In this document: one piece after another, positions 1 to 27,364 of the stretch
How positions within the stretch are numbered: position 1 is the stretch's first letter
How the letters are laid out: every line of letters starts with the position of its first letter
DNA from: a virus
Virus record (IMG/VR): IMGVR_UViG_2529292733_000001
DNA: 27,364 nucleotides
Reading direction: 5' to 3' (one strand)
Position numbers and translations under genes: made by a program
Notes under the pieces: model-generated
Database searches by the model: none
Told to the model about the DNA's origin: nothing
What the model saw: only the letters and a program-made list of their open reading frames with translations

Positions 1-288
1 ATGAGTTCTGAGAATCCACAACACCAAGACAGCGGTGCGTTGGACGTCGAGAGTGGGCAAATCACCTGCGGTAGCAAAGCCCGTCGGAAGCTCTACGAGC
101 TCGAAGGTGTCGACGACCGGGTGACGTTCGTCGGTGACGCTCTCGACGCCGGTCGGCAAGCCGAGGAGAACGAATACCCGCGCGGAGAGTCCGACGACGA
201 GAGCACGGTCGACGTGCCGCGCGGTGAGGTCGACGAGGAAGTCAAGGAGATCGTCGAGCGCGCCCAGGAGGACGGTTCCGATGAGTGA
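1..288 (+). CDS. Acidic hypothetical viral protein (95 aa)
   Basis: ATG at 1, halophile-type acidic composition, stop overlaps the next ATG (ATGAGTGA 281-288). Confidence 0.7.
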   Translation: MSSENPQHQDSGALDVESGQITCGSKARRKLYELEGVDDRVTFVGDALDAGRQAEENEYPRGESDDESTVDVPRGEVDEEVKEIVERAQEDGSDE

Positions 289-583
289 GCGCGAACTCGC
301 GGACCGGGTTTCCGACCTCGAACGCGACGTCTACGGGTACGACACCACCACCTCGCCAGGGAAAGCAGTAGCCGCGAACATCAAGCGTGTGGTCGTGTTC
401 CTCGATGGCGTCGTCGACGAAGACGAGGGCGAAGATGCACCGCGAGGCGTTGCTCTCGAAGACGTCTACGCGGTCGCCGAAGTCCTCAACATCGATCGAG
501 AACTCGCCGAACAGGCCCATGCTCGGCTCCGGCGGATCGGTGAGGTCTACGAGCCCGCTGACGGGAGGACGTGCCCGACATGA
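281..583 (+). CDS. Small protein with MCM C-terminal-like winged-helix domain (100 aa)
   Basis: ATG at 281 is coupled to the upstream stop. The C-terminus GVALEDVYAVAEVLNIDRELAEQAHARLRRIGEVYEP matches, from memory, the haloarchaeal MCM tail (G.P...V...AE..GMD...AE..I.KL...GEVYEP). Confidence 0.65.
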   Translation: MSERELADRVSDLERDVYGYDTTTSPGKAVAANIKRVVVFLDGVVDEDEGEDAPRGVALEDVYAVAEVLNIDRELAEQAHARLRRIGEVYEPADGRTCPT

Positions 584-1221
584 GCGAGTCTCCTGCTGCT
601 GTCGAAGAGATGACTCGCGAAGACCTGGAGGACGAGGTCGAGGCCCTCCGAGAGCACACTCGACGGCTCGACGACCGGATCGGCGAGCTCGACCGGAAGA
701 ACGCGCTCGTCATCGCGAGTGTTCGGGCTCTCGTTTCGAGTGCCGATGTCGAAGTTGGCGAGGACGATGACCCACTCGTTGCGATGCGAGAGGCGGCTAC
801 CCAGGTCAACGATGATTTCGAGGACGTTCAGACAGCGGTGTCGGCGCACGGTGAGCAGCTGAGCGCGATCGCCGACGTCGGCGGTAAGAAGACCTCGAAG
901 GACGAGAAGATCACCGCGATCGCGACGTTCGCGATGCGAAAGAGTGACTCCAACTCCTCGAAGGTGCTCGTCGACGCCGGCGAGATACAGGGCTGTGTCG
1001 ACTGCTCGCGACGCTACGCCTACGACCTCATCGACGACCTCGCTGAGGACGACCGTGCGGAGTGGGCGTCGCTCCAGAAGGCCGAGAGCGTCCCGACCCA
1101 CAAAGGACACCGCGAGAAAAAGAAGGCGCTCCGGGTCGACGTCGACGTTCTCCGGGAGAGTTCACAGGACCAGGGGGTTGTGAACAAGTTCACCACACGA
1201 TCCCCCACAGGAGGGGTCTAA
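580..1221 (+). CDS. Coiled-coil plus C-terminal HTH/winged-helix protein, candidate replication or regulatory protein (213 aa)
   Basis: ATGA overlap at 580-583. Heptad-like N-terminus (EDEVEALREHTRRLDDRIGELD) and HTH-like VDAGEIQGCVDCSRRYAYDLIDDL. Confidence 0.7.
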   Translation: MSESPAAVEEMTREDLEDEVEALREHTRRLDDRIGELDRKNALVIASVRALVSSADVEVGEDDDPLVAMREAATQVNDDFEDVQTAVSAHGEQLSAIADVGGKKTSKDEKITAIATFAMRKSDSNSSKVLVDAGEIQGCVDCSRRYAYDLIDDLAEDDRAEWASLQKAESVPTHKGHREKKKALRVDVDVLRESSQDQGVVNKFTTRSPTGGV

Positions 1222-1395
1222 GATGGACCACTATCAGAGAGGTATCCCACCTCCCCTGATCTCCTACGAATCTTAGCTTGTGCTGTGTAGTGTAAGTTAA
1301 GGTTCATTACCTGTGGGTGAACTCCCTGTGTGCCGCTATGCGCTTGTCGCATCGCGGTTCACAGACCCCGATTCGTGTGGTGAACCAGTTCACAA
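1160..1395. repeat. Cluster of GTGAAC/GTTCAC hexamers including a 23-bp inverted repeat (1178-1200 / 1373-1395); candidate operator or origin iterons
   Basis: Hexamers at 1160, 1180, 1188, 1317, 1357, 1380 and 1388. TTGTGAACAAGTTCACCACACGA versus TCGTGTGGTGAACCAGTTCACAA is 21/23 reverse-complementary. Confidence 0.8.
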
Positions 1396-1453
1396 GGCTG
1401 GCTCATGACACGTCTCCCTGAAATAATCTCGAAATCGCGGCACGACTCCCGAA

Positions 1454-2554
1454 ATGCACGACATCACAACTCACGGCGCGGCGAACCGAACAGGCTTCTA
1501 CACGTACCTCCTCGCGAAGGGCGGTTCGTGGAAACCGAAGCAGAACACCGAGGATCCCGACCGCATCGAACAAAACGGTCGACGCGCGTCCGGCAAACTC
1601 AGCGGTGCCTACCGCGACTCCTACGGATTCGAGGGCGTCCTCATCGACGCGAACTTCGACGGCGGTCTCGACTGCATCACGATCGACGGCACCGACTACA
1701 CTCCGAAGGAACTCAAGCGAACACTCCCGCTTGATCTCTCCTCGAGCTCGAACGGAAGCGGCGGAACCTCCGGACACGGTGGGAGGTCGGGAACGATTTC
1801 GAACCCACCGAGTCGCGGTGACGGCTCCTCGTCGGGTGACTGGGGTGGCACCCCACTCTCACGACGGCGCGAGCTCGCCGGGAACTCGCACGGCCAGAGC
1901 ACGGTCGAGCTCGCGACGCAAGGCGTGGTCGGCCAGTACAACGAGTTCCTCGAAGAGATGCCGTTCCCGGTCGAACGCGATGCAAGCCTCATCGTCTCGA
2001 ACGGAGTCTACAACACCGGCGCGGTCCAGGGGACGATCCTCACCTGGGGAGGGAGCCCATCGATCCGCGTGATCGGCAACCCCGAGGATCCCTACGCGGT
2101 CGTGATGAAGGGTAACCACAACTTCGTCGACCTCGCGAAGGCCGAGCACTTCATGTGCCGCGGCATGACCTGGGGACGAACGCAGTTCGCAGGCTGTGCG
2201 AACCCCTACATGCGGGACATGGTGTTCACCGACCGCTGGGGGAAAGAGCAGTCCTCGATCGGTGGCAAGCCGGCCCGAGGTCGGTTCATCAATTGTGACA
2301 TCGGTCACAGGAACGCTCCCGACGAGTACGCCGCCTACTACTACGGCGGCGGTGCCGTCCACTTCGACCGCGGCAACACCTTCCGCGCCACTGGTCCGGC
2401 CTACATCGGTGTGAACAACACCGTGAAGCTCTACATCGACGGCTCGAATCACTGGGCCTCGGGCGACAAGGAGATCGTCGAGAACTCGGGGATTCGACCC
2501 TCGGACCTCCACGGCGGAATGAACATCATCGACGCCGGGGTTAGAGTCGCGTGA
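1454..2554 (+). CDS. Modular protein: N-terminal haloarchaeal cell-surface-type domain, Ser/Gly linker, C-terminal pectin-lyase-like parallel beta-helix (366 aa)
   Basis: N-terminus D.IEQNG..ASGKLSGA..DSYGFEG......G....I.IDG; linker SSSSNGSGGTSGHGG; beta-helix cap-like LIVSNGVY..IRVIGNPEDPYAVV followed by short beta-strand/Gly/Asn turns. Confidence 0.6.
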   Translation: MHDITTHGAANRTGFYTYLLAKGGSWKPKQNTEDPDRIEQNGRRASGKLSGAYRDSYGFEGVLIDANFDGGLDCITIDGTDYTPKELKRTLPLDLSSSSNGSGGTSGHGGRSGTISNPPSRGDGSSSGDWGGTPLSRRRELAGNSHGQSTVELATQGVVGQYNEFLEEMPFPVERDASLIVSNGVYNTGAVQGTILTWGGSPSIRVIGNPEDPYAVVMKGNHNFVDLAKAEHFMCRGMTWGRTQFAGCANPYMRDMVFTDRWGKEQSSIGGKPARGRFINCDIGHRNAPDEYAAYYYGGGAVHFDRGNTFRATGPAYIGVNNTVKLYIDGSNHWASGDKEIVENSGIRPSDLHGGMNIIDAGVRVA

Positions 2555-2760
2555 ACCACCAGACGCTCTTGCGTCGCGCGGGTGGCGCGTTCATCTCGAT
2601 CGCGCTGGTCAGTGGGGTCTACACGCTGGTCGAGGCGTTCGTCGGCCCGACCGCCGCCGCGATCGCCGCGGTGTTCGTCGTCGGGTTCGCGCTCTACGCC
2701 GCCGGCCAGCCGGCCGGGACCGCTCTCGGTGCCGACAACCTGGAGGACCAGTATGACTGA
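2551..2760 (+). CDS. Small 2-TM membrane protein (69 aa)
   Basis: GTGA overlap with the upstream stop. Two hydrophobic stretches (AFISIALVSGVYTLV; AAAIAAVFVVGFALYAA). Confidence 0.75.
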   Translation: MNHQTLLRRAGGAFISIALVSGVYTLVEAFVGPTAAAIAAVFVVGFALYAAGQPAGTALGADNLEDQYD

Positions 2761-3001
2761 CGCGCTCGTGTGCAACCGCTGTGGCGAGGCCGTCCCTCGC
2801 GAAGAGTGGAAGCGCAACCTCAACGGCACGATCGAATTCAACTTCCTCGAGGCGGGGACGATGGGGGAGTACGAGCGCGGCCCGAAAACAGCGCATCTGT
2901 GTGGTGAGTGCGCGGGTGACTTCGCCGACGAATGTGACATCGAGATCCCGGATAAATGGACTCGTGGGCTCGAAGACGACCAGGAGGGTGACGGTGCCTA
3001 A
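2753..3001 (+). CDS. Zn-finger protein, CxxC...CxxC (82 aa)
   Basis: ATG at 2753 overlaps the upstream gene end. CNRC and CGEC motifs. Confidence 0.75.
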   Translation: MTDALVCNRCGEAVPREEWKRNLNGTIEFNFLEAGTMGEYERGPKTAHLCGECAGDFADECDIEIPDKWTRGLEDDQEGDGA

Positions 3002-3167
3002 CTGCAACAACTGCGAGTCGTTCGTCACCGAGGGCTACGTCCGCGTGTTCGCGCCGAGTCACCTTGATACGGTCCGCGTCTGCCCTCAGTATCCGGACAT
3101 GGTCCGCGAGGGCGGCGAGGTCCGTGAAGCCCGCTCACCGCGACACCAGGTCGGTGATGACTCGTGA
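2994..3167 (+). CDS. Small haloarchaeal CPxC-related Zn-finger protein (57 aa), fourth Cys replaced by Tyr
   Basis: GTG 2994 after GGAGGGTGA. MPNCNNCESFVTEGYVRVFAP...RVCPQYPDMVREGGEVREAR resembles a widespread haloarchaeal small-protein family (recalled as DUF7563-like). Confidence 0.75.
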   Translation: MPNCNNCESFVTEGYVRVFAPSHLDTVRVCPQYPDMVREGGEVREARSPRHQVGDDS

Positions 3168-3367
3168 GCAAGACCTGCACCATCTGCGGAAAACCGCTGT
3201 CCGCGAACGCGCTCTCGGGACCGGCTCACGGTCGCAAGCACCGCAACGAGTTCGAGCGGAAGGTGGGCCGAGAACCCGAGGACTACAACGAGGTCCGCGC
3301 GTTCTTCAGCGGCGAACTCACCATCGGGTACCCGACCGAACAGGCTCAACTGGGGTGCTTCGCATGA
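3164..3367 (+). CDS. Small C2H2-like Zn-finger protein (67 aa)
   Basis: GTGA overlap. CTIC...HGRKH. Confidence 0.7.
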   Translation: MSKTCTICGKPLSANALSGPAHGRKHRNEFERKVGREPEDYNEVRAFFSGELTIGYPTEQAQLGCFA

Positions 3368-3660
3368 GCACCGACTACCCCACTACCGATACCGAGTCCC
3401 TCGAGGGCGACCACGTCGCGATCTGCCCGATCTGCGGAACCAGCGCGACCGGTGACACCCACCAGGCGATGTACGAGGCTACCGCCAGGCACAACAAGGA
3501 GCGCCACGCCGGCGAGCGCATCGCCCGTCCGGTGAAGCCCTCGCGAAAGCACATCCGGGCGTTCCTGAATAGCATGACTCGGCAGTACGGCAGTGACGTC
3601 GCTCGCGAGCTCCGCCGAAAGATGGCTGACGTCGAACCGTGGGGTGCTCTCGATGGTTGA
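3364..3660 (+). CDS. CPxCG / C2H2-like Zn-finger protein (98 aa)
   Basis: ATGA overlap at 3364-3367. CPICG...HNKERH. Confidence 0.7.
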   Translation: MSTDYPTTDTESLEGDHVAICPICGTSATGDTHQAMYEATARHNKERHAGERIARPVKPSRKHIRAFLNSMTRQYGSDVARELRRKMADVEPWGALDG

Positions 3661-3664
3661 GTGC

Positions 3665-3672
3665 TATATGAA
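3665..3672 (+). promoter_or_regulatory. Putative TATA box (TATATGAA) for a leaderless wHTH transcript
   Basis: About 25-32 nt upstream of ATG 3697, the usual spacing for leaderless haloarchaeal mRNAs. Confidence 0.4.
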
Positions 3673-3696
3673 CTTCTACACCATGTGCATTCAGCG

Positions 3697-3921
3697 ATGA
3701 CCGACGCTCCATCAAAATATGAGCGTTTTAGTCCCGCTACGAAGCGGACTTATGATGCACTTAGTTCTGCAGATACACCATTATCACGGGCAACTCTCCA
3801 AAGACGGACTCATCATGCTGAAAGTACTGTTCTTGAATCTCTATCTGTTCTTCGAGAAGCAAACCTAGTTAGTCAGGTTTCAAGGTGGCCTGTCCCGAAG
3901 TACGAGATCGTCAGTCAGTAG
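3697..3921 (+). CDS. Small winged-helix (MarR/ArsR-like) transcriptional regulator (74 aa; alternative GTG start 3661)
   Basis: FSPATKRTYDALSSADTPLSRATLQRRTHHAESTVLESLSVLREANLV fits a wHTH. Low-GC codon usage. Confidence 0.65.
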   Translation: MTDAPSKYERFSPATKRTYDALSSADTPLSRATLQRRTHHAESTVLESLSVLREANLVSQVSRWPVPKYEIVSQ

Positions 3922-3969
3922 CACTCCATCACCTCTCGCTTATCTACCAGATTTCGATACTGGGAAGAG

Positions 3970-5601
3970 CTAGTTATTAGTAGCTGCTATAGTCTCCACA
4001 TCATACTCCTCTGCAAAATCCATGTTTGAGTACCACGTGTCGAAGTTGTCTTCAAGACTTCTAGAATCCTCATCTCTCAGTTCGTACATCATAGACAAGT
4101 TCGAGTCTAGTGAGTTGAACGAGGTGCCTACTGACAATCCACCTTCTGGCGACAGAACAAATCGATCATGGATAGGTGTTGAGTGGTTGCCGGGGACCCA
4201 TCTTATCGCCAGACTGATTTCTTTCTCCTTGGCTTTAGATACACACTCTTCAAAGCCGGCTCGAGTCGAATCCATATATTTCGGTTTATGTCCGATTAAG
4301 ATCCAGAACTCTGCATCAGGGCTGGCTTGCTCAACAAAGCTTGAGAGGTCGTCAGGTTGCAGGTATGGGTCCATAATCTTCACTGTAGAGGTGAATCGGC
4401 TATATAATTCATCTATTACCTCTTCATAGTCATCATCTGATTCAATAACCCACGTATTTGTGGCAATGGTTGGTCCAAAATTCGTTATTCTTTCTTGCCA
4501 AATTGGGGGCCCCACTTTGTGGTCAGATTCCTCAAATATTCTTGTAGGGACCGGTATTTCAGGTTCTGAATCCGTACCCTTCCCTCCTATATTCATGTTA
4601 AGGCCAACTCCTCTCACGAGTGGAACAGATGCTTTGTCCAGTGTGAGGCCCCCCTTCTTTACAAGGCAGAACTGTTCCGAGCCTCCTGGAGCAGAGTATT
4701 CGGGAACCGGATACCGAACAGTCTCTGTTCCATCATCTACTGCTATAACCGAATTCAAATTTCGACCTCTCGCTAATTCTGCAGCTTCACTATCCGAAAT
4801 GGCATTCCCAGAACTGACGTCAACAACACTCTCATAGAGAAGGTCGCCGTATTCCTCAGTCCGAATGACTATCTCTATATCCTCTTTTTTCACTTGTTGG
4901 AGATCCACTACCCAACTATCAGCTAGATCAAGCAGGGGTTCTTCCTGAGGGATAGAAGGATCGTCATGAAGCTGCTCAATAATCCCATCTTCGGACGACT
5001 CTTGAAGATAAACAGTCGCTCGGGGGTCTTCTATCACAATTAGTTGGTTCCCAATCCTTTCCGGATGAACATCAAGTCTAAGACCATACTGGTCAGAGAG
5101 AACTTTTATCAATTCAGAGAAATTTTCTGAGTCCCATTGGTTGCCACTCAGACCCTTGGGCCAGTGCTCAAAGCACAATGCAGGAAATTTGGACCCCCAT
5201 TCACTCATTTCTTCCGACGAACGTCTGGTAACACGTACATCCGTAGTGATTGTGTCACTACCTGATTCAATATGGGGAGGTTCTATCCTCAATTTTGTAG
5301 TCCTCCCTAATTCGTCCGGGATGTATTCTAAGAGGTCATCTCTTTCATAGCGAGTGACTACCACTCGCACACCATCGCCTGCATCAAGTTCTCGTTCTTC
5401 CAAGTCGCTCGTAGTCACATAAGAAAACACGTTGAGATGCTCACGTCCCATATCCTTCCATACGCTAAGCTCAGAGATCTCGCTCAACGTAGGATGGACC
5501 TCGTTGAGTAATCTTTCCGCATTGGATTTCATATTAGAACATACCGAGAGATATTCATAATCTTTTGGCCCCTCCTTACGCAATCCTATAAGGTGAGCCA
5601 C
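3970..5601 (-). CDS. 543-aa protein with C-terminal PLD-like (DPY...HDR...GxSxNS) nuclease domain; VPA1262-like architecture; candidate defence cargo
   Basis: Long acidic ORF in low-GC DNA. VKIMDPYL (DPY at 4363-4371), IHDRFVLS (HDRF at 4159-4170), VGTSFNSL. Central YGLRLDVHPERIGN. The start could be the GTG at 5601 or a later ATG. Confidence 0.7.
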   Translation of the reverse strand: MAHLIGLRKEGPKDYEYLSVCSNMKSNAERLLNEVHPTLSEISELSVWKDMGREHLNVFSYVTTSDLEERELDAGDGVRVVVTRYERDDLLEYIPDELGRTTKLRIEPPHIESGSDTITTDVRVTRRSSEEMSEWGSKFPALCFEHWPKGLSGNQWDSENFSELIKVLSDQYGLRLDVHPERIGNQLIVIEDPRATVYLQESSEDGIIEQLHDDPSIPQEEPLLDLADSWVVDLQQVKKEDIEIVIRTEEYGDLLYESVVDVSSGNAISDSEAAELARGRNLNSVIAVDDGTETVRYPVPEYSAPGGSEQFCLVKKGGLTLDKASVPLVRGVGLNMNIGGKGTDSEPEIPVPTRIFEESDHKVGPPIWQERITNFGPTIATNTWVIESDDDYEEVIDELYSRFTSTVKIMDPYLQPDDLSSFVEQASPDAEFWILIGHKPKYMDSTRAGFEECVSKAKEKEISLAIRWVPGNHSTPIHDRFVLSPEGGLSVGTSFNSLDSNLSMMYELRDEDSRSLEDNFDTWYSNMDFAEEYDVETIAATNN

Positions 5602-5715
5602 CTCCCGAACAGTGGTAGCTCCTTATCCTTTGATGTAGCTTCCAGCCTTATTAACGAGTAATTCCCGCCCAGCTGTCGGTCGGGGATGTCCGTTCGACAG
5701 CACTCGCTATTCTCT

Positions 5716-6474
5716 ATGAGCCGAACACAAGACTCCGAACAACTGAGCGGCGCGTATCGTTGGGAACCAGAGTTCGACCACGAAACCACGTTCGTCGACG
5801 AGAACTGGGACTACCAGCCCGACGACGAACGACTCACCGACGACGACACCCAGAACACCTACACCCCACCCGAACGCGAGTTCGACCAGGACATCCGCGA
5901 CGGCTCCCTCTTCAAACAGGAGGTCCAGCAGGACGCCGAGATCTGCTCGTCCTGCTTCCTCCCGAACTACGACGTCATCATTCCCCACTCCCCGCGCCCG
6001 TCGGTCGACAAGGGGCTCGTCCGGTACTACATCCCGATCGAGAGCACCACCCACTCCGAGAACGGTGCAGCACCGCTCTGCCGAGGCCCACCGAGAGCGT
6101 GCCAGTGTGGCCGTATCGGTCCGGCTCGGATCCGCCCACTGGACAAACCCCACGTCGCCGAGTTTGCCCGGAACCTCTCACGTACCCTCACCCGGAAGCA
6201 GCGCGATCGAGAGCGCCGCGCTAACGAGGCCGAGGAGTTCGGTGCTCGAGGCAAGGCCCGGAAGCTCCGCGCTGAGGCCACCCGCTTCGAGCACGACCCG
6301 CTGCTCCTCGCGTTCCGAGCGCTGCTCCTGAAATCGAAGCACCCGATGAGCGACGACTCGAACCTTGCCACCGCGCTCGACGACGCCCGATTCTCGACGG
6401 CCTACTCATGGAGTGACTTACTCCGCGTCGACGGCCAGCAGCGGCGCGCGCTCCCCGCGCCAGCAGGAGATTGA
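5716..6474 (+). CDS. Hypothetical viral protein with CxxC and CxC motifs (252 aa)
   Basis: ATG 5716 at the return to high GC. CSSC and CQCG motifs, acidic N-terminus, basic helical C-half. Confidence 0.75.
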   Translation: MSRTQDSEQLSGAYRWEPEFDHETTFVDENWDYQPDDERLTDDDTQNTYTPPEREFDQDIRDGSLFKQEVQQDAEICSSCFLPNYDVIIPHSPRPSVDKGLVRYYIPIESTTHSENGAAPLCRGPPRACQCGRIGPARIRPLDKPHVAEFARNLSRTLTRKQRDRERRANEAEEFGARGKARKLRAEATRFEHDPLLLAFRALLLKSKHPMSDDSNLATALDDARFSTAYSWSDLLRVDGQQRRALPAPAGD

Positions 6475-6517
6475 TCGATGCTTCATGATACTCACACCCC
6501 TGATAGGACTGCAATGG

Positions 6518-6838
6518 ATGGCGAGTAGTGACCCTTCAGACACCGACCCAGTCGAGGCCGTCCGCGAGACAGTCCCGTGGACCAAGCAACTCCGTAAAGT
6601 CGTCCTCCTTCTCCTCGGGAGTGCGGCCTTCGGGATCTTCCTCTACATGATGTACCTCAAAACTCAGGGGGCACGGATCCCCTACGAGGACATCTTCATC
6701 GTGCTCGGCGTCTCCGGCGCGCTGCTTGGGGTCAACTTCGGGCTCGACCTCTTCGCCGGTCTCACCTCCGAGTACGTCAACGTCAACATCGGCCCCAACA
6801 CCGATACCGACTCCGACGACCGCGACCGGGGGCGCTAA
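6518..6838 (+). CDS. 2-TM membrane protein, holin-like candidate (106 aa)
   Basis: Hydrophobic VVLLLLGSAAFGIFLYMMYL and IFIVLGVSGALLGVNFGL. Start assigned to ATG 6518. Confidence 0.7.
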   Translation: MASSDPSDTDPVEAVRETVPWTKQLRKVVLLLLGSAAFGIFLYMMYLKTQGARIPYEDIFIVLGVSGALLGVNFGLDLFAGLTSEYVNVNIGPNTDTDSDDRDRGR

Positions 6839-6839
6839 C

Positions 6840-7148
6840 GTGACCCTCTCCGTCGAGCCGGAGTTCCTCTTGCTCGTCGCGAGTGGGCTGTGGGTGCTGT
6901 GCGGTCTCGTCTCCGGCCTCCTCGCCCCGCCGCTCATCCGCCTCGAAGCCGCGTTGCTGTTCGTGCTTCTCGGTGTGATCGGTGGGGGTGCTGGCCTCGC
7001 GATTATCCTTCCGTCAGAGGACTCGGGCCTGTTGCTCGTCACCGCCATCTTCGGCTTCGGCCTCCTGCCGTTGCTCGCGACGACCTACCTCATGCTCGTC
7101 TTCCCGTCGCGCCTCCAGCGCCGACGGATCGCCAACCAACAGCAGTGA
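6840..7148 (+). CDS. 3-TM membrane protein with basic C-terminus, holin-like candidate (102 aa)
   Basis: GTG 1 nt after the upstream stop. Three hydrophobic segments, tail SRLQRRRIANQQQ. Confidence 0.7.
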   Translation: MTLSVEPEFLLLVASGLWVLCGLVSGLLAPPLIRLEAALLFVLLGVIGGGAGLAIILPSEDSGLLLVTAIFGFGLLPLLATTYLMLVFPSRLQRRRIANQQQ

Positions 7149-7159
7149 TCTAACCCACT

Positions 7160-7342
7160 ATGAAACAGAAACAGTTCGACCGACTCGTACAGCTCGTGAT
7201 CGCGCTCGTCGTGCTCGTCGGCCTCGGTTGGCTTGTCGCACGCGGCGACATCGCCGGTGAGTCCGCACTGACGTTCGTGGGGATCATCCTTGCCGCATTC
7301 GGCTTCGAGGCCGGGCGGCGGGTGCAGTATCGCCGCGAGTGA
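7160..7342 (+). CDS. 2-TM membrane protein with basic termini, holin-like candidate (60 aa)
   Basis: LVIALVVLVGLGWLVA and ALTFVGIILAAFGF; C-terminus GRRVQYRRE. Confidence 0.75.
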   Translation: MKQKQFDRLVQLVIALVVLVGLGWLVARGDIAGESALTFVGIILAAFGFEAGRRVQYRRE

Positions 7343-7458
7343 CCGGACCGATCGACACCTGCGAGCGCTGTCATCGAAACTATCTCGTCGCCTATCTCAA
7401 CGACGACGGGATCTGCTGGCGGTGTGCGGACGAACTCCGCAGCCGCGATCGCGACTAA
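7339..7458 (+). CDS. 39-aa CxxC-x14-CxxC Zn-finger microprotein (not in ORF track)
   Basis: GTGA overlap at 7339-7342. Translation MTGPIDTCERCHRNYLVAYLNDDGICWRCADELRSRDRD, TAA at 7456-7458. Confidence 0.7.
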   Translation: MTGPIDTCERCHRNYLVAYLNDDGICWRCADELRSRDRD

Positions 7459-7527
7459 CCACGTGGCCCGCTCGGCCAGGCCGACGCTTCCGGGTTCGAC
7501 GCTCCGGGGCGGGCACTGAACCACGAC

Positions 7528-8049
7528 ATGACAGACGAAGACTTCGACATCTGCGGGAGCACCAACACCTCGACTGGTGAGCCCTGCCAGCGCCCCGCAG
7601 GCTGGGGGACCGACCGCGACTACGGACCATGCACCCAGCATCCGCGCGAAGGTCGCCCCTCGAAGTTTACAGACAGCCGCAAGGACCAGGCGATCCAGCG
7701 AGCCCGGATAGGGGCCACACTCGAGGGCTGTGCTCGGGCCGCCGGGATCTCCTATCGCACCCTTCGAAACTGGCTCGATCGAGGTGAGGAAAGTGGCGAA
7801 GATGGCGACCCGTACTTTCAGTTTTTTCAGGCGTTCAATCGCGCGCGCGGTAGTGGCGAGGGGGACCTCCTGGAGCGCGTCAAAGAACAGAAACCCGAGT
7901 TCATCCTGGAGCGCTCGTACGACTACACCAAGACCGAGGAACACGACGTCAACCTCGACGGTGACCTCGAGCACTCCTTCGACGCTACCGAAGGTGTGAC
8001 GGCTGAGTTCGTGACCTTCGAGAACGAGGACGAAGACGACGATGAGTAG
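7528..8049 (+). CDS. terS: Terminase small subunit
   Basis: Directly upstream of and overlapping TerL. N-terminal C..C..C..H motif, then GRPSKF and an HTH (TLEGCARAAGISYRTLRNW). Confidence 0.85.
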   Translation: MTDEDFDICGSTNTSTGEPCQRPAGWGTDRDYGPCTQHPREGRPSKFTDSRKDQAIQRARIGATLEGCARAAGISYRTLRNWLDRGEESGEDGDPYFQFFQAFNRARGSGEGDLLERVKEQKPEFILERSYDYTKTEEHDVNLDGDLEHSFDATEGVTAEFVTFENEDEDDDE

Positions 8050-9409
8050 CGCACCGGCCCCCTCCCGTGAACCACTCCTCCCGAAACCTCGCTTCTCGAT
8101 CTACGACAAACAGCAGGAAGTACTCGAATCGGACGCACGCCATCGGGTTCTCCGGTGGGGCCGACGAGCCGGTAAGAACATCGTCGCCGTCATCGACCTC
8201 GAGGAGCGTGGTCGTCACCCCTGGACCTACGAGTGGGGTTCCGACGATCCGGCGAATACGGTCATCTGGTGGGTCGGGCCGTCGTACAATCAGGCGAAGA
8301 AATACGGCTTCCAGCCCCTCAAATCGGCGCTCCCCGATAGCTGGATCGAGCGCGTCTCGAATACCGAACCGTTCGAAATCAAACTCACGAACGGCGTTCT
8401 CTACGAGTTCCGAACGTTCGACTACCCTGACACGCTTCAGGGTGCGGGCGTCGACCACATCGTCATCGACGAGGGCGACTACATGCCTGACTCGCTGTGG
8501 TACAACGACCTCGACCCGATGCTGATGGACTCGATGGGCTCGATGATGGCGATCTCGAAGCCTATCCGACCCCGATCGTGGTTCAACACCTTCTACGAAT
8601 ACGGCCAGTCCGCCGACTACCCGGACTACTTCTCCTCGCACGCCACGAGCTCCGATAACCCGTTCATCGCCGAGAACCCCGAGGACAAGCGCGGTACGGT
8701 CCCCAACCACGTCTTCCGGCGTGAGTATCTGGCGCAGCTTCCGGACGACGGCGGCCAGGTGTTCAAGAAACTCGGCGACCGGCTGTTCACAGAGAGCTAT
8801 CCGCTCAAGGGTGAGGTCGTCGAGGGGATCGGTGAGGTCTCGCGACCGGCTGCCGACTGCACCCCGCCGTTCTCGGTTGGCGTCGACTTCGCTCGCCATC
8901 GCGACTACCGCGTGACCACCGCTCTCGATGCCGAGGGCTACGTGGTCTACTTCTCTCGCGACCAGAACGAGGGCTGGGACACCATCCAATCGGACATCGA
9001 GGCCGTCCACGCCAGCTATCCAGGGATCGTCGTCCCGGACGCCTCGCGGGACAACAAGATCATCCCCGACCTCGCGATGGAGGGCGTCACGCTGGAGCCG
9101 ACGTCGTTCTCGCCGAAGACGAAGAAAGAGCTCATCGAGAACCTGATCACGCTGATCGAGACCGGCGAGATCACGGCCTCAAGCACGTCGGCGCTCGACC
9201 AGCTCCGCCTTGAACTCCGTCGGATGGAAAAAGAGGTCACGAACAACAGCTACACGCGGTACAACGCGCCGGACAACGGGCACGACGACTGTGTCGACTC
9301 GCTCGCACTGGCGGCGTCGAAGCTCGACGACATCCAACTCGCCGCCCGGCGTGGGTGGAACGAACCCGACGCCGCTGAGGACGACGATGGAGGAATCAGC
9401 TATGCCTAA
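8042..9409 (+). CDS. terL: Terminase large subunit
   Basis: Walker A GRRAGKN, Walker B IVIDEG, nuclease motifs GVDFAR and HDDCVDSLALA. Confidence 0.97.
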   Translation: MSSAPAPSREPLLPKPRFSIYDKQQEVLESDARHRVLRWGRRAGKNIVAVIDLEERGRHPWTYEWGSDDPANTVIWWVGPSYNQAKKYGFQPLKSALPDSWIERVSNTEPFEIKLTNGVLYEFRTFDYPDTLQGAGVDHIVIDEGDYMPDSLWYNDLDPMLMDSMGSMMAISKPIRPRSWFNTFYEYGQSADYPDYFSSHATSSDNPFIAENPEDKRGTVPNHVFRREYLAQLPDDGGQVFKKLGDRLFTESYPLKGEVVEGIGEVSRPAADCTPPFSVGVDFARHRDYRVTTALDAEGYVVYFSRDQNEGWDTIQSDIEAVHASYPGIVVPDASRDNKIIPDLAMEGVTLEPTSFSPKTKKELIENLITLIETGEITASSTSALDQLRLELRRMEKEVTNNSYTRYNAPDNGHDDCVDSLALAASKLDDIQLAARRGWNEPDAAEDDDGGISYA

Positions 9410-9518
9410 AGATACTGACAACGACGACGAGGAGAGCCGCGAAAAGTACGGTATTCAGGGCGGCAAGGAGTTTGTCGACGAGCTCAACGACGACCAGGAG
9501 GACGACGACGATGAGTAG
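9402..9518 (+). CDS. 38-aa highly acidic microprotein between TerL and portal
   Basis: ATG 9402 overlaps the TerL stop and its TAG overlaps the portal ATG 9511. MPKDTDNDDEESREKYGIQGGKEFVDELNDDQEDDDDE. Confidence 0.6.
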   Translation: MPKDTDNDDEESREKYGIQGGKEFVDELNDDQEDDDDE

Positions 9519-11091
9519 CAGCGACTCGGGCTCACAGTTCGACATGGTCGTCAAGACCGAGCTCGGGAACTCCGCCGCGCTCGAAAAGGCCGAGACGTCG
9601 ACCCAACTCGACGAACGTAACGTCGGCGTCCAGATCGGGGGCGGTATCGATCCGCCGTACGACCCCAGCGTGCTCGCCGCGTTCTCGGAGATCAACGGCA
9701 CCCATGCCCGTGCCGTCGCGATCAAGGCGAAGTGGGAGGTCGGGTTCGGCTTTAACATCGTCCCGCACCCCCGCGCTGACGACCCTGATCCCGATGGTGA
9801 CCAGCGAAAGCGCGTCGATGACTTCTGGCACGGCCGCGATTCGACCTGGAAGATTGGACCAGAAGGCACTGCCGCCGCGACGCCTGACGAGGTCCTCGCG
9901 ATGGGGCGGCGTGACTTCCACTCTCCGGGCTGGGGCTCGATCGAGATCCTCGCTAACGGAGCCGGTGAACTCACTGGCCTCGCTCACGTCCCATCAACCA
10001 CAACTCGGGTTCGGAAGTCAACCTCCAACGACGGAAAGGAGACGGTCGCCGGGACGGGGTACGTCCAGGTCCGCGGTCGGAACAAACGCTACTTCGGCGA
10101 GGCGGGTGCTCGCCATGCTGATAGTGAGGGGGGCGACGGACCGACGTTCGTCGACGCCGATACCGGGAAGACGTACAACCGGGGGTCGAGCGTTCCCAAC
10201 GACGTCGCGAACGAACTCCTGTTCTTCGTCAACCCCTCGCCGCTCTCGCTCTACTACGGGATCCCTGAGTGGGTGGCCGAGATGCAGACGATGGTCGCCG
10301 AGCAGGCGGCGAAGGAGTACAACCGCGACATCTTCGAGCACAAGGCGATCCCCTACCTCGCGGTGATCGTCAAGAACGGCAAACTCTCCGAAAAGTCTCG
10401 GAGCGAACTTCGCTCGGTCATCCACGGTTTGAAAGGCGAGAGCCACCGAACGGTGATCCTCGAACCCAAGAAGATCCTCGATGCCGCCGAGAACCCATTG
10501 CAAAACAAGGACGGCAGCGAGCCGGAGATCGAACTCCAGCCGCTCGGCCTCACCGAGAACGAGGACATGGCGTTCACCGAGTTCCGCGAGTTCAACGAGC
10601 ACGACATCGCGAAGGTCCACGGCGTGCCGCCCCAGCTCATCAACCGACTCGGCGACTCCAATCGGGCGAACATCAAGGAGTCCATCCGGACGTTCGCGAA
10701 TCAGGAGGTCGCCCCTGAGCAGTCACGGTTCGCCGAGCGCCTCTACCGCGTACTCCACGTCGACTACCTCGACGCTCCCGACTGGACGATCGAGTTCGAG
10801 CTCCGCGGTGCCGACACTCGACAGCAGGACGCCGAGATCGCGGCGACGAAGCTCAAGAACGCAAAGGAGATCGTGAAGGTCAACGAGGGCCGCGAGATGC
10901 TTGGCCTCGACCCGCTTGAGGATCCGATGGGTGAGTGGATGATCGCCGAAGTCGGCGGCATGGGGACCGGCGGCTCGGTCGATCAGGCCATCCAGGACCG
11001 CATCGACGAGGGCATGGGTGACACTGAGTCAACGCTCTCGGATAGGTTCGAGCGCCAGTACCTCATGAACCAGGGCGCGAACGCCGACTGA
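9511..11091 (+). CDS. Portal protein (PBSX-like), 526 aa
   Basis: Position after TerL. Motifs SLYYGIPEW, FREFNEHDIAKVHGVPPQLI, ..NEGREMLGLDP. Confidence 0.93.
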   Translation: MSSSDSGSQFDMVVKTELGNSAALEKAETSTQLDERNVGVQIGGGIDPPYDPSVLAAFSEINGTHARAVAIKAKWEVGFGFNIVPHPRADDPDPDGDQRKRVDDFWHGRDSTWKIGPEGTAAATPDEVLAMGRRDFHSPGWGSIEILANGAGELTGLAHVPSTTTRVRKSTSNDGKETVAGTGYVQVRGRNKRYFGEAGARHADSEGGDGPTFVDADTGKTYNRGSSVPNDVANELLFFVNPSPLSLYYGIPEWVAEMQTMVAEQAAKEYNRDIFEHKAIPYLAVIVKNGKLSEKSRSELRSVIHGLKGESHRTVILEPKKILDAAENPLQNKDGSEPEIELQPLGLTENEDMAFTEFREFNEHDIAKVHGVPPQLINRLGDSNRANIKESIRTFANQEVAPEQSRFAERLYRVLHVDYLDAPDWTIEFELRGADTRQQDAEIAATKLKNAKEIVKVNEGREMLGLDPLEDPMGEWMIAEVGGMGTGGSVDQAIQDRIDEGMGDTESTLSDRFERQYLMNQGANAD

Positions 11092-11921
11092 TGAGCGCCA
11101 GTCCCACCCGGCGTACGCTCGCGAAAGAGGCCGCGGGCTTCCCGCCGGAAGTCGAGCGTGCGCTCCGTGGGTTCTTCGACGACTACACCGACGCGCTCGA
11201 TCCCATCCAGGGCGACCTCGTCGACGCTCTCGAGGACGGCGACATTGACCCGACCACGATGCGCTCGCTCGACGTCGAGGTCCGCTCAGTGTTCGGCCAG
11301 TACACCAACGACATCGAGGTCGTCTACACCAACGGCACCGAGAACGGAGCACACGCCGGGCGGCAGGCGGCCGCGCGGCGCTACCCGATCGACGTCTCGT
11401 TCGATGTGGTTCCGCAGAACGTCCTCGATGAGTTCTCGACTTGGTCGTCGGAGATGACCGACCAGGTGATGGAGACGATGACCTCTGATGTGACGAACCT
11501 CGTCCGCGGCGCGCACAAAGAGGGGCTGACGATCGACGAGATCACCGAGCAGGTCGACGACGTCTTCGAGAACGACCTGAAGGACTGGCAAGCCGAACGA
11601 ACCGCGCGGACGGCGACCATCTCCTCGAGCAACGCCGGCCAGCACTCGGCCTATCAGGACGCCAGTTCGGTTGTCGGCACCGAGTGGGTGGCGACCGGCG
11701 ACGGCCGGACACGCGCCGCACACTCGGCCGCAAATGGGCAGGTCGTCGGCACTGGCGGGACGTTCATCGTCGGTGGTGAAAACCTCCGCTACCCTGGCGA
11801 CCCGTCCGGGAGCGCGGGGAACGTCATCCACTGTCGGTGTACGACGATTCCATGCTTCACCGACGCGTTCAACCAGTCGGAGCTGGCGACGCTCCAGGCG
11901 GGCGGCCGTATTGCTGCATGA
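11091..11921 (+). CDS. Head morphogenesis / minor capsid protein (SPP1 gp7 / Mu F family)
   Basis: AERTARTAT, EWVATGDGRTRAAH, LRYPGDP, HCRC motifs. TGATG overlap with the portal gene. Confidence 0.92.
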   Translation: MSASPTRRTLAKEAAGFPPEVERALRGFFDDYTDALDPIQGDLVDALEDGDIDPTTMRSLDVEVRSVFGQYTNDIEVVYTNGTENGAHAGRQAAARRYPIDVSFDVVPQNVLDEFSTWSSEMTDQVMETMTSDVTNLVRGAHKEGLTIDEITEQVDDVFENDLKDWQAERTARTATISSSNAGQHSAYQDASSVVGTEWVATGDGRTRAAHSAANGQVVGTGGTFIVGGENLRYPGDPSGSAGNVIHCRCTTIPCFTDAFNQSELATLQAGGRIAA

Positions 11922-11960
11922 TGCTCAGGCTAAATTCTCTTTGAAAATAGGCAATCGGTG

Positions 11961-11972
11961 GGAAACTTTTCC
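11961..11972 (+). promoter_or_regulatory. Putative BRE/TATA-like element (GGAAACTTTTCC) for the moron gene
   Basis: AT-rich intergenic segment. The TTTT run lies about 27-30 nt before ATG 11997. Confidence 0.35.
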
Positions 11973-11996
11973 ATGTAAGAGGTGGCAGTCCGTATC

Positions 11997-12428
11997 ATGG
12001 CGTTCACAATCCAGGAATTCGTCGTCGGCACAGGCGGGCTTCTATCTCGCATAGAGCTTTTCGCTGGAGGGTTGTACGTCTCATTGCTGATGTTTCACTT
12101 TTTCGTGATTCTTCTAATGAGCGCGAGAGCAGGAGAAGTCGCTCTCCCTCAGTCAACCGAGATAGTGTATCTCCCCATTATCGCAGTAACATTCATCCTC
12201 TCTTGCTGGCTGGGCTTCTCGACTGGCGGATTACTTGCCGCATTAGGTGTAGGAGTGGCTCCAGTTCTTGAGCTGATGACTATCGGGTTGCTGCTGAATG
12301 CAGCGGACCTTAACGACCCAGACATTGCTCTCTGGTACCTTGCACTCACATTCCTCGCTGGTGGACTCCTGATAGCGCTTATCGGATTTGTGGTTGGAAC
12401 TGGCATCCAAATTCTTGGAACTCTCTGA
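11997..12428 (+). CDS. About 4-TM membrane protein, moron inserted in the head module (143 aa)
   Basis: Lower GC and different codon usage than its neighbours. Almost wholly hydrophobic, with its own AT-rich upstream region. Confidence 0.8.
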   Translation: MAFTIQEFVVGTGGLLSRIELFAGGLYVSLLMFHFFVILLMSARAGEVALPQSTEIVYLPIIAVTFILSCWLGFSTGGLLAALGVGVAPVLELMTIGLLLNAADLNDPDIALWYLALTFLAGGLLIALIGFVVGTGIQILGTL

Positions 12429-12508
12429 ATTTCTGGCAGTATTGATTCGATCTGCGGAGTGCCCGCACTCATTCGGCCAGTAGAACCGTTCCCGATGACC
12501 ACATGCCC

Positions 12509-12547
12509 GCCGGGGGCCGCTGTGCGAGGCACTGTCCCCGGCGTTTT
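12509..12547 (+). terminator. GC-rich hairpin followed by GTTTT, possible terminator or structured leader
   Basis: GCCGGGG (12509-15) pairs with CCCCGGC (12536-42), with inner stem GTGC-GAG-GCAC. TTTT at 12544-47. Confidence 0.35.
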
Positions 12548-12561
12548 GCTCCCATGAGCCC

Positions 12562-13974
12562 ATGAACCACAGCACACCGAGACACTTCTCGAAGACGGTC
12601 GCGATCAAGGCGACCGACGACGAGGAGCGCACCGCTACGGGGGTCGTGCTCACCACGAACGAGCTCGATCGCCAGCTGGATTTCCTCGACGCCGATGGCG
12701 TCCGGTCGATGTTCAACCCCTCGCCTGATGATGGGGTGATGCACACGAAGTTCCCGGACGGCCACGCCGAGCTCACCCGCAACGAGGTGCTCGACGAGAA
12801 CGAGGATATCGACGGCCACGCGTTCAAGGCCGACGACTGGGTGATCCAGCGCCACTACACGGACGACGAGCGCTGGGAACTCGTGAAATCGGGTGTGCTG
12901 TCGGCCTACTCGATCGGCGGTGACGTCACCGACGCCGAAGAGTACGACGACGTCGACGACCTCCCCGACGAGGTGGAGATTCCCGACGTTGTGGTGCCGG
13001 AGTCGGTGCCGGATGACTACTGGCCGATCTCGAAGATCACCAACGGTTCGGTGAGCGAGATCTCCGACGTCGACATCGGCGCGGTGCCGTCGGCTTCGCA
13101 TGCTGTCGTGAAGTCCATCGGGAAGAACGTCCTCGACCAGACGGACGGCCGCGACGAGTTTCTGGCGCTCATGGAGCAGCGCGGCGCGACGGAGGACGGT
13201 GCCAATGACCTCTACGACTACTTGGAGGGCATCGACAAGGACTACGACATGAGCAAATCAGCACCAGACGACGCGACGATCGGCCGCCGAGTCAAACGGA
13301 TGATCGGCTTCGGTGGCGACGACCCATCCTTCGAGAAGCTCGCGAAGGACCTGACCGACGAACAGGGCCAGCTCGTCCAGCAGGCCATTGACGAGTTCGT
13401 CGAGGCTCAGGGCGAGAGCGACGTCGGTACGTTGCGAGACTGGATGTGGAACAAGGGCGACGACCTCGATCCCGACGTACGGACGGCCCTCGAGGCGGCG
13501 CTCGACGAGTTCTACGACGACCAGTATCCCAACAATCAGCAGGTCAATAGCGACTTCGCCGAGTGGGTCAGCAGCGAGACGGACATCGAACTCACGATCG
13601 ACATGACAGACGACGACAACCCTGGGGGCGACGACAAGTCGCTCCCCGAACAGAACGCGGCACAGCTCGAAGAAACGAACCAGAAGCTCGACGACGTCCT
13701 CGAGGCCATCGGCAAAGCCGGCGACGGTGACGGCGATGGGGACGGCGACGGCGGCGGGGACGGTGGCGACGACAAGTCGCTCCCCGAGAAGAACGCCGAG
13801 CAGATCGAGGACATGACCGAGAAGGTCGGCGAAGTCTCGAAACGCGTCGAGCAGGTCGTCGAGCAGGGCGGCGGCGGTGGCGGCGGTAGCCAGCAGCTCG
13901 GCGAGACGAACGAGAACGAGACCACCTCGGAGAAGGCGGACATCCTCGACATCGAACAGGAGATCTTCGGATAA
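12562..13974 (+). CDS. Prohead protease (XkdF-like) fused to acidic scaffold region (470 aa)
   Basis: EERTATGVVL..NELDRQ, MH, W..VKSGVLSAYSIGG. Long acidic coiled-coil C-half directly before the capsid gene. Confidence 0.85.
   Translation: MNHSTPRHFSKTVAIKATDDEERTATGVVLTTNELDRQLDFLDADGVRSMFNPSPDDGVMHTKFPDGHAELTRNEVLDENEDIDGHAFKADDWVIQRHYTDDERWELVKSGVLSAYSIGGDVTDAEEYDDVDDLPDEVEIPDVVVPESVPDDYWPISKITNGSVSEISDVDIGAVPSASHAVVKSIGKNVLDQTDGRDEFLALMEQRGATEDGANDLYDYLEGIDKDYDMSKSAPDDATIGRRVKRMIGFGGDDPSFEKLAKDLTDEQGQLVQQAIDEFVEAQGESDVGTLRDWMWNKGDDLDPDVRTALEAALDEFYDDQYPNNQQVNSDFAEWVSSETDIELTIDMTDDDNPGGDDKSLPEQNAAQLEETNQKLDDVLEAIGKAGDGDGDGDGDGGGDGGDDKSLPEKNAEQIEDMTEKVGEVSKRVEQVVEQGGGGGGGSQQLGETNENETTSEKADILDIEQEIFG
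13627..13787 (+). repeat. 23-bp exact direct repeat GGCGACGACAAGTCGCTCCCCGA (13627-13649, 13765-13787)
   Basis: Read directly. Encodes the duplicated GDDKSLPE.NA.Q.E helix. Confidence 0.85.
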
Positions 13975-15077
13975 TGAGCCAGACTCAGCGACAGCCCCAG
14001 CAGGACAACATCGGGTTCCAGAAGACCGTGCGACCCGACGGCCAGCCGGTCGTCAAGACGGCCACCGGCCAGGAACTCAGCAAGGAACAGGCGATCGCCG
14101 CTGTTCGCCAGAAGAACAGCGAGATCATCAAGCAGATCACCACCGGCGACTTCGAAAACGGTGGTCGGCTGAACCGCCAGCAGTTCGCTCGCTTCTACCA
14201 GGAGGTCATCGCGAACTCGAACATCCTGAACATGGTGCGCGTCGAGCCGGTCGACGGGCCCGACTCCGAGATCGACCGTATCGGTGTGGGCGAGCACCTG
14301 CTCCGCCCGGTTGGCGAGAACGAGCGTGTCATCGACCACTCAGTGAACACCGGGAAGGTCGACATCGACGTCTACAAGGCTGGCTTCGGCTGGGACCTCT
14401 CTCAGGAGGTCGTCGAGGACTCGATCGAGTACGAGAACACCGCGCAGATCATCCTCTCGATGTTCACCGACCAGTTCGCGTTCGACGTTGCGACGCTGGG
14501 CTTCCAGGGCGACGAGGATGCGACGGTCTCCGACGGCAGCGGCGGCACCATGCCCGACCCGTTCTACTCGCAGGTCGACGGCTGGGTAGCCAACGCGACG
14601 GACGACGGCGCGGACGTGAAGGGCTACAACGATGCCGTCACGCTCAACGAGGGCGTGATGTTCAACCTCACGCTCCAGATGCCCGACAAGTTCATCGACG
14701 CGACCTCGCCAGCGATCATGGCGCACCCGAAGCAGGTCGTCGCCTATCGGCGTTCGCTTTCAGACCGGAACACGTCGCTCGGTGACGAGATGCTCACTTC
14801 GGGCCGGATCCCGACGCCGACCGGCTACCCGCTCGTCCCGACCAACGCGATCGGGACGGACACCGTGATGTTCACCGACACGTCGAACCTCATCTACGCG
14901 CCACACCGCGATATGAACGTCAAGGTGACGACGGACTCGGAGAAGGTCGTCAAGAACGATCTCTTCGCACAGTACGGCGTGTTCGCCCGCCTCGACTACG
15001 CGGTCGAGCAGGGCAACGCGGTCGCGATCGCCGAAGAGCTCGCGGAACCAGAGCCGGTCGACCCGGCGGAGATGTGA
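13974..15077 (+). CDS. Major capsid protein (HK97 fold, PBSX XkdG-like), 367 aa
   Basis: TAATG overlap with the protease gene. GGRLNRQQFARF, EIDRIGVG.HLL, IYAPHRDMNV, size and position. Confidence 0.9.
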   Translation: MSQTQRQPQQDNIGFQKTVRPDGQPVVKTATGQELSKEQAIAAVRQKNSEIIKQITTGDFENGGRLNRQQFARFYQEVIANSNILNMVRVEPVDGPDSEIDRIGVGEHLLRPVGENERVIDHSVNTGKVDIDVYKAGFGWDLSQEVVEDSIEYENTAQIILSMFTDQFAFDVATLGFQGDEDATVSDGSGGTMPDPFYSQVDGWVANATDDGADVKGYNDAVTLNEGVMFNLTLQMPDKFIDATSPAIMAHPKQVVAYRRSLSDRNTSLGDEMLTSGRIPTPTGYPLVPTNAIGTDTVMFTDTSNLIYAPHRDMNVKVTTDSEKVVKNDLFAQYGVFARLDYAVEQGNAVAIAEELAEPEPVDPAEM

Positions 15078-15088
15078 GGTGAGCTGAT

Positions 15089-15469
15089 ATGAAACTCCAA
15101 CACAAACCCAACGACTCGCCGAGTACGTACGACGGCCACGGTGTTCGAACCACGCCCGGCGAGACTGTCGACACCGAAGAGATCGACAGTGACCAGGACG
15201 CCGACGAGATCGGCGAGACGCTCCTCGAGACGGGCTACTTCCAGCGTGCCGACGAGGGCACGGACGCCAACACCGTCGACGATGGTGCTCCTGACGAGGT
15301 CGAGCCACCGTTCGACCCAACTGGGATGACGGTCGCCGAGATCCGCGAACGTCTCACCGACGAGGACTACACCGACGCCCAGCTGGTGGCGATGGCCGAC
15401 GTCGAACGCGAGGACGGCGACGACCGTGATGGCGCGATCGACCTGCTCTCGGCGTCGCCGGAGAAATGA
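15089..15469 (+). CDS. Acidic head-associated protein with C-terminal HeH/LEM-like helical motif (126 aa)
   Basis: Position after the capsid gene. FDPTGMTVAEIRERL...L.AM..VE....DRDGAIDLL. Confidence 0.6.
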   Translation: MKLQHKPNDSPSTYDGHGVRTTPGETVDTEEIDSDQDADEIGETLLETGYFQRADEGTDANTVDDGAPDEVEPPFDPTGMTVAEIRERLTDEDYTDAQLVAMADVEREDGDDRDGAIDLLSASPEK

Positions 15470-16083
15470 GTACCACCGGGGGCGATCCCGAGCGCTACCT
15501 CGAAGTGAGCGACGTCCAGGAGGAGCTCCCGTTCAACGCGAACGACTTCCCGCTCCAGTCGAGCGACCAGTACGACAACGCCCTCGAACGCGCGCTCGAC
15601 GCGGCGTCTGGCATGGTCGAGGATTGGACGGACACAGTGTTCGCGACGACCACGCGGACCTCGACGCTCTCGCGGCCCGTCGGCGTCGCCGAACGCGAGC
15701 TCCCAATGCCGCATCGGCCTGTTCAGTCGGTGACCTCGGTCACGGTCGGCGGGCTCGTACTCGACAGCGAGGACTACCGCGCCGGCGAGACGTACCTCTA
15801 CCTCCTGCCGAGCGCGCCGATCTCGGAGTGGCCGACCGACAACCTCGCGATCGACGTGACCTACACGCACGGTCGCGATGGCGTCCCGTCTGAGGTCAAG
15901 CGAGCTATCATCCGACTCGTTCGGAACGCGCTCGACCAAATCGAGACCGACGGCATGGAGTCCGACCGTACGGCGAGCGAGTCCTACACCTACCGCCCGC
16001 CGGAGGACATCAAGGCCGAGTGCGTGGCGATGGTGAGCGGCTACAGCGCTCCGTCGTACTACGGCGGCGCGCAGGTGATCTGA
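15466..16083 (+). CDS. Head-tail connector/adaptor (gp6/gp15-like), 205 aa
   Basis: YLEVSDVQ, LERALDAASGMVE, IDVTYTHG..GVPSEVKRAIIRLV. Confidence 0.85.
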   Translation: MSTTGGDPERYLEVSDVQEELPFNANDFPLQSSDQYDNALERALDAASGMVEDWTDTVFATTTRTSTLSRPVGVAERELPMPHRPVQSVTSVTVGGLVLDSEDYRAGETYLYLLPSAPISEWPTDNLAIDVTYTHGRDGVPSEVKRAIIRLVRNALDQIETDGMESDRTASESYTYRPPEDIKAECVAMVSGYSAPSYYGGAQVI

Positions 16084-16247
16084 TGGGGCTCTCGAAAGCG
16101 GATCGCGAGGCGGTCGAAGAGCTCGTACAGACTCTCGAGGACGCAGGCGCGGATGTCGGGAGCGTCAAGAAAACACGATGGGACGATGACGATCCCATCG
16201 ATCTCGACATCAGCTGCGAACTCGACCCGGCAGAGTTCCACGAGTGA
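16083..16247 (+). CDS. 54-aa acidic hypothetical protein in the neck cluster
   Basis: TGATG overlap at 16081-85, acidic composition. Confidence 0.6.
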   Translation: MGLSKADREAVEELVQTLEDAGADVGSVKKTRWDDDDPIDLDISCELDPAEFHE

Positions 16248-16254
16248 CACCAGC

Positions 16255-16623
16255 ATGACAGGCACAACCTACGAGTGGCGAAGCGACACGCCACGCATCC
16301 GACCCGACGGCGAACGCATCGGTGACGGCGACCCCATCGACCCGACCGACCACGAGCTACGGACGTGGCCCGATCGGGTCGTCGCCGTCGAGAGCACCGA
16401 CACCGAACGCACCGACCGCTCGCTTACACAGACCGCCATCGAAGCCGCGACCGACCGCAAATTGCAGGAAATGGCTAGTCAGATCGACGGCGTGGCTGAG
16501 GATCAGAGCGCGGCCGATCTGCGCGCCGAGCTCTACGACCACCCCGACAGTGAAGCCGTCGCCGCGGCGGTCGCGGCGGTCGAAGATCTGGAGACCGACA
16601 CCGGCACCGAGAACGGAGAGTAA
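16255..16623 (+). CDS. Acidic hypothetical virion or assembly protein (122 aa)
   Basis: ATG 16255 fills the gap between neighbours. Halophilic composition. Confidence 0.65.
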   Translation: MTGTTYEWRSDTPRIRPDGERIGDGDPIDPTDHELRTWPDRVVAVESTDTERTDRSLTQTAIEAATDRKLQEMASQIDGVAEDQSAADLRAELYDHPDSEAVAAAVAAVEDLETDTGTENGE

Positions 16624-16626
16624 CCC

Positions 16627-17064
16627 GTGCCCCGCCATCGGAATCGCCAGTCGGCCACCCACTACCTCACCGTCGAGCGCGACGGTGAGCAAGAGATCAC
16701 GTGCTCGGTCGACGACGAGTGTCCACCAGGCTATCACTGCGAAAACGGCATCTGCGTCGACGGCTACGGCGACAAGCCATCGGGCGAGACCACCGTCCTC
16801 GACGACGAACCCGTGGAGTACGAGCCCGAAACAACGGCCTACATCCGCACCGGGAGCGGCGAGCGCGTTCAGCGTGCCCCGAAGATCGGCGGTCGCGGGG
16901 CGCTCGCCGAGCTCGTCCAGGAGGGCGACGCGCTCACACTCACCCCGATGGCTGATTCGGGTGGTGGCGCGACGCTCACCAACCTTGAGGCGACGGGGAT
17001 CGACCCCGAGTACGGTCGTCGAGCGCGAGTCGGTCGGACGGCTATCGAACTGGAGCAGAACTAA
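16627..17064 (+). CDS. Head-closure/stopper-like protein with inserted 4-Cys motif (145 aa)
   Basis: Position in the neck cluster. T..+TVER...D.YG.P pattern interrupted by CSVDDECPPGYHCENGIC. Confidence 0.65.
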   Translation: MPRHRNRQSATHYLTVERDGEQEITCSVDDECPPGYHCENGICVDGYGDKPSGETTVLDDEPVEYEPETTAYIRTGSGERVQRAPKIGGRGALAELVQEGDALTLTPMADSGGGATLTNLEATGIDPEYGRRARVGRTAIELEQN

Positions 17065-17066
17065 CG

Positions 17067-17435
17067 ATGGTCAAGACCGAGTTCAAATGGAAGCACAACC
17101 GCAACATGAAGGATGCGGCGAAGCGCCTGAACGACCTCCAGGATGAGGTCGGCACCTCGCTCAAATCGGCGTGTGAGGAGATCGGTCTGCGAGTCATCGC
17201 GACCGCGGTGCGGCTGGTCCACGTCGACACCGGCCGCTTGCGAGCGAGTCTGGAATCGCAGGTCGAAGAGGTCGGAAAGTACGCCGTCAAGGTGTCGATG
17301 GGTACGAACGTCCCGTACGGAGCCAACCAGGAGCGGCTGTACCCCTACCTCCGCCCGGCGATCCGCGAGAACGAACAGCAGATCGAGCGGATCGTAAACG
17401 ACGCGCTCCAAGAGGCCGTTAAACGAGCATCATGA
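17067..17435 (+). CDS. HK97 gp10-like tail component
   Basis: VHVDTGRLRASL, GTNVPYG..QE, PYLRPAI. Confidence 0.88.
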   Translation: MVKTEFKWKHNRNMKDAAKRLNDLQDEVGTSLKSACEEIGLRVIATAVRLVHVDTGRLRASLESQVEEVGKYAVKVSMGTNVPYGANQERLYPYLRPAIRENEQQIERIVNDALQEAVKRAS

Positions 17436-17917
17436 CCTCTACATCAGACCGCGCGGCGGGCGGCGTCGCCGACCTCCGACCGGCGATGCTCGGCTGGCTC
17501 CGCGACCACCGGCCGCTGACGGAGCGCCTCGAGTGGATCGACTCGGTGGAGGACGGCGCGGATGCCATTCGACCACCGCGATACCTCCAGAGAGCGCGTG
17601 ATGCGGACGGTGACGCGCCGGACATCGTGCTCACCGTGGAGGTCTGGACGCCGAATGTCACTCGTGCGAACTCGGAGACCCAGCGCACACACTCCGGGCA
17701 GGTGGTGCTCTCGCTCCGCTACGGCGTGAGCGAACACCTTCCCGGCCAGTGGGGCGACGAGGTCCGCGCGGAGATCGCGGCCTGCCTCACTCGGTATCGG
17801 GAGGGCTGGTATGCGCCCACCGTGACGGGCGGCGATACCGAACTCCAGCCGGTTGATGAGATCAACAGGGAGGAACTCGCTATCACGTACGGTCAAACAC
17901 ATCGCAACTGGGGCTAA
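17432..17917 (+). CDS. Tail terminator/completion protein (161 aa)
   Basis: ATGA overlap. Position between the gp10-like and tube genes. Assignment mainly by synteny. Confidence 0.6.
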   Translation: MTSTSDRAAGGVADLRPAMLGWLRDHRPLTERLEWIDSVEDGADAIRPPRYLQRARDADGDAPDIVLTVEVWTPNVTRANSETQRTHSGQVVLSLRYGVSEHLPGQWGDEVRAEIAACLTRYREGWYAPTVTGGDTELQPVDEINREELAITYGQTHRNWG

Positions 17918-18002
17918 CGGCCCCGTCGACGACAGTACCGACTGACGACTAACCAGCGGCCAGCGATTTGCGGCGCGACACAACGACAACGAGAGACATC
18001 CA

Positions 18003-18572
18003 ATGGCAATCGACGTAACCAGCAAGATCGAAGCGACGGCGAAGAAAGTATCAATCATCCTCGCGGAGTGGAACGAAACCGAGAGCGCCTACGATCGGAC
18101 GGTAGTCGGGCTCACGATGAAGGACGATCTCACCACCACGATTGACAACGAGGATACAGATTTCACGCCGGGAGACGAGTACCAGACCCGGCGCTACGAC
18201 GTCTCGGGGACGATGGACCTCGAATTCTCGATGGCGATCGCGAAAGACCTCTCCGGACTCGAAGCACTCGGGATGGTCGACTCGGACGGCAAGATGATCA
18301 CCTCGGGCACGGAGAAGTGGATCGGGTTTGGCGAGGATCGCCACCTCGAATGGGCGTACTGGAGCGGTGAGCCCGACTACGAGAACGCCGACATCGTGGC
18401 GGACTCGGAGATCCTAAATCGCTTTAGCGATGTGAAGCTCGTCGCGCCGGAGTTCGATCCCTCCGAATCCCCCTACTCGGTGTCGATGACTGGGTGGGTA
18501 GAGGGCGACTTTTACGTCAACTACCCAGGGTATGATGCGATCAACGGCACTGACGGAGGTACTGGCACATGA
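18003..18572 (+). CDS. Major tail tube protein (189 aa)
   Basis: Size, beta-rich acidic sequence and position before chaperone and tape measure. Confidence 0.75.
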   Translation: MAIDVTSKIEATAKKVSIILAEWNETESAYDRTVVGLTMKDDLTTTIDNEDTDFTPGDEYQTRRYDVSGTMDLEFSMAIAKDLSGLEALGMVDSDGKMITSGTEKWIGFGEDRHLEWAYWSGEPDYENADIVADSEILNRFSDVKLVAPEFDPSESPYSVSMTGWVEGDFYVNYPGYDAINGTDGGTGT

Positions 18573-19147
18573 GCGACGCTGGTGTGAAGAACCCTGGCGT
18601 CGCGAACGAACTCCAGGACCAGCTCGATCAGCAGGTCGCGGACGAGGTGGCGACGATCGGAGCGCTCGACGAGACGCGAAAAGACCTCGAGGGACGCGAC
18701 CCGCCGCGTGACAACGCACCCGAAACCGCGGCCACGGACGGCGGCGAACTCGAAACCGTCGACGCCGACACCGCCGAGGTTGACGAGACAGCGGGCTACA
18801 CCATGTCGGTCGACCGCCGCATCGGGAGCACCCATCTCGACGTCGAGTATCACGCACCCGGCGAAGAGGACGCTCGCGAGGCACGCCTACGGTTCGGGAA
18901 GCCGAACGGGCTCGCCAGTCGTGAACTGTTCGCGCCGATCGAGGAGGTCGAGGAGAGCGAAGGTCAGTCGGTCAACGAGATGACCGACTACATCTGGGGG
19001 ACGCTCGCCGAGTGGTGTGCCGAGGAGCACGCCGACGGCGTCGACCAGTCACCCAGTGAGGCCGAGTTCTGGGCGACACGGATGGGGCTCGGCGATGCGA
19101 TCAGCGTTCTCCAGGACCTCGCCCTCGGCATCGACCCAAACGCGTAG
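18569..19147 (+). CDS. Tail assembly chaperone (gpG-like), 192 aa
   Basis: Between tube and tape measure. Ends at a slippery heptamer. Confidence 0.75.
   Translation: MSDAGVKNPGVANELQDQLDQQVADEVATIGALDETRKDLEGRDPPRDNAPETAATDGGELETVDADTAEVDETAGYTMSVDRRIGSTHLDVEYHAPGEEDAREARLRFGKPNGLASRELFAPIEEVEESEGQSVNEMTDYIWGTLAEWCAEEHADGVDQSPSEAEFWATRMGLGDAISVLQDLALGIDPNA
19135..19141 (+). promoter_or_regulatory. -1 programmed ribosomal frameshift site C CCA AAC
   Basis: X XXY YYZ heptamer in the correct phase (GAC CCA AAC GCG TAG), two codons before the stop. Confidence 0.8.
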
Positions 19148-19320
19148 TCACGTACGCACAGTCCGACATCGGCCAGGCCCGCGGGGATCTTTACGAGAAG
19201 GCAGGCGTCTCGGGCCCAACGGAGTTCGGGAAGCTCCCTGAACAGGACCGGATCTTCTGGAGCGCCTGGCAAGAAGAACGCCAGGAACGCCAAGAAGAGG
19301 AGATGCCGGACGAGAACTGA
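19141..19320 (+). CDS. Frameshift extension of the tail chaperone (gpT-like part, 59 aa; fusion about 250 aa)
   Basis: The -1 frame is open to TGA 19318-20: RVVTYAQSDIGQARGDLYEKAGVSGPTEFGKLPEQDRIFWSAWQEERQERQEEEMPDEN. Its only ATG is at the very end. Confidence 0.78.
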   Translation, partial: RVVTYAQSDIGQARGDLYEKAGVSGPTEFGKLPEQDRIFWSAWQEERQERQEEEMPDEN

Positions 19321-19337
19321 GTAGCTCTTACTCCCGG

Positions 19338-19355
19338 CTCGCAGCCCGCTGCGAG
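19338..19355. other. Perfect 18-bp inverted repeat CTCGCAGC-CC-GCTGCGAG upstream of the tape measure gene
   Basis: Read directly. Function unknown. Confidence 0.55.
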
Positions 19356-19377
19356 AACCCCATTCGATACACACCAA

Positions 19378-22300
19378 ATGGCATTATTCGACAACTTAGA
19401 GTCATCTCTCAAACTCGACGCGAGTGACTACGTTCGCGAGGCCGACAAGGCCGAGCGGGCGAGCAAGGACGTCGCCGACGCGACCGAATCGATGGGCGAC
19501 GCGGCGGGTAATTCTGCCGGCGGTGCCGACCGAGCGAAGCAAGCCGTCGGAGGTTTGGCGGCCGGTGCATCGGCACTCGCGGCGGGTGGTCTCGCGAAGT
19601 CCATCCAGGCGGCGACGAGCTTCGAGTCGTCGATGGCCGACGTCGAGAAGGTCACCAGCAAGGGTATCGCCGAGAAGCTGAAGGGGAATTTCCAGTCGCT
19701 TGCCGAGGAGATCCCGATCTCCCAGCAAGAGCTCGCCACGCTGGGCGAGCAGGCTGGGAAGTTCGGTGTCAAGGGCGCAAAGAACATCACGAAATTCGTC
19801 GAGACGGTCGGCCAGATCTCCTCGGCGACCGATCTCGCGGCTGGCGAGGCCGGGACTCGATTTGCGAAGATCGCTGGCGCGATCGGATTGCCGATGGGCC
19901 AGATCGGCAAGCTCGGCAACGCGACCAACTCGCTCGCGGACTCGATGAAGACGGACGCAGGCGAGATCACAGACACCGCAAACCGCGCGGGGATCACGCT
20001 CTCGAAGCGCCTGGGGCTCTCGAAACAGTCGGTCCTCGGATTGTCGGCCTCGATGAATGAGGTGTCCCCGAGCGCCCAGCTCGCGGCCTCAGGACTCAAA
20101 CAGGCTGCCGAGGCACTCCTCGATCCGAAAAAGGTCGGGAAGATCGCCTCGGCGCTGGGGATGACGAAAAGCGAGTTCATCCAACTTCGCGATCAGAGCC
20201 CGCAGAAAGCGTTCGATCTCGTCTCGAAGGCGATGGCGAAGGGTGGCGACCGCGCCACCGCGCTCGCCAAAGCAGTTGGAAAGCGCCCTACGCGGGCGTT
20301 CTCGGCGCTCGGCCAACAGGTCGGCCGAACTCACCAAGCGATGAAGACGGCCAGCGGGCAGTTCAAGAACGGGACGTCGCTCGCCCGCGAGATGTCGATC
20401 CGGACCGGGACGGCTGCCGGGAAGTGGCAACTGTTTAAGAACAAACTCCAGAACGTCGCGATCACGACCGGCGACGCCCTCCTTCCGGTGTTGCTGCGGG
20501 TTCTCGACCCGATCTCGAACGCGATCAGTCTGTTCGGCGAGTGGAATTCGAAGCTCGGCGGCATCCCGGCGGTGGTCGCGCTCGTCGCGACGGCGATCGG
20601 CGGGCTGGCGGTCGCGGCAGGAGTGTTCATCGGCCCGCTGACGACTGGTGTCACGATGATGGGAGCGCTTGCCGGGGCGGCCTCGGCGCTGCTCTCACCG
20701 CTCGCGCTCATCGGAACCGCCCTCGGAGCGCTCCTCTCTCCGATCGGGATCGTTATCGCTGGCGTGGCGGCGCTCGGCGCGGCGTTCGCGACCGACTTCG
20801 GAGGGATCCGCACGATGGCGATGCAGCTCGTCGGCATCCTCCGAGGTCAGTTTCTCACGATCTGGACGCAGCTGAAGGCCACTATCCTCCCGATACTCTC
20901 ACAGATCGCAGCGGCGTGGGACGGCCAGGGCTCGCGCGTCCAGTCCGTCGCGTCGACTCTTATCGAGAATATCGGCGGGAGGCTCGTCCCGATCATCCTC
21001 CGATTCGGGGCGATGGCTCGTCGCGCGATCGCGTCGGTGGCCTCTTTTTGGAATACACACGGGTCGACGATCCTCTCGATCGTCCGGCTCCTTTCGACGA
21101 ACCTCTCGGAGATGCTGATTCAGGCGATGGCGGCCGTTTCGTCGGCTCTTCAGGGCGACTTCGTCCAGATGCGAGGGGCGTTTCAGGAGTTCAAAACGGC
21201 CGCACTGAACATCTGGAACGCGATCTGGCCCCGCTTGAAACAGGCGGCGATGGCCGGTCTGCGGATGGCCTGGAACTGGGTGAAGGGGCCGGGCGTCTCG
21301 CTGGCGAAGCAGGCACTATCTTTCCTCGCCACCGCGGCCGTCGCGGCGTTCAACTTCGGGAAACAGCATATCCTCCCGGCCGTTCAGTCGGCGCTGCGCT
21401 TTGCCTGGAACTGGGTGAAAGGACCAGGCGTTCAGCTCGCGAAGCAAGCCCTCTCGCTGCTGGCGAGGGGTGCGGTAGCGGCCTTCAAGTTTGGAAAGCA
21501 GAACTTGCTTCCCGTCGTTCAGCGAGCGATCCGCTTCGCTTGGAACTGGGTCAAAACGTCAGGGGTTTCGCTCGCAAAGCAAGCCCTCGCGTTCCTAGGC
21601 CGCCAGGCTATTGCGGCGTTCACCTTCGCGAAAGAGAACATCCTCCCGAAGGTACAGACAGCGCTCACCGCCGCGTGGACTTGGCTCCGTACGTCGGGCG
21701 TCCAGCTCGGCCGTCAGGCACTCACGTTCCTCGGAAACCAGGCGATAGCCGCCTTCACGTTCGCGAAAAACAAGATCGTCCCGAAGGTCTCGAAGGCGCT
21801 CGGTGCGGCATGGACGTGGCTACGAACGACAGGCCTCCAGAAGGGCAAGCAAGCCCTCATATTCCTCGGAAATCAGACGATAGCGGCGTTCTCGTTTGCG
21901 AAGAAGAAGATAGTTCCGAAGGTTTCGAAGGCGATCGGGGCCGGATGGCAGTGGCTTCGGACTAAAGGACTACAGAAGGGCAAACAAGCGCTGATTTTCC
22001 TCGGAAATCAGGCCATCAACGCGTTCACGTTCGCGAAAAACAAGATCGTCCCGAAAGTATCCGGGGCGATCGGTGCGGCATGGACCTGGCTCAGAACGAC
22101 AGGTCTCCAGAAAGGTAAGCAAGCGCTCGGATTCCTCGCAAACCAAGCCGTCAACGCCTTCGACCTCGGCAGTGGTGGCGGTTCCGGCGGTGGTGGCGGT
22201 GGCGGTCTACAAGGCAAAGCCGCCTCGGCGCTCTCGGGCGTCGGAGCGTGGCTTCGGAATCAGGGCGTCTCGATCCTGAGAGGTGCGCTCTCGTTCCTCG

Positions 22301-24330
22301 TCACGCAGGGAGCGAACGCGCTCTCGGCGCTCCAGCAGGCCGGCCGCCGTGTCGTCTCGCAGGCCATCGCCGCGATCTCGACGTACCTCCGAACGCAGGC
22401 TACGACGGACGTCAAAAACGCGTTCAAGGCGATCGGCCGCGGGATTAGGGCCGTTCTGGTCGGTCTGTTCAACGTCGGAAAGGGGATCGGGAGGATCGTC
22501 AGGCAGGGGATCGGCGCGATCGTCTCCTACCTCCGAAATCAGGCATGGTCCGATCTCAAGGGAGCTGCCGAATTCCTGTTCGGCGCAGCAGTCACGGCCG
22601 CGAAGGGACTGTTCGCTCTCGGAAAAGGGATCGGACAAGCGATACGGACCGGTATGGGGGCGATTTTCAGTTACCTCCGAAATCAGGCATGGTCAGACCT
22701 GAAAGGGGCTGCCGAATTCCTGTTCGGTGCCGCGAAGGTCGCTGCCGAGGCTCTGTTCAACGTCGGAAAAGGGATCGGAGGGGTCATCAAGGACTTCATG
22801 GGGGCGATCGTCTCCTACCTCCGAACCCAAGCGTGGTCTGACCTGAAGGGGGCAGCGGAGTTCCTGTTCGATGCAGTGATGGCCGCCGCAGAGGGCCTCT
22901 ACCAGGGCCTCATCGGGAATTCACTCATCCCCGAGATGTTCGGGGAGATCGCCTCGTTCATCCGGAACTTCAACCTGTTCGCACCGGTCGACGCGCTGCT
23001 CTCGTCGGCCTGGCAACGGTTTGATAAATTCAAAACGGACGCCTTCAACACCGTTTCGAACCTGCTCGGCGAGGTCGTCACGGCGATCCAGAGCTGGTCG
23101 CTGCTCCAGAAGGTCAACTCGGCGCTGAAATCCGTCTGGCTACGATTTGACAAGTTCAAAACGGATGCTGTCAACACGATCAAGCAGACCGTATCGGACA
23201 TCCTGAGCGCTGTCTCGCCGAGGAACCTGAAAAGCAAGCTCAAGTCGAAGATCGGCGGCGCTCTCGATGGGGCGAAAGAGAAGTTCAAATCGCTCTACAA
23301 CGACGTTGTCGGGAACTCGATCGTGCCAGATATGGCGAGCGATGTGGTCGGCGTCATGGACAAGATGGACATGGCTGGTCCGGCGGGCCGCGAGATGGGA
23401 CGTGCGTTCGACCAGTTCGCCTGGTTGCAGACGAACGCGAAAAAGCGTACGGACAAGCTCAATCGCGAGACGCTGAACAACATCAAGGCGATGGCGTCGG
23501 CGACGTCCTCGCGAGCGAAGTCCTGGGTCGGATCGTTCGTGAAGCCCTTCGGGCAGGCAAAAGACCGCGTCTCGGGGCTGTTCTCCGACTTGCATCACAT
23601 GGTGGTCGGGGGCTCGATCATCCCCGATATGCTCTCGGATCTGGTCGCCGAGTCGAAGGGCTCCTGGGCAAAGCAGTTCGTGAGCCCGTTCGTCTCCGCT
23701 GCGGATCAGGTGGCCGATCGCCTCGGAAGGCTTCGAAAGCAGGCAGCCCGAGCAGCGAAGGACACCGCGAAGCAGGCGAAGAAGGCCGCCGCTGCGGCCT
23801 CGGGCGGTGGTGGTGGCAGTAACGTCCGGAAGCGAGCCGAATGGGCTGGCGAGCGCTACAAAACAGTGCGGAAGGGCCGCCTCGCCGGCATCCCGAAGCC
23901 GCTCGCGAAGCAGATGCGAGACGTCTACAAGAACCAGGTCAAGGGCAAGCGTTCGTGGGCCTCGTACGTCAAGCGAGCGCGGAACTACGGCGAGAACGCC
24001 CGCGGCAAGAAGGGTGTTTGGTACGAGGACACCGCCGTCGCGAAGATGGCGTCCAGTGGGACAGTGCTCTCCGACGGCCTCATCTACGCCCACAAGGGTG
24101 AGGACGTCGTCCCGGCGAAGACCAGCCAGCCGTACTCCGGCGGTAGTAGAAACTCGAAGAAAGAGGTTCACTACCACCAGGAGAAGACGATCCTCAAACT
24201 CGACGCCGAGGAGACGCGGAAGTTCATGCGTGGCGAGGCGGTCGACGTCGTCGACGAGAAAGAGTCCGAGAAGTCGGAGAGTCTGAACAACGCGAATACG
24301 GACAGCACCGACGACGTTTCGCTGTTCTAA
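19378..24330 (+). CDS. Tail tape measure protein (TP901-type N-terminal core), 1650 aa
   Basis: FESSMADVEKVT..., long Ala/Gly/Leu-rich amphipathic repeats, C-terminal MASSGTV..DGLIYAHKGEDVVP motif. Confidence 0.96.
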   Translation: MALFDNLESSLKLDASDYVREADKAERASKDVADATESMGDAAGNSAGGADRAKQAVGGLAAGASALAAGGLAKSIQAATSFESSMADVEKVTSKGIAEKLKGNFQSLAEEIPISQQELATLGEQAGKFGVKGAKNITKFVETVGQISSATDLAAGEAGTRFAKIAGAIGLPMGQIGKLGNATNSLADSMKTDAGEITDTANRAGITLSKRLGLSKQSVLGLSASMNEVSPSAQLAASGLKQAAEALLDPKKVGKIASALGMTKSEFIQLRDQSPQKAFDLVSKAMAKGGDRATALAKAVGKRPTRAFSALGQQVGRTHQAMKTASGQFKNGTSLAREMSIRTGTAAGKWQLFKNKLQNVAITTGDALLPVLLRVLDPISNAISLFGEWNSKLGGIPAVVALVATAIGGLAVAAGVFIGPLTTGVTMMGALAGAASALLSPLALIGTALGALLSPIGIVIAGVAALGAAFATDFGGIRTMAMQLVGILRGQFLTIWTQLKATILPILSQIAAAWDGQGSRVQSVASTLIENIGGRLVPIILRFGAMARRAIASVASFWNTHGSTILSIVRLLSTNLSEMLIQAMAAVSSALQGDFVQMRGAFQEFKTAALNIWNAIWPRLKQAAMAGLRMAWNWVKGPGVSLAKQALSFLATAAVAAFNFGKQHILPAVQSALRFAWNWVKGPGVQLAKQALSLLARGAVAAFKFGKQNLLPVVQRAIRFAWNWVKTSGVSLAKQALAFLGRQAIAAFTFAKENILPKVQTALTAAWTWLRTSGVQLGRQALTFLGNQAIAAFTFAKNKIVPKVSKALGAAWTWLRTTGLQKGKQALIFLGNQTIAAFSFAKKKIVPKVSKAIGAGWQWLRTKGLQKGKQALIFLGNQAINAFTFAKNKIVPKVSGAIGAAWTWLRTTGLQKGKQALGFLANQAVNAFDLGSGGGSGGGGGGGLQGKAASALSGVGAWLRNQGVSILRGALSFLVTQGANALSALQQAGRRVVSQAIAAISTYLRTQATTDVKNAFKAIGRGIRAVLVGLFNVGKGIGRIVRQGIGAIVSYLRNQAWSDLKGAAEFLFGAAVTAAKGLFALGKGIGQAIRTGMGAIFSYLRNQAWSDLKGAAEFLFGAAKVAAEALFNVGKGIGGVIKDFMGAIVSYLRTQAWSDLKGAAEFLFDAVMAAAEGLYQGLIGNSLIPEMFGEIASFIRNFNLFAPVDALLSSAWQRFDKFKTDAFNTVSNLLGEVVTAIQSWSLLQKVNSALKSVWLRFDKFKTDAVNTIKQTVSDILSAVSPRNLKSKLKSKIGGALDGAKEKFKSLYNDVVGNSIVPDMASDVVGVMDKMDMAGPAGREMGRAFDQFAWLQTNAKKRTDKLNRETLNNIKAMASATSSRAKSWVGSFVKPFGQAKDRVSGLFSDLHHMVVGGSIIPDMLSDLVAESKGSWAKQFVSPFVSAADQVADRLGRLRKQAARAAKDTAKQAKKAAAAASGGGGGSNVRKRAEWAGERYKTVRKGRLAGIPKPLAKQMRDVYKNQVKGKRSWASYVKRARNYGENARGKKGVWYEDTAVAKMASSGTVLSDGLIYAHKGEDVVPAKTSQPYSGGSRNSKKEVHYHQEKTILKLDAEETRKFMRGEAVDVVDEKESEKSESLNNANTDSTDDVSLF
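21271..22170 (+). repeat. Seven tandem 135-nt (45-aa) repeats in the tape measure gene
   Basis: WxW units start at 21271, 21406, 21541, 21676, 21811, 21946 and 22081. A 32-nt stretch is identical at 21754-21785 and 22024-22055. Confidence 0.9.
22462..22893 (+). repeat. Three tandem 144-nt (48-aa) repeats in the tape measure gene
   Basis: Units start at 22462, 22606 and 22750. Each contains SYLR.QAWSDLKGAAEFLF. Confidence 0.9.
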
Positions 24331-24353
24331 GTCACCGATAGTGGACCACACTC

Positions 24354-24848
24354 ATGTCAGCAACCAATAGCACCAGCGACACCGACTCGATCGAACAGTA
24401 TTGGCGACTCGCGGGCGTCCCGCTCGACCTCCACGACGGTCCCGAGCCCACTATCACACCCGGTACGTCCTACGACTGTACCGCGCTCACGACCCTCCAG
24501 TCGGACTCGCCGGAGGGCGAATGGGGGAGCGCCACCGAACGCCATCGGTCGCTGCTGGCGTACGGCGCGCGAGCCGGGAAATATACACTCCACGAGTCGG
24601 GCGGACGAGTCGCCTACACCGAACAGCACGATGGCGCGGTGCCGAACGGCACGCTCGCTGTGAGTCTCCGGCCGCCAGTCGACTCGATGTTCGTCCACGG
24701 AGGGTGGTTCATCGTCGAGAGCGTCGAGAACGCTTCGCCGAATCCGGAGATGCCTCAGCTCTCGATAGGGTTAGTCTACCTCGCTCCGCTGGACCGCTAC
24801 CCGACGCGCTCGACGCTCGCCTACGACCTCGAAGCACCCGCGCTGTAA
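24354..24848 (+). CDS. Distal tail (Dit-position) protein, 164 aa
   Basis: First gene after the tape measure. Assignment by synteny. Confidence 0.55.
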   Translation: MSATNSTSDTDSIEQYWRLAGVPLDLHDGPEPTITPGTSYDCTALTTLQSDSPEGEWGSATERHRSLLAYGARAGKYTLHESGGRVAYTEQHDGAVPNGTLAVSLRPPVDSMFVHGGWFIVESVENASPNPEMPQLSIGLVYLAPLDRYPTRSTLAYDLEAPAL

Positions 24849-24869
24849 ACACAACGGAGAGTTACCACC

Positions 24870-25967
24870 ATGCCCAAATTCAGACAACAGCACCTCAACG
24901 ACGGATTGTTCACGGCCGACGAGATCGCGAATCGAGACGCCGAGCGTGGCACCTTCGTCCGTTCGGGCGGGGAAATCACGATCGCTGCGTCGTCGTCGGA
25001 ACCCCTGCTCACTGTCTCGGACATCACGTTTCGCCTCGACGATGTCGAGGACTACTCGATCGCTGAGAGTACGGTCGAGCTCACCCCGAACGCGACGGGC
25101 TACCCACGCCGGGACTTGATCATCGCCCGCGGGCCGCCGGATAGCGGTGGGTCGCCGACGTTCGACTCGCTTGAGGGCGACCTCATCGACGGCGACCTGC
25201 TCGCCGCTCTCGAAAACGAGAACCAGCTCGGCGGGGCACGCCTCGACGACGAGGGGCTCCCGCTCTGGCCGGCCGAGGCGATGCCGTCGGTCCAACCGCC
25301 CGCCGGACGCGATCTCCGTGGCGAGGCCGCTATCATCGGGATGGTCTTCTTGCCTCAGGGGACGGGAACGAGCCAGGACCTCGCAGACGAGTATATCACC
25401 GACCTCCGAAAGGAGGGGATCGGTGTCGAGGGGGTTCTCAGGCCGGGCGATGCGCTCGCCGAGCTCGAAGCGGGGGACGACCCTCGAAGCATGAACATCA
25501 CGGGGACGGCGGGCAACGCCGAGCAGTTCGGCGGGAAGACGCCTGACAAGTACGGCCGCGTCCAGACGGGCGACGCGCTGTATCGCCTTCCCAACGACAC
25601 CGACCGAACCTCGATCATCAGGATGCAAGCGCCGAACGACCTCGGCTCGACGTGGTCGGTGACCTTCGAGGTGATGCAAGCCGGCGCGACGAGGACGGGG
25701 TGGGTTCGAGGAGCCCTGATCAAGGCTCGTGGGAACGCCGAACCCCACATCCGTACCTTCGAGACAGATGTGGATAGCGGCCTCGGAACGCCCTTCTTCG
25801 CGTGGACGGACGAAGGCGATAGCGGGCGCGTCCTCGTCCGCCACGATCCAGGGAGCAACGGTAACAACGTCCTCTATCAGCTCTCGTGGGCGAGATACGG
25901 CGACATTCGGGGCGGGTTCGTGTCCAGCAACACCGATGAACTCGAAGCGCCGTCGGACCAGCGATGA
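24870..25967 (+). CDS. Tail fibre / receptor-binding-type protein, 365 aa
   Basis: Tail-tip cluster. N-terminal ..L......PRRDLI and ..V.LP.G......I.DLR pattern recalled from tail-fibre attachment domains, plus a distinct beta-rich C-terminal domain. Confidence 0.5.
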   Translation: MPKFRQQHLNDGLFTADEIANRDAERGTFVRSGGEITIAASSSEPLLTVSDITFRLDDVEDYSIAESTVELTPNATGYPRRDLIIARGPPDSGGSPTFDSLEGDLIDGDLLAALENENQLGGARLDDEGLPLWPAEAMPSVQPPAGRDLRGEAAIIGMVFLPQGTGTSQDLADEYITDLRKEGIGVEGVLRPGDALAELEAGDDPRSMNITGTAGNAEQFGGKTPDKYGRVQTGDALYRLPNDTDRTSIIRMQAPNDLGSTWSVTFEVMQAGATRTGWVRGALIKARGNAEPHIRTFETDVDSGLGTPFFAWTDEGDSGRVLVRHDPGSNGNNVLYQLSWARYGDIRGGFVSSNTDELEAPSDQR

Positions 25968-27364
25968 TCACAGAACCAGTCTCGCGGGCGGCAGGATTCG
26001 GCCCGCTCAACCCCACGACCTACGGAGGCCCCGAAGCGGGGATCCGTGGCCCTGGGGGACCAGCACCGCCGGCACCGTCGGTCGCGACACGACCGGCAGG
26101 TTTCGGGCCCCTCAACGCCACCACGCTCGGCCAGCCCCAGCCCGGGATCCGCGGCGGTGGTGGGAAGTCGGTCGGCCAGCTCCTCGCGAGCGTCGATGGC
26201 TACGCGCTCGTGCTCGAACGCGCGACGGGCGAGACGGCGCTTTACGCTGCCGAGGATAGCCCAAGCCGAGCGCTGACGAAGCTCTCGATCACGCTCAACG
26301 TGAACGCGCGGTCGTCGTGGAAGGCAGAGATCCCGAGCAACGACGAGCTCTTTCGCTGGAACCTCGCCGACGTGGTAATCGGCCACAACGGTAATCGGCT
26401 GTTCCACGGCCAGATGCTCCCCTCGAAGTATTCCTCGTCGAGCGGGAAGGTCTCGGTCGGCGGCTACGGCCGCCTTCGCGAGCTCACCTTCGGCGGCGAG
26501 GAGTTCACCGTCGAGAGCGGTGATGGCTGCCAAGCGATCAACGAGTTCTGGCGCTTCATCGCCGGACTCACCGACGGCCGGGTTCGTGGCTACTGCGACC
26601 CGCCGCCCGCTGGGACGCGCCGCGAGGTCGGTCCCGACGGCTTCGAGGCGAGCGGCACGCCGATGCAGATCGCGACCGAGCTCCACAACGAGTTCGGCTA
26701 TGCGTTCGTGATGGACCACTCGGATAGGGCCGGCGTCGTTCACTCGTTCCGTCCCGGAACCGTCGCCCGCGAGCTCGACTACTGGCACAAGGACCACGAG
26801 GTGGAGATCGACCCCTCGAAGTATCGCAACCGCGTCGTGATTCGCGGGGCCTGGAACGAGGCGCGAGCCGAGTACTATCGCCACGAGGCGCGTGCGCCAC
26901 AGGGGGAGATCGACGACCTCGCGGCGGGCAAGCTCATTACCTACCGGCCCGAGCCCGACGACGAGCTCGAGAGCAACGAAGCGTGCGCGGTGCTGGCGCG
27001 CTCGAAGCTCGACGAACTCCGCGGCAAGTACTCCATCACGGGGAGTGTGGACGCCGCGCCGGTGCGAGTGGTGCCGGGGTATCTCTACCCCTTCGAGGAG
27101 TTCAACGCCGCCGCACCACCCGCTGCGCGCCCCGTCTACACCGGTGTCCAGCAGGTCAAACACACGATGATCAGCGACGCGAAGACGGTGATCGACTGTA
27201 GCGAAGAGGGTGGGCTCACACAAGCGATCAACCAGTCGCGCAACCCGCTCGCCGGCGGCATCCAGCGCCAGCAGACCGGGCTGATAGAGGGCGGGATGGC
27301 GAGCGAGGCAGTAGACGCCTACACCGACGAATATCCGCACCCCTACCCTGGAGGAAACCAATGA
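25964..27364 (+). CDS. Tail-tip/baseplate hub-like protein with N-terminal Pro/Gly repeats, 466 aa
   Basis: ATGA overlap. LFHGQM, YRNRVVIRGA and LARSKLDEL...SITGSV patterns typical of hub/Tal-type proteins. The stop lies in ATGA, implying a coupled next gene. Confidence 0.6.
   Translation: MITEPVSRAAGFGPLNPTTYGGPEAGIRGPGGPAPPAPSVATRPAGFGPLNATTLGQPQPGIRGGGGKSVGQLLASVDGYALVLERATGETALYAAEDSPSRALTKLSITLNVNARSSWKAEIPSNDELFRWNLADVVIGHNGNRLFHGQMLPSKYSSSSGKVSVGGYGRLRELTFGGEEFTVESGDGCQAINEFWRFIAGLTDGRVRGYCDPPPAGTRREVGPDGFEASGTPMQIATELHNEFGYAFVMDHSDRAGVVHSFRPGTVARELDYWHKDHEVEIDPSKYRNRVVIRGAWNEARAEYYRHEARAPQGEIDDLAAGKLITYRPEPDDELESNEACAVLARSKLDELRGKYSITGSVDAAPVRVVPGYLYPFEEFNAAAPPAARPVYTGVQQVKHTMISDAKTVIDCSEEGGLTQAINQSRNPLAGGIQRQQTGLIEGGMASEAVDAYTDEYPHPYPGGNQ

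What the first reader, a model, noticed from the sequence alone, without database searches (positions are those of the whole stretch)
3970..5601. Antisense low-GC cargo gene with a PLD-like nuclease domain: candidate provirus-borne defence system in an archaeon
Seen: this is the only convincing minus-strand gene in the window. It lies in foreign-looking DNA between the early and late modules. Its C-terminal ~150 aa carry DPY, HDRF and GTSFNS motifs. Known: this motif set marks single-domain PLD-superfamily nucleases with a degenerate HKD, and prophage variable slots are hotspots for anti-phage genes. The overall layout (about 500 aa, ..L..HPERIGN.. centre, C-terminal PLD-like domain) recalls the uncharacterised VPA1262-like bacterial island proteins, which is a recollection and not a search result. 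Inference: a sensor (N-terminal ~390 aa) plus nuclease effector that protects the lysogen from other viruses or plasmids.
Basis: partly seen in the sequence, partly recalled or inferred. Interest (0 to 1): 0.76.

Follow-up and report, generated by a model that had tools for sequence, protein, structure and literature searches.

The report
Half-size Juno-like PLD gene in archaeal provirus
A foreign-looking gene inside a dormant virus of a salt-loving archaeon encodes a protein whose tail folds like a phospholipase-D-type nuclease with an unusual His-Asp-Arg motif; it is a distant, half-length, stand-alone relative of the recently described bacterial anti-phage protein Juno, so it is probably a virus-carried defence gene, though nobody has tested it.

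Summary
A 520-aa gene lies on the minus strand at 3970-5532; the true start is probably the ATG at 5532, not the GTG at 5601. It sits in a ~2.1-kb island of 46% GC within 63% GC DNA, antisense to every other gene of a ~41-kb head-tailed provirus integrated in tRNA-Gln.

Its C-terminal 160 residues fold as a single PLD domain (NucT Z 13.3, Nuc Z 13.0). H-D-R replaces the canonical H-x-K, and G-T-S-x-N is conserved. This part matches NCBIfam VPA1262_N_dom at E 2e-11, below the curated cut-off. VPA1262 is "Juno", which a 2026 preprint showed to be a single-gene anti-phage system in bacteria.

The archaeal protein lacks Juno's C-terminal half and has no helical partner gene. Its N-terminal 345 residues match no solved fold.

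Homologs are rare (7 of 401 Halobacteria genomes) and always low-GC. Several lie beside AbiE, GmrSD, Lamassu LmuB, an MmeI-type enzyme or toxin-antitoxin pairs. The same domain also ends STAND ATPases of ~1600 aa.

A defence or exclusion nuclease is the best reading (about 0.55). Catalysis and protection are both untested. This scan has already found Juno-related HDR-PLD genes in at least ten other genomes. The archaeal, provirus-borne, stand-alone form is the new element here.

The parts
3970..5532 (-). Gene for the 520-aa HDR-type PLD-fold protein (stop codon at 3970-3972; likely start ATG at 5530-5532; an in-frame upstream GTG at 5601 would add 23 residues)
   Evidence: ORF list. Homologs start at the equivalent of M24. 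Coordinates checked by translation.
5023..5532 (-). N-terminal alpha/beta domain (aa 1-170), no recognisable fold. Carries family-invariant R100, E122 and W124 and near-invariant G161-N162 (the HPERIGN motif).
   Evidence: Models (pLDDT mostly 84-94). No PDB relative. Conservation.
4609..5022 (-). Middle beta-sandwich (aa 171-308), generic Ig-like arrangement
   Evidence: VIA-align best Z 5.6, within the noise range stated by the tool.
4462..4608 (-). Low-confidence linker (aa 309-357)
   Evidence: pLDDT below 50 for 308-324 and 336-357.
3982..4461 (-). C-terminal single PLD-fold domain (aa 358-517)
   Evidence: NucT Z 13.3, Nuc Z 13.0, SauUSI Z 12.7, Zucchini Z 12.5, NgoAVII Z 11.5, BfiI Z 10.6. 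Foldseek probability 1.00 to PLD-superfamily entries. NF040700 profile positions 330-476.
4162..4170 (-). H455-D456-R457, the variant of the HxK catalytic motif; invariant in the family
   Evidence: hhalign places H on the catalytic His and R on the catalytic Lys of a canonical PLDc_2 domain, but weakly (E 0.002, probability 14%).
4114..4128 (-). G469-T-S-F-N473, the counterpart of the GSxN part of the HKD signature
4363..4383 (-). V-K-I-M-D-P-Y first strand of the PLD domain, with invariant K385 and P389
3661..3921 (+). Convergent 86-aa ORF inside the same low-GC island (46% GC). Winged-helix-like by eye, with no family hit. A possible accessory or regulator of the cassette.
   Evidence: Its homolog follows the H. 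thailandensis copy (52% over 59 aa) but is broken by stop codons there.
3650..5750 (.). Low-GC island (about 45% against 63%) that holds the two genes; no flanking repeats

Best explanation
The gene encodes a stand-alone, single-protein conflict or defence effector carried as cargo by a temperate head-tailed archaeal virus. It has three parts: an N-terminal region of about 310 aa with no known fold (an alpha/beta domain plus a beta-sandwich), a flexible linker, and a C-terminal single PLD-fold domain whose catalytic signature is H-D-R...G-T-S-x-N instead of H-x-K...G-S-x-N.

It is a remote, half-length relative of the N-terminal domain of the bacterial Juno (VPA1262) anti-phage proteins.

Proposed working (inferred). 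The gene is transcribed from its own promoter, antisense to the viral genes, so it can be made in the lysogen. The N-terminal region recognises a cue from an invading virus or plasmid, or keeps the enzyme in check. Two PLD domains then pair, as in Nuc and BfiI, to build one phosphodiesterase site that cuts nucleic acid. That blocks the invader or kills the infected cell, and so protects the lysogen population and the resident provirus.

Shown here: the gene, its foreign composition, the provirus, the PLD fold, the invariant motif, the sequence link to VPA1262_N_dom, and the neighbourhoods.

Inferred: catalysis, dimerisation, substrate, sensing and protection.
For: PLD fold of aa 355-517: Z 13.3 to NucT, 13.0 to Nuc and 12.7 to the SauUSI nuclease domain, and Foldseek probability 1.00.

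H455, R457, G469, S471 and K385 are invariant, and T470 nearly so, across 15 diverse members. N473 is kept as N or D in every member tested. HDR[FYWC]...G[TS]S.[ND] is kept in distant hits, including the STAND fusions. That pattern is not expected of a pseudo-enzyme.

NF040700 VPA1262_N_dom matches at E 2e-11, and all 15 members hit it, the best at exactly the 80-bit cut-off. Weak matches of the N-terminal region to profile positions ~101-250, collinear with the PLD match, appear in three archaeal copies (E 1e-4, 0.009, 0.03).

Neighbourhoods of homologs: AbiEi/AbiEii and GmrSD; LmuB at E 1.6e-28 plus SLFN_AlbA_2; an MmeI-type enzyme and AddAB-like nucleases; PemK/MazE, BrnT/CopG and TCAD9. 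The domain is fused to AAA_16/NACHT STAND ATPases that sit beside a SauUSI-like enzyme.

Distribution is patchy (7 of 401 Halobacteria genomes), and the gene is persistently low-GC in every haloarchaeal host.

The provirus is established by a tRNA-Gln attL, a 15-nt repeat beside a tyrosine integrase, and host SufBD genes outside.
Against: No experiment exists on any archaeal member or on any ~500-aa member.

The NCBIfam scores are below the curated cut-offs, and the window's protein does not hit the full Juno model.

PADLOC has no hit, although its 2023 release predates Juno.

Lys-to-Arg in the HKD motif has no characterised catalytic precedent that I know of (own knowledge). The conserved Asn is displaced by one position in the hhalign register.

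Foldseek's top-ranked matches are non-catalytic PLD-like domains: TrmBL2, MITD1 and FAM83.

The closest homolog sits alone among housekeeping genes. The Halorarius plasmid copy has only replication genes nearby.

The neighbourhood evidence is qualitative, with no background rate computed.

No sequenced virus isolate and no IMG/VR contig carries the family, so provirus carriage is a single instance, plus one virus-like contig.
Confidence: 0.55

Rival explanations
1. The PLD-like domain is not an enzyme but a binding module for a ligand, DNA or membrane, as in TrmB/TrmBL2, MITD1 and FAM83. The protein would then be a regulator or adaptor of unknown role. It could still belong to a conflict system, but it would not act as a nuclease.
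For: The best Foldseek E-values go to TrmBL2 (3.2e-5), MITD1 (3.5e-5) and FAM83. One member touches Pfam MIT_C at E 0.15. The catalytic Lys is replaced by Arg. No sequence-level match to any solved PLD enzyme was found.
Against: His, Arg and Ser are invariant, and Thr and Asn/Asp nearly so, at the positions of the HKD signature across archaeal and bacterial members and the STAND fusions. The known pseudo-PLD domains have lost these residues (own knowledge). VIA-align ranks the true nucleases NucT and Nuc first. One member hits PLDc_2 at E 2e-4.
Confidence: 0.2
2. The gene serves the mobile element and not the host. It could be a virus-encoded nuclease used in the lytic cycle (host DNA breakdown or nucleotide scavenging), an anti-defence factor, or a selfish addiction toxin that stabilises the cassette.
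For: It is carried by a provirus, by megaplasmids and on a virus-like contig with HNH and a thymidylate-synthase-like gene. A small convergent ORF travels with it in two Halococcus genomes.
Against: It is antisense to the viral operons and compositionally foreign to the viral backbone. It is absent from 50,697 virus isolates and from IMG/VR. A distantly related element with the same flanking gene lacks it. In H. thailandensis it stands alone in the chromosome with the small ORF broken by stops, so there is no obligatory antitoxin.
Confidence: 0.15
3. It is a true phospholipase or lipid transferase acting on archaeal membrane lipids, for example helping lysis or remodelling the envelope.
For: The PLD fold is shared with phospholipases D, cardiolipin and phosphatidylserine synthases, and poxvirus F13. 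Putative lysis-type small membrane proteins lie nearby at 6518-7342 (first-reader note e1-5855913, unchecked).
Against: It has a single HKD-type domain like the nuclease branch (Nuc, NucT, BfiI, Zucchini), whereas lipid enzymes have two domains in one chain (own knowledge). There is no membrane segment, and the protein is strongly acidic and looks soluble (103 D+E against 46 K+R). Its relatives are associated with restriction, toxin-antitoxin and STAND genes.
Confidence: 0.05

Closest known systems
Juno (VPA1262 family; NCBIfam NF040699 full length and NF040700 N-terminal domain), a single-gene bacterial anti-phage system (bioRxiv 10.64898/2026.08.01.741415)
   Same: Both share the HDR-type PLD-like domain (E 2e-11 to NF040700, profile positions 330-476). 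The N-terminal region is weakly collinear with profile positions ~101-250 in three archaeal copies. Both are single genes, and both are carried on mobile elements rich in defence genes.
   Different: The archaeal protein is about 520 aa against about 1026 model positions, so the whole C-terminal half of Juno is missing. Scores are below both curated cut-offs. The host is archaeal, whereas the preprint reports Gram-negative bacteria. The carrier is a provirus. No protection data exist. The preprint gives no domain analysis or mechanism for Juno.
Split Juno-like operons noted earlier in this scan (an HDR-PLD N-half protein plus a 630-700-aa helical partner)
   Same: The PLD-bearing protein is the same kind of module, with the same Lys-to-Arg motif (AI notes).
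   Different: No recurring large partner gene lies beside any of the eight copies checked. The ~675-aa neighbours are GmrSD and LmuB, which belong to other systems.
Single-HKD PLD-family nucleases: Nuc (1bys), NucT (6ehi), BfiI (2c1l), NgoAVII R protein (4rct), the SauUSI nuclease domain (7clg), Zucchini (4ggj)
   Same: The fold is shared over about 145 aligned residues, with Z 10.6-13.3. There is one HKD-type motif per chain, which in these enzymes requires a dimer. Several are restriction or defence enzymes.
   Different: The motif is H-x-R instead of H-x-K, and the Asn is shifted by one position in the hhalign register. Sequence identity is 7-14%. No sequence-level match was found. The attached N-terminal region is unrelated.
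Pseudo-PLD domains: TrmB/TrmBL2 C-terminal domain, MITD1 MIT_C, FAM83 DUF1669
   Same: These give the best Foldseek E-values, with Z 10.3-13.1.
   Different: Those domains lack a conserved catalytic His/Lys set (own knowledge). This family keeps His, Arg and Ser invariant and Thr and Asn/Asp nearly so.
Defence systems predicted in archaeal head-tailed proviruses (HMA, type II RM, DISARM parts, pAgo; PMC11705971)
   Same: The concept is the same: defence cargo on a head-tailed archaeal provirus.
   Different: The protein family is different. This one is not detected by PADLOC v2.

Membership tests
Juno / VPA1262 family (NCBIfam NF040699, subfamily model, 1026 positions, cut-off 325 bits) | Full-length match above the curated cut-off | tested here: not met
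   The window's protein has no hit, and neither does its whole genome. Only 2 of 15 relatives touch the model, at 26-28 bits over the PLD-like part.
Juno / VPA1262 family | C-terminal half of about 550 residues after the PLD-like domain | tested here: not met
   The protein ends about 45 residues after the GTSFN motif. The PLD-like part maps to positions ~406-534 of 1026 in the full model.
Juno / VPA1262 family | Protection against viruses when expressed | not testable with these tools
   Shown only for the P. agglomerans and V. parahaemolyticus proteins in E. coli.
VPA1262 N-terminal domain-containing proteins (NCBIfam NF040700, 478 positions, cut-off 80 bits) | Match above the curated cut-off | tested here: not met
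   43.3-43.6 bits, E 2e-11, covering only profile positions 330-476. All 15 relatives hit the model, and one (P0025) reaches exactly 80 bits.
VPA1262 N-terminal domain-containing proteins | Homology over the whole 478-position domain, not only the PLD-like part | tested here: inconclusive
   Weak collinear matches to profile positions ~101-250 appear in three archaeal copies (E 1e-4, 0.009, 0.03) but not in the window's own copy. The Atlas feature search with residues 1-345 alone gives 'putative VPA1262 family protein' first at 0.83, which is only a lead. No named Juno sequence could be fetched for a profile-profile test.
PLD superfamily (HKD phosphodiesterases) | PLD fold | tested here: met
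   Z 13.3, 13.0, 12.7 and 12.5 to NucT, Nuc, SauUSI and Zucchini over 139-153 aligned residues. Foldseek probability 1.00. The model's pLDDT in this domain is about 80-91.
PLD superfamily (HKD phosphodiesterases) | HxK(x)4D(x)6GSxN signature | tested here: not met
   The His is present and invariant. Lys is replaced by an invariant Arg. There is no conserved Asp at +7. GTSxN is present, with the Asn one position later. This is a variant motif, not the canonical one.
PLD superfamily (HKD phosphodiesterases) | Sequence match to Pfam PLDc or PLDc_2 above the gathering score | tested here: not met
   The window's protein has none. One of 15 relatives hits PLDc_2 at E 2e-4, and P0030 hits at E 0.0046, both below the 27-bit cut-off.
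PLD superfamily (HKD phosphodiesterases) | Homodimer forming one composite active site; phosphodiesterase activity | not testable with these tools
No biochemistry is available.
Known anti-phage systems in PADLOC-DB v2.0.0 | Hit to any defence-protein model | tested here: not met
   0 families at E up to 10. The library dates from 2023 and predates Juno.

The most novel reading that the evidence does not exclude
The archaeal ~500-aa proteins are an autonomous 'mini-Juno': the HDR-type PLD module plus its N-terminal region would be the minimal functional core of a defence family that spans Bacteria and Archaea. The Arg-for-Lys PLD site would be a working nuclease centre. Juno, whose mechanism is unknown, would then get its first mechanistic handle, and a temperate archaeal virus would be shown to arm its host with it.
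Probability: 0.3. Interest if true: 0.65.

Novelty: new variant of a known kind. Interest (0 to 1): 0.52.

Why it matters
Juno was validated only in 2026, and no mechanism has been published. A half-length, partner-less archaeal relative that keeps only the HDR-type PLD module and its N-terminal region points to that module as the functional core. It also offers a small, soluble protein for biochemistry and structure work.

If it protects haloarchaea, it would add a defence family shared between the two prokaryotic domains. It would also be a concrete case of a temperate archaeal head-tailed virus carrying host-protective cargo, something so far mostly predicted with PADLOC-type tools that cannot see this family.

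If the Arg-for-Lys site is catalytic, it would widen the accepted PLD signature.

Tried and rejected
Sequence searches against solved structures found no PLD enzyme, either with the protein or with the family profile. The nanobody, poxvirus and Argonaute rows are chance hits with E above 0.1.

Pfam hits to DUF5767 and PMI_typeI_cat are below threshold, and I treated them as noise. PHROGs gave nothing.

Fold searches for the N-terminal 345 residues alone gave a best Z of 5.6 for generic Ig-like sandwiches by VIA-align and no Foldseek match at E 0.001 or below. I do not claim a new fold. The BFVD viral library added only poxvirus F13-type PLD matches. The structure-atlas library was not available.

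I tried to fetch named full-length Juno proteins for a profile-profile comparison. The two remaining homology searches, among longer proteins, found only more STAND fusions or nothing. The family models rang in none of the control genomes above cut-off.

Expression: no RNA holder was listed among the public runs, and I laid no reads.

The IMG/VR pattern scan and the tblastn of virus isolates found no relative.

The variable-slot test was uninformative. Elements sharing the right-flank gene (G191 at 36%, G145 at 44% identity) are too divergent for synteny. G191's has no PLD gene and no low-GC patch nearby.

No direct or inverted repeats bound the cassette.

I considered the 86-aa convergent ORF as an antitoxin or immunity gene and rejected it as obligatory, because its H. 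thailandensis counterpart is broken by stops while the PLD gene there is intact.

I looked for a large helical partner, as in the split Juno-like operons noted earlier in the scan, beside eight copies. None recurs.

Full report
**1. The observation**

The minus-strand ORF 3970..5601 (543 aa) is present. Its three closest homologs are from Halococcus thailandensis (62% identity) and two metagenomes (49%). They all begin at the residue equivalent to M24. The gene therefore most likely starts at the ATG at 5532 and encodes 520 aa. Residue numbers below use this 520-aa form.

The gene is 45.6% GC against 63.4% for the rest of the window. The low-GC island runs from about 3650 to 5750. Plus-strand genes tile the rest of the window.

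**2. The setting is an integrated provirus**

The window carries a terminase large subunit, a portal, a Mu-F-like protein, a prohead protease and an HK97-type capsid protein. To the left of the window lie host genes for an ABC transporter, SufB/D and an iron-dependent repressor. A tRNA-Gln(ttg) follows at contig positions 116,853-116,925.

The last 14 nt of the tRNA plus one further base, 15 nt in all (TCTGCCCGGGACTAT), recur at contig ~158,187. That is 48 nt beyond a tyrosine integrase gene. The provirus is thus about 41.3 kb, and the gene lies 4.4-5.9 kb from attL. The window's genome is a Halococcus: the genome search places H. thailandensis in the same genus.

**3. What the protein is**

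Pfam, PHROGs and PADLOC give nothing significant. NCBIfam gives one hit, to NF040700 'VPA1262 family N-terminal domain'. It scores E 2e-11 at 43 bits, against a cut-off of 80, and covers residues 373-501, which map to profile positions 330-476 of 478.

A search of 1.84 billion representatives finds only 36 relatives. All 15 aligned members hit NF040700, and the best sits at exactly 80 bits. The full-length Juno model NF040699 has 1026 positions and places this domain at about 406-534. The window's protein does not reach that model.

An AlphaFold2 model built from the 15-sequence alignment has mean pLDDT 79.5.
- Residues 355-517 adopt a PLD fold. The matches are NucT (Z 13.3, rmsd 3.0, 144 aligned), Nuc (Z 13.0), the SauUSI nuclease domain (12.7), Zucchini (12.5), NgoAVII (11.5) and BfiI (10.6).
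- Foldseek also ranks the non-catalytic PLD-like domains of TrmBL2, MITD1 and FAM83 at the top.
- The N-terminal 345 residues, folded alone (pLDDT 77.9, pTM 0.76), have no convincing solved relative. The best match is Z 5.6 for a generic beta-sandwich at 172-307, and Foldseek finds none.

**4. The active-site question**

Across the family, K385, P389, H455, D456, R457, G469 and S471 are invariant, and P453, T470 and L475 nearly so. The pattern HDR[FYWC]-x(8-20)-G[ST][STA]-x-[ND] is kept in the most distant hits, including proteins of ~1600 aa.

I ran hhalign against the canonical PLDc_2/NgoFVII domain of a SauUSI-like enzyme found in locus L027. The score is weak (E 0.002, probability 14%). 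It places H455 on the catalytic His, R457 on the catalytic Lys and G-T-S on G-S-S, with the Asn one position later.

The domain therefore carries a Lys-to-Arg variant of the HKD signature. Invariance of these residues argues for a working phosphate-binding or catalytic site. Catalysis itself is not shown. I know of no characterised H-x-R precedent (own knowledge).

**5. Relation to Juno**

A preprint of August 2026 (bioRxiv 10.64898/2026.08.01.741415) renamed the VPA1262 family Juno. [quoted passage not shown] It offers no domain analysis or mechanism.

The archaeal protein shares the HDR-type PLD-like domain. Three archaeal copies, though not the window's own, also give weak matches of their N-terminal region to profile positions ~101-250 of NF040700, collinear with the PLD match (E 1e-4, 0.009, 0.03). 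A language-model feature search with residues 1-345 alone puts a 'putative VPA1262 family protein' cluster first at 0.83, which is only a lead.

The archaeal protein lacks the whole C-terminal half of Juno. Earlier notes of this scan describe Juno-related HDR-PLD genes in at least ten other genomes. Several are split operons with a helical partner of 630-700 aa. I looked for such a partner beside eight copies and found none that recurs. The archaeal clade is therefore a stand-alone N-half.

**6. Distribution and neighbourhoods**

The family is found in 7 of 401 Halobacteria genomes sampled, in 5 of 91 genera. It occurs on the Halobacterium salinarum megaplasmids and on a Halorarius plasmid. 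No match was found among 50,697 virus isolates or in IMG/VR.

In haloarchaea the gene is always low-GC: 43-50% against flanks of 54-66% wherever the flanks are not themselves low-GC. The two short loci whose flanks are also 48-49% GC are uninformative.

The neighbourhoods differ from copy to copy:
- Halobacterium-type plasmids: AbiEi/AbiEii - TRAM - Cdc6 - gene - SRAP - GmrSD.
- G394: a Lamassu-type LmuB (E 1.6e-28), a SLFN_AlbA_2 protein and an AAA+DUF6414 pair.
- A JGI contig: ParB, AddAB-like helicase-nucleases and an MmeI-type enzyme.
- A contig of unknown host (L026): PemK/MazE, BrnT/CopG and TCAD9.
- The STAND fusion: a SauUSI-like enzyme and an HNH nuclease.

Against this, the H. thailandensis copy is a lone 42.7%-GC insertion between Trm5 and a membrane-protein gene. 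The Halorarius copy sits among replication genes. The association with defence genes is therefore suggestive but not quantified.

**7. The cassette**

DNA similarity between the two Halococcus copies continues for about 330 nt past the stop codon. That stretch covers the convergent 86-aa ORF at 3661-3921, which is 52% identical over 59 aa. In H. thailandensis that ORF is interrupted by stops. The unit that moved is thus a ~2.1-kb two-gene cassette, but the small gene is not needed for carrying the large one. No repeats bound the cassette.

**8. Verdict**

The best reading is a provirus-borne, stand-alone, Juno-related defence or exclusion protein whose effector is a variant PLD-type phosphodiesterase (confidence 0.55).

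The rivals are:
- a non-catalytic PLD-like binding domain (0.20);
- a function for the mobile element itself (0.15);
- a lipid enzyme (0.05).

It is not a member of Juno by NCBIfam's criteria. I file it as a new variant of a known kind. Interest is moderate. The family link and the PLD reading have already been reached for bacterial relatives in this scan. What is new here is the archaeal host, the provirus carrier and the minimal architecture.

Noticed in passing
outside the window: G000 contig C30 about 116,853-158,201 (L019:16854-16927; L020:12896-14202): The provirus borders. attL is the 3' end of tRNA-Gln(ttg). A 15-nt exact repeat (TCTGCCCGGGACTAT) lies 48 nt beyond a tyrosine integrase that has a C-terminal zinc ribbon. 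The element is about 41.3 kb, and the window covers its left two thirds.
   Followed up: partly
L020:5000-11000 (contig C30 about 149-155 kb): A second low-GC stretch (48-59%) lies in the right arm of the same provirus. It holds minus-strand ORFs of 174-438 aa. One is a DUF7342 protein (E 4e-41), and the others have no Pfam family. It may be a second cargo region.
   Followed up: partly
window 3661-3921 (+): An 86-aa ORF, winged-helix-like by eye and 46% GC, lies convergent with the PLD gene. A homologous stretch follows the H. thailandensis copy but is broken by stop codons there.
   Followed up: yes
window 2781-3167 (+) and L005:5858-6016: The C-terminal 53 aa of this small ORF are 64% identical to a DUF7563 zinc-ribbon gene on the JGI contig that carries homolog P0004. 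The two elements therefore share at least one other gene.
   Followed up: no
NC_001869.1 / NC_002608.1 at 71,179-72,153 (pNRC100 and pNRC200): The Halobacterium NRC-1 megaplasmid copies cover only residues ~228-525 of the query, whereas the pHS1 and pHS2 copies are full length. The NRC-1 copy may be truncated.
   Followed up: no
G287:C119:49668-50048 (L016); G134:C17:6496-6831 (L014); G278:C1:3132563-3132841 (L015): Shorter open frames (321-357 aa) carry only the HDR-type PLD-like domain. One is a second copy in H. thailandensis. Their N-terminal parts differ from this family.
   Followed up: no
L034:7500-9000 (G145:C2 about 1,059,500-1,061,000): A sharp 39-41% GC patch lies next to the homolog of the window's 5686-6474 gene in a distantly related element. 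It may be another cargo slot with different content.
   Followed up: no
window 5764-5891: Three copies of a ~20-nt direct repeat (GAACCAGAGTTCGACCACGA and variants), plus a 12-nt inverted repeat, lie inside the start of the 5686-6474 gene, just beyond the cassette border.
   Followed up: no
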